Assembly (NCBI GenBank): GCA_965228735.1
Contig: OZ245838.1
Coordinates: 1,120,001-1,184,000 of the forward strand
Direction of reading: 5' to 3'
DNA length: 64,000 bases
Source: Planctomycetota bacterium
GTDB taxonomy: Bacteria > Planctomycetota > UBA1135 > UBA2386
In this document: in pieces, positions 1 to 64,000 of the stretch
Position numbering within the stretch: position 1 is the first letter of the stretch
Layout of the letters: the number at the start of each line of letters is the position of its first letter
Program-made: the position numbers and the translations under genes
The notes under the pieces: model-generated
What the model was told of the DNA's origin: nothing
What the model saw: only the letters and a program-made list of their open reading frames with translations
The model's database searches: none

Positions 1-2
1 AG

Positions 3-1244
3 GCGATGGAGCAGCATCGCCACAACCTCGAGGAGGCGCAGAAGCGCGACCACCGCCGCCTCGGTGTGGACCTCGACCTGTTCTCGACGATGGGCGACCT
101 CGGTGCCGGCCTCGTGCTCTGGCATCCGAAGGGCGGCTTCGTGCGCCACAAGATGGAGGAGTACTGGCGTCAGGCGCACCTCGACGGCGGCTACGACATC
201 GTCTACTCGCCGCACATCGCCAAGGCCGACCTGTGGCAGACGTCCGGCCACCTCGACTTCTACAAGGAGTCGATGTACTCGGGCATCGACATCGACGGCG
301 CGGAGTACCGCCTCAAGCCGATGAACTGCCCGTTCCACGTGCAGATCTTCAAGAGCAGGCGGCGCAGCTACCGCGAGCTGCCGTTCCGGTGGGCGGAACT
401 CGGGACTGTCTACCGCTACGAGAACGCCGGGTCGCTGCACGGGCTGTTGCGCGTGCGCGGCTTCACCCAGGACGACGCGCACCTGTTCTTGCGCGAGGAC
501 CAGGTGGAGCCGGAGATCGAGCGCTGCCTCAAGTTCGTGATCTCGATGCTGCAGGCGTTCGGGTTCCACGAGTACGAGATGATGCTCAGCACCAAGCCCG
601 AGAAGAGCGTCGGCTCCGACGAGGGTTGGGAGAAGGCGACCAGTGCACTCGAGGCGGCGCTGAAGGCGACCGAGCTGCCGTACGGCATCGACGAGGGCGG
701 CGGCGCGTTCTACGGGCCGAAGATCGACGTCAAGATCAAGGACTCGCTCGGGCGCACCTGGCAGTGTTCGACGATCCAGTGCGACTTCAACCTGCCCGAG
801 CGCTTCGACATGACCTACATCGACGCGGATGGCGAACGGGTGCGGCCCGTCATGGTGCACCGCGCGTTGCTCGGGTCGCTCGAGCGCTTCTTCGGCGTCT
901 TCGTCGAGCACCACGGCGGCGCGTTCCCGGTCTGGATCGCGCCGGTGCAGGCGGTGCTGCTCAGCGTCGGTGAACGCCACGCGGAAGCCGTGCGGGCCAT
1001 GGCCGACGAGCTGCGGGCCCGCGGCCTGCGCGTGGAGGCCGACGACAGCAGTGACAAGATCGGTCAGAAGATCCGCCACCACCTGTGGACCGAGAAGGTG
1101 CCGATGATCGGCGTCGTCGGCGACAAGGAGGTCGAGAGCCGGTCGGTGGCCGTGCGGTCACGCGCGGACGGCGACAAGGGCACGATGGCGTTGGCGGAGT
1201 TCGGGGATCTGCTGACGGAGCAGACCGCGAACCGAACGGTCTGA
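3..1244 (+). CDS. thrS: Threonine--tRNA ligase, 5'-truncated by window edge
   Basis: KPMNCPFH, GLLRVRGFTQDDAH, GAFYGPKID and HRALLGSLERF motifs; the frame is open to the window start. Confidence 0.97.
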   Translation, partial: AMEQHRHNLEEAQKRDHRRLGVDLDLFSTMGDLGAGLVLWHPKGGFVRHKMEEYWRQAHLDGGYDIVYSPHIAKADLWQTSGHLDFYKESMYSGIDIDGAEYRLKPMNCPFHVQIFKSRRRSYRELPFRWAELGTVYRYENAGSLHGLLRVRGFTQDDAHLFLREDQVEPEIERCLKFVISMLQAFGFHEYEMMLSTKPEKSVGSDEGWEKATSALEAALKATELPYGIDEGGGAFYGPKIDVKIKDSLGRTWQCSTIQCDFNLPERFDMTYIDADGERVRPVMVHRALLGSLERFFGVFVEHHGGAFPVWIAPVQAVLLSVGERHAEAVRAMADELRARGLRVEADDSSDKIGQKIRHHLWTEKVPMIGVVGDKEVESRSVAVRSRADGDKGTMALAEFGDLLTEQTANRTV

Positions 1245-1504
1245 GCGATCCGTCAGTGTGCCGGTCGAGCCGGGCGCAGGGAGCGGGTCCCTTGCCGGAT
1301 ACCGGGCAGTCCCCGGAGCAGCCGCGGGATTTCCGGGCGCCGCTGCACGATCGAGCGCCCCGATGCCGATAGATGCGTTGCGATGGGGCTCCCAGGACCC
1401 TACCCTTCCGGGCCCCTTGCCTGGCGCTCCGCGGCGTGTGCGCGGTCCAGGCTCCCAGACCCACCCAGGAGACCAACATTTGAAGTCGAGTTCCGAGAGG
1501 CCCC

Positions 1505-2041
1505 ATGCGCGGCAGGCCTGATCCGCGTCGCCGTGCTCCGCAGGGCCCGCGTATCAATCACCAGATCCGCATCCGTCAGGTCCGCGTCATCGACGAGGAC
1601 AACGAGCAGCTCGGCATCCTCGAGACTGCCGACGCGCTGGCTCTGGCCCACAAGAAGCAGCTCGACCTCGTCGAAATTGCCCCGAACCAGCGGCCGCCCG
1701 TGTGCCGCATCATGGACTTCGGCAAGTTCAAGTACGAGGAGAAGAAGAAGGAGCAGCAGAGCCGGCGCAAACAGCACCAGGTCCAGGTCAAGGAGGTGCG
1801 CGTTCGCCCGGCGATCGGCACCCACGACCTCGACGTCAAGCTCAAGCGCGCGCGACGCTTCCTCGAGGACGGCGACAAGGTGATGGTCGTCTGCCTGTTC
1901 CGCGGCCGCCAGATGGTCCACAAGGAAGTGGGCGAGGAGGTCGTGATGGGCGTCGTGAAGGCGCTCGAGGACATCGCCAAGGTCGAGAGCCCGATCCGCA
2001 TGGAGGGCCGCCGGATGGTCCTCGTGTTGGCCAAGAAGTAG
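1505..2041 (+). CDS. infC: Translation initiation factor IF-3
   Basis: RINHQIR..VRVID, PPVCRIMDFGKFKYE, KRARRFLEDGDKV; follows thrS; exact start uncertain. Confidence 0.96.
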   Translation: MRGRPDPRRRAPQGPRINHQIRIRQVRVIDEDNEQLGILETADALALAHKKQLDLVEIAPNQRPPVCRIMDFGKFKYEEKKKEQQSRRKQHQVQVKEVRVRPAIGTHDLDVKLKRARRFLEDGDKVMVVCLFRGRQMVHKEVGEEVVMGVVKALEDIAKVESPIRMEGRRMVLVLAKK

Positions 2042-2137
2042 GGCCAACCCCGACGGTTCGCGGCATCCGACGATCGCGGTCCGCCGAACCGACTGAGGGG
2101 CGGAGGTCGAGCACCGCCGTCCCGCGACCGCTACAAC

Positions 2138-5100
2138 ATGACGGACATGCCAGCTCCCGACTTCGAGGAAGTCTTCGGTCTGAACGCCGCCTACGCCGAG
2201 AAGGTCTACGGCGAGTACCTGGAGGCTCCGGACGCCGTGCCCGCCGAGTGGCGGCTGTGGTTCGACAGCGAGTTGCCGGAAGAGATGCGCGCGAGCCCGG
2301 ACGCCCGCGCCAAGAAGGACGGCGGCCGGGCGGAACAGAACGGCGCAGCGACGCCGGCGGACCCGGACACCACGCTGGAACCATTGCGCGGCGTCGCCGC
2401 CAAGATCGTCGAGAACATGTCGGCGAGCGTTTCGGTTCCGACCGCGACGTCGACGCGCGAGGTGCCCGTCAAGGTCCTCGCCGAGAACCGCGCGACCATC
2501 AACCGCCACCAGCTCGGCCAGCACCTGCCGAAGGTCAGCTTCACCCACCTGATCGGCTACGCGATGGCGCGCGCGATCGCGAAGGTGCCGGCGATGGCCG
2601 GGGTCTACGTCGAGCAGGACGGCAAGCCGTACCGGCGCCAGGACGCGTCGGTCCAGCTCGGCATCGCGGTCGACCTGCCGGGCAAGGACGGGCGTCGCAG
2701 CCTCGTGGTGCCCAACGTGCGGGACGTCGGCAAGTTGTCGTTCGCCGAGTTCTTCGAAGCGTTCAACGGACTCATCGGCAAGGCGCGCAAGGGCAAGCTC
2801 GCGCCCGACGACTTCGCGGGCACGACGTGCACGCTGACCAACCCGGGCACGATCGGCACCGTCAGTTCGCTGCCGCGGCTGATGACCGGCCAGAGCTTCA
2901 TCCTCGCCACGGGCGCGATCACGGTGCCCGGTGCGTTCCAGGGGGCAGCCCCCGACACGCTGACCGAGCTCGGCGTGTCCAAGGTCATGACGCTCACGAG
3001 CACCTACGACCACCGGGTCATCCAGGGCGCCGAGTCCGGCATGTTCCTCGACTGGATGCACAAGCTGCTGCTCGGGGAAGAGGACTTCTTCGACGAGATC
3101 TACCGGTCGATGAAGGTGCCGTACCGGCCGGTCCGCAACGCGGTCGACCGGCGGGCGCCGCTCGGCAGTTCGCTCCGCGAGGCCGAGAGCCTCGAGCGCG
3201 CGGCGGGTCTGATGACGTACATCCGCAGCTATCGCGTGCGCGGCCATGCGCTCGCCAAACTCGATCCGCTGACCTACGAACCGCAGGATCTGGCCGAGCT
3301 CGACATGGCCACCTACGGCCTGACGATCTGGGACAAGGACCGCACGTTCTACAGCGACGGGGTCACGAAGGCGCCGTTCGCCAAGCTGCGCGACATTCAG
3401 GAGGTGCTGCACCTGACCTACACGCGCCACGTCGGCGCGGAGTTCATGCACATCGCCGATCAGGAGCAGCGGCATTGGCTGCGTGATCGGATGGAGGGAT
3501 CGCGCAACGAGGAAGAGCTCGGCAAGGACACCGAGTTGCGGATCCTCGATCAACTCGTCGAGGCCGAGGCGTTCGAGCAGTTCCTGCACACGCGCTTCGT
3601 CGGCCACAAGCGGTTCTCCCTCGAAGGCGGCGACACCCTGATGCCGACCCTGCACGCGCTGCTCGATCGAGCCAGCGAGCACGGCGTCGACCGGGCGGTG
3701 CTCGGCATGGCGCACCGCGGTCGCCTCAACGTGCTCGCGCACGTGATGCAGAAGCCGCTGACCAAGATCTTCGGCGAGTTCGAGGGCTGGATCGATCCGT
3801 CGATGGCGCAGGGCTCGGGCGACGTGAAGTACCACCTGGGCGCGGTCGCCGACTACGAAACCCCGGCGGGCGAGCGGGTGAAGCTCGAGCTCGCGTGCAA
3901 TCCGAGCCATCTCGAGGCCGTCGATTCGGTCGTCGAGGGCATGACGCGCGCGCGCCAGGACCAGCTGCTGGCCGAGGGCGTCGAGGAACCGACGAAGGCC
4001 GTGCTGCCGATCCTCGTCCACGGCGACGCCGCGTTCGCGGGGCAGGGCGTCGTGTTCGAGACGATGCAGATGTCACAGCTGCGCGGCTACCGCACGGGCG
4101 GCACGGTGCACATCATCGTGAACAACCAGATCGGCTACACCACCGACCCGAAGGACTCGCGCAGCACGCCGTTCTGCACGGACGTCGCGAAGGGCATCCA
4201 GGCGCCGATCTTCCACGTCAACGGCGACGACCCGCTCGCGGCCGTGCGGATGATCCGGCTCGCGATGGAGTACCGCACGCGGTTCCAGGCCGACGTCGTC
4301 GTGGACATCGTGTGCTACCGGCGCCACGGTCACAACGAGGGTGACGAGCCGAGCTACACGCAGCCGCTGCTCTACGAGCAGATCGAATCGCACCCGACCG
4401 TGCGCACGATCTATCAGGACTATCTGATCCGGGCCGGCGTGCTGCAGCCCGAGGAGGCCGCGGCCTACGACGACAAGGTCCACGACCGACTCAAGGAGTC
4501 GCTCGACCAGGTGCGCAGCAGCGAGGCACCCGCGGTCGAAGTCGAGACCGGGGCGACACCGGACTCCGAATGGCAGCACGCCGCGGCTCCGGTCGAGGCC
4601 GGCAAGCTCACGGCGTTCAACGACAAGCTGCTCGACTGGCCCGAGGACTTCCACGCGCACCCCAAGGGCCGTGGCGTGCTGCAGCGCCGGGCCGACATGG
4701 TCGCCGGCAAACAGCCGATCGACTTCGCGACCGGCGAGGCGCTCGCCTTCGCGAGCCTCCTGGCCGCAGGCGTGCCGGTTCGACTCGCCGGCCAGGACAG
4801 CGGTCGCGGCACGTTCAGCCAACGCCACGCGGCGCTCTACGACTCCGAGGACGGCCACCGCTACGTGCCGCTGGACCACCTCGCCGAGGACCAGGCCCGC
4901 TTCGAGGTCGTCGACAGCCTGCTCAGCGAGGAAGCGGCGCTCGGCTTCGAGTACGGCTACAGCGTCGCCAACCCGAAAGGCCTGACCCTGTGGGAGGCCC
5001 AGTTCGGCGACTTCTGCAACGGCGCGCAGATCCAGATCGACCAGTTCCTCGCAGCCGGCGAGGCCAAGTGGTCGCAGCAGAGCGGGCTCGTGATGCTGCT

Positions 5101-5713
5101 GCCGCACGGCTACGACGGCCAGGGGCCGGAGCACAGTTCGGCGCGCCTCGAGCGCTTCCTGCAGCTCTGCGCCGAGAACAACATGCGCGTGGCCAACCCG
5201 ACGACGACCGCGAGCTACCACCACCTGCTGCGCGCGCAGGCGCTGGACGAGGATCGCAAGCCGCTGATCGTCATGACGCCGAAGAGCCTGCTGCGCATGC
5301 GCCCGGCCGGTTCGACGCTCGAGGAGCTGGCGAGCGACGGCTTCCGGCCCGTGATCGACGACGCCTCGATCGACAGCGCCGCCAAGGTCAAGCGCGTCGT
5401 CTGCTGTTCGGGGAAGGTCTACTACGACCTGCTCGACGCCCGCGGCGACCGACGGGACGTCGCGCTCGTGCGGCTGGAGCTGCTCTACCCGTGGCCCGCT
5501 GCGGCGGTCGCGGCCGTGCAGAAGCGCTTCAAGAAGGCGGAGTTCGTCTGGTGCCAGGAGGAGCCGACGAACATGGGCGCCTGGAGCTTCGTCCGGGATC
5601 GGTTCGAGTGGGCCGAGGTCGTCGCCCGTGACGCCGCCGCGAGTCCGGCCACGGGGTCGCTGCAGATGCACAAGGCCGAGCAGGCGCACCTCGTCGAGCG
5701 CGCGCTCGGCTGA
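2138..5713 (+). CDS. sucA: Multifunctional 2-oxoglutarate decarboxylase/dehydrogenase E1 with fused E2-type acyltransferase domain (OdhA/Kgd type)
   Basis: N-terminal FGLNAAY; E2 domain TLTNPGTIG...TYDHRVIQGAESG; E1 motifs KRFSLEGG, HGDAAFAGQG, WEAQFGDF, GQGPEHSSARLERFLQL. Confidence 0.95.
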   Translation: MTDMPAPDFEEVFGLNAAYAEKVYGEYLEAPDAVPAEWRLWFDSELPEEMRASPDARAKKDGGRAEQNGAATPADPDTTLEPLRGVAAKIVENMSASVSVPTATSTREVPVKVLAENRATINRHQLGQHLPKVSFTHLIGYAMARAIAKVPAMAGVYVEQDGKPYRRQDASVQLGIAVDLPGKDGRRSLVVPNVRDVGKLSFAEFFEAFNGLIGKARKGKLAPDDFAGTTCTLTNPGTIGTVSSLPRLMTGQSFILATGAITVPGAFQGAAPDTLTELGVSKVMTLTSTYDHRVIQGAESGMFLDWMHKLLLGEEDFFDEIYRSMKVPYRPVRNAVDRRAPLGSSLREAESLERAAGLMTYIRSYRVRGHALAKLDPLTYEPQDLAELDMATYGLTIWDKDRTFYSDGVTKAPFAKLRDIQEVLHLTYTRHVGAEFMHIADQEQRHWLRDRMEGSRNEEELGKDTELRILDQLVEAEAFEQFLHTRFVGHKRFSLEGGDTLMPTLHALLDRASEHGVDRAVLGMAHRGRLNVLAHVMQKPLTKIFGEFEGWIDPSMAQGSGDVKYHLGAVADYETPAGERVKLELACNPSHLEAVDSVVEGMTRARQDQLLAEGVEEPTKAVLPILVHGDAAFAGQGVVFETMQMSQLRGYRTGGTVHIIVNNQIGYTTDPKDSRSTPFCTDVAKGIQAPIFHVNGDDPLAAVRMIRLAMEYRTRFQADVVVDIVCYRRHGHNEGDEPSYTQPLLYEQIESHPTVRTIYQDYLIRAGVLQPEEAAAYDDKVHDRLKESLDQVRSSEAPAVEVETGATPDSEWQHAAAPVEAGKLTAFNDKLLDWPEDFHAHPKGRGVLQRRADMVAGKQPIDFATGEALAFASLLAAGVPVRLAGQDSGRGTFSQRHAALYDSEDGHRYVPLDHLAEDQARFEVVDSLLSEEAALGFEYGYSVANPKGLTLWEAQFGDFCNGAQIQIDQFLAAGEAKWSQQSGLVMLLPHGYDGQGPEHSSARLERFLQLCAENNMRVANPTTTASYHHLLRAQALDEDRKPLIVMTPKSLLRMRPAGSTLEELASDGFRPVIDDASIDSAAKVKRVVCCSGKVYYDLLDARGDRRDVALVRLELLYPWPAAAVAAVQKRFKKAEFVWCQEEPTNMGAWSFVRDRFEWAEVVARDAAASPATGSLQMHKAEQAHLVERALG

Positions 5714-5732
5714 GCGCGTCGCTGCGATTCGC

Positions 5733-6437
5733 CTACGGCCGCGGCAGCTCGAGCGCGCACCAGTCCGTCAGGGCGGCGAGCACCGCCGCGCGCTTCTCGG
5801 TCCGCGACATCCGTTCTTCGCAGCGTGAGAGCTCGACCTGCACCCAGGGCTGTTCGCCGCCGTGGGTGCGCGTGATGTAGCCGCCGGCGAACGGCGCGTT
5901 GAGCGTGACCTGGTCGGTCCCGAAGTGGCGGCCGAAGCACTCGACGAGCGCGTCCACCCAGGGGCGGGGGCACGCCGCGCCGCGCGCGTCGCCCAGACAC
6001 ACGAGCGGCCGCCGTGCGCCGGGGTCCGGCGCCACCGGCGGCCCGATCGCGGCCATCGTGTGGCAGTCCACGGCGAGTTTGACCGCGCCATGCCAGCCTG
6101 CGAGCCGGTCGTGATACGGCTGCCAGTGCGCGTCGAACAGCGCGCGGATCTCCTTCTGCGACAGCGGCTCGCGCCACACGGGTTCGTCGTAGCACGTGTG
6201 CGTCTTGATCACGCCGTCCTTGTGGAAGTCCTCGAGCCCGCGGTTGAGGTCGAGCACGGCGCGCGCGACGGTCGTCGTCACGAACTCCTGCACCTCCGCT
6301 TCGAGCGCGTAGATCTCGGCCGCGCCGACGTCGCCGTCGCGTTCGAGCTGCTCGGGCAGGAGCAGGCAGCGGTCCGCCAGATCCTCCGGGACCCGGAGGC
6401 CGGCGTGCGGCACGGACAGCGCGAGCGGCAGCGTCAT
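5733..6437 (-). CDS. N-formylglutamate amidohydrolase family protein
   Basis: SVPHAG, RAVLDLNR, WQPYHDRL, VDCHTM, NAPFAGGYIT and QVELSR motifs. Confidence 0.88.
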   Translation of the reverse strand: MTLPLALSVPHAGLRVPEDLADRCLLLPEQLERDGDVGAAEIYALEAEVQEFVTTTVARAVLDLNRGLEDFHKDGVIKTHTCYDEPVWREPLSQKEIRALFDAHWQPYHDRLAGWHGAVKLAVDCHTMAAIGPPVAPDPGARRPLVCLGDARGAACPRPWVDALVECFGRHFGTDQVTLNAPFAGGYITRTHGGEQPWVQVELSRCEERMSRTEKRAAVLAALTDWCALELPRP

Positions 6438-8017
6438 ACGCCGGCCGCCGAGCCGTCACGGCGCAGATCGGCGACGCCGAGCAGCCCGCCCGGCTCGCGC
6501 ATCACGGCCTGCACGCAGCCGAGGTAGAAGGAGAACGGTTCGACCTCATTCACCTCGAAGCCCGCGGCTCGCAGCGCGGCCGGGATGTCCGACCGCATGC
6601 GTGACATCTCGAGCGACACCTTGCCGTCCGCGCCGCAGTGCATCCGGGGTGCCGTGATCGCGTCCATGAGCGACTGCGATTCGAGTCCGAGCAGGACCTG
6701 CGCGATCGCGGTGGCGATCCGTTCGCTGCCGGGCGAGCCCAGTACGAGGCCCGGCCGGTCACCGTCCATGACGATCGTCGGCGCGACGCTGGCCCACGGC
6801 ACCGCACCGGCCTGCAGGTAGTAGGGGTGCGAGCTGTCCTCGTGCTCGAACGCGCTCATGTAGTTGTTGTAGAGGAACCCGAGGTCGGGGCTCATTGTGC
6901 ACGCGCCGTAGACCCGTTCGATCGACTGCGTCAGACCGACGGCGCAGCCGCTCTCATCCATCGTCGACAGGTGCGTCGTCTCACCCGACGTCTCGATGGG
7001 GGCCGGGTTCTTGACCCTGGTGCGGACCTCCTCGGCAACTCGCGCCGCGAGGTCTTCGCCGCGCTCGGCCTCGTACTCGGCCTGGGAGAACGACGACGGC
7101 TCCGCCGGGCGGCTCTGCCGATCGAGCATCGCGCGCCGAATCGTCTCCGCGAAGATGACGGCCGTCTTCGCCGAGTCCGTCGGGCCCGTCATCTCCGGCA
7201 GGTGCCCGAGCAGTTCGAGCACGTACATCAACGTGCGGCCCGCGCTGGGCGGCGGCAGCGTGAAGTACGGCCGGGACCGGAACGTGCCGGCCATCGGCTC
7301 GCGCTCGATCGGTCTCGGAACGTCGGCGAGATCCTCGGCGTCGATGAGGCCATCGTTCGCCGCCATGTCGGCCGCGATGTCGCGCGCGATCCCGCCCGTG
7401 TAGAAGTCCTCGTAGCCGTGATCCGCGAGTCGCCGCAGGGTCTTGCTGAGCGTCGGCTGGCGCAGCACGAAGCCCGCGGGCCACGGCTCACCGTTGCCGG
7501 CGAGGAAGACCGCCCCGGCCGGGCTGCGGCGCAGGTGCCCGCACTCACGGCGGGTCAGCCGCCGCAGCAGCCGGGAGATGCGGAAGCCTTCCTCCGCGAG
7601 CTCGATCGCGGGCTCGACGACCTGACTCCAGGGCAGCGTGCCGAACTTCTCCAGCGCGTAGCCGAGGCACGCCACCGTGCTCGGCACGGTCGTCGCCCGA
7701 TGGCCGCGCAGCCGGGCCTTCTTGTCGAGCCCACCGCTCGGCGTATGGCGCGGCGCGCGTGACGAGCCGTCGAGCGCGACGGTCCGATCCCCCGGGACGT
7801 GAATCAGCATCATCGTCTGGCCACCGAGGCCAGAGGCCGCGGGTTCGCAGACGCCGAGCGCGATCGCGGTCGCAACCGCGGCATCGACGGCGTTGCCGCC
7901 GGCCGCGATCATGCGCGCGCCGGCTGCCGTCGCGCGGTGGTGGGCCGAGGCGACCATGCCGCGCGTCCCGTGGGCGACGCGTTGGGGGTGTCCGAGTTTG
8001 GTCTTGGGCAAGGTCAG
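6434..8017 (-). CDS. ggt: Gamma-glutamyltransferase family (Ntn hydrolase), cytoplasmic paralog
   Basis: GGNAVDAAVA, EPAASGLGG, ETTHLS nucleophile, GSPGS, DLRRDG; start CTG 8017 or TTG 8011 after GGAG; no signal peptide. Confidence 0.9.
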   Translation of the reverse strand: MTLPKTKLGHPQRVAHGTRGMVASAHHRATAAGARMIAAGGNAVDAAVATAIALGVCEPAASGLGGQTMMLIHVPGDRTVALDGSSRAPRHTPSGGLDKKARLRGHRATTVPSTVACLGYALEKFGTLPWSQVVEPAIELAEEGFRISRLLRRLTRRECGHLRRSPAGAVFLAGNGEPWPAGFVLRQPTLSKTLRRLADHGYEDFYTGGIARDIAADMAANDGLIDAEDLADVPRPIEREPMAGTFRSRPYFTLPPPSAGRTLMYVLELLGHLPEMTGPTDSAKTAVIFAETIRRAMLDRQSRPAEPSSFSQAEYEAERGEDLAARVAEEVRTRVKNPAPIETSGETTHLSTMDESGCAVGLTQSIERVYGACTMSPDLGFLYNNYMSAFEHEDSSHPYYLQAGAVPWASVAPTIVMDGDRPGLVLGSPGSERIATAIAQVLLGLESQSLMDAITAPRMHCGADGKVSLEMSRMRSDIPAALRAAGFEVNEVEPFSFYLGCVQAVMREPGGLLGVADLRRDGSAAGV

Positions 8018-9714
8018 CGCGACTCCGGCGCGGTGGTGGCTGGCGTTGGGGCTGGAACGGCGGTCAGGCCCGCAGCGAGGCCGTCGCGGCGAGGATCCGC
8101 CGCGCCGCGCCATTGCCCGTCCGGATCGCGGGCGAGGGCATGGACGCCGCCGAAGTAGGGATCGCGGTCGCCGGCGAACAAGCTCGTGAGCGGCATCGCG
8201 GTCGTGAACCCGCGACGCGCGAGCTCGAAGAGCAGGGGGCGCGAACGTGGCCGCGACTCGAACATGAGCTCGTCGTCCTGGGGCACGACGTGCATGCGCG
8301 GCGCTCCGACCGCAGCGCCGACGTCGAGGCCGCGGTCGATCCAGTTGCTCGTCACCTGCACGACGGCCGAGATGATCCGCTTGCTGCCAGGGCTGCCGGC
8401 GGTGAACAGCGGCACGTCGTCCTTCGACACCACGGTCGCGCTCATCGACGAGTAGGGCAGCGCGTTCGGGCGCAGCGCGAACGGGTGACCGGGGTTGCCG
8501 ATCTCGAACTCGCGCATGTAGTCGTTGTAGAGAAACCCGAGCTCGGGCGACATGCAGCGGGCGCCGAAGTAGGCGTTGACGCTCAGCGTCGCGGCCACGA
8601 CCGTGCCGTCCTTGTCGACGACGCAGAAGTGGGTCGTCTCGCCGCCGCCCCGAAGAGGTTGCGGGGGCGACTGCGGCCGCGGCATGCCGAGCTCGCGCAC
8701 GAGTTCGGCGGCGACGCTCTTCTGCAGGCGCTGCTCGACCGCGCGCGTGTAGTCCCGCGCATCGGGGATCGGCGCGAGCAGCCGGCGGTCGTGGGCGGCA
8801 CGCAGTGCTTCGGCGACCCACAGCTGGGCGTCGGCCGAGCCGCTCGCGAGCACCGAGGGCGGGGCGTGTTCGAGCACGTTGAGCGCGAACAGCGCCACCC
8901 AGCCACCGGCCGGCGGCGGCAGCGTGAAGATGTCATAGCCGCGGTAGGTGCCGCGCAGGGCCGGGCCGACCTTCGGCTCCGGGAAGTCGGCGAGATCCGC
9001 GGCGGTGATCCAGCCGTCGTTGCTCGCCATGTCGGCCGCGATCGCCGCGGCGATCTCGCCGCGGTAGAAGTCGTCGCCGCCGGCCTCCGCGAGCCGACGC
9101 AGGGTCCGCCCCAGCGCCGGCTGGGTGCAGCGGTCGCCGACTTTCGGCACCGAGCCGTCGGCGGCGAGGAACACCGCCGCCACGGCCGGGTCGCGCTGCA
9201 ACCCGGTGAGCGACTTCGCCACGGAGTGGCGGCGGAACGGGCCGAGCACGAACCCGTTCTCCGCATCCACGATCGCAGGTGCGAGCAGGTCCGGCCACGC
9301 GACGTTGCCGCTGCCGAACCGCCGCCAGGCGAGGTCCATCACCTTGACCATGCTCGGCACGGTCGTGGCGCGGTGCCCGCGCACCTCGGCGGAGGTCGCG
9401 TTCGGATCCGTCGCCGCTGGCGAGACGGTCGAGCCGTGGATCACGAACGCGGGTTCGCCCGGCCGCTGGATCAGCAGGAACGCCTGGCCGCCGATGCCCG
9501 AGCCCGCCGGCTCGGTGACGCCGAGGTCGAAGGCCACGGCCACCGCCGCGTCGATCGCGTTGCCGCCGTGCGCGAGGACCTCGAGGCCGGCCCGCGTGGC
9601 CTCGGGCGAGGCCGACGACACGACGCCGTTGCCGGAGGCCACCGAGGGCTTGTGAGCGGGGACGGAACAGGCCGCCGCAGCAGCCACGAGAAGTAGAACA
9701 CCGGAACGTGACAT
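8014..9714 (-). CDS. ggt: Gamma-glutamyltransferase family lipoprotein
   Basis: Lipobox-like LLLVAAAAAC; GGNAIDAAVA, ETTHFCVVD nucleophile, ADPRRDG. Confidence 0.9.
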   Translation of the reverse strand: MSRSGVLLLVAAAAACSVPAHKPSVASGNGVVSSASPEATRAGLEVLAHGGNAIDAAVAVAFDLGVTEPAGSGIGGQAFLLIQRPGEPAFVIHGSTVSPAATDPNATSAEVRGHRATTVPSMVKVMDLAWRRFGSGNVAWPDLLAPAIVDAENGFVLGPFRRHSVAKSLTGLQRDPAVAAVFLAADGSVPKVGDRCTQPALGRTLRRLAEAGGDDFYRGEIAAAIAADMASNDGWITAADLADFPEPKVGPALRGTYRGYDIFTLPPPAGGWVALFALNVLEHAPPSVLASGSADAQLWVAEALRAAHDRRLLAPIPDARDYTRAVEQRLQKSVAAELVRELGMPRPQSPPQPLRGGGETTHFCVVDKDGTVVAATLSVNAYFGARCMSPELGFLYNDYMREFEIGNPGHPFALRPNALPYSSMSATVVSKDDVPLFTAGSPGSKRIISAVVQVTSNWIDRGLDVGAAVGAPRMHVVPQDDELMFESRPRSRPLLFELARRGFTTAMPLTSLFAGDRDPYFGGVHALARDPDGQWRGAADPRRDGLAAGLTAVPAPTPATTAPESR

Positions 9715-9721
9715 CGTGCGA

Positions 9722-11869
9722 TCAACCGTGTTGGTCGAGGAGGAACTGAGTCAGCAAGAGCGTGCGCTGCACCAGACTGATGCGCTGCACGGCTTCCTGG
9801 GACGTGAACATCTCGGTGGCGGCGGGGCCGACACCGCACACGACGCCGGTGCCCGCCTCCGCAAGACCGGCGACCGAGGGCAACAGGGACGAGTCGGCCT
9901 CGACCGGGATGTCCCAGTTCTCGCCGACGGCCCGCAGCTGAGCCACGAGCGCATCGTTGGTGCTGTCGGGCGTGAGCGGCGGCCGATCCGAGCCGAGCTC
10001 GAGCTGCCAACGGTGGCCGTCGCGCTTGCCGAGCACCTTCCGGATCTGCTCCTCGACGCGATCGGCGACCGTGACGTCGAGGTAGTTGACGAGCAGCGTA
10101 GCGCGCACGCGGTGGGGCAGCAGCGCGCGAAAGCCCGTCGTCCTGAGCTCGCCGACGGAGACCGAAACGCGCTCCTTCTTCGATGACAGCGCGCTGCACT
10201 CCTCGAGCCGCGCCGCGAGCCACCGCAGCAGCTCCGGCCGCGACATCTGCTGGCCCGGCCGACGTGGCTCGCTGTCCGCTACGAGCTCGTAGCGCCGCAG
10301 GCCACGCCGCTGCGTGATGATCTTGTCCCCGCCGCTGCCGGGCCGCAGCACGAGCACGTTGCGCGCCCGCTTCATCGCGGCTTCGAGCAGGCCGCGGCTC
10401 TCTTCGCCGTCGCGGCCCTCGTCGCCGTAGAAGAACACGCCGAGCTTCGAGGAGCGCAGCTTCCGAACGCGCCGCAGCGCGCGCAGCGCGAACTCCGTCA
10501 TCACGAGCGGCGCGCGCGAGTTGCCGATGCCCTCGCCGCGCAACCACTCCGGTTCGCGATGGAACGGCGGCACGCTCGCGTCCAGCGCGAGCGGCACGTC
10601 GAGGTGTCCGACGAGCAGCGTGCCGCCGTCGAACCCGGACGACGTGCTCCAGCAGGTCGCCGCGGGTTCATCGCTGAAGGCTTCCTGCCGCGTGAGGCCG
10701 ATGTCGGTCAGGATCTTGCCGACCCGCCGATGCGCGGCGCGCAGACCGAGCGGATCCTGCGTGCGGCTCGACACGAGGGTCCACTCGCGGATCGCCTTCT
10801 CGATCTTGTCGCGCGAGCCGGTGAGGAACGCGAACGTCTCCTGCCTGGGGTCGCGCGCCCCCTTCTCGAGCGCCGGCGGATTGGGGGTGCCGAAGTAGCG
10901 CGCGCTCGCGACCTCGACGAGCCGGTTGACGAGCGCCGTGAAGTCGAGCCCGCTGGCCGCCGCTGCGTGCGTGTAGCTCCCGTGTTCGCCGAGGCTCGGC
11001 AGGCTGTTGGTCTCGAGGATGTAGAGCTGCCCGTTCTTGTCGATGCGCATGTCGACGCGGCAGCAGTCGAACAGGCCGAGGGCCTTGAACGCCTTGACCG
11101 CGATGTCCTGCGCCCGTTCGCGCAGATCGTCGTCGAGCTTCGCCGGGCAGACGACCTCGACCTCGCGGCCGGACTTCTTGGTCTTGTCCTCGTAGCTGTA
11201 GACCTTGGGCCCGTCGCCGAAGTCGAGCTCGGCCGGCGGCAGCGCCTCGGGCGGCGAATTGCCGAGCACGCCGACGTTGACCTCGCGGCCGTCGATGTAC
11301 TGCTCCGCGAGCACCGACTGCTGGAACTTGTCGAAGATCACCTGCGCGGCCGCCCGCAGTTCGGCCTCGTCCTGACACACCTTGATGCCGAACGACACCG
11401 CCTCGTTGCGCGGCTTGACGATCATCGGGTACGGCAGGTCCGGCAGCTCGGCGTCGGGCGAATCGAGCACCGTGAACGCTGGCGTCGGCAGGCCGTGCTG
11501 CAGCAGGATCATCTTCGTGACGACCTTGTCGAGCGACAGCGAATGCGCCATCGGCCCCGAGCCGACGTAGGGCATGCCGATCATCTCGAGGATGCCGGGC
11601 ACGTGCGTGTAGCGCGCCTGTCCCTGGATCCCGTACGCGAGGTTGAACACCATGCCGGGACGTTCGCCGCGAATGACGCGCGGCATGAACTCCTCGAGGT
11701 TGTCGATCAGGTCCTTGTCGCCTTCGAAGGCCGCGACCTGATGGCCGCCGGCTTCGAGCGCCGCGGTGATCCGCTTGATCGACTTCTTGCCGTAACGTTC
11801 GCGATTGGGCGTGCCGAGCAGGTTGATGACCTTCTGGCTCTCCCGGTTGTAGACGATGGCGACTTTCAT
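9722..11869 (-). CDS. D-Ala-D-Ala-ligase-like ATP-grasp ligase fused to a C-terminal M20/carboxypeptidase-G2-like domain
   Basis: VFNLA, PYVGS, DKVVTK, PMIVKP, EQYIDGREVNVG, RVDMR, LETNSLPSL; C-terminal half LLVGHLDVP, ITQRRG; ATG 11869 preceded by AGGA. Confidence 0.85.
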   Translation of the reverse strand: MKVAIVYNRESQKVINLLGTPNRERYGKKSIKRITAALEAGGHQVAAFEGDKDLIDNLEEFMPRVIRGERPGMVFNLAYGIQGQARYTHVPGILEMIGMPYVGSGPMAHSLSLDKVVTKMILLQHGLPTPAFTVLDSPDAELPDLPYPMIVKPRNEAVSFGIKVCQDEAELRAAAQVIFDKFQQSVLAEQYIDGREVNVGVLGNSPPEALPPAELDFGDGPKVYSYEDKTKKSGREVEVVCPAKLDDDLRERAQDIAVKAFKALGLFDCCRVDMRIDKNGQLYILETNSLPSLGEHGSYTHAAAASGLDFTALVNRLVEVASARYFGTPNPPALEKGARDPRQETFAFLTGSRDKIEKAIREWTLVSSRTQDPLGLRAAHRRVGKILTDIGLTRQEAFSDEPAATCWSTSSGFDGGTLLVGHLDVPLALDASVPPFHREPEWLRGEGIGNSRAPLVMTEFALRALRRVRKLRSSKLGVFFYGDEGRDGEESRGLLEAAMKRARNVLVLRPGSGGDKIITQRRGLRRYELVADSEPRRPGQQMSRPELLRWLAARLEECSALSSKKERVSVSVGELRTTGFRALLPHRVRATLLVNYLDVTVADRVEEQIRKVLGKRDGHRWQLELGSDRPPLTPDSTNDALVAQLRAVGENWDIPVEADSSLLPSVAGLAEAGTGVVCGVGPAATEMFTSQEAVQRISLVQRTLLLTQFLLDQHG

Positions 11870-11970
11870 GTTGGTCCTGGGCGCTTGGTGTGCAGCGGTC
11901 GAGCCCGATAGAGTAGCGGTCACGACGTCGCGCCACCCGACGATTCGTCAGCCTAAAACCGCGTCCCGAG

Positions 11971-12798
11971 ATGACCACCGCCGAACCCGAACCGGTCCAA
12001 CCAGAGCCGGTCCAGACCGAATCGGTCCAGGCCGAACCTGTCGACGTCGACCCGGTTGCCAACCCGCGCGGCGGACTGTGGTCGGCGATCGTGATGATCG
12101 CCGTCGCGGCCGCCATGTTCGCCGCCCGGCAAGGGGACGGGGAGTTCGCACGCCTGCTGCAGGAGCACGTCTCCCTCGAAGCCGTCACCCGCGGCGTGGA
12201 CGACCACCTGCTGCAGCTGCTCATGGTGCCGCTCGCGGCCCTCGTGGTCGTCCTCTGCCGGCTCACCTTCGGGTTGCGCATGCTCGGCCCGTTCCGCCCG
12301 ATCCTGATCGCGATCGCCATCCAGGCGACTGGCATCGCGCTCGGCGTGGCGACTCTCGTGGCCATGCTCCTGATCGTCACCGCGATTCGGCCGCGCCTGA
12401 AGGGCGGGTGGCTGCCCTATTTCGGCCGGCTGGCCGTGATGCTGTCCGTGGTCGCCGTGTTTCTGGTGGCCGCCGTCCTGGTCGGCGCCAACCTCGACTA
12501 CGAACCACTCGAGAAGCTCGCGTTCTTCCCGATCGTGGTCCTTTGTCTGACGGCGGACGGCTTCGCCAAGGCGCTGGAGAAGGAGGGCATGCCGAGCGCC
12601 GTGAGTCGGGCTGGCGCGACGCTCGGGACCGCGATCCTCATCAACCTCGTGATCCAGATCGACAGCGTGAGCGACGTGCTGTTCGACTATCCGGAGTTCG
12701 TGCTCGTCGAGGTCGCGCTGATCCTGCTGGTCGCTACGCGGCTGCGGCTCGGGCTGCTCGAGCGGTTTCAGCCCGTCGTCGGGGTCGACTCCGAGTAG
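11971..12798 (+). CDS. Multi-pass membrane protein resembling the 7TM_transglut (inactive-transglutaminase-associated 7TM) family
   Basis: About 7 hydrophobic segments; LLMVPL..R...GLRMLGPFRPILIA, RLAVMLSVV, FFPIVVL, EKEG and F.YPE motifs. Confidence 0.75.
   Translation: MTTAEPEPVQPEPVQTESVQAEPVDVDPVANPRGGLWSAIVMIAVAAAMFAARQGDGEFARLLQEHVSLEAVTRGVDDHLLQLLMVPLAALVVVLCRLTFGLRMLGPFRPILIAIAIQATGIALGVATLVAMLLIVTAIRPRLKGGWLPYFGRLAVMLSVVAVFLVAAVLVGANLDYEPLEKLAFFPIVVLCLTADGFAKALEKEGMPSAVSRAGATLGTAILINLVIQIDSVSDVLFDYPEFVLVEVALILLVATRLRLGLLERFQPVVGVDSE
11983..12054 (+). repeat. Imperfect 15-nt coding tandem repeat (EPVQP/ESVQA/EPVDV)
   Basis: gaaccggtccaacca-gagccggtccagacc-gaatcggtccaggcc-gaacctgtcgacgtc. 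Confidence 0.7.
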
Positions 12799-12846
12799 GG
12801 CAGCGTTTCTGCTGGCGACCACGCCCGATGGGCGGATGATCCCGGC

Positions 12847-13905
12847 ATGCAGAGCTCCCCGTTCGTCTGGGTCACCGCACTTCTCGGCATCGCCGGCGGC
12901 ATCGCGCTCTGGGAACAGGCGCCCCTGCGCACGGGCGTCGGCGCCGAGCTGGCGACCGCAGTGACCCGCTGGCTCGACGCCCTGCCGGCGGAGCTGAAGA
13001 GCAAGGCCAACCTGCCGCTCGACGACGAGGAGCGCACCAGGTGGCACTTCGTGCCCGGCCGCTACCTCGGCCTCGAGCTCGGCGCGATGGACGAAGGCCA
13101 CCGGGAGCGCGCGACCGCCGTCTTGCGCACGATGCTCAGCGTCGAGGGTCTGCACAAGACGATGACGATCGTCGGCCTCGAGTCGGTGCTCCGTGAGCTG
13201 GAGTCCAAGCCCGACAAGCCGGCCGTACACCGTGACCCGGGCCGCTACGCGCTGCTCGTGCTCGGCACGCCCGCGGTGGGCGGGTCGTTCGTCGTGCGCT
13301 TCCAGGGCCACCACGTCTCGCTGCAGATCCAGGTGCAGAACGGGCGGATCGTCGGGCATACGCCGCAGTTCCTCGGGACCAACCCGCACGAGATCCGCGA
13401 GGGCAAGCGTCGCGGCCAACGCGCGCTCGCGGTCGAGGAGGACCTCGGCCGCGCGCTGCTGCACCTGCTCTCCGCGGAGCAGCAGGAGAAGGCGATCATC
13501 GCGGCGAAGGCGCCGGCGGACGTCATTCTCGGGCCCGGCAAGCCGCCATCGGCGCTCGGCGATCGCGCCGGTCTGCCGTGGACGGAGATGACGCCGGCGC
13601 AGCAGGGCGTGCTCTGGCGGCTGATCGAGGAGTACGCGCGCCTGTGGCACGGCGACCTCGCGGCGAGCGAGCTCGAGGCCGTGCGCGCACAGATCGACGG
13701 CGTGCACTTCGCGTGGGCGGGGAGCAAGCAACGCGGGCAGGGCCACTACTACCGCATCCACGGTGAGCGGTTCGCGATCGAGTACGACAACACCCAGAAC
13801 GGCGCCAACCACGTGCACACGGTGTGGCGCGACTTCGAGAACGACTTCGGCGGCGACGCGTTCCGCGCGCACATCGAGGCGCACCAGCGCCAGAACGGGC
13901 GGTAG
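12847..13905 (+). CDS. DUF3500 domain protein (exported)
   Basis: RTRWHFVP, RFQGHHVSL, TPQFLGTNP, HYYRIHG, IEYDNTQNGANHVHTVWRD. Confidence 0.88.
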   Translation: MQSSPFVWVTALLGIAGGIALWEQAPLRTGVGAELATAVTRWLDALPAELKSKANLPLDDEERTRWHFVPGRYLGLELGAMDEGHRERATAVLRTMLSVEGLHKTMTIVGLESVLRELESKPDKPAVHRDPGRYALLVLGTPAVGGSFVVRFQGHHVSLQIQVQNGRIVGHTPQFLGTNPHEIREGKRRGQRALAVEEDLGRALLHLLSAEQQEKAIIAAKAPADVILGPGKPPSALGDRAGLPWTEMTPAQQGVLWRLIEEYARLWHGDLAASELEAVRAQIDGVHFAWAGSKQRGQGHYYRIHGERFAIEYDNTQNGANHVHTVWRDFENDFGGDAFRAHIEAHQRQNGR

Positions 13906-13946
13906 GCGTTCCGCTACCGGCGTTTCGCTACCGGCGTTTCGCTACC
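13905..13946. repeat. 3 x 14-bp tandem repeat GGCGTT(T/C)CGCTACC between convergent stop codons
   Basis: Units at 13905, 13919 and 13933. Confidence 0.9.
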
Positions 13947-14598
13947 GGGGCGGCGCCGCGCGCACGAACTCGGCGGCCGCGCGAATCGCCGTCTCGAGGT
14001 GTTCCTCCGCCGTGTGCCCGCTCCTCTTGCGCGGCGCCAGCGAGTGGTCGCCGTCGGGCAGCCACTGCACCTGGATGTTCTCCGACAGCGGGTAACCCGC
14101 GACTTCGTCGGGCCCGCCGAACGGGTCGCGTTCGCCTTGCAGGATGAGCGTCGGCGTAGCGAGATCTAGCAGGTGCGCCGTGCGCAGGTTCTCGGGTTTG
14201 CCCGGCGGATGGAACGGATACCCCAACGCCACGCAGGCCGAGGCTTCGAGCTCGTCCGCGAGCATCGTCGAGACCCGACCGCCCATGGACTTGCCCGCGA
14301 GCGCGAGGCGTGCGCCGGCCACCGCGTCGGCCATGGCCGCAGCGGCGGCTTCGCGCAGCGCGTCCTGCAGCCCCGGCATGCGATCCGGACCGCGGCGCTT
14401 GCCGTCCGCACGTTTGCGCATGTAGGGGAACTCGAACCGCACGACGCGCAGTCCCATGTCGGCGAGCCCGGCCGCGACCGTCGCCATCCACGGGTGCTGC
14501 ATGCCTGCACCCGCGCCGTGCGCAAACAGGACCGTGACGTCCGCATCCGCGGGCCCGTCGACCAGCAGCTCGAGCGCGGGTGGCGGGGTCTTCGGCAT
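13942..14598 (-). CDS. Alpha/beta hydrolase (KANSL3/Tex30-like family)
   Basis: AHGAGAG, RFEFPYM, GKSMGGR nucleophile, QGERDPFG, DGDHSL; ATG overlaps the upstream TGA. Confidence 0.88.
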   Translation of the reverse strand: MPKTPPPALELLVDGPADADVTVLFAHGAGAGMQHPWMATVAAGLADMGLRVVRFEFPYMRKRADGKRRGPDRMPGLQDALREAAAAAMADAVAGARLALAGKSMGGRVSTMLADELEASACVALGYPFHPPGKPENLRTAHLLDLATPTLILQGERDPFGGPDEVAGYPLSENIQVQWLPDGDHSLAPRKRSGHTAEEHLETAIRAAAEFVRAAPPR

Positions 14599-14987
14599 CA
14601 CCGCGCCTCGAGGAACAGGAACGGGAACGTGCCCTTCGCGATGCGTCGATCGCCCTGGAACACCTCGGTCTCGCACACCGCCGTGGTCTTGCCGACGCGT
14701 AGCGGCGAGGCGACGGCCCGCAACGGGCCGCGTTCGACGGTCGCGGCCGCGAGGAACTGCATCGCGCAGCCCGTGCCGGTCATGGACCGACCGTCGGGCA
14801 GATCGGGCCACAGCAGATACACCGCGGCGGTGTCGGCGAACGCGGTGAGGATGCCGCCCTGGATCACCCCGGCCTCCTGCACGAACTCGGGCCGCAACGG
14901 CAGCTCGAGCACGACCCGTTCGGCGCTGCGTTCCGCGAGCCGAAACCCGAGGAAGCGGTTCACCGGGACGTCGTCGAAAGCGGTCAC
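14598..14987 (-). CDS. PaaI family thioesterase (hotdog fold)
   Basis: GVIQGGILTAFADTA motif; 129 aa. Confidence 0.85.
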   Translation of the reverse strand: MTAFDDVPVNRFLGFRLAERSAERVVLELPLRPEFVQEAGVIQGGILTAFADTAAVYLLWPDLPDGRSMTGTGCAMQFLAAATVERGPLRAVASPLRVGKTTAVCETEVFQGDRRIAKGTFPFLFLEAR

Positions 14988-15088
14988 GGTTCAGACGGTA
15001 GCCAGCGGGCGCGAGCGGTGGGAGGGCGATTGCCCTGGGACCCCACAACGAGGTTGCGGAACCGGCAGAATTGCCGTTCGCTTCGGGC

Positions 15089-15994
15089 ATGTCCGCGTCC
15101 CCGTTCTCGCACGTCCTCCCCGCGATCACGACCCCGTTCCAGGACGACGATTCCGTCGACCACGACTTCCTCAAAAAGCACGCCCGCTGGCAGCTCGACA
15201 ACGGCTGCTCCGGCATGATCCCGCTCGGTTCGCTCGGCGAAGGCGCGACGCTCGACTTCGACGAGAAGGTCGCGATCCTGCAGACGCTCGTGCAGGCGTG
15301 CGGCGACCAGCCGGTCATCCCCGGCATCGCGGCGCTGAGCACGCGCCAGGCCGTCAAGCTCGCGGAAGCCGCGAAGGACAGCGGCTGCAAGGGCCTCATG
15401 GTGCTGCCGGCCTACGTGCACAAGGGCGAGCTGCGCGAGGCCAAGGTGCACATCGACGCCGTCATCCAGGCGACCGATCTGCCGTGCATGCTCTACAACA
15501 ACCCGCCGGCCTACGGCACGGACTTCACGGCGCCGTTCATCGCCGAGCTGGCGAACGAGCACAGCAACCTCCTGGCGGTGAAGGAGTCGAGCGGTGATGT
15601 GCGTCGCATCACGGCGATCAAGGCCGCGGTCGGCGACCGTCTCAATGTGCTCGTCGGGCTCGACGACATCCTCGTCGAAGGTGTCGCCGCGGGCGCGAGC
15701 GGTTGGGTCGCCGGGCTCGTGAACGCGTTCCCGAAGGAGTCGGTGCAGCTGTTCGAGCTCGCGCGGGACGGCGACTTCAAGGCGGCCCACGAACTCTACC
15801 GCTGGTTCCTGCCGCTGCTGCGGCTCGACACGGTGCCGGAGTTCGTGCAGCTCATCAAGCTCGTGCAGGCGAAGGTCGACCAGGGCAGCGAACGCGTTCG
15901 CCTGCCGCGGCTGCCGGTCACGGGCGGCATGCGCGAGTGCGCGCTCATGGCGATCGAGACGGCGATCCAGAGCCGCCCCGGGGGTGCACGGTGA
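15089..15994 (+). CDS. DapA-family lyase, probably 1-pyrroline-4-hydroxy-2-carboxylate deaminase-like
   Basis: PAITTPF, GSLGEGATL, LYNNP, KESSGDVRR; translationally coupled to an aldehyde dehydrogenase. Confidence 0.8.
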   Translation: MSASPFSHVLPAITTPFQDDDSVDHDFLKKHARWQLDNGCSGMIPLGSLGEGATLDFDEKVAILQTLVQACGDQPVIPGIAALSTRQAVKLAEAAKDSGCKGLMVLPAYVHKGELREAKVHIDAVIQATDLPCMLYNNPPAYGTDFTAPFIAELANEHSNLLAVKESSGDVRRITAIKAAVGDRLNVLVGLDDILVEGVAAGASGWVAGLVNAFPKESVQLFELARDGDFKAAHELYRWFLPLLRLDTVPEFVQLIKLVQAKVDQGSERVRLPRLPVTGGMRECALMAIETAIQSRPGGAR

Positions 15995-17580
15995 GCGCCG
16001 CCGATCTGACGGGTGAGCACTTCGTCGCGGGCGCAGGCGCGGCCGGGGCCGGCAGCGGAGGCTTCACGGCGTTCGACGCCATGACCGGCAACGCGCTCGA
16101 GCCGACGTACCGTGAAGCCTCGGTCGAGCAGGTCGACGCGGCCTGCGAAGCCGCGAATGCGGCGTACGCCGAGCTGCGCACGGTCGAGCCGAGCGTGCGC
16201 GCGGGGCTGCTGCGCGCGATCGCGGACGGCCTCGAAGGCCTCGGCGACACGCTCGTCGAACGCGTGATGCAGGAGACCGCGCTGCCGCGCGCGCGCGTCG
16301 AGGGCGAGCGCGGTCGCACGATGGGTCAGCTCCGGCTCTTCGCCGACCTGATCGACGAGGGCTCCTGGGTCGACGCCTACATCGACCACGCCGATCGGGA
16401 TCGACAACCGATGCCCAAGCCCGACCTGCGGCGGATGCTGATCGGCCTCGGCCCGGTCGTCGTGTTCGGCGCGAGCAACTTCCCGCTGGCCTACTCCGTG
16501 GCGGGCGGCGACACGGCGTCTGCCCTCGCGGCCGGCTGCCCCGTGATCGTGAAGGGCCACCCCGCGCACCCGGGCACGAGCGAGCTCGTCGGTCGAATGA
16601 TCCGCGACGCCGTCGCGGCGGCCGGACTGCCGGCCGGGACGTTCTCGCTGCTGCACGCGCGGTCCAACGAGATCGGCAGCCGCCTCGTCGAGCACCCGCT
16701 CGTCAAGGCCGTTGGCTTCACCGGTTCGCACGGCGGTGGCCGGGCGCTGTTCGACCTCGCGAACGCGCGGCCCGAGCCGATCCCCGTGTTCGCCGAGATG
16801 GGCTCGATGAACCCGGTCGTGATCCTGCCCAACGCGCTGCGGCAACGCGGCGCCGAGATCGCCGGCCAGCTCGCGGCCTCGGCGACGCTCGCGAGCGGTC
16901 AGTTCTGCACGAGTCCGGGACTCGTCCTCTGGTGTGCCGGCGACGGCGCCGACGCGTTCCGCAACACGCTGCGCGATCAGCTCGTCGCGGCGGCCGCCGG
17001 CCCGACCGTCCATCCCAACATCCGCCAGGGCTACGAGAAGTCCATCGCCGAGCTCGCGGGCCTGCCCGTGGAGACGTTCGAGAGCGCCGCGACCGGCGGC
17101 GACATCGCGACCGCGGTCTCCCCGCGCCTGCTGACGGCCACGGCATCCGCCGTGCGCACGAACGCCCGCCTGCGCACCGAGATCTACGGCCCCGCGGTGC
17201 TCGCCGTCGAATGCGAGAGCCCCGCGGACCTGGCCGCGACGATCGCGACGCTCGATGGGCACCTGACGGGCACCGTGCACGCCGAAGGCGACGACCTGGC
17301 CGCGTTCGACCCCGCGGTCAACGCGCTGCGCGAACGCGTCGGCCGACTCATCAACAACGGCGTCCCGACGGGCGTCGAGGTGTGCTCGGCGATGGTGCAC
17401 GGCGGCCCATACCCGGCCGCGACCGACGCGCGATTCTCGGCGGTCGGTTCGACGGCGATCCAGCGGTGGGCGCGCCCCGTGTGCTGGCAGGACTGGCCGC
17501 AGGAGCACCTGCCGGCGGAGCTGCAGGACAGCAACCCGCGCGGGATCCGGCGGACGATCGACGGCAAGCCGCAGGGCTGA
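15991..17580 (+). CDS. NADP-dependent aldehyde dehydrogenase (2-ketoglutarate semialdehyde dehydrogenase type)
   Basis: FGASNFPLA, GGDTASALAAGCPV, GFTGS, FAEMGS, GQFCTSPG, HGGPYPA; GTGA overlap. Confidence 0.9.
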   Translation: MSAADLTGEHFVAGAGAAGAGSGGFTAFDAMTGNALEPTYREASVEQVDAACEAANAAYAELRTVEPSVRAGLLRAIADGLEGLGDTLVERVMQETALPRARVEGERGRTMGQLRLFADLIDEGSWVDAYIDHADRDRQPMPKPDLRRMLIGLGPVVVFGASNFPLAYSVAGGDTASALAAGCPVIVKGHPAHPGTSELVGRMIRDAVAAAGLPAGTFSLLHARSNEIGSRLVEHPLVKAVGFTGSHGGGRALFDLANARPEPIPVFAEMGSMNPVVILPNALRQRGAEIAGQLAASATLASGQFCTSPGLVLWCAGDGADAFRNTLRDQLVAAAAGPTVHPNIRQGYEKSIAELAGLPVETFESAATGGDIATAVSPRLLTATASAVRTNARLRTEIYGPAVLAVECESPADLAATIATLDGHLTGTVHAEGDDLAAFDPAVNALRERVGRLINNGVPTGVEVCSAMVHGGPYPAATDARFSAVGSTAIQRWARPVCWQDWPQEHLPAELQDSNPRGIRRTIDGKPQG

Positions 17581-17595
17581 GCGACCGAACGGAAC

Positions 17596-18009
17596 TCAGC
17601 GCTGCCAGAAGCCCTGCTGCACGCCGGCCTGCAGGTAGACGGCGAACAGCTCGCCGCTCGGCATCGGCGTCGGGCCCATGGCGATCTCCGCGCCGTTCGC
17701 TGCCGCGCTGGCCACGGCGGCCTCGATGTCCTCGACGAGGAAGTAGGGGCGCACGACCGGGTCCTCCGTCGCGCGCATCGGGGCGCGAACGCCGACCGTG
17801 CCGCCGTTCGGCAGCTTGGCCGTGCGCGCGTTGCCGAGCTCCGGCACGGCGTCGCCGAACGTCAGGCCGTTGGCGGCGGCGTAGGTCGTGCACAGTTGGT
17901 CGACGTCGGGGGTGACGATCTCGAGGTAGTGGATCTGCATCGGGCGTGGTTCGGAGGTGCTGACGCAGGCGGTCAGCAGGGCAAGGACGGCGAGGGCGAG
18001 GGAGCGCAT
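17596..18009 (-). CDS. VOC/glyoxalase family lipoprotein
   Basis: Lipobox LLTAC; YLEIVTPDVD, PYFLVEDIEAAV. Confidence 0.75.
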   Translation of the reverse strand: MRSLALAVLALLTACVSTSEPRPMQIHYLEIVTPDVDQLCTTYAAANGLTFGDAVPELGNARTAKLPNGGTVGVRAPMRATEDPVVRPYFLVEDIEAAVASAAANGAEIAMGPTPMPSGELFAVYLQAGVQQGFWQR

Positions 18010-18019
18010 GTGGGGAAGA

Positions 18020-19492
18020 CTACGGCGTCGTGCCGCCAGCGAGAATGCGTTCGCGCAACTGATGCAATCGGGCGACGACGTCGGGGCGCTCGAGCCACAG
18101 GTTGGTCGCCTCGCCTGGGTCGTTGTCGAGGTCGTAGAGCTGACCCGCGGGCCCGTTCGGCGACGGTTCGAGCCGGCGCGGCTTGGAGAAGCCGCCCGAA
18201 CCGAGATGCGTGACGAGCTTCCAGCGCCCCGCGCGTACGACCGCGCCGCTGGCCTTGAGCAGGGTGTGTTCACGCGTGGTTGACGCCTTCGGATCGCGCA
18301 GAACCGGCACCAGGCTGTGGCTGTCCTCGCCGGCGCCGGCTGGCAGCGGCGCGCCGGTGAGCTCGGCGCAGGTGGCCATGAGGTCGGTGAAGCAGACCGT
18401 CTGGTGGGTGGTCGAGCCAGCGGGCGCGTTCCCGGGCCAGCGCACGACGAACGGCATGCGGTGGCCGCCTTCCCACGAGTCGCTCTTCATGCCGCGCCAG
18501 GGTCCCGTCGAACTGTGGCCGAGGCGCTCGACATCCGCGGGATACCAGACCGGGCCGTTGTCCGATGTGAAGACGATCAGCGTGTCCTGCGACTGGTCGT
18601 TGCGATCGAGCGCCTGCAGCACGCGCCCGACAGCGTCGTCGACGTCCGCGACGAAGTCGCCGTACATCCCGGCGCGGCTGCGACCCTCGGAGTCTGGCTG
18701 CGGCAGCCAAGGCGTGTGCGGCGCCGCGAGCGCGAGGTAGAGGAAGAACGGTCGGTCCGGGTCGTTCTGCGCGGCGTCGTTGAGAACCGCGATGGCCTCA
18801 TCGGTGAACTTCGGCAACACCTCGGCGTGCACGAAATCCGGCGCGAGCCCGCCCGCGCGCCAGAACGCGCCCTGGATGTTCGACCACCCGGCCGTCGCGC
18901 TGGCCTCGACCTCACCGCTCGGCGGCAGCACGGGCCGGCGATCGCGGATGTAGTAGTAGGGGGGAATGTCGAGGGAGGCGTGGATCCCGAAGAAGCTGTC
19001 GAACCCGCGATCGAGCGGCCCGCCGTGAAGTTCGTTCCGGTCCTGCACCTTGGCGCCGCCGTCGAATCCGAGGTGCCACTTGCCGACCATCGCCGTGCGA
19101 TACCCGCGGTCGTTCAGCAGGCTCGCGAGCGTCACGCGATCCTTCGCGATCACGGCCTGCCGACCGGCTCGAAACGCCTTCTTGCGCGCGGGGTATCGGC
19201 CTGTCAACAAGCCGTAGCGCGACGGCACGCACCAGGCGCCGGGCGAGTGCGCGTCGACGAACCGGACCCCCTCGTTCGCCAATCGGTCGATGTGGGGCGT
19301 CGCGATCTTCGAGTCACGGTTGAAGCAGCCCGGGTCGCCAAAGCCCATGTCGTCCGCGAGGATGACGACGATGTTGGGTGGGCGGCGCGGCAACGCTGCG
19401 TGATCCTCGTCTCCGTGGCGCTCGAGGGCGCAGCTCCCCAGCGCGACGACGAACGTGAGAAGCAGTGAGCAACGGCACAACACGGGCGACAT
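18020..19492 (-). CDS. Arylsulfatase (FGly-dependent), exported
   Basis: PNIVVILADD, CVPSRYGLLTG, GKWHLG, SDNG, EGGHRMP. Confidence 0.93.
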   Translation of the reverse strand: MSPVLCRCSLLLTFVVALGSCALERHGDEDHAALPRRPPNIVVILADDMGFGDPGCFNRDSKIATPHIDRLANEGVRFVDAHSPGAWCVPSRYGLLTGRYPARKKAFRAGRQAVIAKDRVTLASLLNDRGYRTAMVGKWHLGFDGGAKVQDRNELHGGPLDRGFDSFFGIHASLDIPPYYYIRDRRPVLPPSGEVEASATAGWSNIQGAFWRAGGLAPDFVHAEVLPKFTDEAIAVLNDAAQNDPDRPFFLYLALAAPHTPWLPQPDSEGRSRAGMYGDFVADVDDAVGRVLQALDRNDQSQDTLIVFTSDNGPVWYPADVERLGHSSTGPWRGMKSDSWEGGHRMPFVVRWPGNAPAGSTTHQTVCFTDLMATCAELTGAPLPAGAGEDSHSLVPVLRDPKASTTREHTLLKASGAVVRAGRWKLVTHLGSGGFSKPRRLEPSPNGPAGQLYDLDNDPGEATNLWLERPDVVARLHQLRERILAGGTTP

Positions 19493-19527
19493 GCCATGAG
19501 CGGACCCGCGTCCGCTGCCGACATCAA

Positions 19528-19974
19528 CTACCGCGCGCTCAGCACGCCGATCTCGCCGCCCCAGACGCCGGGCTTCTCCTCCCGAATCACGAGGATCGGG
19601 ATCGTCTCGGGCTCGAGGTCGATCGTGACGAATTGCGTCTCTGGTCCGCATTGGCGCGCCGGCGCGACGATCCCGCTCCGCGTGACCGAGCGATAGCCCG
19701 TCACCGTGACGGTGAGCGAGTACGTGCCGGGCCGTTCGAAACCACCGCGATACTCACCTTCACCGATCTCGCGCATCGGCTCGGAGTAGCCGCCGTCCTC
19801 GTCGGTCAACTGGATTGCCGCGCCCTCGACGGGCGCTGCCGTGCCGACGTCGCGCAGGTCGACGATCACAGCGGGCTCTGACTCCGTGGTGCACACCGGC
19901 AGCGGTCGCGCCGAGTTGTCACAAGCAAAGAGCAGCAGCAGCGCAGTGAACGACAGAACAGCGGCAGAACGCAT
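19528..19974 (-). CDS. Lipoprotein with carboxypeptidase-regulatory-like beta-sandwich
   Basis: Lipobox LLFAC; PVEGAAI...ERPGTYSLTVTVTGY. Confidence 0.7.
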   Translation of the reverse strand: MRSAAVLSFTALLLLFACDNSARPLPVCTTESEPAVIVDLRDVGTAAPVEGAAIQLTDEDGGYSEPMREIGEGEYRGGFERPGTYSLTVTVTGYRSVTRSGIVAPARQCGPETQFVTIDLEPETIPILVIREEKPGVWGGEIGVLSAR

Positions 19975-20383
19975 CCGTGCTTTCCTCGGGAATGAATTAT
20001 CTGGACCGATTTCGATCCTCGCCTGATGGATAGTCCCGCTGCTGAGCCGCGTAACGTGGCAGCCATCGCGCCGACGTAGATCAGGCCCTGCTTCCGAGCG
20101 GGACCGCTCTCGGCAGTGGCTTGGCAACCGCTCGCGCCATCGTCACCGCTTCGAGGCCGGGATCGGAACTCCGACGTTCGAAAGTCCTCTGGCAACGTGG
20201 TTCTCATCACCCCGCGGCATCGGCGGCAACGGCAGCGAGGCCACCCGCTCCTCCCGCGCGAGCCTCCGATTCACGCACAAACCGGAAACCGTCCCGGCAC
20301 TCGTCGACACCAACGACTCGACCGCGCGCATCGTTCGCGCCGGTGACCGAAGACCACACAGCCCCAACACCCTTCCAGATCTC

Positions 20384-20767
20384 ATGCGAAATCGATTGGC
20401 ATCGCTGATCCTGGCCGTCGCGGCCGCCCTTTCCTTCGCCCATTCCGTCGTCGCACAAGGCTCGGTGGATCCGGGCTCCCGTGCATGGCAGGTCGAGGTG
20501 AACGGAGTCACCAGCGAGACGGAGGTCATGCTCTACAATCCGGATCCCAACGGCGACGGTACCTGGGGCACGTGGCACAACTTCGACGGCAACCACACCT
20601 ACGGCTACGGCGTCTACTTCTGGGATCCGTTGGAAGGCACGATCGAATACATCAACCAAAGCGACGAAGGCGGCGGCAACCAGACCGGCAAGTACCAGTG
20701 GGACGACGGCAAGTACGTGCGCGTCGAGGCTTCCCACCCAAAGGCACCGGACATCGTCCTGCACTAG
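20384..20767 (+). CDS. Small secreted hypothetical protein (Gly/aromatic-rich)
   Basis: Signal peptide ending VVA-Q; coherent high-GC3 codon usage. Confidence 0.75.
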   Translation: MRNRLASLILAVAAALSFAHSVVAQGSVDPGSRAWQVEVNGVTSETEVMLYNPDPNGDGTWGTWHNFDGNHTYGYGVYFWDPLEGTIEYINQSDEGGGNQTGKYQWDDGKYVRVEASHPKAPDIVLH

Positions 20768-20772
20768 CGCCG

Positions 20773-20932
20773 TGCGGGCCGACCTGCGCAAGAAGCGCGG
20801 GTCAGATGCATGCGCGGGATGCTCAATGGCCTGGCCAGGCCACGCCGGCTGTCGCTTGCGCCCGACCTGCGAGCATCGGCGGCGAGTGCGCCGCGGGCCC
20901 TCCTAGCTACGAGCACCCACTAGTAGCCCCAC
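20773..20932. repeat. Direct repeat copy 1 (160 bp) containing a synonymous copy of the last nrdJ codons
   Basis: Ungapped match to 21184-21343 (offset 411), 18 mismatches by manual alignment. Confidence 0.93.
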
Positions 20933-20988
20933 GGGACCGCGGCGCCCGGCTCCAACCCAACTCGCCGAAGCCGCAAAGAACGACCAAC

Positions 20989-21020
20989 CCAGCCGCCCCC
21001 AAAACTAGGGCGGCGGCTGG
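20989..21020. terminator. GC-rich stem-loop, possible intrinsic terminator
   Basis: ccagccgccccc-aaaacta-gggcggcggctgg. Confidence 0.35.
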
Positions 21021-21039
21021 CGTAGCCAGGCACGCCAAA

Positions 21040-21294
21040 GCCGCCACCGCTCGTAAGCAGGTCGGATCAGCGCGTCCCTGGGTTGGCAGGTCGTTGAGTA
21101 TCCCGCGTGTGCAGCTGGGTCGTGATTCTCGTGCGGGTCGGCTCGCAGGAACGCAGGCGAATCCGCTGATTCGGCGAGGCTCCTGCGGGCCGACCCGCGC
21201 GAGAAGCGCGGGTCAGATGCATGCGCGGGATGCTCAATGGCCTGCCCAGGCCACGCCGGATGTTGCTTGCGCCCGACCTGCGAGCATTGGCGGC
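21040..21294 (+). repeat. Long imperfect inverted repeat (hairpin) with G-U bias on the + strand
   Basis: 21085-21150 pairs with 21181-21246; outer arms pair more loosely. Confidence 0.9.
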
Positions 21295-21317
21295 GAGTGC
21301 GCCGCGGCACCCGTTCC

Positions 21318-21343
<26 letters not shown>
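21184..21343. repeat. Direct repeat copy 2, overlapping the nrdJ stop codon
   Basis: Match to 20773-20932. Confidence 0.93.
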
Positions 21344-24923
<3,580 letters not shown>

Positions 24924-25318
24924 GCTGAATCCTCCTCCAAAGAGGCGTCTCGAAGGCGGGCCTCGAGGACGGGAATGCCACGTCGTTCATCTCCGTCCTC
25001 GGCGGAGAATCAGGCGCGCCGGTGTCTCATGGCCGTCCTGAGAACGGGAGCCAAGAGACGAGCCAACCCGGTTGGCTCCAGACTGGAGGCTACCGTGACT
25101 GGAACCTACCGGAAATGGCGCACGCTGACGGAACGACGCGGGGGACCACCCGCCGCGGAGTTGTGCCTTCGAGCTGAGAGCAATCGAAACGAATCTGTTC
25201 GGACCGGAGCCTGACCGTGGCTCCGGAACCCACCGCGGGGACCGCCGCTCCGTCTCGTGGCCACGCTTGCCAAAGTCGTGACCAGGCATGGGGGAGCGAC
25301 CGCATGCGCCGTAGGGGT

Positions 25319-25365
25319 CCACTATCTATTGCGTTCTACCGGCTGCTGCAACCCAGTGGTTGGGG
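25319..25365. promoter_or_regulatory. Tandem NrdR boxes upstream of nrdJ
   Basis: CCACTATCTATTGCGT (25319-25334) matches 13/16 of acaCwAtATaTwGtgt; a weaker AACCCAGTGGTTGGGG starts 31 bp later (25350). Confidence 0.75.
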
Positions 25366-25408
25366 AAAACTCGCGTTGCTTGCGAGATCCGCGTGCCGGG
25401 CTGGTCAG

Positions 25409-26245
25409 CTACGGCTTCGCAAGCCGGGGGTACCAGGCGCGGCAATTCTGCCCGAGCACGAGGCCTCGTTCGGCCGGCGAAAGCGCCGCGAACCAGGCGT
25501 TCGCCGTGGCCCACCAGCGCTCGTACGAACTTGCCGCGAGGCACACCGGCCAGTCGCTGCCGTAGAGCAGGCGGCCCGGCCCGAAGTGCTCGAGAACGTG
25601 CTCGTACGCGGGGCGCAGTTGCTCGGGTCGCCAGGTCTGCCAGTCGGCCTCGGTGACCATCCCCGAGACCTTGCACGCGATGTTCGGCAGCGCGGCCAGG
25701 GTCGCGATGTCGCGCCGCCAGGCGTCGAGCTCGCCGCGCTTCAGCGCCGGCTTGGCGAGGTGATCGAGCACGAAGCGCTGGTTCGGATGCCGCTGCACGA
25801 GCTCGACCGCCGCCGGCAGCTGCGGCGGGAAGACGAGCACGTCGTAGGTGAGGTCGTGCGCCGTCAGCGTGCCGACACCGCGGCTGAACTCGCGGCCCCG
25901 AAGGAAATCGACCGGCTCGGCTTGGGCGATGTGACGGATGCCGACCAGCCGGTCCCGTTCGGCCCAGCGCGCGACTTCGGCAGCGGCGTCGCCGGCGCGT
26001 AGGTCGAGCCAGCCGACAACGCCGAGGATCCACGGGGCCGCCGCGGCGAGGTCGAGCAGGAACTCGTTCTCGCTGTGCGACTGCGGCGCCTGGACCGCGA
26101 TGCTGCCGTCGAGCCCGGCGGCGTCGAGCTCCGGGCGCAGGTCGGCGGGCAGGAAGTCGCGCCGCAGCGCGGCCATGTCGTCGCCAATCCAGTCGTAGGC
26201 GACGGGATCGTAGCGCCAGAAGTGCTGGTGGCTGTCGATGCGCAT
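25409..26245 (-). CDS. Amidohydrolase family, L-fucono-1,5-lactonase-like
   Basis: IDSHQHFW, VLDHLAKP, CKVSG, YGSDWPVC; pathway context. Confidence 0.85.
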   Translation of the reverse strand: MRIDSHQHFWRYDPVAYDWIGDDMAALRRDFLPADLRPELDAAGLDGSIAVQAPQSHSENEFLLDLAAAAPWILGVVGWLDLRAGDAAAEVARWAERDRLVGIRHIAQAEPVDFLRGREFSRGVGTLTAHDLTYDVLVFPPQLPAAVELVQRHPNQRFVLDHLAKPALKRGELDAWRRDIATLAALPNIACKVSGMVTEADWQTWRPEQLRPAYEHVLEHFGPGRLLYGSDWPVCLAASSYERWWATANAWFAALSPAERGLVLGQNCRAWYPRLAKP

Positions 26246-26270
26246 GGCGGCGTCCCGCGGTTCCGGAGAA

Positions 26271-27368
26271 TCAGGCGATGCGGTGCTCTGCGATCACCTC
26301 GTCGCGGATCTGCAGCCCGACGCCGGGCTCCTGCGGCAGCTCGTAGTAGCCGTCCTTGACGGTGATCGGCTCGACCCACATGTCGTTGATCGACTCGTAG
26401 CAGTTCTCGACCATGATGCAGTTGGGCGTGGCCGCGGCGAGCTGCGTGTGCAGCTTGTGCTGCACGTTGGTGTGCGGGATCACGGGCAGGTTGTAGCTCG
26501 CCGCGAGCGCCGCGACCTCGAGCCACTCGTCGATGCCGAGCAGCTTGGTCGAGTCGGCCTGCACGTAGTGCACCGCGCCGGCCGTGATGTAATCGCGGAA
26601 CGACTCGCGCGTGAAGATCGTCTCGCCGACCGCGATCGGCGTCGTGATCGCATGCGCCAGCTCGGCGTGCATCGTCACGTCCTCGGGCTTCATCGGCTCC
26701 TCGAGCCACTTGACGTTCCACTCCTGCAGCCGGCTGCCGTACTGCTTGCCCTGCGCGAGCGTCCACGCGCAGTTGACGTCCGTCATGATGTCGATGTCGT
26801 CGCCGATCGCCTTGCGGACCGCGGCGATGCGCGCCATGTCCTCGCGCGGGTCAGGGCGGCCGAGCTTGATCTTCACCGCGTCGAAGCCGCGATCGATCAG
26901 CGCCTTGGCATCCGTGATGAGCTCGTCGACGCTCCAGCTGAGCCAGCCGCCGTCCGTGCTGTAGGCCTTGACCTTGTCACGACAGGCGCCGAGGTAGCGC
27001 CAGAGTGGCTTGTCGGCGTCCTTGCAGACGAGATCCCAGAGCGCGTACTCGACGGCGGCGAGCCCGACCCGAGCGGCGCCGACCCGGCCCGTGAAGTGGT
27101 TGGTGAAGAAGCACTCCTTCGTGATCGCCTTCCGCATCGCCGGGTCCTTGCCGACGAGCACGGGCGCATAGTTCTCGTCGACGGCGACCTGCGCCGCCTT
27201 GAGCCCGGGCGTGTAGCTCCAGTTCATCCCGTAGCCCGTGATCCCGGCGTCGGTCTGCAGGACGACCTGCAGGAACTCGACGTGGGTCACGCTGCTTTGA
27301 CTGTCGGTGATCGTGCGCTGCTTGAGCGGCACGCGGAGGAGCTTGGTCTCGACGCTGGTGATCTTCAT
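26271..27368 (-). CDS. Mandelate racemase/MLE family sugar-acid dehydratase
   Basis: ALWDL, KIKLG, DVNCAW, WLEEP, PIAVGE, PGVGL. Confidence 0.88.
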   Translation of the reverse strand: MKITSVETKLLRVPLKQRTITDSQSSVTHVEFLQVVLQTDAGITGYGMNWSYTPGLKAAQVAVDENYAPVLVGKDPAMRKAITKECFFTNHFTGRVGAARVGLAAVEYALWDLVCKDADKPLWRYLGACRDKVKAYSTDGGWLSWSVDELITDAKALIDRGFDAVKIKLGRPDPREDMARIAAVRKAIGDDIDIMTDVNCAWTLAQGKQYGSRLQEWNVKWLEEPMKPEDVTMHAELAHAITTPIAVGETIFTRESFRDYITAGAVHYVQADSTKLLGIDEWLEVAALAASYNLPVIPHTNVQHKLHTQLAAATPNCIMVENCYESINDMWVEPITVKDGYYELPQEPGVGLQIRDEVIAEHRIA

Positions 27369-27376
27369 GGGTCAGT

Positions 27377-27706
27377 TCAATCCTGGTGGAACATCTCGGT
27401 CATCGCGGCCCACCATTCGCCGGCCTTGCGGTCTTCGTGGGGGATCTGCATGGGCTCCATGATGTCCCACCATTCGCGCATGCGCGGGGCCTCGGCGAGC
27501 GTCGCCAGGCGCTGCTCGTACTCCTCGGGCGGGCCGACGTACTCGTAGTAGGCGAACAGATCGCCCGCATGGTGGAAGATCGAGTAGTTGCGGATGCCGG
27601 CCGCGTGGATGGCGGCTTCGATCTCGGGCCAGATCTTCTCGTGGTACTTCGCGTATTCCTCGAGCCGCGCCGAATCGAGGCCGAGCCGGAAGCCGTGGCG
27701 TTGCAT
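27377..27706 (-). CDS. L-rhamnose/L-fucose mutarotase (RhaM family)
   Basis: EYAKYHEKIWPE...GIRNYSIF...LFAYYE..EWW. Confidence 0.88.
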   Translation of the reverse strand: MQRHGFRLGLDSARLEEYAKYHEKIWPEIEAAIHAAGIRNYSIFHHAGDLFAYYEYVGPPEEYEQRLATLAEAPRMREWWDIMEPMQIPHEDRKAGEWWAAMTEMFHQD

Positions 27707-27711
27707 CGCCG

Positions 27712-28590
27712 TCAGCTCCCGTGCTTCTCGGGATCCCAGGCGACCGCGCGCTGCGTCTGTTCGCCGAGCTCGTCGATGCCGAGGCGGACGGTGTCGCCGG
27801 GCTTCAGATACTGCGGTGGGTCGAAGCCCAGCCCGACGCCCGCCGGGGTGCCGGTGCTGATGCAGTCGCCGGGTTCGAGCGTCAGGCAGTGGCTGAGATA
27901 CGAGATCAGCTCCGCGACGCCGAACACCATGTCGTCCGTGCGGCTGTCCTGCTTGCGTTCACCGTTGACGTCGAGCCACATGCCGAGGTTCTCGGCGTTG
28001 GCCAGCGCGGTCGCGGGCGCGAACAGCGGACCGATCGGAGCGAACGTGTCGAAGCTCTTGCCCTTGACCCACTGTCCGCCGCGCTCGAGCTGCCACTCGC
28101 GTTCGCTGTAGTCGTTGTGCAACGCGTAGCCCGCGACGTGCTGCATCGCATCCGCCCTGTCGACATAGCGCGCCGTCCTGCCGATGACGACGAGCAGCTC
28201 GACCTCCCAGTCGGACTTCGTCGAGCCCTTCGGAATCACCAGGTCGTCGTTCGGCCCGCAGATCGCGGACGTCGCCTTCGTAAAGACAACTGGCTCGCTC
28301 GGCACGGCCATACCCGACTCGGCCGCGTGCTTTCGGTAGTTGAGCCCGATGCAGAACAGCTTGTGCGGGCGGCCGACGCAGGACCCGAGCCGCGCGTCGC
28401 TCGCAGCAGTGGGCAGGCGATCGAGGTTGTCCGTCACGTATCGCGTGAGCCGCGCGATGCCGTTCGTCGCGAAGAAGTCCGGGCCGAGATCGCCGTCGAA
28501 GCCGGAGCAGTCGAGGCGGCGGCCGTCCGGCAGCTCCGCGCCGGGGCGCTCCTGTCCGGCGGGGCCGAAGCGGAAGAACTTGGGATGCAT
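27712..28590 (-). CDS. Fumarylacetoacetate hydrolase family (2,4-diketo-3-deoxy-L-fuconate hydrolase-like)
   Basis: CIGLNY..HA, DWEVEL, NDYSER, KGKSFDTF, ISTGTPAGVG. Confidence 0.88.
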   Translation of the reverse strand: MHPKFFRFGPAGQERPGAELPDGRRLDCSGFDGDLGPDFFATNGIARLTRYVTDNLDRLPTAASDARLGSCVGRPHKLFCIGLNYRKHAAESGMAVPSEPVVFTKATSAICGPNDDLVIPKGSTKSDWEVELLVVIGRTARYVDRADAMQHVAGYALHNDYSEREWQLERGGQWVKGKSFDTFAPIGPLFAPATALANAENLGMWLDVNGERKQDSRTDDMVFGVAELISYLSHCLTLEPGDCISTGTPAGVGLGFDPPQYLKPGDTVRLGIDELGEQTQRAVAWDPEKHGS

Positions 28591-28600
28591 GCCGGCTACC

Positions 28601-29386
28601 TCACACGCAGAGCTTGCCGCCGTCCAGCGGGAAAGCCTGCCCCGTGACGAACCCGCTCGCGGCGCTGCAGAGGAACAGCGCCATCTGCGCGACCTCGTCC
28701 GGCGTGCCCATCCGGCCCATCGGCTGGTAGGCCGCGAGCTGGTCGAACATCTCCTGCTCCTGCCCCGGGTAGTTGGCCTTCAGATACCCGTCGACGAACG
28801 GGGTGTGGATTCGCGCCGGGCAGATGCAGTTGCAGCGCACCTTGCCCATGTAGTCGATCGCGACCGACTTGGTCATGGTGAGGACGGCGCCCTTTGTCAT
28901 CGAGTAGGCGAAGCGGTCGGCGATGCCGATCAGGCTCGCGATCGACGCGAGGTTGCAGATCACGCCCTCGCTCTGCAAGAGCAGCGGCAGCGCGTGCTTC
29001 GTCGCGAGGAAGACGCCCTTCACGTTGACCGCGTAGAGGCGGTCGAAGTCCTCCTCGGTCGTCGTCTCGACCGTTCCGACGTGCCCGATGCCGGCGTTGT
29101 TCACGAGGATGTCGAGCTTGCCCTCGGGCTCGCGCGCGAGCGTCGCGAACGCCGCTCCTACGGACTGATCGTCGGTGACATCACACGCGACGTGGACGGC
29201 ATTGCCGCCACGTTCGCGAATGGCACCGGCAGCAGCTTCGCCGGTGGCGGCATCGAGTTCGAGAACGGCAACGCGCGCACCGCGATCGGCGAACAGGTTG
29301 GCGATCGACTTGCCGATGCCGGAGCCGGCGCCGGTGATCGCGGCGGTCTTGCCGTCGAGACGGAACGAGTCGGTGGGGGTAGCCAT
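28601..29386 (-). CDS. SDR oxidoreductase (2-keto-3-deoxy-L-fuconate dehydrogenase-like)
   Basis: TGAGSGIG, NNAG, RFAYSMTKGAV, CNCICPARIHTP. Confidence 0.88.
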   Translation of the reverse strand: MATPTDSFRLDGKTAAITGAGSGIGKSIANLFADRGARVAVLELDAATGEAAAGAIRERGGNAVHVACDVTDDQSVGAAFATLAREPEGKLDILVNNAGIGHVGTVETTTEEDFDRLYAVNVKGVFLATKHALPLLLQSEGVICNLASIASLIGIADRFAYSMTKGAVLTMTKSVAIDYMGKVRCNCICPARIHTPFVDGYLKANYPGQEQEMFDQLAAYQPMGRMGTPDEVAQMALFLCSAASGFVTGQAFPLDGGKLCV

Positions 29387-29455
29387 TGGTGAGCGAGTGC
29401 TGGGGTGGAACGACGGGTCGAGCAGTAGGGGGCGGGATCGGGCGATCGAAAACGG

Positions 29456-30409
29456 TCAGGAGCCGGCGATGCCCTGGTTGGTCGCGAGTCCCTGCGGCCA
29501 GGACGCGTTCTGGATCGGGGCGAGAAGGAGCTGCACTTCGGACAGCAGATCCGGATCGGGAGCCGTGCTGACGGCCCGCACGTTGGCCTCGATCTGCGGA
29601 ACCGACGCGGTGCCGCAGATCGTCGCCGCCGGGCCCGCCAGCGTCGCCGTGTAGCCGAGCGCGAGCTCCGCCAGTTCCGTGCCGCGTTCGGCGCAGAGAG
29701 TGGCAGCCCGAGCGCACGCCGCCTTGCACGCCGCCGACGCCGGGTGCCACGCGGGCGGCCCGCCGTTGCTCAGCAGGCCCATCGCCGCGGCGGACGCGTT
29801 CAGGAGGCCAACGCCCCGATCGCGGAACTGCGGCACGAGCTCCAGGAGAGTGCCGTCGAAGAGGGTCGCGTGGCAGTAGCTCAATGCGACGTCGAGCGGA
29901 GCGTCGACCTGGAACGCCCGGCGAAAGACCTCGAGCGGCAACCCCGAGATCCCGACGTGGCCGAGCTTGCCCGTCGCCTTGAGGTCGTGGAGCGCCGGCA
30001 GCGCCGTCCCGAAGATCATGTCCAGGTCCGCGAACTCGACGTCGTGCAGGAGGAACAGATCGACCCGCTCGACCTGCAGGCGCTGCAGGCTCTCGTCGAG
30101 GCTCTGCATCAGCCGCTCCGGCCGGAAGTCGAACTCGTTCTCGCCGTAGCGTCCGGCTTTCGTCGACAGCACGAAGTCGGCGCGCGGCAGGTCGCGCAGC
30201 GCCTTCCCGAGCACGACCTCGCCGCGCGTCGCTCCGTAGTACGGCGAGGCGTCGAACAGGTTGACGCCGAGCTCGAACGCCCGGTGAACGGTCGCGATCG
30301 CCTCCGCCTCGTCGACGGCGCCGTAGACCCCGCCCAGGTTGGCAGCGCCGAGACCGAGGGCGGAGACTTCGAGGCCGGTCTCGCCGAGCTTGCGCAATTC
30401 CATGGTCAT
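29456..30409 (-). CDS. Aldo/keto reductase (L-galactose/L-fucose dehydrogenase-like)
   Basis: LGETGLEVSALGLG, DASPYYG, STKAGRYG, HDVEF. Confidence 0.85.
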   Translation of the reverse strand: MTMELRKLGETGLEVSALGLGAANLGGVYGAVDEAEAIATVHRAFELGVNLFDASPYYGATRGEVVLGKALRDLPRADFVLSTKAGRYGENEFDFRPERLMQSLDESLQRLQVERVDLFLLHDVEFADLDMIFGTALPALHDLKATGKLGHVGISGLPLEVFRRAFQVDAPLDVALSYCHATLFDGTLLELVPQFRDRGVGLLNASAAAMGLLSNGGPPAWHPASAACKAACARAATLCAERGTELAELALGYTATLAGPAATICGTASVPQIEANVRAVSTAPDPDLLSEVQLLLAPIQNASWPQGLATNQGIAGS

Positions 30410-30544
30410 GGGCGATCGGAACGCCGGCAGGTTAGGCAATCGCGGGGGCGGAAGCGAGGTCACCCGGGCCGTCGGGCCGGTGCCAGCGCGGTTTCCGTGC
30501 CGCGCACCTCAAGCCCGGATCGAAGCCCGGCCGAAGACCGATGC

Positions 30545-31267
30545 ATGACGAGCCCAGCGTTCCCCGTACCCGCGCCCATCCCCGGCAGCGCGGTGATTCC
30601 GACCTCCGCGCACGCCGACGTCCTCGGTCGACTGCACCATGAGAACCCGTATTCCGGGTTCGACGCCGGCAGCTTCGAGTGCGACCTGCAGGGCTGGAAC
30701 GGGACGAGCTCGTTCTTCGGCGAACTCATCGCGGCCGTGAACCCCGAACTCGTGATCGAGGTCGGCAGCTGGAAAGGACAGTCGGCCGTCAACATGGCGA
30801 CCGAGCTGAAGAAGCTCGGCCCGGGTCGCGCGCTCGTCTGCGTCGACACCTGGCTCGGCGCGCTCGAGTTCCGCACCAACCACGACGACCCCGAACGCTA
30901 CCGCGGCCTCGCGATCAGAAACGGCTACCCGCAGGTCTACTACCAGTTCCTCGCGAACATGGTGAAGACCGGGGTCGACGACGTCGTGATCCCGTTCCCG
31001 CAGACGTCCCTCATCGCGGCGCGCTGGTTCCTCATGCACGAGATCCAGGCCGACCTGATCTACATCGACGGCAGCCACGAGGAGAACGACGTCTACGCCG
31101 ACCTCGTCTACTACTGGCAGATCGCCAAGCCGGGCGCGGTCGTCTTCGGCGACGACATGGTCGCGTGGGAGGGCGTGCGCAAGGCCGTGACGCGCTTCGC
31201 GCAGGAACAGAACGTCGAGGTCGGCGTGCGCGACAACAACTTCTGGGTCCTGCAGAAGCCGGCCTGA
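30545..31267 (+). CDS. Class I SAM-dependent methyltransferase (Methyltransf_24-like)
   Basis: IEVGSWKGQS, CVDTWLG, DLIYIDGSH, FGDD. Confidence 0.85.
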   Translation: MTSPAFPVPAPIPGSAVIPTSAHADVLGRLHHENPYSGFDAGSFECDLQGWNGTSSFFGELIAAVNPELVIEVGSWKGQSAVNMATELKKLGPGRALVCVDTWLGALEFRTNHDDPERYRGLAIRNGYPQVYYQFLANMVKTGVDDVVIPFPQTSLIAARWFLMHEIQADLIYIDGSHEENDVYADLVYYWQIAKPGAVVFGDDMVAWEGVRKAVTRFAQEQNVEVGVRDNNFWVLQKPA

Positions 31268-31271
31268 GCGG

Positions 31272-31871
31272 TCAGTCGTCGCGGCGCGGCTTCGGCAGCA
31301 GACAGCCGACGACGTCGGTGCGCGGCACGGCGACCGGCTCGCCGGCGAGTACCGCAGTGATTGCGTTCCGCAGGTCGTGGCTCGACGCCTGCTGCGCGCG
31401 CGCGCCGAAGTCGGCCCAGAGATCGTCGATGCGGCCGCGGTAGAGCACCCGACCCCGCCGCACGACGATGGCCTCCGGCGTCCGCGTCGCGCCCAGGCGT
31501 TCGATCATGGCATGGCCGGGGTCGAGCAGGACGATGCCCGGCATCGCGTAGTCCTGGTGGAACGCGCGGGCCTTCGCCGGGGTGAGATCCGGGTCGGCGT
31601 GCAGGACGACGAAGCGGACGGCCTCGTCGGCCCAGCCCGCAGCGAGCTCGACGAGCGTCGGCGCATAGGCCTTTGCGATCGGGCACTCGTGATTCGTGAC
31701 GACGAACACCTCGACGGCGTCGCCGGGATCGCTCAGCAGGACCTTTCGACCGTCGAGATCGATGAGGCCGAGCACAGGCCCCTCGCCGACGACTTCTTCG
31801 GCACAACCCGCGCACAGGGTCAGCGCCAGCACGGTCAGCCAGGAGCCAAAGATCTTCGGAAGCAGGGTCAC
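31272..31871 (-). CDS. Redoxin/thioredoxin-fold lipoprotein
   Basis: Lipobox CAGC; ECPIAKAY, GATRTPEA, YRGRIDD, GC. Confidence 0.8.
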   Translation of the reverse strand: MTLLPKIFGSWLTVLALTLCAGCAEEVVGEGPVLGLIDLDGRKVLLSDPGDAVEVFVVTNHECPIAKAYAPTLVELAAGWADEAVRFVVLHADPDLTPAKARAFHQDYAMPGIVLLDPGHAMIERLGATRTPEAIVVRRGRVLYRGRIDDLWADFGARAQQASSHDLRNAITAVLAGEPVAVPRTDVVGCLLPKPRRDD

Positions 31872-31873
31872 GA

Positions 31874-32572
31874 GAGCTGACGAGCGTAGCGTCGGCCACG
31901 AACGAATGGGGCGCCTACGGGTCCCGCCATCGCCTCGCGGGCCCGCCGACCGTCGTCGTCGCGGCCCCGCCGTACGCGTTCGTCGAACATCCCGTGCCGA
32001 TCCTCGATGCGGTCTCGGGGGAACTCATCGGTCTGCACTACTCGGTCCGGCCGGGCGTCGGCGCGTTCGACCTGACGCACCACGACGCGCTCGATCTGGA
32101 TCCAGCCACCCCGGATCAGCTCGTACTCGATGCCGCGCTGCCCGTCTACGCGAGCGCCACGATCGGGGGCAGGTTCCTGCACATCGAACCCGCGCAGGGA
32201 CCGAACGGCGTCCTCGCGACCGACGCGTTCTGGTGCACGGGCGGCCGCGCCGACATCGGCGCGACGATGACGGTGTCGATGTTCGCCCCGTGGGGCAGCG
32301 GTCCGCACCTCTCCGTGCTGGCCGCCGCGAGCAGCTTCGCCGCGGTCGGGGCATCAGTGCCCGGCGCCCTCGGTCAGTTCGGGCTCGGCCCGACGCTTTG
32401 GGTCAGCACACCGCAGCTGCACGATCCGCAGAACGGTGAGGGCCGCGTGAGCATCACCGTGCCGAACGTGCCGGCGCTGCGTGGCGCGCGCATCCCGTGT
32501 CAGGCCGGAACGCTCGAAGTCCCGGCCGGGACGGTTCACCTCGGCAACACGGCGCTGCTCCGCGTGGAGTAG
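31874..32572 (+). pseudogene. Probable 5'-truncated remnant (C-terminal part) of a secreted protein
   Basis: Coding-like frame stays open upstream of GTG 31994 up to the divergent gene start; C-terminus VPNVPALRG...QA...NTALLRV. Confidence 0.5.
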
Positions 32573-32599
32573 CCGCACCGCGGCGGTGCGCCCGCGCGG

Positions 32600-34942
32600 C
32601 TACTTCTTCGCGGCCTTCTGGTCGTCGAACTCGATCTTGAGGACGTTCTTGAACTGCGGGATGTCGCGGATGTCGCCGCCGACGGCCTCGAGCAGCGTCC
32701 GGACCGCTTCCTGCAGCTGGGCGTCCTCCTGCGGGTCGCCGAGCGCGCGGTTGCCCGGGTAGACCGCGCCGCGCAGATCGCTCACCTGGTCGCGGACCTC
32801 GTAGCGCAGCCAGCGGCGCACGTCGTCCTTCGTGAGCTGCGTCTCGAGCCCCTCGTAGAACTCGTCGAAGCCCGGGTAGCGCGAGGTGTCGCCGTCGTCG
32901 CCCTCGGCGAGCTGCCGGAACAGCGCCTCGTTCTTCGGCAGCTCCTCCTTCACGTAGTTGCGAAACACGCCCTTCTTCAGTAACGCGAAGACGGCCGCGT
33001 TCTTCCACGCGTCCTCCGGCTTGCGCTCCAGCAACTCGATCTTCTTGTCGGGGATCACGCCCCAGTTGGGGTCGACGATCCGGCCTTCCTTGTCGAACGC
33101 GCGGTGCGGCGTGCGGCCGCTCGGCAGGTGGTAGAGCGCGACCGTGAGCTTGATGCGTGAGCCGGCGTCGTACTTGCCGTTCTTGTTGGCGTCCTCGTAG
33201 GGCTCGCCGTCCTGCCAGGCGCGGTCCCGATTCACGTCGGAGAACCGCTCCGGCGGGTCGGTCTCGAGCGGGATGATGTTCTGCACCGAGCCCTTCCCGA
33301 ACGTGCGCTCACCGATGATCGTCGCGCGCCCGTGATCCTGCAGCGCGCCGGCCGTGATCTCGCTCGCCGACGCCGAGAAGTTGTTCGTCAGCACCGCGAG
33401 CGGCATGTCGGTGACGAAGCGCCGCGGCCGCGTCAGGTATTCCTGGCGATCCTCCGACGGGCCCTCGGTGTAGACGACGAGCTTGTCGGCCGGCAGGAAC
33501 TTCTCGACGACGTCGACGGCCTTGGTCAGGTAGCCGCCGGTGTTGTTGCGGACGTCGAGCACGAGCCCCTTGGCGCCGCGTTCCATGAGGTCGTCGAGCG
33601 CGACCTGCAGCTCGCGGCTGATGTTCGCGCTGAACGTGATCAACTCGATGTAGCCGATGTCGCCCGGCAGCATCGCCCAGTTGACGGACGGCACCGAGAT
33701 CTGATCGCGCGTGATCGTGAAGTCGGCCGGCTCCTGGAAGCCGAGGCGGTAGACGTTGAGCTGCACGTCGGTGCCCGGCTTGCCCTTGAGCCGCTTGATG
33801 ATCTCGTCGGACTCGCGTCCGTTGGTCTCCCAACCGTCGACCTCGAGGATCTTGTCGCCGCTGCGCAGGCCGGCCTCGTAGGCCGGGCCCGAGTAGATCG
33901 GGCGCACGATCGAGAAGTCGCCGTCCTGGTCGAAGTTGACGAACGCTCCGATGCCGCCGTACTCGCGGTCGAGATCGAAGAAGAACCGCTTGTACTCGTC
34001 GCTCGTGAAGAACGTGCTGTGCGGGTCGAGATTCTGCAGCATCCCCTTGGCCGCGAACTCGAGCAGCTCTTCGTCGGTCAGTTCGCCGCCGCGCACGTGG
34101 TTGTAGCGGATGCGGCTCTTGATCTCGTCGAGCAGCCGGTAGCGCTCGTTGCCGCTGCCGTCACCGCTGCTGTGCAGCCGCTCGGCGATGCGCGCGAGGT
34201 CGCGTTCGAACTCGCGCCGCATCTGGGCGCGCTGGAGGTAGAGCCTGGCCTGGCGACCGTAGTCGGTCGGGTCGTCCTGGATCTCGCGCAGCACCGACCA
34301 CGCGCGGCCGCTCTCGACGTTGATCCCGGCGAGCGCGAGCGCGCCGCGGACCTGCAGGTCGCGGTCGCTGCTGCGCAGGAACTGCTCGAGCGTCGTCTTC
34401 GCGACGGCGCGTTGGCTGTTGCTGCCGACTTCCCAGAGCGCGAGCGCGGCCTCGATGCGCACGAGCGGCGGCACGAGCTCGTCCGTCGCGTTCTTGCTCA
34501 GCAGATCGCGCACGTCCGGCAGGATCCGGCTGTTGAACTTGTCGGGGTCGCCGAGCAGCGCGAGCGCCTTGCCGCGCACGCCAGCGTCCTCGGATTCGGC
34601 GAGCGGCTGCAGCAGCGCGAGCAGGTCCCGGCCGTAGGTGGCGTCCTCCTTGAGCCCGTTCAGCGCGACCGCGGCCACGAGCCGGCCCTTGTCGCTCTGC
34701 CCCTCGATCGCCGCCATGAGCGCGTTCTTGAACGCATCGTCGCTCTCCGGAGCCTCGTCGAGCAAGCGGTTGCCGACCTCGAAGAGCTGGTCGACGGGAG
34801 CAGCTTCGGCGGTCGCGAGCGCCGTTCGGATCGAGCGTTCGAGGTCCTGCGCGAACGCCGGGGCGCCGAGCGCCAGGCTGGCCAGGAGAGCGAGAAGGGC
34901 CGGAACACCGAGGACCGGCCGAAGGATCAGAGCTGCAGACAT
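32600..34942 (-). CDS. S41 carboxyl-terminal processing protease with N-terminal HEAT-like repeats and PDZ domain
   Basis: LDPHS, YGGIG, LVLDVRNNTGG, SASASEI, TFGKGSVQ; signal peptide. Confidence 0.92.
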   Translation of the reverse strand: MSAALILRPVLGVPALLALLASLALGAPAFAQDLERSIRTALATAEAAPVDQLFEVGNRLLDEAPESDDAFKNALMAAIEGQSDKGRLVAAVALNGLKEDATYGRDLLALLQPLAESEDAGVRGKALALLGDPDKFNSRILPDVRDLLSKNATDELVPPLVRIEAALALWEVGSNSQRAVAKTTLEQFLRSSDRDLQVRGALALAGINVESGRAWSVLREIQDDPTDYGRQARLYLQRAQMRREFERDLARIAERLHSSGDGSGNERYRLLDEIKSRIRYNHVRGGELTDEELLEFAAKGMLQNLDPHSTFFTSDEYKRFFFDLDREYGGIGAFVNFDQDGDFSIVRPIYSGPAYEAGLRSGDKILEVDGWETNGRESDEIIKRLKGKPGTDVQLNVYRLGFQEPADFTITRDQISVPSVNWAMLPGDIGYIELITFSANISRELQVALDDLMERGAKGLVLDVRNNTGGYLTKAVDVVEKFLPADKLVVYTEGPSEDRQEYLTRPRRFVTDMPLAVLTNNFSASASEITAGALQDHGRATIIGERTFGKGSVQNIIPLETDPPERFSDVNRDRAWQDGEPYEDANKNGKYDAGSRIKLTVALYHLPSGRTPHRAFDKEGRIVDPNWGVIPDKKIELLERKPEDAWKNAAVFALLKKGVFRNYVKEELPKNEALFRQLAEGDDGDTSRYPGFDEFYEGLETQLTKDDVRRWLRYEVRDQVSDLRGAVYPGNRALGDPQEDAQLQEAVRTLLEAVGGDIRDIPQFKNVLKIEFDDQKAAKK

Positions 34943-35114
34943 CGAGTCTCCGTGAGATCAGGGGGCACGAGCGCCCCGCAGGACGTCCCATCGGGCCCTG
35001 GGGCGGGCCGACGGGACCATGACATCACCTATACGTTGCCACCGGGAAGTTGCCGAACACGTTTTGTCCACGGGACATGGTCCGGCCGGCCACACCGGGG
35101 CTACGCTCGGGTCG

Positions 35115-35660
35115 ATGAGCGATCCGAGCCGCGGAGCGAATGATGCCGGGCTGACCCACCTGGACCGGCGCGGGCGGGCCCAGATGGTCGACGTTTCCGA
35201 GAAAGCGGCCACCCGCCGGGTGGCGCGCGCCCGCGCGGACTTCCGCCTGAATCCGGCGGTCCGGGAACTCCTCCTGACCGGGCAACTCGAGAAGGGCGAG
35301 GCGCTGGCCGTCGCCCGGGTGGCCGGCATCCAGGCCGCCAAGCTCACCGATCGGCTGATTCCGTTGTGTCATTCGCTGGCCCTGAGCAAGGTCCGGGTCG
35401 AGTTCGAACCCGTGGACGAAGACGGCATCCGCGTGACGACCGAAGCGATCACGACGGGCCCGACCGGGGTCGAGATGGAAGCGCTCACCGCGGCGTCGGT
35501 CGCCGCGTTGACGCTGTACGACATGGTGAAGGCCCGTTGCCGTGGAGCTCGGATAGAACGCGTCGAACTCGTGCACAAGTCCGGCGGCAAGAGCGGCAGC
35601 TGGGACGCCGAGGGGACCGCGGACCCGGCTGCGCCCAAGACCGACGGCGGCAACCCATGA
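35115..35660 (+). CDS. moaC: Cyclic pyranopterin monophosphate synthase
   Basis: LTHLD..G.AQMVDVSEK, LIPLCH, TGVEMEALT, KSGGKSG. Confidence 0.95.
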   Translation: MSDPSRGANDAGLTHLDRRGRAQMVDVSEKAATRRVARARADFRLNPAVRELLLTGQLEKGEALAVARVAGIQAAKLTDRLIPLCHSLALSKVRVEFEPVDEDGIRVTTEAITTGPTGVEMEALTAASVAALTLYDMVKARCRGARIERVELVHKSGGKSGSWDAEGTADPAAPKTDGGNP

Positions 35661-36652
35661 GCGCGCACGTCGCGATCGTCGGGGCGACCGGGGCCGTCGG
35701 GCGCGATCTCCTCGCGGTGCTGGCCGCGCGCGAGTTCCCGGTGGGTCGCCTGCGGCTGCTCGCGAGCCCGCGCTCGGCCGGGCAGCAGCTCGAGTTCGGC
35801 GGTGAAACGATCCGGGTCGAGCCGCTCGGGCCCGACTCGTTCCGCGGCGTCGATCTCGCCCTGTTCTCGGCCGGGGGCATCGTGTCGCGGGAGTTCGCGC
35901 CGCGCGCGGTCGAGGCCGGCGCGATCGTCGTCGACAACAGCTCGGCCTTCCGCCTCGACCCCGAGGTGCCGCTCGTCGTGCCGGAGGTCAACCCGGACGC
36001 CGCAGCGAACCATCAGGGCATCCTCAGCAACCCCAACTGCTCGACCATCCTGCTCACGCTGCCGCTGGCGCCATTGCATCGAACGGCCGGGCTGCGCGCC
36101 ATCGTCGTCGCGACCTACCAGGCGGCTTCCGGCGCCGGCCAACGCGCGATCGACGAGCTCCGCCAGGGCGCCGACGCGATCCTGCGCGGACGCGAACCAG
36201 AGGGCGATGTGTTCCCGCACCCGCTCGCGTTCAACCTGCTGCCCCACGTCGACGTCTTCCAACCCGACGGCTACACGCGCGAGGAGGACAAGATGCTGCA
36301 CGAGACGCGCAAGATCTTCGCGCTGCCAGAACTGGAGGTCGAGGCCACGTGCGTGCGCGTGCCCGTCGAGCGTTGCCACAGCGAGGCCGTGACGGTGCAC
36401 CTCGAGAACGAGCTGAGCGTCGCCGAGGCCCGGGAGCTGTTCGCGACCGCCCCTGGACTCGAGCTGGTCGACGATCCGGCCGAGCAGCGGTACCCGATGC
36501 CGCGCGCGATGGCGGGCCGCGACCCGGTCGCCGTCGGTCGCGTGCGCCAGAGCCGGGTCTTCACGCCGGGACTGTCGTTCTGGCTCTGCGGCGACCAGCT
36601 GCGCAAGGGCGCGGCGCTCAACGCCGTGCAGATCGCCGAGCTGGTCCGTTGA
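35657..36652 (+). CDS. asd: Aspartate-semialdehyde dehydrogenase
   Basis: [42 protein letters not shown]. Confidence 0.96.
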
Positions 36653-36737
36653 GTCTCCCGGAAAGCCTGGACTCTGCGCACCGAAGTCCCTTCACTTGCG
36701 CGCCAACGTTTTCGCCTCGTCCGTACTACGAGACCGC

Positions 36738-37388
36738 ATGCCCAAGAAGCGCGTGACCAAGAAGTCCACGAGCGCGGCCAAGAAGCGCGCCGCCAAGAAG
36801 ACCCCGACCAAGCAGGCGCCCGCCAAGAAGCGGCCAGCCGGTAAGGCCGCCAAGAAGGCCACGAAGAAGGCTCCCAAGAGGGCCGCCGCACGTAAGCGCG
36901 TGGCAGCGGGGGCCGACAGCGCCGGCTCCGCCCAGCTGGAGAACCTGCAGCGTTTGATCGAGCTCATGGTCGAGAAGGAGGTCGTCGAGGTCGAGATCGA
37001 GGAGGAGGGCGCGCGCTGGCGCGTGCGTCGCGCCGAGGCCCCGGCCGTCCACTACGCCGCGGCCGCGCCGATGCCGATGCCCGCCGCGCATGCGCCGGCC
37101 ACCGGTCCGGCACCGGCTGCCGCCGGTGCCGAGGCGGCCCCGGCCGAACCGCAGGGCGAGGTCTTCAAGTCGCCCATGGTCGGCACCTTCTACCGCGCGC
37201 CATCGCCGGACGCCGAGCCGTTCAGCAAGCCGGGCGACAAGGTCTCCGCCGACTCGACGCTCTGCATCATCGAGGCGATGAAGGTCATGAACGAGATCAA
37301 GGCCGAGCGCGAGTTCGAGATCCTCGACATCCTCGTCAAGGACGGCGAGTCGGTCGAGTTCGGCCAGCCCCTGTTCACGATCCGGTAG
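36738..37388 (+). CDS. accB: Biotin carboxyl carrier protein with Lys/Ala-rich N-terminal extension
   Basis: [30 protein letters not shown]. Confidence 0.93.
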
Positions 37389-37392
37389 TCGA

Positions 37393-38742
37393 ATGTTCCA
37401 TCGCATCCTGATCGCGAACCGCGGCGAGATCGCGCTGCGCATCCAGCGCGCCTGCAAGGATCTCGGCATCGAGACCGTGGCGGTCTACAGCGAGGCGGAC
37501 AAGGACTCGCTGCACCTGCGCTACGCCGACGAGACGATCTGCATCGGGCGGGCGCCGAGTCCCGAGAGCTACCTCAACATCCCGTCGATCATCGCCGCGG
37601 CGGAGATCGCGGACGCCGACGCGATCCACCCGGGCTACGGCTTCCTCTCGGAGAACGAGCACTTCGCCGAGGTCTGCCACAGCTGCAACATCAAGTTCAT
37701 CGGGCCGGCGGCGTCGGCCATCAAGGAGTGCGGTGACAAGGTCGCCGCCAAGAAGCTCGCGGTCGCCGCCGACGTGCCGACCGTGCCGGGATCGGACGGC
37801 CCGATCTCGAGCGAGCAGGAGGCCCTCGAGATCGCGCGCGAGATCGGCTTCCCCGTGCTCATCAAGGCGGCGGCCGGCGGCGGCGGGCGCGGCATGCGCA
37901 TCGCGCACAACGAGCCGAGCCTCGCGACCGGCTACCACTCGGCGCGCTCCGAGGCCGAGAGCGCGTTCAAGGACTCGACCGTCTACCTCGAGAAGTTCAT
38001 CGAGAAGCCGCGCCACGTCGAGATCCAGATCATGGCCGACACGCACGGCAACGTGGTGCACCTCGGCGAGCGCGACTGCTCGCTGCAGCGGCGCCACCAG
38101 AAGCTGCTCGAGGAGAGCCCGTGCCCGGTGCTCGACCCCGCGACGCGCGCGGCGATGGGCGAGGCCGCGGTCCGGCTCGCCAAGGCCGCGAACTACCACT
38201 CCGCGGGCACGGTCGAGTTCCTGCTCGACCAGGACAAGAACTTCTACTTCATCGAGATCAACTCGCGCATCCAGGTCGAGCACCCGGTGACGGAGATGGT
38301 CACCAACACCGATCTCATCCGCGAGATGATCCTCGTCGCCGCCGGCCACCGGCTGTCGATGACGCAGGACGACATCGAGCTGCGCGGCCACGCGATCGAG
38401 TTCCGCATCAACGCCGAGGATCCGGACCACAACTTCCAGCCATCGCCGGGTCGGATCGAGACGTTCGTCGCGCCGGCCGGACCGGGCGTCCGCTGGGACA
38501 GCCACATCTATCAGGGCTACTCGGTGCCGCCGCACTACGACTCGATGGTCGGCAAGCTCATCGTGCATCGCCCGACGCGCAAGCAGGCGATCGAGGTCGC
38601 CCAGCGCGCGCTGCAAGAGCTCACGACGGACGGCATCAAGACGACGACGAACCTCTTCAAGCAGATCCTGCGGCACTCGGACTTCACGTCCGGCCAGGTC
38701 GACACGGGCTTCATCGACCGCTACTTCACGCCGCGCGGATGA
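37393..38742 (+). CDS. accC: Biotin carboxylase
   Basis: [36 protein letters not shown]. Confidence 0.97.
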
Positions 38743-39806
38743 CCTCGGACGACCGGCCGATGCGCGTGGGGGTGCTGACCGGCGGCGGCGATGCCCCGGG
38801 TCTCAACGCCGCGATCTGCGGCCTCGGTCGCCGATTGCTCGCGGCGAACGCCGAGCTCATCGGCTTCAAGGACGGCTGGCACGGCCTCATCGAGGACGAC
38901 ACGCTGGCGCTCGATGACGTCAACTTCCAGCACCTGCTCGTGAAGGGCGGCACCCTGCTCGGGAGCAGCAGCGCCAACCCGTACTTCGACCCGGACCGGG
39001 ACGTCCCGAAGGTCCTCGCCAACCTGCAGCGGCACCGCCTCGACGCCGTGGTCGCGATCGGGGGTGACGGCACGCTCGGGGCCGCCGACCGGCTGCACCG
39101 CGAGCACCAGGTCCCCGTCGTCGCCGTGCCGAAGACGATCGACAACGATCTCGAGGCGACGGACTTCACGTTCGGCTTCTTCTCGGCGGTCGAGGTCGCG
39201 ACCCGCGCGATGGACGACCTGCGCAGCACGGCCGATGCCCACGGCCGCGTCATGGTCGTCGAGTGCATGGGCCGCCACGCCGGCTGGATCACCGGCTACG
39301 CCGGCGTCGCCGCGGGAGCCGAAGCGATCCTCGTGCCCGAGCGGCCGGCCGACATCGACGAGCTCTGCGACAACCTCGCGTCGCTGCGCGCGGCCGGCGC
39401 GCGGTCGGCGATCGTCGCCGTGGCCGAGGGCGTCCGCATCTTCGAGGGCGGGGCGTGTCTGTCGTCGAGCGAGAAAGACCGCTTCGGCGAGTTCCGGATC
39501 GGCGGGGCGGCGCAGACCATCGCGGCGTGCGTGCAGCGGCGCCTCGGCTGGGAGGCGCGGCACCTCGTGCTCGGCCATCTGCAACGGGCCGGGCAGCCGC
39601 TCGCGTTCGACCGCCTGTTCGCGCTCCGGCTCGGCGCCCGCGCCGCGCGCCTCGTGCTCGAGGGCAGGTTCGGACTCATGGCCGCGATGCAGAACGGCGA
39701 GATCGTAGAGGTCCCGCTGGCGAGCGCCGTCTCGGCGCGTAAGACGCTGCCCGCGCGCTTCCTCGACCGCTACGGCTCGTTCTTCCTGCCGATCGACGGC
39801 CCGTGA
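38739..39806 (+). CDS. pfkA: 6-phosphofructokinase (PfkA family)
   Basis: [39 protein letters not shown]. Confidence 0.92.
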
Positions 39807-39880
39807 TGCCGATGCAGGCCTGACTGGCCGAGCGGGTCCTGACGCCCGGCGGCCCGCCGCTTACACTCCACGGATCGAGC

Positions 39881-41206
39881 ATGAACCGAGTCGAACTCAG
39901 CGTGAGCCGCGTCCTCCCGACTCTCGGGGTGCTCCTCGCACTCGGCGCCCCAGCCGTGAGCCAGGTCGGGGGCACCCAGAATCCCGCCGGCAGTCAGGCC
40001 CCGGGTGCTCAGCAGGGACCGGGTGGCCAGGGGCCGGGTGGCCAAGGATCGGGCACCGGCGTGCCCGTGCGCGTCCCGGGACCGGGCGCGGTCGACCCCA
40101 ACGAACGCCCGATGAGCACGGGCGACGCGGAGCTCGACAACCTGATTCCGGTGTGGCAGCAGGCGCCGACCCGGCAGGCGTTCCGCGGCTTTCCGATCTT
40201 CCCGAACGAGTTCCCGGGCTACGGCGGCTATCCGCGTTCGTTGTCGGAGATCGCCACGTCGGGTGAGATTCCGGCGCTCAGGAACCTGCCGGTGCCCACA
40301 GCGCCGCCGCAGACGGGTTGGCCGGTGTGGCTGGAGAACCTCAGCAGTGAACCGCTGCCGTACCAGCCCGACCGCGCGCTGCTGCTGCGCACCGTCGGCC
40401 GCGTGTGGCTGCAGACGCCGGCCGATCCGGTCTTCACGCCGCTCTACTTCCACGACAAGTTGCGCAACGTCGCGCCGCAGACGGCGGTCGAGGTGCGACA
40501 GGTCGGCGAGTTCGAGTTGCTGCTCTACGGCGGCAGCCGTTTCGTCTCGCACGGGCCGGCCCGGCTGCACGTGCGCGAGCTCACCGACGAGCACGTCGTG
40601 ATCGACCTGCGGGAACTGACCAACGTTCGCTTCGAGGGCTACGGCCGCGAACATCGCGTGCAACTGCCGGACGGCTCGACGCTCGTCGTCTCGCCAGGTG
40701 AGCGTCCGATCCCGTCCGACGCGCCAGTCCCGCCGCCGCCGACGCTCGGTGGGTTCGGCGGCCTCGGCGCGTTGCTCGGTGCGGCCGGCGCCGGGCTCAG
40801 CGGTGCACCCACGGGGCCGCAGCCGGCCCTGCTCGTGCTGGAGCGCGCCGACGAGCCGGGTCGTCACAGCGGCCGTGCGACGATCTGGAACGGCGGCGCG
40901 GAGCCGGTCGAGTGGCGGCACGCGTTCGGCACGACACAGATCGGCAGCGGCGAGCGGGTCACGTTCTTCCTTGCACCGCCCGCGACCGGGCTGCCGGGGG
41001 GGCTGTCCGCGGCGGGGGTCGACGTCGCGCGCGACGGCACGGCCCGGCGCTGTCAGTCGCCGGCCGGCGGCGCGGTGACCTGGTCGGGCGCGAGGTTCGA
41101 CCTCGCCGGCGGCGCCGTTCTGCGGCTCGACCCGCTCCAGGGGGACCCGTTCGCCGCGAAGAGGACCGACCCGCCGGCAGCTTCGGGGCCGGAGGGCACG
41201 CGCTGA
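39881..41206 (+). CDS. Exported hypothetical protein with Gly/Gln/Pro-rich N-terminus
   Basis: Signal-like hydrophobic segment; codon usage; fills the gap between genes. Confidence 0.7.
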   Translation: MNRVELSVSRVLPTLGVLLALGAPAVSQVGGTQNPAGSQAPGAQQGPGGQGPGGQGSGTGVPVRVPGPGAVDPNERPMSTGDAELDNLIPVWQQAPTRQAFRGFPIFPNEFPGYGGYPRSLSEIATSGEIPALRNLPVPTAPPQTGWPVWLENLSSEPLPYQPDRALLLRTVGRVWLQTPADPVFTPLYFHDKLRNVAPQTAVEVRQVGEFELLLYGGSRFVSHGPARLHVRELTDEHVVIDLRELTNVRFEGYGREHRVQLPDGSTLVVSPGERPIPSDAPVPPPPTLGGFGGLGALLGAAGAGLSGAPTGPQPALLVLERADEPGRHSGRATIWNGGAEPVEWRHAFGTTQIGSGERVTFFLAPPATGLPGGLSAAGVDVARDGTARRCQSPAGGAVTWSGARFDLAGGAVLRLDPLQGDPFAAKRTDPPAASGPEGTR

Positions 41207-42183
41207 GTTCGCCGCCGACGACGCAGCTGGCGGCGGCCGTCGGCGATGCCGCGGCGCGACTCCGTGACCATGTCGAACGCACCCCGCTCGTGACGGCCGA
41301 CTGGCTGTCCGATCGGAGCGGGGCCGAGGTCCGGTTCAAGCTCGAGAACGTGCAGCGCACCGGTTCGTTCAAGGTGCGCGGCGCGACTCACGCGCTGCTG
41401 TGCCTGCCATCCGACCGGCGGGCGCGCGGTGTCGTCGCGGCGTCGTCGGGCAACCACGGCCTCGGACTCGCCGCCGCCGCGCGCCGGCTCGACGTGCCGG
41501 CGCTGGTGTTCGTGCCGGAGACGACACCGGCAGAGAAGCGCGCGGCGATCGCCGACCAGGGCGCCGAGGTGCGGGTGCACGGCGCCGACTGCGTCGACAC
41601 GGAGGCCCATGCACGGCGGTTCGCCGCCACCGACGGGCGACATTACGTCTCGCCCTACAACGACGCCGACGTCATCGCGGGGCAGGGCACGGTCGCGGTC
41701 GAACTGCTCGAGCAGTGGCGTGACGTGCAACGGCTCTACGTCGCGGTCGGCGGCGGGGGGCTGATCAGCGGCATGGCGGCGTGGGCACGCCGGATCGTGC
41801 CCGACATCGAGATCGTCGGCTGTTCGCCCGCCGCATCGCCGGCCATGGCGGAGTGCGTGCGCGTCGGCCGCATCCACGATGTCGAGTGCGGAGAAACCCT
41901 GAGCGACAGCACGGCTGGCGGGGTGGAGGCCGGAGCGATCACGTATCCGCTGTGTCGCGACCTCGTCGATCGGTTCGTCGACGTCGACGAAGACGCGATC
42001 GCGCGCGCACTCATCGCCACGCTCGAGCACCAGCACCTGCTGGTCGAGGGCGCCGCGGCCGTCGCGGTTGCCGGCCTGCTCGCCGATGTCGCGGCCGGCC
42101 GGCCGGCGCGGCGTTCGGCCGTCGTGATCTGCGGCGGCAACCTGCCGCTCGCGACGCTGCGCAGGGTTCTCGGTTCGCACTGA
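41203..42183 (+). CDS. PLP-dependent threonine/serine dehydratase family
   Basis: KLENVQRTGSFKVRGA, ASSGNHG, GQGTV, VGGGGL; probable CTG start after GGAGG. Confidence 0.88.
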   Translation: MSSPPTTQLAAAVGDAAARLRDHVERTPLVTADWLSDRSGAEVRFKLENVQRTGSFKVRGATHALLCLPSDRRARGVVAASSGNHGLGLAAAARRLDVPALVFVPETTPAEKRAAIADQGAEVRVHGADCVDTEAHARRFAATDGRHYVSPYNDADVIAGQGTVAVELLEQWRDVQRLYVAVGGGGLISGMAAWARRIVPDIEIVGCSPAASPAMAECVRVGRIHDVECGETLSDSTAGGVEAGAITYPLCRDLVDRFVDVDEDAIARALIATLEHQHLLVEGAAAVAVAGLLADVAAGRPARRSAVVICGGNLPLATLRRVLGSH

Positions 42184-42276
42184 GCGCGCCGGCAAACGCT
42201 CAAGCGCCGGAGTTCCCCGGACCGATAGTCCCCTTGGCATGGCTACAGCCACTGCCGCGGCGTGCGAGGCCGCTAC

Positions 42277-43578
42277 ATGGAGATCGAAGTCCAGGAACGA
42301 GAGGGAGCGGCGTTCGTCGCGTTGGTGCTGTGTGGCGGTCTCGGCACGCGGCTGCGGCCGACGATCAGCGACCGGCCGAAGCCCCTCGCGCCGGTGGCCG
42401 ACGAACCGTTCCTCGTCCACGTCCTCGACCAGCTCGTCGCCGCCGGTTGCGCGCGCGCGATCCTGTGCACGGGGCACCTCGGGGACCAGATCGAGGCCGC
42501 GTTCGGCACGGATCACGACGGCATGGTGCTCACGTATTCGCGCGAGCCCGAACCGCTGGGGACGGCCGGAGCACTCGCGCTCGCGCGATCCCACCTCGAC
42601 GGCGAGGGGGCCGTCGTGATGAACGGCGACTCGTTCGTCGACGTCGACCTGCGGCAGTTCGTCGCGTTCGCGCGCCGCGCCGAGAGCTGCGCCGCCATCG
42701 TCACGACGACCGTCGGTCCCGAGGGCGCGACGCGCTACGGAGCGGTGAAGGTCGACGGCGCGGGCCTCGTCACGCGCTTCTGCGAGAAGGGCGCCGAACA
42801 AGGCGCCCGACCGGGCGACGGCCCAGTGCGGATCAACGCCGGCATCTACTGGTTCGGTGCGGACGTCCTGAGAGCGATCCCGTCCAGCGGCCCCGTGTCC
42901 CTCGAACGCGAGGTCCTGCCGCCACTCGCGGCCGGTGACGACCTCGCGGCGTTCACGACGGCGGCGGCATTCCTCGACATCGGTGTGCCGTCGGACTACG
43001 CCCGCGCCCCGGCGTTCTTCCAGGCGCTCGAGATCGGGCGGCAACGACCGCGACGCGGTCTGCTCGTGGTAGACCGCGACGGCACACTGATCGAGGAGAA
43101 GCACTACCTCGCCGACCCGGCGGGGGTCGCGATCCTGCCGGGCGTCGTGGAGGGGCTGCGGTCGTTCTGCGCGCAGGGCTACGACGTCGCGATCGTGACC
43201 AACCAGTCCGGCATCGGCCGCGGCTACTTCGACGCCGCGGCCGCCGACGCCGTGAACGCGGAGGTGCTGCGCCGCCTCGACGAGGCCGGCATCCCGATCC
43301 GTGGCGTCTACGTGTGTCCGCACGCGCCCGATGCCGGCTGCGACTGCCGCAAGCCTGCTCCGGGGTTGGCGACCCGCGCCCTCACGGACCTCGGCTATTC
43401 ACCCGACGACTGCCTCGTCGTCGGCGACAAGCGGTGCGACATCGACCTCGGCGCCCGTCTCGGAACGCGCACGGCTCTCGTGCGGACCGGCTACGGCACC
43501 GCCACGGAGCGCGATGCGATGTGTGCGCCGGATGTGGTCGTCGACGGGCTCGTCGAACTCGCGGAGTGGGCGCGATGA
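42277..43578 (+). CDS. Fusion of heptose-1-phosphate nucleotidyltransferase (HddC-like) and heptose-1,7-bisphosphate phosphatase (GmhB)
   Basis: GGLGTRL..PKPL, EPLGTAGA, SLERE; DRDGTL, TNQSGIGRG, CPH..CDCRKP, GDK. Confidence 0.88.
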   Translation: MEIEVQEREGAAFVALVLCGGLGTRLRPTISDRPKPLAPVADEPFLVHVLDQLVAAGCARAILCTGHLGDQIEAAFGTDHDGMVLTYSREPEPLGTAGALALARSHLDGEGAVVMNGDSFVDVDLRQFVAFARRAESCAAIVTTTVGPEGATRYGAVKVDGAGLVTRFCEKGAEQGARPGDGPVRINAGIYWFGADVLRAIPSSGPVSLEREVLPPLAAGDDLAAFTTAAAFLDIGVPSDYARAPAFFQALEIGRQRPRRGLLVVDRDGTLIEEKHYLADPAGVAILPGVVEGLRSFCAQGYDVAIVTNQSGIGRGYFDAAAADAVNAEVLRRLDEAGIPIRGVYVCPHAPDAGCDCRKPAPGLATRALTDLGYSPDDCLVVGDKRCDIDLGARLGTRTALVRTGYGTATERDAMCAPDVVVDGLVELAEWAR

Positions 43579-44771
43579 TCGTCAGCCGCACCCCGTTCCG
43601 CGTGTCCTTCTTCGGTGGCGGCACCGACTATCCGGGCTGGTATCGCCAACACGGTGGCGCGGTCATCTCGACGACGATCGACAAGTACTGCTACCTGAGC
43701 TGCCGCTACCTGCCGCCGTTCTTCGACTATCGCTACCGCGTCGTCTGGTCCAAGGTCGAGAACTGCCGCACGGTGCAGGAGATCGAGCACCCCGTCGTGC
43801 GTTGCCTGATCCAGCACCTGCGGATCGATCGCGGGATCGAGGTGCACCACGTCGGCGACCTGCCGGCGCGCAGCGGCATGGGGTCGAGCTCGGCGTTCAC
43901 CGTCGGACTGCTGCACGCGTTGCATGCGCTGCAGGGTCGGATGGTGAGCAAGCCCGAGCTGATGAACGAGGCGATCCACATCGAGCAGGACCTCCTGCAG
44001 GAAGTGGTCGGTTCGCAGGATCAGGCGTCGGCCGCGTGGGGCGGCTTCAACAAGATCGCCTTCGACCCGAGCGGGCAGATCCAGGTGCATCCGATCGTGC
44101 TGCGGCCCGGCCGTCAGGAAGAGCTCGACGGCAACCTCATGCTGTTCTACACGGGCATCGTGCGGACCGCGGCCAAGGTCGCGTCCGGCTACGTCGGCGA
44201 GCTGTCGCAGCGTCGCCGACAGCTGCGCGTGTTGCGGGATCTCGTCGACGAGGGGATCGATTTGCTCGCCTCGGATGGGGCGATCGATGACTTCGGCGTG
44301 CTGCTCGACGAGGCGTGGCAACTCAAGCGCAGCCTTGGCGACGGCGTGAGCAACTCCGAGGTCGACACGATCTACGCCCGGGCCCGCGAGGCCGGCGCGA
44401 TCGGCGGCAAGGTGCTGGGAGCGGGCGGCGGCGGCTTCCTGCTGCTGTACGTGCCCACGAGCCGGCAGAACGAGGTGCTCACGGCGTTCCCCGACCTCGT
44501 GCACGTGCCGTTCTCGTTCGAGTCGTCGGGGAGCCAGGTGATCTTCTACGACCGGGAACAGGACTTCTCGATGGCCGAGGCCGCCCACCGTGGCCGCCTC
44601 ATCCGCCCGTTCCGCGAGCTCGGGGCCGAATCGGAACCGACAGCCGCGACCCCTCCCGGACCCGGTCCAGATCACACCGCGGCCACGGGGACCTGGCCGA
44701 TTCCGTATCCGATCGCAGCCCCCGCGCTCGATCCCGCAGGCAGGAGCAAGACCGATGGCAAGCTCGATTGA
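43575..44771 (+). CDS. hddA: GHMP kinase, D-glycero-D-manno-heptose-7-phosphate kinase-like
   Basis: RTPFRVSFFGGGTD, GMGSSSA, GSQDQ, GGKVLGAGGGGF. Confidence 0.82.
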   Translation: MIVSRTPFRVSFFGGGTDYPGWYRQHGGAVISTTIDKYCYLSCRYLPPFFDYRYRVVWSKVENCRTVQEIEHPVVRCLIQHLRIDRGIEVHHVGDLPARSGMGSSSAFTVGLLHALHALQGRMVSKPELMNEAIHIEQDLLQEVVGSQDQASAAWGGFNKIAFDPSGQIQVHPIVLRPGRQEELDGNLMLFYTGIVRTAAKVASGYVGELSQRRRQLRVLRDLVDEGIDLLASDGAIDDFGVLLDEAWQLKRSLGDGVSNSEVDTIYARAREAGAIGGKVLGAGGGGFLLLYVPTSRQNEVLTAFPDLVHVPFSFESSGSQVIFYDREQDFSMAEAAHRGRLIRPFRELGAESEPTAATPPGPGPDHTAATGTWPIPYPIAAPALDPAGRSKTDGKLD

Positions 44772-45738
44772 TCCCGAACGCCCCTCCACGATCAAGCGCG
44801 AGGACGCGCGGTGGATGCTCCAGCGGATGCGGCTCGTCCGCCAGGTCAGCGAGCGCATCGCGGCGCTCTATCCGACGGACGTGATGGAGACGCCGGTGCA
44901 TCTCTGCATCGGTCAGGAAGCCGTGTCCGTCGGGCTCTGCCGCCATCTCCGTGATGCCGACAAGCTCTTCCTCGGCCATCGCACGCACGGTCCGGCGCTC
45001 GCGAAGGGCCTGCCGCTGCGCCGGCTCATGGCGGAGCTCTACGGCCGCACGACGGGCTGCTCGCACGGCTTCGGCGGCTCGATGCACCTGATCGACCTCG
45101 AGCACGGTTTGCCCGGCTCGTCCGCGATCGTCGGCGGCAGCATCGCGCTCGGCGTCGGCGCCGGCCTCGCCGCGAGCCTCATGGCCCAGCGGAGCGGCGC
45201 GACCACACCCGACTTCATCGGCGTCTCCTACTTCGGCGACGCGGCCACGAACGCGGGCGTGTTCTACGAGAGTCTCAACTTCGCGGCGCTGCGGCGCCTG
45301 CCGGTCGTTTTCCTCTGCGAGGACAACGGCTACTCGAACGTGATGCCGAAGAGCGCGCATTCGGCGCACGACATCGTGAGCCTGGCGGCCCAGTTCATGC
45401 CGAGCTTGCGGGCGGACGGCACCGACGTGCTGTCCGTCTACGACCAGGCCGGTGAGGCCGTGGCGCGGGCGCGCAGCGGTGCCGGCCCAGTTTTTCTGCA
45501 CTGCGAGACCAAGCGCTGGATGAAGCACCAGGGCCACGAGGCGTGTGACGTGCGCGAGGACATCGATCGCGATCGTGATTGCCCGATCCGAAAGCTCGAG
45601 GGGTTCATGCTCTCGAGCGGAATGGCGACGGCGGGCGAGCTCGCCGCGATTCGCGGCGAGATCGAGTCCGAGATCGACGTCGCGATCGAGTTCGCCGAGA
45701 GCTCGCCCCGCCCCGACCCTGCGATCCTGGAGGTCTGA
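44755..45738 (+). CDS. TPP-dependent dehydrogenase E1 alpha-like subunit
   Basis: HLCIGQEA, GGSMH, FGDAA...ESLNFA, EDN. Confidence 0.88.
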   Translation: MASSIDPERPSTIKREDARWMLQRMRLVRQVSERIAALYPTDVMETPVHLCIGQEAVSVGLCRHLRDADKLFLGHRTHGPALAKGLPLRRLMAELYGRTTGCSHGFGGSMHLIDLEHGLPGSSAIVGGSIALGVGAGLAASLMAQRSGATTPDFIGVSYFGDAATNAGVFYESLNFAALRRLPVVFLCEDNGYSNVMPKSAHSAHDIVSLAAQFMPSLRADGTDVLSVYDQAGEAVARARSGAGPVFLHCETKRWMKHQGHEACDVREDIDRDRDCPIRKLEGFMLSSGMATAGELAAIRGEIESEIDVAIEFAESSPRPDPAILEV

Positions 45739-45739
45739 G

Positions 45740-46801
45740 ATGCCCTGGAGCCGATTCGACCGTGACTACGCCGCCCCGTCCGGGGGTGAGCGCGAGCTGA
45801 GCTACTGCGCGGCGCTGCGCGAGGCGATCGATCAGGCGATGACGATCGATCCGCGCGTGTTCGCGATCGGGCTGGACGCCGACGACAAGTTCGGCGTCTT
45901 CGGCTCGATGCACGACCTGACGCATCCCGAACGCGTGCTCGGCACGCCGATCTCGGAGAACGCCATGACGGGGGTCGCCCTCGGCGCGGCGCTCAGCGGT
46001 CTGCGACCGATCCACGTGCACCTGCGGAACGACTTCCTCATGGTCGCGATGGATCAGATCGTGAACTACGTCGCGAAGTGGCAGGACATGTTCGACCACC
46101 AGGTCGACGTCCCGCTCGTGATCCGATCCGTCGTGGGTCGCGGCTGGGGCTGCGGCGCCCAGCACTCGCAGACGCTGCACGGCATGTTCGCGCAGATCCC
46201 CGGGCTCAAGGTCATCACGCCCAGCACGCCGTACGACGCCAAGGGCCTCATGCTGTCCGCGGTCAAGGACGACTCGCCCGTGCTCTTCTTCGAGCATCGC
46301 TGGCTCTACAAGAACACCGGCGCCGTGCCCGCGGAGGCCTACACGCTGCCGATCGGCAAGGCCGCGCACCTGCGCCGTGGCAACTCGCTGACGGTAGTCG
46401 CGCCGTCGCTCGCGGCGATCCACGTCCTCAAGGCGTGTGAGCTCGGCGGCCTCGACGTCGACGTCATCGACCCGCGCACGATCAAGCCGCTCGATCTCGA
46501 GACCATCGTCGAGTCCGTCGAGCGCACGGGCCGCCTCATGGTGGTGGACTACGACTTCCCGTTCGCGGGCTTCGCCGCCGAGGTCTGCGCGGCCGTGACG
46601 GAACGCGCGTTCGACTCGCTCCGGCAACCGCCGCAGCGGATCGCGTTCCCCGACCGCGGGATGCCGTCCAGTGGCGTCCTCGAGCGCCGCTACTACCCGA
46701 CCCCCGAACGCATCGCCGATGCGATCACGGCCATGCTGCAGGGCGACAACTCGGACGCCACGATCGCTGCCGACGACCTGACGCCCGCCGGCCGTTCCTG
46801 A
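45740..46801 (+). CDS. TPP-dependent dehydrogenase E1 beta/transketolase C-terminal-like subunit
   Basis: TPISEN, GRGWG.GAQHSQ, DAKGL, DPRTIKPLD. Confidence 0.88.
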   Translation: MPWSRFDRDYAAPSGGERELSYCAALREAIDQAMTIDPRVFAIGLDADDKFGVFGSMHDLTHPERVLGTPISENAMTGVALGAALSGLRPIHVHLRNDFLMVAMDQIVNYVAKWQDMFDHQVDVPLVIRSVVGRGWGCGAQHSQTLHGMFAQIPGLKVITPSTPYDAKGLMLSAVKDDSPVLFFEHRWLYKNTGAVPAEAYTLPIGKAAHLRRGNSLTVVAPSLAAIHVLKACELGGLDVDVIDPRTIKPLDLETIVESVERTGRLMVVDYDFPFAGFAAEVCAAVTERAFDSLRQPPQRIAFPDRGMPSSGVLERRYYPTPERIADAITAMLQGDNSDATIAADDLTPAGRS

Positions 46802-46823
46802 GTCTCGACGTTCCCGACGCACG

Positions 46824-48362
46824 ATGAGCAAGCCCGCCCTCGATGTCCTGTTCGTGAATCCCGGCGGCCAGCGTCGGATCTACCAGAACCTGAGCCAGAA
46901 CCTCGCGGCGAAGGAACCGCCGATCTGGGCCGGGCTGCTGGCGACGTACCTGCGCCAGAAGGAGCGCACGGTCGCGATCCTCGACGCCAACGCGCTCGAT
47001 CTGTCGCCCGAGGAGGTCGCCGAGCGGGTTGCCGAGCTGCAGCCCCTGCTCACCGTCGTCGTCGTCTACGGCCACAACCCCAACGCGTCGACGTTCGCGA
47101 TGCCGGGCGCAGGCGCGGTCTGCACGGCGATCAAGCAGCACGATCCCACGGCCCAGGTCGCGCTGCTCGGCGGCCACGTCGCGGCGTTGCCGAGCCGCAC
47201 GCTCGCGGAGGAGGCCGTCGACTTCGTCGTCGGCGGCGAGGGCGCGGTCACACTGGACCAGCTCGTCGGTGCCCTGCGCGGCAACCAGAGCCGCCCCGAG
47301 CTGCACAAGGTCAAGGGGCTGTGGTGGCACCACGAGAGCGCCCAGGTGCAGAACGCGCCGGCACCGCTCGTCCGCGACCTCGCGACCGAGATGTCGGGCA
47401 TGGCGTGGGACCTGCTCGACATGACGCGGTATCGCGCCCACAACTGGCACTGCTTCGGGCGCGAGAACCGCGAACCGTACGCCGCGCTCTACACGACGCT
47501 CGGGTGTCCGTTCACCTGCACGTTCTGCTGCATCCAGGCGCCGTTCAAGTCGGGGGAGGCCGCGGCCGGCTTCGACCCGAAGCAGAACAGCTATCGCCGA
47601 TTCGATCCCGACCACGTCGTCGAGCAGATCACGATGCTCTGGCGCGATCACGGCGTGCAGAACATCAAGATCGCCGACGAGCTCTTCCTGCTCGATCGCA
47701 AGCACGTGACGCGCGTCTGCGAGGGGCTCGCTGCCCTGAACAAGGACTGCGACGCGGATCTCAACATCTGGGCCTACGCGCGGGTCGACACCTGCCGCGA
47801 CGGGGAGCTGCTCGAGCTGATGCGCGCCGCCGGCGTCCGCTGGCTCGCGATCGGCATCGAGTCGGCAAATGAACGCGTTCGCGCGGACGTCGACAAGGGC
47901 TACCGACCCGAGGCCATCGAGCGCGCGATCGGCCTCGTGCGCGCGGCCGGCATCCACGTGATGGGGAACTACATCTTCGGGCTGCCCGAGGACGACCTCG
48001 AGTCGATGCAACAGACGCTCGACTTCAGCAAGTCGCTGAACACCGAGTTCGCGAACTTCTTCTCGGCGATGGCGTACCCGGGCTCGCAGCTCTACCGCGA
48101 AGCGACCGAGAAGAACTGGCCGCTGCCGGACTCGTGGGCCGGCTACTCCCAGCACAGCAAGTCCTGCCTGCCCCTGCCGACCCGGCACCTGTCGGGCGGC
48201 GAGGTGCTCGCGTTCCGCGACCGGGCGTTCGTCGACTACTTCGACCGCGATGAGTATCGCGCGATGGTGCGGGCGACGTTCGACCCAAGGGCCGAGGCCG
48301 CGATCGACGCGATGCTCGGCCACAGCCTCGAGCGCGACCACGGCGCGACCCAGAAGGTGTGA
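46824..48362 (+). CDS. B12-binding radical SAM enzyme (class B methyltransferase-like)
   Basis: N-terminal B12-binding domain (GGH, GEG); CPFTCTFC; IGIES; YPGS. Confidence 0.9.
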   Translation: MSKPALDVLFVNPGGQRRIYQNLSQNLAAKEPPIWAGLLATYLRQKERTVAILDANALDLSPEEVAERVAELQPLLTVVVVYGHNPNASTFAMPGAGAVCTAIKQHDPTAQVALLGGHVAALPSRTLAEEAVDFVVGGEGAVTLDQLVGALRGNQSRPELHKVKGLWWHHESAQVQNAPAPLVRDLATEMSGMAWDLLDMTRYRAHNWHCFGRENREPYAALYTTLGCPFTCTFCCIQAPFKSGEAAAGFDPKQNSYRRFDPDHVVEQITMLWRDHGVQNIKIADELFLLDRKHVTRVCEGLAALNKDCDADLNIWAYARVDTCRDGELLELMRAAGVRWLAIGIESANERVRADVDKGYRPEAIERAIGLVRAAGIHVMGNYIFGLPEDDLESMQQTLDFSKSLNTEFANFFSAMAYPGSQLYREATEKNWPLPDSWAGYSQHSKSCLPLPTRHLSGGEVLAFRDRAFVDYFDRDEYRAMVRATFDPRAEAAIDAMLGHSLERDHGATQKV

Positions 48363-48365
48363 GGC

Positions 48366-49745
48366 GTGGGGGAGGCCGCGCGAACGGTCCTGCTCGTCAT
48401 GTACGGGTGGGACGACAGCGGCGGCGGCACGATGCTGCCGCGCGCCTTCGCGCACGAACTCGCGCAGCAGGGTGATCGGGTCATCGTGTTCTCCGCGGCG
48501 GCGCGACGTTCGGCCGAGCTGCCGGACTACGGGACGCGCGTCACCGACGTCGACGGCGTGCTGCACATCGCGCTGCACAATCGCCGAGCCGACTTCATGG
48601 CCACGGCAGCGCCGCTCGACGACATCGACGACCCCGGGGCGCGGAGCGCCTTCGCGGCCGTGCTCGACGACCACCGCCCCGACGTCGTGCACTTCTGGAA
48701 CCTGCACGGCCTCTCGATGGCGCTGCCCGCCGAGTGCAAGACGCGTTCGATCCCGACCGTTCTCAGCACGAACAACTACTGGTCGATCTGTCCGCGCCTC
48801 TACCTCGTGAGCGAACGGCTCGAGCGCTGCGACGGCCCGAGCGCGTGCGGGACGCGATGTCGCACCTGCCTCGGCGAGGTCGCCCCGGCCGCCGAGTACG
48901 GCGATCGGCGGGCGGCCGGCGTCCGGATGCTGCGGTCGGGGATCGATCTCCACCTCGCCGTCTCACGCCGGGTCCGCGACCTGCACGTGCAGAACGGCGA
49001 CGACCCCGACCACGTTCGCGTGCTAGCTCAGGAGCCGCCGAACGTGACCGCGATCTGGGAACGCACGGGTTCGACCCGTGCCCTGGGCTGCCCGAGCGGT
49101 CGGCCGCTGCGCGTCGGCTTCATCGGCTCGGTGATGCCGCACAAGGGCGTGCACGTGCTCGCCGCGGCGCTCCAGCGGCTGCCCGTCGGCGCCGTGGAGG
49201 CCGTCGCGCTCGGCGACGTCACCGCGGATTACCTGCAGGTGCTGCAGGGCATCGATCCGGCGGGGCGACTCCAGCTCACCGGCCGGTACGACGCGGCCCG
49301 GTTGCCCGAGCTGCTCGCGGCGCTCGACGTCGTCGTCGTGCCGTCGGTCTGGGACGACTGCGCGCCGTTCGTCGTCGCGGAAGCGCTCGCGGCGCGCTGC
49401 CCGGTGGTGGGAGCGCGGATCGGCGGCATTCCGGACTTCGTCACCGACGGCGAGAACGGGCTGCTCTGCGCTCCGGGTGACGCGGAGGGCCTCGCGCGCG
49501 CCCTCACGCGGCTCGTCGAAGACCGCGAACTGCTGCCGCAGCTGCAGCTCGGGATCGCGCCCCCGCGCGGACTCGCGCGCTTCACGGCCGACGTGCGCGA
49601 GTGTTACGCCGAGCTGACCGGCACCGGCCGGCGGGCCGCCGGCAGCAGCGCCAGCGCGGCGAGCGCCACGGCGATGGCCGAGGCCAGCAGCGTGAGTTCG
49701 AGTCCATGCGAGGAGCCGGGACCCGCGCCCCTGCCCTGCTCGTAG
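48366..49745 (+). CDS. Glycosyltransferase family 4
   Basis: PDVVH, YWSICPR, KGVHVL, VVVPSVW, EALA..PVV, GGIPD; C-terminal tail overlaps arsJ. Confidence 0.85.
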   Translation: MGEAARTVLLVMYGWDDSGGGTMLPRAFAHELAQQGDRVIVFSAAARRSAELPDYGTRVTDVDGVLHIALHNRRADFMATAAPLDDIDDPGARSAFAAVLDDHRPDVVHFWNLHGLSMALPAECKTRSIPTVLSTNNYWSICPRLYLVSERLERCDGPSACGTRCRTCLGEVAPAAEYGDRRAAGVRMLRSGIDLHLAVSRRVRDLHVQNGDDPDHVRVLAQEPPNVTAIWERTGSTRALGCPSGRPLRVGFIGSVMPHKGVHVLAAALQRLPVGAVEAVALGDVTADYLQVLQGIDPAGRLQLTGRYDAARLPELLAALDVVVVPSVWDDCAPFVVAEALAARCPVVGARIGGIPDFVTDGENGLLCAPGDAEGLARALTRLVEDRELLPQLQLGIAPPRGLARFTADVRECYAELTGTGRRAAGSSASAASATAMAEASSVSSSPCEEPGPAPLPCS

Positions 49746-50824
49746 AGGTACCCCGACAGCAGCAGTCCGGCGAGCCGGCCACCCGCGTTCGCGGCGTAGT
49801 AGAACCCGACCCGTTCGACGACGGTGTCGGCGCCGGCGAGCGCCACCACGAGCCAGCTGTGCAAACTGCTCGTCAGCGCGAAGAGCGCGCCGTAGATCAG
49901 CAACCCGGCGAGCGTGACGGCGCGCGGCAGATCGAAGTGCAGGCCGGCCCACGTCCACCCGAGCGGCAGCAGCAGGGCCACGGTCACGATCACCGTCCGC
50001 CGCAGCCCGACGTCCGTCCGGTCCGTGCGCACCAGCCGCGGCGCGAGCGCCTGCACGAGCCCGTAGCCGATGACCCAGAGCGCGAGGAACGCGCCGACCC
50101 ACGTCGAGGTCCAGCTCCACGACGAGACCAGGAAGAGCGGCAACGCGACGGCGAACCACGCGTCGCGCGAACCGAACAGGAAGAGCCGGGCGGCGGCGAG
50201 CCAGTTCACCGCGGCGTCGTGCGCGAACACCCCACGGAACGTCGCGCCGCGCTTGCCCGGAGCGCGCGGCAGCAGGATCGCCGACAGCAGCAGCGCCAGC
50301 GCCAGGCCCGCCGCGAGCGCCGCGTTGGTGTAGCGGAAGCCGGCGGCCGCGAGCAGCGCACCGCCGACGAAGAACCCCAGGCCCTTCAGCGTGTTCTTGC
50401 TCCCCGTCATCAGCGCGACGAGCCGGAACAGCGGCCCCGACTCCGCGGCCGGCGCGAGCGCGCGCACGTAGCTCTTCGCCGCGGTCTTGGCGAAGTCCTT
50501 GGCGACCCCGGACAGCACCTGCGTCACCATGACCCAGCCGAGGGTCAGCATCGCGGCGTCGACCGTGAGCATGAGGCATGCGACGACCTGCAACAGCAGA
50601 CCCAGCAGCAGGATCGGTTTGAGCCCGAAGCGCGCGCCGGCCCAGCCGCCGACGAGATTCGTGACGATCCCCGCGACCTCGTAGGGCACGAGCAGCAGCG
50701 CGAGCGCCCATGCCGTCTGGCCCTGCGCGTGCAGGTGCAGCAGCACGAGCATGCGCAACGCGCCGTCGCTGAGCGTGAACGCCCAGTAGCTCGCGGTGAC
50801 GACGAGGAAGCCGGGGGTCTGCAC
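49604..50824 (-). CDS. arsJ: Organoarsenical efflux MFS transporter ArsJ
   Basis: YWAFTLSDGALRMLVL, TGSKNTLKG, FLFGSRD.WF, VGFYY.ANAGGRL; adjacent to GAPDH. Confidence 0.92.
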   Translation of the reverse strand: MQTPGFLVVTASYWAFTLSDGALRMLVLLHLHAQGQTAWALALLLVPYEVAGIVTNLVGGWAGARFGLKPILLLGLLLQVVACLMLTVDAAMLTLGWVMVTQVLSGVAKDFAKTAAKSYVRALAPAAESGPLFRLVALMTGSKNTLKGLGFFVGGALLAAAGFRYTNAALAAGLALALLLSAILLPRAPGKRGATFRGVFAHDAAVNWLAAARLFLFGSRDAWFAVALPLFLVSSWSWTSTWVGAFLALWVIGYGLVQALAPRLVRTDRTDVGLRRTVIVTVALLLPLGWTWAGLHFDLPRAVTLAGLLIYGALFALTSSLHSWLVVALAGADTVVERVGFYYAANAGGRLAGLLLSGYLYEQGRGAGPGSSHGLELTLLASAIAVALAALALLPAARRPVPVSSA

Positions 50825-50836
50825 GAGCGCGGCCTG

Positions 50837-51838
50837 CTACCCGCCGGTCATCCGTTGCGCCAGATCGACGAGACGGTTGGCGTAGCCCCATTCGTTGTCG
50901 TACCAGGCGAGGACCTTCACGAGCGTGCCGTCGACGACCCGGGTCGAACCCGCGTCCACGATGCCGCTGCGCGGGTCGCCGACGAAGTCCGAACTGACGA
51001 GCGGGCGCTCCTCGTAGCCCAGGATGCCGAACAGCGGCCCCGCTTCGGCCGCGGCAGCGAGCGCCGCGTTCACCTCGTCGACCGTAGTGGGACGAGCCAT
51101 CGCGAACGCGCAGTCCGTGATCGACGCGTTCAGCACCGGCGCGCGCACCGCGATGCTGTCGAGTCGCCCTTTCAGTTCCGGGATGATCATCGTGACCGCG
51201 GTCGCGGAGTTGGTCGACGTCGGGATCAGGTTGACGAGCGCCGACCGCCCGCGGCGCGGGTCCTTGTCGGCGCGGTCCGTCACCGTCTGCGTGTTGGTCG
51301 GATCGTGGATCGTCGTGACGACGCCACGTTCGATCCCGATCGCGTCGTGCAGCACGCGGACGACGGGGGCCAGGCAGTTCGTCGTGCACGAGGCCGCCGT
51401 GACGAGCCGTTCGTTGCCGAGGTCGAACGTGTCGTGGTTGACGCCGTAGACGATGTTGGGCGCATCGTCGATCGCGTGGCTGGCGAGCACGCGGCGCGCG
51501 CCGGCAGTGAAGTGGAGTTCGGCCCGCGTCTTGTCGCGCTTGACCCGGCCGCTGCACTCGACGACGAGGTCGACCTCGCGCTCGCGCCACGGCAGCGCGT
51601 CCCAGTCGGTGGTCTGGGTCACCGTCACGGTCCGGTCACCGATCCGCAGGTCCGCGTCACCGGCCTCGACCGCCCGGCTCCAGCGGCCCTGCACGGAATC
51701 GAACTCGAGCCCGAGCGCGAGGTTCTCGACCGTGCCCGCCGGCTCGTTGAGCGCAACGACGTCGAGGCCGCGGTCGATGGCGGCGCGGCAGAAGAGACGG
51801 CCCATGCGGCCGAACCCGTTGATCGCGATGCGAGTCAC
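50837..51838 (-). CDS. gap: ArsJ-associated glyceraldehyde-3-phosphate dehydrogenase
   Basis: INGFGRMGR, AASCTTNCLAP, TTIHD.TNTQ, WYDNEWGYANR. Confidence 0.93.
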   Translation of the reverse strand: MTRIAINGFGRMGRLFCRAAIDRGLDVVALNEPAGTVENLALGLEFDSVQGRWSRAVEAGDADLRIGDRTVTVTQTTDWDALPWREREVDLVVECSGRVKRDKTRAELHFTAGARRVLASHAIDDAPNIVYGVNHDTFDLGNERLVTAASCTTNCLAPVVRVLHDAIGIERGVVTTIHDPTNTQTVTDRADKDPRRGRSALVNLIPTSTNSATAVTMIIPELKGRLDSIAVRAPVLNASITDCAFAMARPTTVDEVNAALAAAAEAGPLFGILGYEERPLVSSDFVGDPRSGIVDAGSTRVVDGTLVKVLAWYDNEWGYANRLVDLAQRMTGG

Positions 51839-51855
51839 GGCGGTAGTATCTGGCG

Positions 51856-52656
51856 GTGATCCGATCGCGCCATCTTGTCTCTGCCGCGTTGGCGATGTTC
51901 GTCATTTCTTCATGTCGCGATGACCCGTCGGCTGCGGCAGGTCGGACCGGCGAAACGGCGCCGTGGGCCGTTGAACTCGCGGCTTTGGACCCCGCCTTCG
52001 GAGGACGCGCTGCCGTCGTCGCGTGGGTCGACCGCGGTCCGCTGTGGACGTGGCGCGGGGAGCCGCGCGCCCGCGAAGCGGCGATGACGAGGTTCTTCGG
52101 CGAGCTCGACGAAGCCGCGTTGGCGCGATGCCGGGCGCAACTCGACCCGGTCGTCGCCGAGGCAGCTCTCGCGTTCCTGCGCACGGATGCCGGCCAGGCG
52201 ATGATCGAGGCGGAACTGCTGGCGATGTCGACCTTCGGTTGGCACTACGATGACCTGCCGACGCGACTTGCCGCGTGGCTCGGCGACCCTGGTCGGGTCG
52301 GACCGCACGCGCAGGAGGTCTTCCGCGAGGCCACAGAGAGCGTGATGGACGGCGGGTCCGGGTCACCGATGCAGCTCGCCCTGGTCCTGGCCGCGCGAGT
52401 CGTCGGGGAGGCCGAGGCCGGGGCCATCGGCGCGTTCCTGGCGACCGACCGAGGAGCGGCCTGGCTCGCCGGCCGCACGAACGCGTGGCCCGAAGCTCGC
52501 GACGAAGGTCGACGAGCGCTGCGGAAGCTTGCCGATGCCGGGTTCGCCCGCAACGCGACGGCGGACGCGATGGACGATCTCATCCTACCGAGGGCCGAGT
52601 TCTCGGCCCCGGCAACGGCGGAAGGGACGATCGAAGGAACGGACAGGGGGCGTTGA
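51856..52656 (+). CDS. Hypothetical lipoprotein (paralog A)
   Basis: Lipobox-like ISSC; similar to the next ORF. Confidence 0.7.
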   Translation: MIRSRHLVSAALAMFVISSCRDDPSAAAGRTGETAPWAVELAALDPAFGGRAAVVAWVDRGPLWTWRGEPRAREAAMTRFFGELDEAALARCRAQLDPVVAEAALAFLRTDAGQAMIEAELLAMSTFGWHYDDLPTRLAAWLGDPGRVGPHAQEVFREATESVMDGGSGSPMQLALVLAARVVGEAEAGAIGAFLATDRGAAWLAGRTNAWPEARDEGRRALRKLADAGFARNATADAMDDLILPRAEFSAPATAEGTIEGTDRGR

Positions 52657-52684
52657 TCCAGCGGCAGCTCGTTACCATCGCGGC

Positions 52685-53449
52685 ATGTCGTTCGTTCGCT
52701 GCTGCGTCGTCCTTGCGGTCTCATTGCTGTGCTTCGCGTGCTCCGAAGAGCCCGCCGCGACGGCGCCGCCGGTCGAGGCCGACTGGGCCGGCACGGTCCT
52801 CCGCACGGATCCGATGTTCGGCGGCGGGATGGCGGTCGTCGAGCGCGTCGAGGCGGCGCCGCAGCTGCGGTGGGCCGGTGCGGCCGAAGAACGGGCGGCG
52901 CTCGTCGAGCAGTTGATGAAGGAGCTCGACGCAACGGCGCGCGCCGACGTCGAGGAGCGCCTGCGACCCGAGGTCGCCGCGGCCGGGAGCGAGTTCCTGC
53001 GGTCCAAGGCGGGCATCGCGTTGCTCGCCGCCGAGGCGACGGCCGTCGCGGGTGGAGCCGGAATGTTCGACGACCTGCCGCAGCGGCTCGGGCACCGGGC
53101 CGGGGATCCGGCGAAGGTGAAGGACGCCGCCGAGCGCTTCCAGGCGGTCTCGGAGAAGCACGTCGACCGGGGCGCGGTCTCGCCGTTCGTCCTCGCGGAG
53201 CTGCTCGCGCTCTCCCGCATCGAGGCCGCTGAATCGACCGCGATCGGCACGTTCCTCGCGACGGACCTCGGCGCGGCCTGGCTGCAGGCCCGCACCGGTG
53301 CCTGGCCCGAGGCGCGCCGGCGCGTCGACAGCGTGCTGGCGATCCTGCAGAAGGACGGCTTCGTCGAGAACACCCTCGAGGGCCGGCTGCCGGACCTGCT
53401 GCTCCCGGGCCCGGAATCGGTTGAGGCGGAGGGCGGGACCGGCCGATGA
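52685..53449 (+). CDS. Hypothetical lipoprotein (paralog B)
   Basis: Lipobox CFAC; shares DP.FGG, DDLP.RL and FLATD.GAAWL..RT.AWPEAR with paralog A. Confidence 0.72.
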   Translation: MSFVRCCVVLAVSLLCFACSEEPAATAPPVEADWAGTVLRTDPMFGGGMAVVERVEAAPQLRWAGAAEERAALVEQLMKELDATARADVEERLRPEVAAAGSEFLRSKAGIALLAAEATAVAGGAGMFDDLPQRLGHRAGDPAKVKDAAERFQAVSEKHVDRGAVSPFVLAELLALSRIEAAESTAIGTFLATDLGAAWLQARTGAWPEARRRVDSVLAILQKDGFVENTLEGRLPDLLLPGPESVEAEGGTGR

Positions 53450-53458
53450 CATCGGCGT

Positions 53459-53977
53459 ATGAAGTTCGAAAGGACCGAACTCGAGGGCGTGCTGCGCCTC
53501 GTCCCCGAGGTCTTCGAGGACCAGCGCGGTCGCTACGTCGAGATCTTCGACTCGGAGAAGTATCGCGCGGCGACGGGCGGCGTCGAGTTCGTGCAGGACG
53601 ACGTGTCCGTGTCCTGGGCGAACGTGCTGCGCGGGCTGCACGGTGACTGGGAGACGACCAAGCTCGTCAGCGTGCTGAGCGGCCGCGGCTACGCGATCAT
53701 CGCGGACAACCGGCCCGAGTCACCGACCTACCGCCACTGGCAGTCGTTCGAACTGTCCGGCGAGAACCGCGTGCAGCTGCTGCTGCCGCCGGGCATCGGC
53801 AACTCGATCCTCGCGCTCGAGGGGCCGCTGGTCTACTGGTACAAGCAGGACACGCACTTCGAACCCGGGCGGCAGTTCACGATCCGCTGGGACGACCCGG
53901 AGTGGGGGTTCCGTTGGCCGATCGAGGATCCGATCCTCAGCGAACGCGACCAGGCGGGCGGCTATGTCCACGCGTGA
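53459..53977 (+). CDS. dTDP-4-dehydrorhamnose 3,5-epimerase family (cupin NDP-sugar epimerase)
   Basis: FEDQRG, FVQDD, VLRGLH, IRWDDP, PILSERD. Confidence 0.88.
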   Translation: MKFERTELEGVLRLVPEVFEDQRGRYVEIFDSEKYRAATGGVEFVQDDVSVSWANVLRGLHGDWETTKLVSVLSGRGYAIIADNRPESPTYRHWQSFELSGENRVQLLLPPGIGNSILALEGPLVYWYKQDTHFEPGRQFTIRWDDPEWGFRWPIEDPILSERDQAGGYVHA

Positions 53978-55028
53978 CGGCGACGGGAACGACCCGGTGA
54001 TCCCGCGTGCGCCCAAGCAGGCGCCGCGCTGCCTCATCACCGGCTTCACCGGCATGGTCGGCAGCCACCTCGCCGACCACCTGCTCGCGACGACGGACTG
54101 GGAGGTGCACGGCTTCCTGCGCTGGAACGACGACCTCAGCAACGTCGAGCACCTGCTCCCGCGCGCCAACGCCGGCGACCGCGTGCAGCTCACCTACGGC
54201 GACCTCAACGACCTGCCGTCGCTGCAGCACGCGGTCCGCACCATCCGGCCCGACTACGTCTTTCACCTCGCGGCGCAGAGCTATCCGAAGACCAGCTTCG
54301 ACGCGCCGCTCGAGACGCTGCAGACGAACATCCTCGGCACCGCCAACCTGCTCGAGGCGATCCGCCACGGCCCGGTCGAGCCGGTCGTGCACGTGTGCGC
54401 GAGCTCCGAGGTCTTCGGTCGCGTGCCGCAGGAGCTGCTGCCGATCCACGAGGATCGACCGTTCCACCCGGCGTCGCCGTATGCGATCAGCAAGGTCGGC
54501 ACCGACCTCGTCGGCCGCTTCTACGCCGAGGCCTACGGCATGTGCGTGATGACGACGCGCATGTTCACGCACACGGGTCCGCGGCGCGGCGACGTGTTCG
54601 CGGAGTCGACGTTCTGTAAGCAGATCGCGCTGATCGAAGAAGGGCGGATCCCGCCCGTTCTCAAGACCGGCAACCTCGATTCGCTGCGCACGTGGAGCGA
54701 CGTGCGCGACGCCGTGCGCGCGTATCACCTGCTCGTCACGAAGAACCCGACGCCCGGCGCCTACTACAACATCGGCGGCACGTTCAGCTGCACGGTGGGC
54801 GACATGCTGAACCACCTGCTGTCGCTGTCGACGCGGGACGACATCGAGGTCGTCACCGACCCGGAGCGGCTGCGCCCCGTCGACGCGGACCTGCAGGTGC
54901 CGGACACGACGAAGTTCACGAAGCACACGGGCTGGCAACCCGAGATCACGTTCGAGCAGACGATGCAGGACCTGCTGGACTACTGGCGCGAACGCGTCTC
55001 CACGGGGCGCGAGTTCCTCGTTCGCTGA
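53964..55028 (+). CDS. GDP-mannose 4,6-dehydratase family (possibly acting on GDP-heptose)
   Basis: ITGFTGMVGSHL, HLAAQS, SSEVFG, SPYAISK, GNLDSLR. Confidence 0.88.
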   Translation: MSTRDGDGNDPVIPRAPKQAPRCLITGFTGMVGSHLADHLLATTDWEVHGFLRWNDDLSNVEHLLPRANAGDRVQLTYGDLNDLPSLQHAVRTIRPDYVFHLAAQSYPKTSFDAPLETLQTNILGTANLLEAIRHGPVEPVVHVCASSEVFGRVPQELLPIHEDRPFHPASPYAISKVGTDLVGRFYAEAYGMCVMTTRMFTHTGPRRGDVFAESTFCKQIALIEEGRIPPVLKTGNLDSLRTWSDVRDAVRAYHLLVTKNPTPGAYYNIGGTFSCTVGDMLNHLLSLSTRDDIEVVTDPERLRPVDADLQVPDTTKFTKHTGWQPEITFEQTMQDLLDYWRERVSTGREFLVR

Positions 55029-55046
55029 GCGCGAACGAGCAGGGCT

Positions 55047-56594
55047 TCACACCTCGACCATGCGCCGCGTCAGGTCGACGCGACTGCGACCGCCGCGATA
55101 CCAGTAGTTCGCCGGCCGGTGGATCGCGAGCGGATCCGGCCGGTCGGTGCCGTTCGGCAGCACGTCGTCGCGGACGAAGTAGGCGTTCACGCCGGCCTGG
55201 TTGCAGTAGACGAGCGTGTAGCCCTTCTCGCGACCGAGCTTCTCGAGCGCGAGCAGGCTCGCGCCGTAGTAGTCGCTGCCGTCCCAGCGGTGATCGGGGT
55301 CGTAGGGCATCGTCAGCGCGCGGTCCTTCGCGAGGTTGCCGTTGTACTCGGCGACGACGACCCGCGGTCGCCGCTCGATCGCGCGCCACACCCAGTAGTC
55401 GTTGCCGTCGAGGTCGATCGACATCAGGTCCGGCTCCGCCGGCACGCCGTGCTGATCGAGCAACGCGTTGATGTTCTCCGCCGTGATCCACGCCTGGTGG
55501 ATCGTGACATCGGCAGCGCCCGGTTCGACCGCGCCGTCCATGAGCACGCCGGACCAGCCCGCGAGCTGCAGCTGCCGCGTGTTGCACTCGACGCCGTCGC
55601 CGCAGCCGAACTCGACGTAGGACCGGTCCGTCGTGCCGAGAAGCTCGAACAACGCAGCGAGCACGCCGTCGTCTCCGCACTGGCTCGTGACCTTGCGCTC
55701 GAAGCGCTCGAGGTCGAACGGCGAGGCCAGCGGCGCATGGATCGGCAGGTCCGCGGTCGAGAGCGGCGGGTCGAACACATCGTCAGCGTCGCTCTCCGGC
55801 GCCGGAGCATCCTGCGCGAACAGCTCGAGGACCTCGTCGTTCGCGGTGCGCGGCAGCGGCGCGAGCTCGGCGCGCTGCCAACCGCGGGCGTTCGCCGCGC
55901 CCTGCATCGCGCCGTGCAGCCAGCGCCGGCTGGCGCGAATCAGCAAGCGACCGCCGGGCCGCAGAGCACCGCGCAACGAGTCGAGCAAGACCGGGAAGAA
56001 GTGGGCCGGGACGTCCTCGACGACCTCACTGATACAGACCACGTCGAAGCCGTCACCGGCCGCCGCGAGCAGCTCACCGATCCCGCCTGCCGTCACCTCG
56101 TGGCCGCGCGCGCGGGCCGCCGCGACCTGCTCCGGGTCCTGCTCGAACCCGTGAACCGCGACGCCGCGCAGCGCCAACGCGTCGAGCAGACGACCCTGCC
56201 CGCACGCGAGCTCCGCGACCAGCGAGTGGCCGACGAGCCGATCGGCGAACGCGCCGACGACGTAGCCCGGAGCGTCGGGCAGATCCTCCGCCGGCAGCCG
56301 TTCGCCCTGGATGCGGCCAGCGCGCCGCACCGCGAGCATGCTGCCGGGCAACAGCGCCTCCCGGACCGCGGCCAGGACCGCCTCGTGCGCGGCCGCGGGC
56401 AGCGCCTCGAGGTCGACCACCGCGCCATCGAACCGCTGGCGGAACGGCCGCAGGGTCGCGGCGCTCGCCGCGTCCGGCGACAGCGGCACCGTCGGGATCC
56501 CGGCCCCGGACAGGGCCGCGGCGAGCCGGTCGGACTCGCCCATGAGCGCGAGAACCATGCGGCAGCCAGCGAGCGCTTCGGCGAGTTCACGCAT
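55047..56594 (-). CDS. Multidomain methyltransferase (class I SAM domain plus C-terminal FkbM-like domain)
   Basis: ELACGQG, LRPGGRL; SQCGDDG, VEFGCGDG.ECNT, SIDLDGNDYW, GASL, GVNAYFVR. Confidence 0.78.
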   Translation of the reverse strand: MRELAEALAGCRMVLALMGESDRLAAALSGAGIPTVPLSPDAASAATLRPFRQRFDGAVVDLEALPAAAHEAVLAAVREALLPGSMLAVRRAGRIQGERLPAEDLPDAPGYVVGAFADRLVGHSLVAELACGQGRLLDALALRGVAVHGFEQDPEQVAAARARGHEVTAGGIGELLAAAGDGFDVVCISEVVEDVPAHFFPVLLDSLRGALRPGGRLLIRASRRWLHGAMQGAANARGWQRAELAPLPRTANDEVLELFAQDAPAPESDADDVFDPPLSTADLPIHAPLASPFDLERFERKVTSQCGDDGVLAALFELLGTTDRSYVEFGCGDGVECNTRQLQLAGWSGVLMDGAVEPGAADVTIHQAWITAENINALLDQHGVPAEPDLMSIDLDGNDYWVWRAIERRPRVVVAEYNGNLAKDRALTMPYDPDHRWDGSDYYGASLLALEKLGREKGYTLVYCNQAGVNAYFVRDDVLPNGTDRPDPLAIHRPANYWYRGGRSRVDLTRRMVEV

Positions 56595-56652
56595 GCGGGG
56601 ATCATCGCCGAGCCGCTGGTATCACAGAACCGGCGACTCCATGCTTTCCGCG

Positions 56653-57324
56653 ATGTCGCGCCGCTTCGCCCTCGCTCTGCTTCTCGCCGCCGCCCTCGCC
56701 GGCTGCGCCCTCGGCCCGATGCCCGAGGGCACCGCGCGCGGGCTCATCGCGTTCGATCCCACGCCACCGAGCGGCGCCGAAGTCTGGGACCGGCCGAGCT
56801 TCCGGGTCGGCGACCGCTACACGCTGCTGCAGGGCGGCGTGCGGGAGCTGCCGTTCGCGGTCGTTCAGGCGGACGACACCGGCGTGGTGGTGCAGGACGC
56901 CCGCGGGTTCTTGCTCCGGCGCGACCCGGACCTCGGCTATCTCGGCCAGTGGAACCCGAAGGGCGAGCCGCTGCGCCTGCTGACACCGGTCGACGCGCGG
57001 TTTCATTGGCCGCTCTGGGTCGGCAAGTCGTGGCGCTGCGAGATCCTCGACCGCCGGCGTGAGCGGCCGTCGCGCCGCATCGAGGTCGAGTATCGGGTCG
57101 AGGACCAGGACCGGATCACGGTGCCGGGCGGCACCTTCGACACCCTGCGGATCGCGCGCGTCGAGCGGCTGCTGATCGAGGGCGAGACGTTCCTCGAACG
57201 GACCTCCCTGACCTGGTATGCGCCGGCGATCGGTCTCGAGGTGCGCCAGCTGAACGCGACGGCCGCGGGCACGATGTTCGAGCTCGCGAGCTGGACGCGG
57301 GCGGCGGATCCGGCAGGTTCGTAG
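56653..57324 (+). CDS. Hypothetical lipoprotein (beta-rich)
   Basis: Lipobox LAGC; WPLWVGKSW, ITVPGGTFD, WYAP.IG. Confidence 0.78.
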   Translation: MSRRFALALLLAAALAGCALGPMPEGTARGLIAFDPTPPSGAEVWDRPSFRVGDRYTLLQGGVRELPFAVVQADDTGVVVQDARGFLLRRDPDLGYLGQWNPKGEPLRLLTPVDARFHWPLWVGKSWRCEILDRRRERPSRRIEVEYRVEDQDRITVPGGTFDTLRIARVERLLIEGETFLERTSLTWYAPAIGLEVRQLNATAAGTMFELASWTRAADPAGS

Positions 57325-57387
57325 ACTGGTTCGCAGGCTGGGCATAGCCACCGGCCGCGAACGGCCAGCCCGAACGGCCCGTACAAG

Positions 57388-57451
57388 GCGCCGCCCCGGT
57401 TAGCGAAGCCGCTCAGCGAAGCCGAGCGGCCGCGTCGAACCGGGGCGGTGC
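57388..57451. terminator. Nested stem-loop between convergent genes, possible terminator
   Basis: gcgccgccccggtt pairs with aaccggggcggtgc; inner stem gccgctc/gagcggc. Confidence 0.45.
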
Positions 57452-57477
57452 GGTCGAGCAGAGACCTGACTGCTCGA

Positions 57478-57828
57478 CTACATGCCGCCTTCGGCCGTGA
57501 GGAACTTGCCGTCGCCGATCAGGCTGCCGACGGCGCCGTCGGTGGCCTCGATGTTGGCGTGCTTGAAGCCCGTGCCCTTGCCGTCCCAGGCGTCCTTGAA
57601 CCAGAAGAAGTAGGCGTCGCCGACGAAGAAGTCGCCGATGCCGGCGCCGAAGTTCATCAACGGGATGACCGGGATGACCCAGAGCGCCGCGCTGATCCAC
57701 GGCTGGTTCACGTACATCTTCTGATCCCAGTCGTCGACCGTGCGCTTGAGCTGGTGCGGACCAGCGAGGCACGAGGTCAGCGATAGAGCGGCCGTGCAGG
57801 CCAGTGCAGTTGCGAAGTGCTTGCGCAT
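57478..57828 (-). CDS. DUF3332-like lipoprotein
   Basis: Lipobox LTSC; W...N..W...IPV...GDFFV.D..FFW pattern. Confidence 0.72.
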   Translation of the reverse strand: MRKHFATALACTAALSLTSCLAGPHQLKRTVDDWDQKMYVNQPWISAALWVIPVIPLMNFGAGIGDFFVGDAYFFWFKDAWDGKGTGFKHANIEATDGAVGSLIGDGKFLTAEGGM

Positions 57829-58140
57829 GTTTCTCTGAAACCTTGGTTGAGGTAGCGGAGCGCCGGGCCCCCTGGGGCGGCGCCACCGGTGACAGGCGAG
57901 ACGCTAGACGCGGCTGGAACGGCCCGCAAGCCTGAACTCGCATTGCCATCGCGGTTTGGGGTGTTCCCGCACCCTGGCCCCCCGGAAGTGGAGGCAGAAG
58001 GGCGGACCGCCCGGCAAAGAAATCGCTGAGCTTCCGCCCGGGCACCCCGTTGCCCGTTCGGCACGCTAGGATACGTCCCGGCGAACCACGTCGGCCGTTC
58101 CCAAGGACCCCGAGGCCGACGCCAGCGGAGGCAGGCAAGG

Positions 58141-59208
58141 ATGCAGACCCGATCGAGCTTCTTGGCACGCACGGCAATCGTCGTCGCAGCCGTTCTCGTG
58201 GCGAGCGCGGCCGCACCGACCCCGCACGGCAGTCCGCGCGACCCGGTGACCCCGCTCGCGCGTTCGACCGCGGAGGAGGGCCTGCAGTGGCTCCTCCGCG
58301 TGCAGAACCACGACGGCTCGTGGGGGCGCGACCGCGGCATGCGGGGCGAGATCGGCAACACGGCCGTCGTCGCGCTGGCGCTCATGAGCAACGGCAGCAC
58401 GCCGTCACGCGGACGGCACTGGCGGCCGTTGCGACGCGCGCTCGACTGGCTGCGACCGCGGACCCGGCACTACGGCGAGCACCGCCAGCTCGACAGCGGC
58501 ACGTTGCTGCAACGCAAGCTCGGCCCGCACGCACCGCTGTATCTGTGCGCGCTGCTCTACGCCCAGGTGCTCGGCTTCAACGCCGACCGCCGCGAGGACG
58601 AAATGATGCGCGAGGACCTCACGGCGATGATCGCGCACATCTCGTCGCTGCAGCGCGAGGACGGCCAGTGGGAGACGAGCTACGAGCCGATGCTCACGAC
58701 GATCAGCGCGTGGCTCGCGCTCAAGCAGGCGAGCTCGACCGGCATCGCGATCGACCAGGCGTCGCCGAAGAAGGTCATCCAGTACCTGCTGCGTTGCCTC
58801 GAGAAGCCGACCGGCATCTTCCGCGAGGCCAAGTGGAACAACCAGGAACGGTTCGTGACCCAGAGCGGCGGCGTGCGCGTGCTGCACGGCGAGAACCTCG
58901 GCCACACCGAGGACGCCAAGAAGGCCGCGCGCGTCATCGCGAAGATGCGGTTCGACCAGGACGTCGGCGGCCGGCAGGGTGGTGAGGAGTTCCTCGGCGC
59001 GCTGTTCGCGGTGCAGGCGCTGCTCATCGAACGCGGGCCCAACTACGACAACTGGTACCCGCGCATCGTGAAGGCGCTCGATCGTTGTCAGGATGCGGAC
59101 GGCAGCTGGATCGGGCATCACTGCATCACGGACCGGGTGTTCTGCACCGCGTGTGCGGTGATGACGCTGCTCACGCCCGACAAGTTGCTGCCGATGAGTG
59201 AGCGTTGA
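58141..59208 (+). CDS. Prenyltransferase/squalene-oxidase-repeat protein, exported
   Basis: QNHDGSW, QREDGQW and QDADGSW repeats; signal peptide. Confidence 0.82.
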   Translation: MQTRSSFLARTAIVVAAVLVASAAAPTPHGSPRDPVTPLARSTAEEGLQWLLRVQNHDGSWGRDRGMRGEIGNTAVVALALMSNGSTPSRGRHWRPLRRALDWLRPRTRHYGEHRQLDSGTLLQRKLGPHAPLYLCALLYAQVLGFNADRREDEMMREDLTAMIAHISSLQREDGQWETSYEPMLTTISAWLALKQASSTGIAIDQASPKKVIQYLLRCLEKPTGIFREAKWNNQERFVTQSGGVRVLHGENLGHTEDAKKAARVIAKMRFDQDVGGRQGGEEFLGALFAVQALLIERGPNYDNWYPRIVKALDRCQDADGSWIGHHCITDRVFCTACAVMTLLTPDKLLPMSER

Positions 59209-60350
59209 GCTTGCGTTTTCGGATCGTTCTCGGCGCGTTCGGAGTGGTGTTCGCCGGCCTATTGATCGGTCTGCTCGGGGGAGTTTTCGGCGCGTCTTAT
59301 CTGGCGGAGCATCGGGCCGGTTTCGAACCAACACCCGCAACTCGCGCGCTGCACTGGTTGTGGGCTCAGCAGGCACCCGATGGCCTTCTCGAAGCCGATC
59401 AGTACGCGGTGCTCCGGCGCGGCGAGTCGGTTACTGCCGCCGCGCTGCTCGCAACGGCACACTGCCAGCCGAAGGAACGGTCGCGTCACAATCGCGCCAT
59501 CCGACGAGCGTTCCGAGCGCTGTCCAAGTGCGCGGAACGCGGCAACGCGCGCGACGCGTCGACCGACTACCCGTGCTACACCATCGCGTGTCAGCTGCAC
59601 GCGCTGACGATACTGCAACCGAAGGACTGGCAGCCGACCGCGCGGCGTCTGCTCGCGCGCCTGCGGCTGCTGCAGTTCAACCCGCAGAACGGTTGGTCCG
59701 AGACCGAACCCGCGTTCGGCGGCTTCGGGCTCGGCGATCGCCCGCCGACCGCGAAGGACGCGGCCGAGCTCGTGACTTTGTCGACGACGGTCGCGGCGCT
59801 CGCCGCGGCGCGCGCCGACGGTGTGCAGGTCGACGATCCGCTCGTCGTGCAGGCCAGGACCTACATCGAACGCTGTCAGCACTTCGATCCGAGCAACGGC
59901 GATCTCGATCGCCACGGCGGCTTCTTCGCGGCACCGACCGACGAGTGGCGCGGCGGCAAGGGCGGCAGCTACGACGACGGCGGCGAACGCGCCTACGGCA
60001 CGGCGACCGCCGACGGCCTGCGCGGGCTGTTGCTGTGCGGTCACGCCAAGGGCGCGCCGCGTGTGCAGGCAGCGGCCGCGTGGCTCGCTCGCCAGGCGGA
60101 CCTGCCGGTCCCCGGACTCCTCAGCGAGTTCGAGCCCGCGTTGCGGTGCTACTGGGCCGCCGCGCGCGCCCAGGCCGCGGTTGCCCTTGGCCATGAAGCG
60201 CCGCCGGCGCCGGCATGGCTGCTCGTGCGCCAGCAAACCGACGGCGAGTCCGCCGGCGCGTTCGTCGGTTTCGGCGCCGCGATGAAAGAGGACGAGCCGG
60301 TCGTGGCGACGATCCTCGCGCTTCGGGCTTTGCGGCCCGGAACGCGCTGA
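59205..60350 (+). CDS. Prenyltransferase/squalene-oxidase-repeat-like protein, membrane anchored
   Basis: N-terminal TM segment; QAPDG, GGFG, CQ...GGFF, YGTATADGL. Confidence 0.65.
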   Translation: MSLRFRIVLGAFGVVFAGLLIGLLGGVFGASYLAEHRAGFEPTPATRALHWLWAQQAPDGLLEADQYAVLRRGESVTAAALLATAHCQPKERSRHNRAIRRAFRALSKCAERGNARDASTDYPCYTIACQLHALTILQPKDWQPTARRLLARLRLLQFNPQNGWSETEPAFGGFGLGDRPPTAKDAAELVTLSTTVAALAAARADGVQVDDPLVVQARTYIERCQHFDPSNGDLDRHGGFFAAPTDEWRGGKGGSYDDGGERAYGTATADGLRGLLLCGHAKGAPRVQAAAAWLARQADLPVPGLLSEFEPALRCYWAAARAQAAVALGHEAPPAPAWLLVRQQTDGESAGAFVGFGAAMKEDEPVVATILALRALRPGTR

Positions 60351-60355
60351 AGCGG

Positions 60356-61540
60356 TCACGCTGCGGCCGCGACTGCTTCGGCAACGCGCTGCTCGAACTC
60401 GGCCAACATCGACGGCAGGGCGTGAAGCCGTCGCGCCTTCTGCAGAAACCAACGGGCCGCTCGCGCGTCTCCCGAACTCGCGTGAGCGAGCGCGAGATAG
60501 AGCGCGGTCAGGGCTCGCCCCATCACCGAGTCCGGCTGGCGCCAGGCGCCGCGCAGCATCGTGATCGCCGGTCGGAGGCGCCCGAGTTCGAGCAGGTAGA
60601 GACCCAGAGTCCGCGCGACAGCGACGTCTTTCGCTTGCTTGCCGAGCTGCTCGGCGATCGCAGCCGCTTCGCCGCCCGCTCGGTCGCCATCGCGACGGAC
60701 CAGGAAGAACAGCCGATTAACGCGCAGGGCAAGCTCGTAGTCGCGCCGGGCCGGCGCGCTCAGGTCAGCGTCCCCGAACGAGTTCTCGGCCGCGCTGAGT
60801 TCGGCGAGCGCGGCGTCGGGGCCGTCAATGGGCCAGGTGAAGATCGCTCGGTCCATCGACCGGGCGAACTCGGTCCCCGGCGCGAAGGCGACGCCCGCTA
60901 GCAGCTCGCGAGCCAAACCAGGGTCACCCTCCAAGAAGGCGCGCCAGGCTAGATGATGGCGCCGCGTGCTCTGGAACTCCTGGGCCGCCAACTCGACCTT
61001 CTGGCGATCGAACCGCGCCATTCGAGCAAGGGCCAAGACGTCGCTAGCCACTTCGATTCCCGCGAGCCGAATCTCGAACGGCAGCCATGCGATGACGGCG
61101 GCAACGGACCAGGACACGGTCGCGGTCAGAAGGAACGCCGGAATCGTCATGCTCCAGCTGCCGCGCGGCTCGATGTCGACATCCAACAGCAAGAACACCA
61201 GCGCAATGGCGCCCAGAGTCGAAGTGACGGGGCCGGCAAGGAGCATCAGCGCGGTTCGCGTGCGCCACCAACCCGGCGAATCGAAGCCGCCCATCATGAG
61301 ACCGTGGCTCCAGAACGGGCGTAGTTCGACGGTCGTCGCGCCGATCGCACGCGACCACACGAAGCGACCGGAGCCGACGTCGATCGCGTTGACCTTGCCG
61401 CCGAGCATCAACGTGACACCGGCGTGCGCGAGTTCGTGCAGCAGGATCTGAAGCCACACGGACGCGAAACCCGCGACGGCGGCCAAGAGGCCCGATGCAA
61501 CTCCCAACGCGTCGCCGAGGATCTCGAGCAGATCGCTCAC
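60356..61540 (-). CDS. M50 family site-2 metalloprotease with helical (TPR-like) C-terminus
   Basis: HELAH, LLAGP, WLP...SD; several TM segments. Confidence 0.78.
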   Translation of the reverse strand: MSDLLEILGDALGVASGLLAAVAGFASVWLQILLHELAHAGVTLMLGGKVNAIDVGSGRFVWSRAIGATTVELRPFWSHGLMMGGFDSPGWWRTRTALMLLAGPVTSTLGAIALVFLLLDVDIEPRGSWSMTIPAFLLTATVSWSVAAVIAWLPFEIRLAGIEVASDVLALARMARFDRQKVELAAQEFQSTRRHHLAWRAFLEGDPGLARELLAGVAFAPGTEFARSMDRAIFTWPIDGPDAALAELSAAENSFGDADLSAPARRDYELALRVNRLFFLVRRDGDRAGGEAAAIAEQLGKQAKDVAVARTLGLYLLELGRLRPAITMLRGAWRQPDSVMGRALTALYLALAHASSGDARAARWFLQKARRLHALPSMLAEFEQRVAEAVAAAA

Positions 61541-61549
61541 TGCGGCGCG

Positions 61550-62950
61550 CTACAGCCGCTTGATCCGAAGATTCCGGAACGCGACCTCGTTGCCGTGGTC
61601 CTGCAGCGCGAGGCGGCCCTTGCCCGACTTGCCGAACGGCCAGTTGCGGAACTTGCTCCTGCCGATCATCTCGTCCCACGCCTCACCCTTGCACGGCGTC
61701 TCGAGGAGCAGCTTGCCGTTGAGCCAGTGCTGCAGCGTGCCGTTGTCGATCACGATGCGGCCGTCGTTCCACGCACCCGCCGGCCGGACAGGCTTCTCGG
61801 CCGCGGACACGAGGTCGTAGAGCGCACCGACCGCGTGCTTGGGATTCAGGTTCGGGTAGCCCGCGTCATCGAGCACCTGATACTCGGGCCCGGTCTTGTA
61901 GGTCTGATCCTCGGTCTCGAGCACGTGCCAGATCACGCCGCTGTTGGCCTTGGGCGCGACGCGGAACGAGAACCGGAAGTCGAAGTCCGCGTACTCCTCG
62001 ACGGTCACGAGGTCGCCGCCGCCGCCTCGTTCTTCGTGCACGATCGCCGCGTCGCGCACGACCCAGCCCTTCTCCGGCAAGCCCTCGGCGCGGTAGGCCC
62101 GCCAGTGTTCGATCGTCTTGCCGTCGAAGAGCAGCTCGAACCCCGCCTTCTGCTCTTGCTGACTCAGCCGGTTCAGCGGCGTCGGCGACAGCGTCACGAC
62201 ACCGGTCGCGGCCCACTCGGTGCCGCGCGCGACGAGCCGCCGCAGCTGCGGGTCCGCCCAGCTCGCGCGCGACGGGATGTTGCCCTTCCACACGTGCCCG
62301 AGCGGCGTGTGGAAGACGCGCCCCTTGCCGTATTCGGACACGAGCACCATCGGTTCGTGCCGGCCCGTGCCGCCCGTCTTGGGGTGACTGTAGGCGCTCA
62401 TGAGGATGCGAAACTCGGCGCCCTCGCCGAGGACGAGCCGGTGATAGAGCTCGTCCGGGTGCATCGTCATGTCGGCCATCCCGAGCGTGATCGGGTGGTG
62501 GTGGTCGATCACGTTCACATCGAACGGGTGAAACCGGCCGTGCCCCGTGCCTTTCCGCCAGAGCAGTCCGACCATGCGCTCGTACTCCCGCCAGCCGTCG
62601 AACGCGTTGTTCGCGGCGTGCAGCACCGCGACGCCGCAGCCGTTCTCCACGGCCTGTAGAAAGCTCTTCTCCGCCGCCTCGGGCCAGCGGTTACGCCGGT
62701 TGTAGTCGAGCACGATCACGTCGACCTCACCGCTGCCGTGGCGTTCGGCCAGGCCGACCAGGTCCGTGTCGGGCTCATGGGTGATCTCGACCTGAAAGCG
62801 CCCGGTCTCAGAGAGCGCGCGGCCGATCTCGGGCGAGGTCCACTGCCAATCGTGGTTGTTGGCGCCGCTCACGACGAGCGCCTTGACGGGCGGCGGCGGG
62901 TCCTGCGGAACCGTGGCGAGGGCGAGAACGGCAGCGGCGACGACGAACAT
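61550..62950 (-). CDS. ThuA-like domain plus DUF1080 (3-keto-disaccharide hydrolase) protein
   Basis: SGANNHDW, DELY, GKGRVFHTPLGH; LFDGKT, NSGV, EYQVLD, LQDHG.EVAFRNLRIK. Confidence 0.85.
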   Translation of the reverse strand: MFVVAAAVLALATVPQDPPPPVKALVVSGANNHDWQWTSPEIGRALSETGRFQVEITHEPDTDLVGLAERHGSGEVDVIVLDYNRRNRWPEAAEKSFLQAVENGCGVAVLHAANNAFDGWREYERMVGLLWRKGTGHGRFHPFDVNVIDHHHPITLGMADMTMHPDELYHRLVLGEGAEFRILMSAYSHPKTGGTGRHEPMVLVSEYGKGRVFHTPLGHVWKGNIPSRASWADPQLRRLVARGTEWAATGVVTLSPTPLNRLSQQEQKAGFELLFDGKTIEHWRAYRAEGLPEKGWVVRDAAIVHEERGGGGDLVTVEEYADFDFRFSFRVAPKANSGVIWHVLETEDQTYKTGPEYQVLDDAGYPNLNPKHAVGALYDLVSAAEKPVRPAGAWNDGRIVIDNGTLQHWLNGKLLLETPCKGEAWDEMIGRSKFRNWPFGKSGKGRLALQDHGNEVAFRNLRIKRL

Positions 62951-62998
62951 CGCGACAACGGTATCGAACGCGGCACCGGCATCGGATAACAAACCCGT

Positions 62999-64000
62999 AT
63001 GCGGTGGGTGTGGTCTCGCGGAGCGTCGCTCTGGTGCGGCGCCGTTCTGTCCGGCATCGTGCTATCCGGTATCGGGACCGACGTTGCCGTCGCGCAAGCG
63101 ATCGAGCCGCCGGCACTCGACGCGAGTGCCGGTCGGACGTGGCAGCCGTCGTCCGGGATCCGCGACGGCATCGCTGCCGCGCAGAAACACGGCGCGATCA
63201 GCGGCGTCTGCGTGATCGACGACCGCGGGCAAATCGTCTACGAGAACCAGGCGGACCGGTTCTTCGCACCGGCGAGCAGCCTCAAGGTACTGACGGCCGC
63301 CGCGATCCTGCGCGGGCTCGGTCCGACCTTCCGATTCGCGACGCGCTTCGAGATCCAGGGTGGTGCGCTCGTCGTGCACGCGAGCGGCGATCCCAACTGG
63401 ATCACGGACTCGGTGCATCGGCCGGAAGTGCGCTTCGGCGAGGTCGTCGCCGAGCTGCAGCGGCGCGGGATCACGCGATTGCGCAGCGTGCACCTCGATC
63501 CCGGCCCGTTCACGGGCCCGGCGCGCCCGTCGACGTGGCCGCAGAACCAGCTCTACGCCTATTACTGCGCGCCGACGGGGCCGTTCGTGCTCGATCAGGC
63601 CGTGTTCTGGCTCGCGATCGATCCGCGCGGGCGGAGCGGCCGACCTGCGGTGCGTTGCGACGGCCCGCTCGTCGGCCCGCCGCTGCAGAACAGGGTGCAG
63701 CTCGTCGGCAAACGCGGCGTGTCGTCGTGCGGCGCGATCGACTACGGCGATCGGCTGCTCGTGCGCGGCAAGTTGTCTCGGGGCGCGGTCGTGACCCGGA
63801 TCCGCACGGCCGTGAAGGATCCGGCGACCTGGTACCGCCGCGCGCTGCTCGACCTGCTCGCGCGCGCCGGCATCACGGTCGGTGGGGCGGGGCCGTTCCC
63901 GCAGGACGGTCACGTGCACACGGTCACGACGACCCTGCCGCCCGCGATCTTGCGCATCCTCGAAGAGTCGTCGAACTTCGACGCCGAGCAGTGCCTGCGC
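62999..64000 (+). CDS. dacB: D-alanyl-D-alanine carboxypeptidase/endopeptidase PBP4 (S13), 3'-truncated by window edge
   Basis: Manual translation (absent from the ORF track): FAPASSLKVLT (SxxK), LGPTFRFAT, SGDPN, LEESSNFDAE (SxN). Confidence 0.88.
   Translation, partial: MRWVWSRGASLWCGAVLSGIVLSGIGTDVAVAQAIEPPALDASAGRTWQPSSGIRDGIAAAQKHGAISGVCVIDDRGQIVYENQADRFFAPASSLKVLTAAAILRGLGPTFRFATRFEIQGGALVVHASGDPNWITDSVHRPEVRFGEVVAELQRRGITRLRSVHLDPGPFTGPARPSTWPQNQLYAYYCAPTGPFVLDQAVFWLAIDPRGRSGRPAVRCDGPLVGPPLQNRVQLVGKRGVSSCGAIDYGDRLLVRGKLSRGAVVTRIRTAVKDPATWYRRALLDLLARAGITVGGAGPFPQDGHVHTVTTTLPPAILRILEESSNFDAEQCLR

Follow-up and report, generated by a model that had tools for sequence, protein, structure and literature searches.

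Why does the 3' end of nrdJ, the essential DNA-precursor gene that encodes a class II (B12-dependent) ribonucleotide reductase, occur twice in the chromosome of this planctomycete, once as the working gene end and once, in a different codon spelling, a short distance downstream? In the window (the whole 64,000-nucleotide stretch that was analysed), nrdJ lies on the minus strand at 21318..24923 and encodes 1201 aa with the Pfam domains PF02867, PF08471, and PF12637. Two copies of a 160-nt unit, both oriented on the minus strand, cover its end and the adjoining DNA. Copy 2 (21184..21343) comprises the working gene end at 21318-21343 (26 nt of coding sequence) and the non-coding arm A2 at 21184-21317 (134 nt), and copy 1 (20773..20932) comprises a stranded tail, translated as GATSGCS*, at 20907-20932 and the arm A1 at 20773-20906. 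The copies have a period of 411 bp and align without gaps at 142/160 positions (88.75%), in agreement with the approx. 89% given in an earlier, sequence-only reading; this is the sole long direct repeat within 17-27 kb of the window. As that reading had also claimed, copy 1 differs from the working end by four synonymous third-position changes, beside which there is a fifth third-position change at the repeat edge. The 18 mismatches are unevenly spread, with five in the 26 coding nt, seven in the next 10 nt, and six in the last 124 nt, i.e., 12/36 in the tail plus 10 nt vs. 6/124 in the rest of the arm (Fisher p=2e-5). The descent of copy 1 from a working nrdJ end is supported, although any gene-end duplication would yield the same pattern. 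The unit is confined to this locus: blastn, nhmmer, and k-mer counts found no third site in the 7.19-Mb single-contig genome. The segment 20760-21345 contains four CTAG tetramers in 586 nt, compared with 0.87 per kb in intergenic DNA genome-wide. A small protein ending in tail 1 was considered and rejected, as the open frame of approx. 100 codons owes its hydrophobic stretch to G/T-rich sequence and its status as a gene is unsupported.

The repeat is real and predates a strain split of approx. 4%, because junction contigs recur in different studies and in diverged strains. Contigs from the runs X5, X8, X10, X13, and X15, which belong to five different studies, each join copy 1 to the spacer. 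X5, which may be the source sample, and X10 each provide one 428-nt contig (20804-21231) with copy 1, the spacer, and the start of copy 2; the X8 contig covers 20804-21129, and X13 and X15, each from another study and strain, have contigs across the joint between copy 1 and the spacer. X10, X13, and X15 are diverged strains; X10 shows 59 differences in 1315 nt of the left flank (4.5%) and one differing site in the 428-nt segment. The earlier reading had raised the question of an assembly chimera of two strains, with which it would be consistent that no contig from these five runs spans both copies in full, but the same junction contig appears in several studies and diverged strains at flank-like depth, and the probability of a chimera is negligible. 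The depth of the X10 spacer contig (121 vs. 164-172) was also considered as a sign of excision, but the drop cannot be read so. In the empty-site comparison, strains X10, X13, and X15 retain copy 1, and the same-genus genome G001 lacks the arm entirely.

The 251-nt spacer between the copies is non-coding, holds no cargo gene, and is largely self-derived. In the direction of nrdJ, the order is the working tail, A2, a short loop, an inverted arm B, a 32-nt hairpin, a linker, tail 1, and A1, directly after which, and hence just beyond the end of copy 1, comes the stop codon of a convergent gene for a 127-aa protein. Arm B (21015..21161, plus strand) is a diverged, inverted third copy of the arm, which the sequence-only reading had overlooked and which makes the layout direct-inverted-direct, and it forms a stem-loop with A2 centred at approx. 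21165; nhmmer, with a profile built from the three arms, gives it E=3.5e-33, and its pairwise score against A2 is 100, compared with a shuffle maximum of 45. Inverted arm accounts for 147/251 nt of the spacer, and 13 nt more, located in the linker (20933..20988) beside tail copy 1, are an inverted start of A1. The pairing of 20945-20933 with 20888-20900 encloses tail copy 1 in a stem of its own, and both junctions of the copied block carry short inverted repeats. The arms of the short hairpin (20989..21020) weakly resemble a GC-type nrdJ tail, of which this hairpin is possibly a remnant, judging by a marginal sequence likeness (p 0.03-0.29 over five tails tried); an inverted tail remnant at the end of arm B was rejected as marginal. 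No match to an exact 25-nt arm pattern was found in metagenome contigs. A REP/REPIN or MITE origin was rejected, since the arm occurs at a single locus and the 93%-complete genome gave no Y1 transposase hit; the same absence of copies and of a Y1 transposase applies to a REPIN reading of the GTAG/CTAC ends. The host genome has an abundant, unrelated intergenic repeat family, whose top 16-mers occur at 30-70 copies, also with no Y1 transposase match.

Could the hairpin have been selected as RNA? The fold of the A2-B stem has z=-11.6 on the plus strand and z=-9.0 on the minus strand, and of the 16 mismatches in its 70-nt core, ten are G.U pairs on the plus strand vs. one on the minus strand. These values, together with the near-invariance of the 428-nt segment in X10 relative to its flank, would suit a plus-strand terminator, stabiliser, or antisense element, with A1 as an alternative pairing partner. 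However, deamination of single-stranded DNA likewise leaves C-to-T and A-to-G changes, and the G.U bias of the core mismatches fits RNA structure and deamination equally. Furthermore, the arm is absent from the relatives' loci searched, G001 included; the X15 contig, a single contig and possibly a sequencing artefact, skips exactly the hairpin core (21084-21248); Rfam gave nothing above the gathering score and only sub-threshold microRNA-hairpin matches; and no U-tract terminator was found at the A2-B hairpin. A selected RNA appears very unlikely. The repeat is likely a functionless scar, and the hairpin may now help to end transcription between the two convergent genes.

Because the block is self-derived with a direct-inverted-direct layout and has inverted repeats at its joints, the simplest account is template switching in place or break repair, with no recombinase involved and with later synonymous rewriting of the working tail; we favour this explanation tentatively. 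The absence of a foreign gene between the copies also argues for it. A fold-back would initially yield arm B and the long hairpin, and a later switch or slip would re-copy the tail and arm A downstream. The copies call for two or more steps and not for one event, since B and A are far more diverged (54/70 in the core) than A1 and A2 (118/124). The stranded copy would then drift, while the working tail would be rewritten through mutation and, probably, recombination with related alleles, but only synonymously because it is under selection. Within the 70-nt core, B agrees with A2 and not with A1 at all three sites where A1 and A2 differ, which identifies A1 as the drifting copy. The skip in the X15 contig could be as expected of an unstable palindrome, or an artefact.

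The working end of nrdJ is anomalous in itself. In its last approx. 32 codons (21318..21416, minus strand), GC3 is 0.57 vs. mostly 0.9-1.0 in the body of the gene; the last 30 codons include 13 that end in T and none that ends in A, and they rank 4/3549 for odd codon use by a synonymous-codon score (genes of at least 250 codons from a simple gene caller). G001 has a near-identical T-rich tail followed by different downstream genes, and the whole T-rich pattern occurs only in these two among 77 pattern-matching genomes of the family (91 searched). A general keto (G/T) shift of nrdJ tails was rejected, as it is not seen in the family outside the host genus, and a promoter created by the recoded tail was rejected because there is no sigma-70 match. 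In the G107 family sample, the last Gly codon is GGG-rich (30/50), which may be inherited. Since divergence is higher in the tail plus 10 nt than in the arm, and the tail codons are anomalous, the working end has been rewritten at least once, and the anomalous codons make an earlier replacement by incoming DNA in the host lineage plausible. No match to the T-rich pattern was found in viral contigs, and no donor allele in viral and metagenome contigs, GTDB tails, or the relatives' loci. With G001 as an outgroup, copy 1 accounts for three of the five tail differences and the working copy for two; three synonymous changes on the branch of a dead copy are unlikely under neutral drift (approx. 1 in 27), which calls for import or for a G001-like allele having taken the place of the working tail.

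Import is the main rival to self-copying. In such a case, DNA from a relative, carrying the nrdJ anchor, tail 2, A2, and the hairpin, would have recombined homologously inside nrdJ, and an illegitimate joint 26 nt before the resident stop would have pushed tail 1 and A1 downstream, by homology-facilitated illegitimate recombination or single-crossover integration of a circle. The exclusively synonymous nature of the five coding differences, the steep divergence of the tail plus 10 nt relative to the arm, and the rewritten appearance of the last approx. 32 codons are all consistent with this; the host genome has one ComEC-family gene, and the accessible text of PMC5361080 proposes, and that of PMC2884548 describes, such a mechanism for displaced 3' ends. 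Nevertheless, there is no foreign DNA between the copies, and the tails differ at 5/9 third positions (2/9 between host and G001), yet the arms are 95% identical and G001 has no arm. For this locus, import appears somewhat doubtful. It is a better account of the alphaproteobacterial cases described below. The earlier proposal that incoming DNA replaces the nrdJ end is well supported in other lineages (e.g., G307), but here the DNA between the copies is self-derived and not foreign.

The sequence-only reading had likened the repeat to an att scar while finding no integrase in the window. The latter point stands: the nearest tyrosine recombinase is 88 kb from the nrdJ end, and the window contains no serine resolvase (the resolvases are >500 kb away). 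Elsewhere on the host contig, at 4,707,017-4,708,499, a tyrosine-recombinase gene is followed by two partial copies at 503-bp spacing. A remnant attL/attR pair of a site-specific integrative element using the nrdJ 3' end would explain a replaced gene end with a stranded copy and a slot behind nrdJ that varies among relatives. Site-specific elements that replace a gene's 3' end include e14/phage 21 in icd and SGI1 in trmE, and the duplicated end with synonymous differences resembles these; unlike here, they have an integrase and a fixed core. At nrdJ the crossover core is not fixed, as the left boundary lies 12-242 nt before the stop, and 134/160 nt of the repeat lie beyond the stop. No recombinase was found nearby or among 73 scanned downstream ORFs of other genomes, and each of 33 viral tail matches is the end of an ORF of 105 or more codons, in most cases nrdJ, whole or split. 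The att reading in its site-specific sense is largely refuted and, for this locus, highly improbable. Eight viral ORFs of 105-237 codons (L207, L214, L227, L229, L230, L233, L234, and L235) match only the last approx. 40 aa of NrdJ and are possibly stand-alone zinc-ribbon proteins.

A dedicated agent that targets the conserved last codons of nrdJ was also considered, for example a homing-type nuclease or a small hairpin element that relies on a single-strand (HUH/Y1) transposase acting in trans. Such an agent would bring a recoded, cut-resistant tail and leave the old tails wrapped in hairpins. The stem around tail copy 1, the concentration of tail copies at nrdJ, and the GIY-YIG genes close to two T-rich nrdJ ends (73 ORFs scanned) would be in line with it, as would fungal mORFs, which give the same layout in the accessible part of PMC3630166. 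On the other hand, the 93%-complete genome has no Y1 transposase, its sole GIY-YIG match lies within a 760-aa frame 0.96 Mb away, no endonuclease gene lies between the copies, and the arm occurs at a single locus; moreover, the units of different relatives are mostly unrelated and their left ends vary. A dedicated agent is distinctly unlikely.

If self-copying formed this repeat, is the end of nrdJ prone to it in the host family? The family set comprised 61 nrdJ loci: 21 from a first set, and 40 of the remaining tail-pattern matches, for which the presence of flanking sequence was the sole selection criterion. It excludes one locus that did not match the pattern and one that belongs to another family. 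Downstream tail copies, consisting of the last 12-26 nt and the following DNA at periods of 67-411, are present at 7/61 loci, or approx. five independent events once three loci with a homologous unit are merged. By the same rule, 21/4983 host genes qualify (including nrdJ, short tandem repeats, and paralogue arrays), as do 1/109 other gene ends in the same loci, 0/26 valS ends, 0/16 SEC-C ends, and 0/117 ends in the valS/SEC-C loci. Fisher tests give p=0.04 for the nrdJ tail copies against the 42 matched valS/SEC-C ends, before correction for kinship, and p=0.002 for the five events against 226 ends, in which kin are not independent. Stop-centred hairpins (score >=10) occur at 6/61 family nrdJ loci vs. 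0.3% of host genes and 0/109 and 0/117 control ends, and in these six loci, the right arm is an inverted copy of the species' own last codons. Both the tail copies and the hairpin arms of relatives follow each species' own codons, and were thus made locally. The nrdJ end is duplicated more often than control genes, and the excess of tail copies and stop-centred hairpins favours self-copying. Against it stand the absence of the host locus from the six with a stop-centred hairpin and the modest p values, i.e., 0.04 in the family and 0.06 in alphaproteobacteria. In three loci (L013, L117, and L118 of G004, G079, and G080), from two genera, the nrdJ stop is immediately followed by homologous 112-114-bp tandem units; each of the three has a hairpin centred on the stop and a tail copy in the codons of its own host.

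Insertions of the form tail-cargo-tail occur in two family samples of alphaproteobacteria; their left ends vary, lying 71-242 nt before the stop, compared with 12-26 nt in the host family. Two tails approx. 1 kb apart were found in 3/106 genomes with a match in the G107 sample (locus L057 is titled Hyphomicrobium), i.e., G218, G180, and G147, with an IrrE/M78-like gene between the tails and a duplication of 71-98 nt ending at the stop. In the G108 sample (L065 is titled Roseibium), paired tails occur in 3/125 genomes, one of which is the selected centre. The clearest case is G307, in which native codons run until 21 nt before the end and are followed by seven re-spelled last codons, a 1.7-kb, 43%-GC AIPR gene, and then the native tail, which measures approx. 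163 nt and includes a terminator-like hairpin. Across the four tallied tail pairs, 20/22 changed codons are synonymous, and the outcome expected of import is present in G218, G180, G147, G108, and G307; nrdJ-end replacement by incoming DNA is well supported in such lineages. Doubled ends were found at 0/129 ftsZ and 0/97 secA genes, i.e., paired nrdJ tails at 5/230 vs. 0/226 control ends (p=0.06). If self-copying is the source of instability, the unstable end would in these other lineages act as a conserved homology anchor at which foreign genes are captured, with long, variable target duplication.

Other nrdJ ends add to the range of arrangements. In G239 (L300-L302), nrdJ-tail-plus-flank repeats that show no difference in the 234 nt compared enclose a 4.46-kb unit that includes a DctM transporter gene; the arrangement is distributed over four contigs and may reflect tandem amplification or an assembly effect. 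A possible further case, left out of the counts, is G198, where the second tail lies at the end of a contig, and G157 has two different nrdJ-like genes. Directly behind nrdJ in various genomes lie genes for CBASS cyclase, HEPN, TIR, AIPR, DUF4145, and IrrE-like proteins. IrrE/M78-like metallopeptidase genes, which give PADLOC capP/RmrA-like hits, are found repeatedly as the only cargo gene at this position in the G107 family and in related MAGs (L164:5051-5863, L165:4328-5236, and L166:2244-3083; also L054, L058, and L066), and at L048:688-1740, a CBASS-type cyclase (SMODS) starts approx. 40 nt past the nrdJ stop. Behind 48 T-rich nrdJ tails from GTDB, which were selected on the tail, low-GC, defence-like genes are often found; 73 of the 127 downstream ORFs were scanned and contain one DDE transposase and no integrase. 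These 48 loci suggested that a C-poor tail marks low-GC cargo, an idea rejected on loci not selected in this way: rho is 0.24 (p=0.07) in 59 mixed loci, there is no correlation in the 27 unselected ones, and rho is -0.04 to -0.11 in an unselected sample (n=46), which also speaks against import.

How does the locus compare with known systems? A literature search whose coverage includes few subscription journals found no relevant report of the nrdJ end as an integration site or hotspot. In insertion with long target duplication, as described by Furuta, Abe and Kobayashi 2010 (PMC2853133), a restriction-modification system lies between long, variable direct repeats >30 bp, which in many cases include a start or stop codon; there is no other mobile element, the empty site is known, and the cause that the authors suggest is DNA double-strand breakage. 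The present locus likewise has a direct repeat >30 bp and no other mobile element, but it targets nrdJ, the DNA between its repeats is self-derived and non-coding, and an empty site was not found; the alphaproteobacterial cases, with foreign genes between the repeats in G218, G180, G147, and G307, fit that description closely. T6SS/Rhs 3'-end displacement, as presented in the available portions of PMC5361080 and PMC2884548, shares a conserved upstream anchor, a downstream-shifted old end, and the lack of an integrase. However, the C-terminus changes function there, whereas the NrdJ protein end is unchanged and only re-spelled, with no incoming gene between the copies. ODIRA in yeast, according to the part of PMC11790251 that is accessible, also gives three copies with an inverted middle one and short inverted repeats at the junctions, but with an origin inside a kilobase-scale amplicon and identical copies; the present repeat measures approx. 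150 bp, is bacterial, lies near the terminus, and is unevenly diverged. The fungal mitochondrial mORF hybrids, as far as the available text of PMC3630166 goes, have a replacement C-terminus and a native end stranded downstream as here, but with an endonuclease ORF between the ends, of which there is none here. Many gene-turnover hotspots lack an integrase in the accessible part of Oliveira 2017 (PMC5635113), and a variable slot beside a core gene without a mobility gene is common to these and to nrdJ; those hotspots concern within-species gene turnover, whereas nrdJ shows tail duplications and fold-back hairpins.

The slot beside this nrdJ is also variable. It is bounded by nrdJ on one side and an aldehyde-dehydrogenase-like gene on the other, and its accessory genes (17596..20767) encode a glyoxalase, a sulfatase, a CarboxypepD_reg protein, and the convergent 127-aa protein (20384..20767, plus strand), which has a signal-peptide-like start by eye, no Pfam or PADLOC match, and two homologues found. 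Their GC3 of 0.87-0.97 is host-like. The slot measures approx. 3.75 kb in the host and is colinear in strains X13 and X15, whereas in G001, G003, G004, and G008, it is 0.33-2.0 kb long and has different content; the variation among relatives anticipated earlier is therefore present. Genes for exported proteins do lie beyond the repeat, as the sequence-only reading had observed, but they are outside the repeats and not between the two copies. The locus, like the entire window, belongs to the terminus zone, where GC skew is flat; a dif-like site is located 121 kb away, at approx. 1,261,975-1,262,002 of the host contig, outside the window, where a flat GC-skew plateau (approx. 1.13-1.26 Mb) ends. 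This position counts in favour of self-copying. In relatives, the distance from nrdJ to the dif-like site is 94, 96, and 162 kb (three measurable of ten searched), the last value resting on a doubtful two-mismatch match. The host contig also contains near-perfect intergenic tandem arrays at 6,057,391-6,059,050, 1,207,944-1,208,142, and 5,524,856-5,525,247, with periods of approx. 105, 55, and 152 bp, respectively; the first two include the stop region of a gene.

Taken by itself, the host locus is probably an inert scar. A broader proposal, which we consider unlikely, is that the last approx. 10 codons of nrdJ are a cross-phylum target of an unknown break-making agent and a universal, as yet undescribed integrase-free site of gene capture. 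If this were true, repair at the site would give fold-back hairpins, tandem tail copies, re-spelled tails, and the capture of single defence-like genes. At the same gene end, local self-copying is seen in the host family and foreign-gene capture in alphaproteobacteria. The end of nrdJ thus offers one conserved site at which the two can be counted against control genes, and nrdJ ends may be a place to mine for small defence genes.
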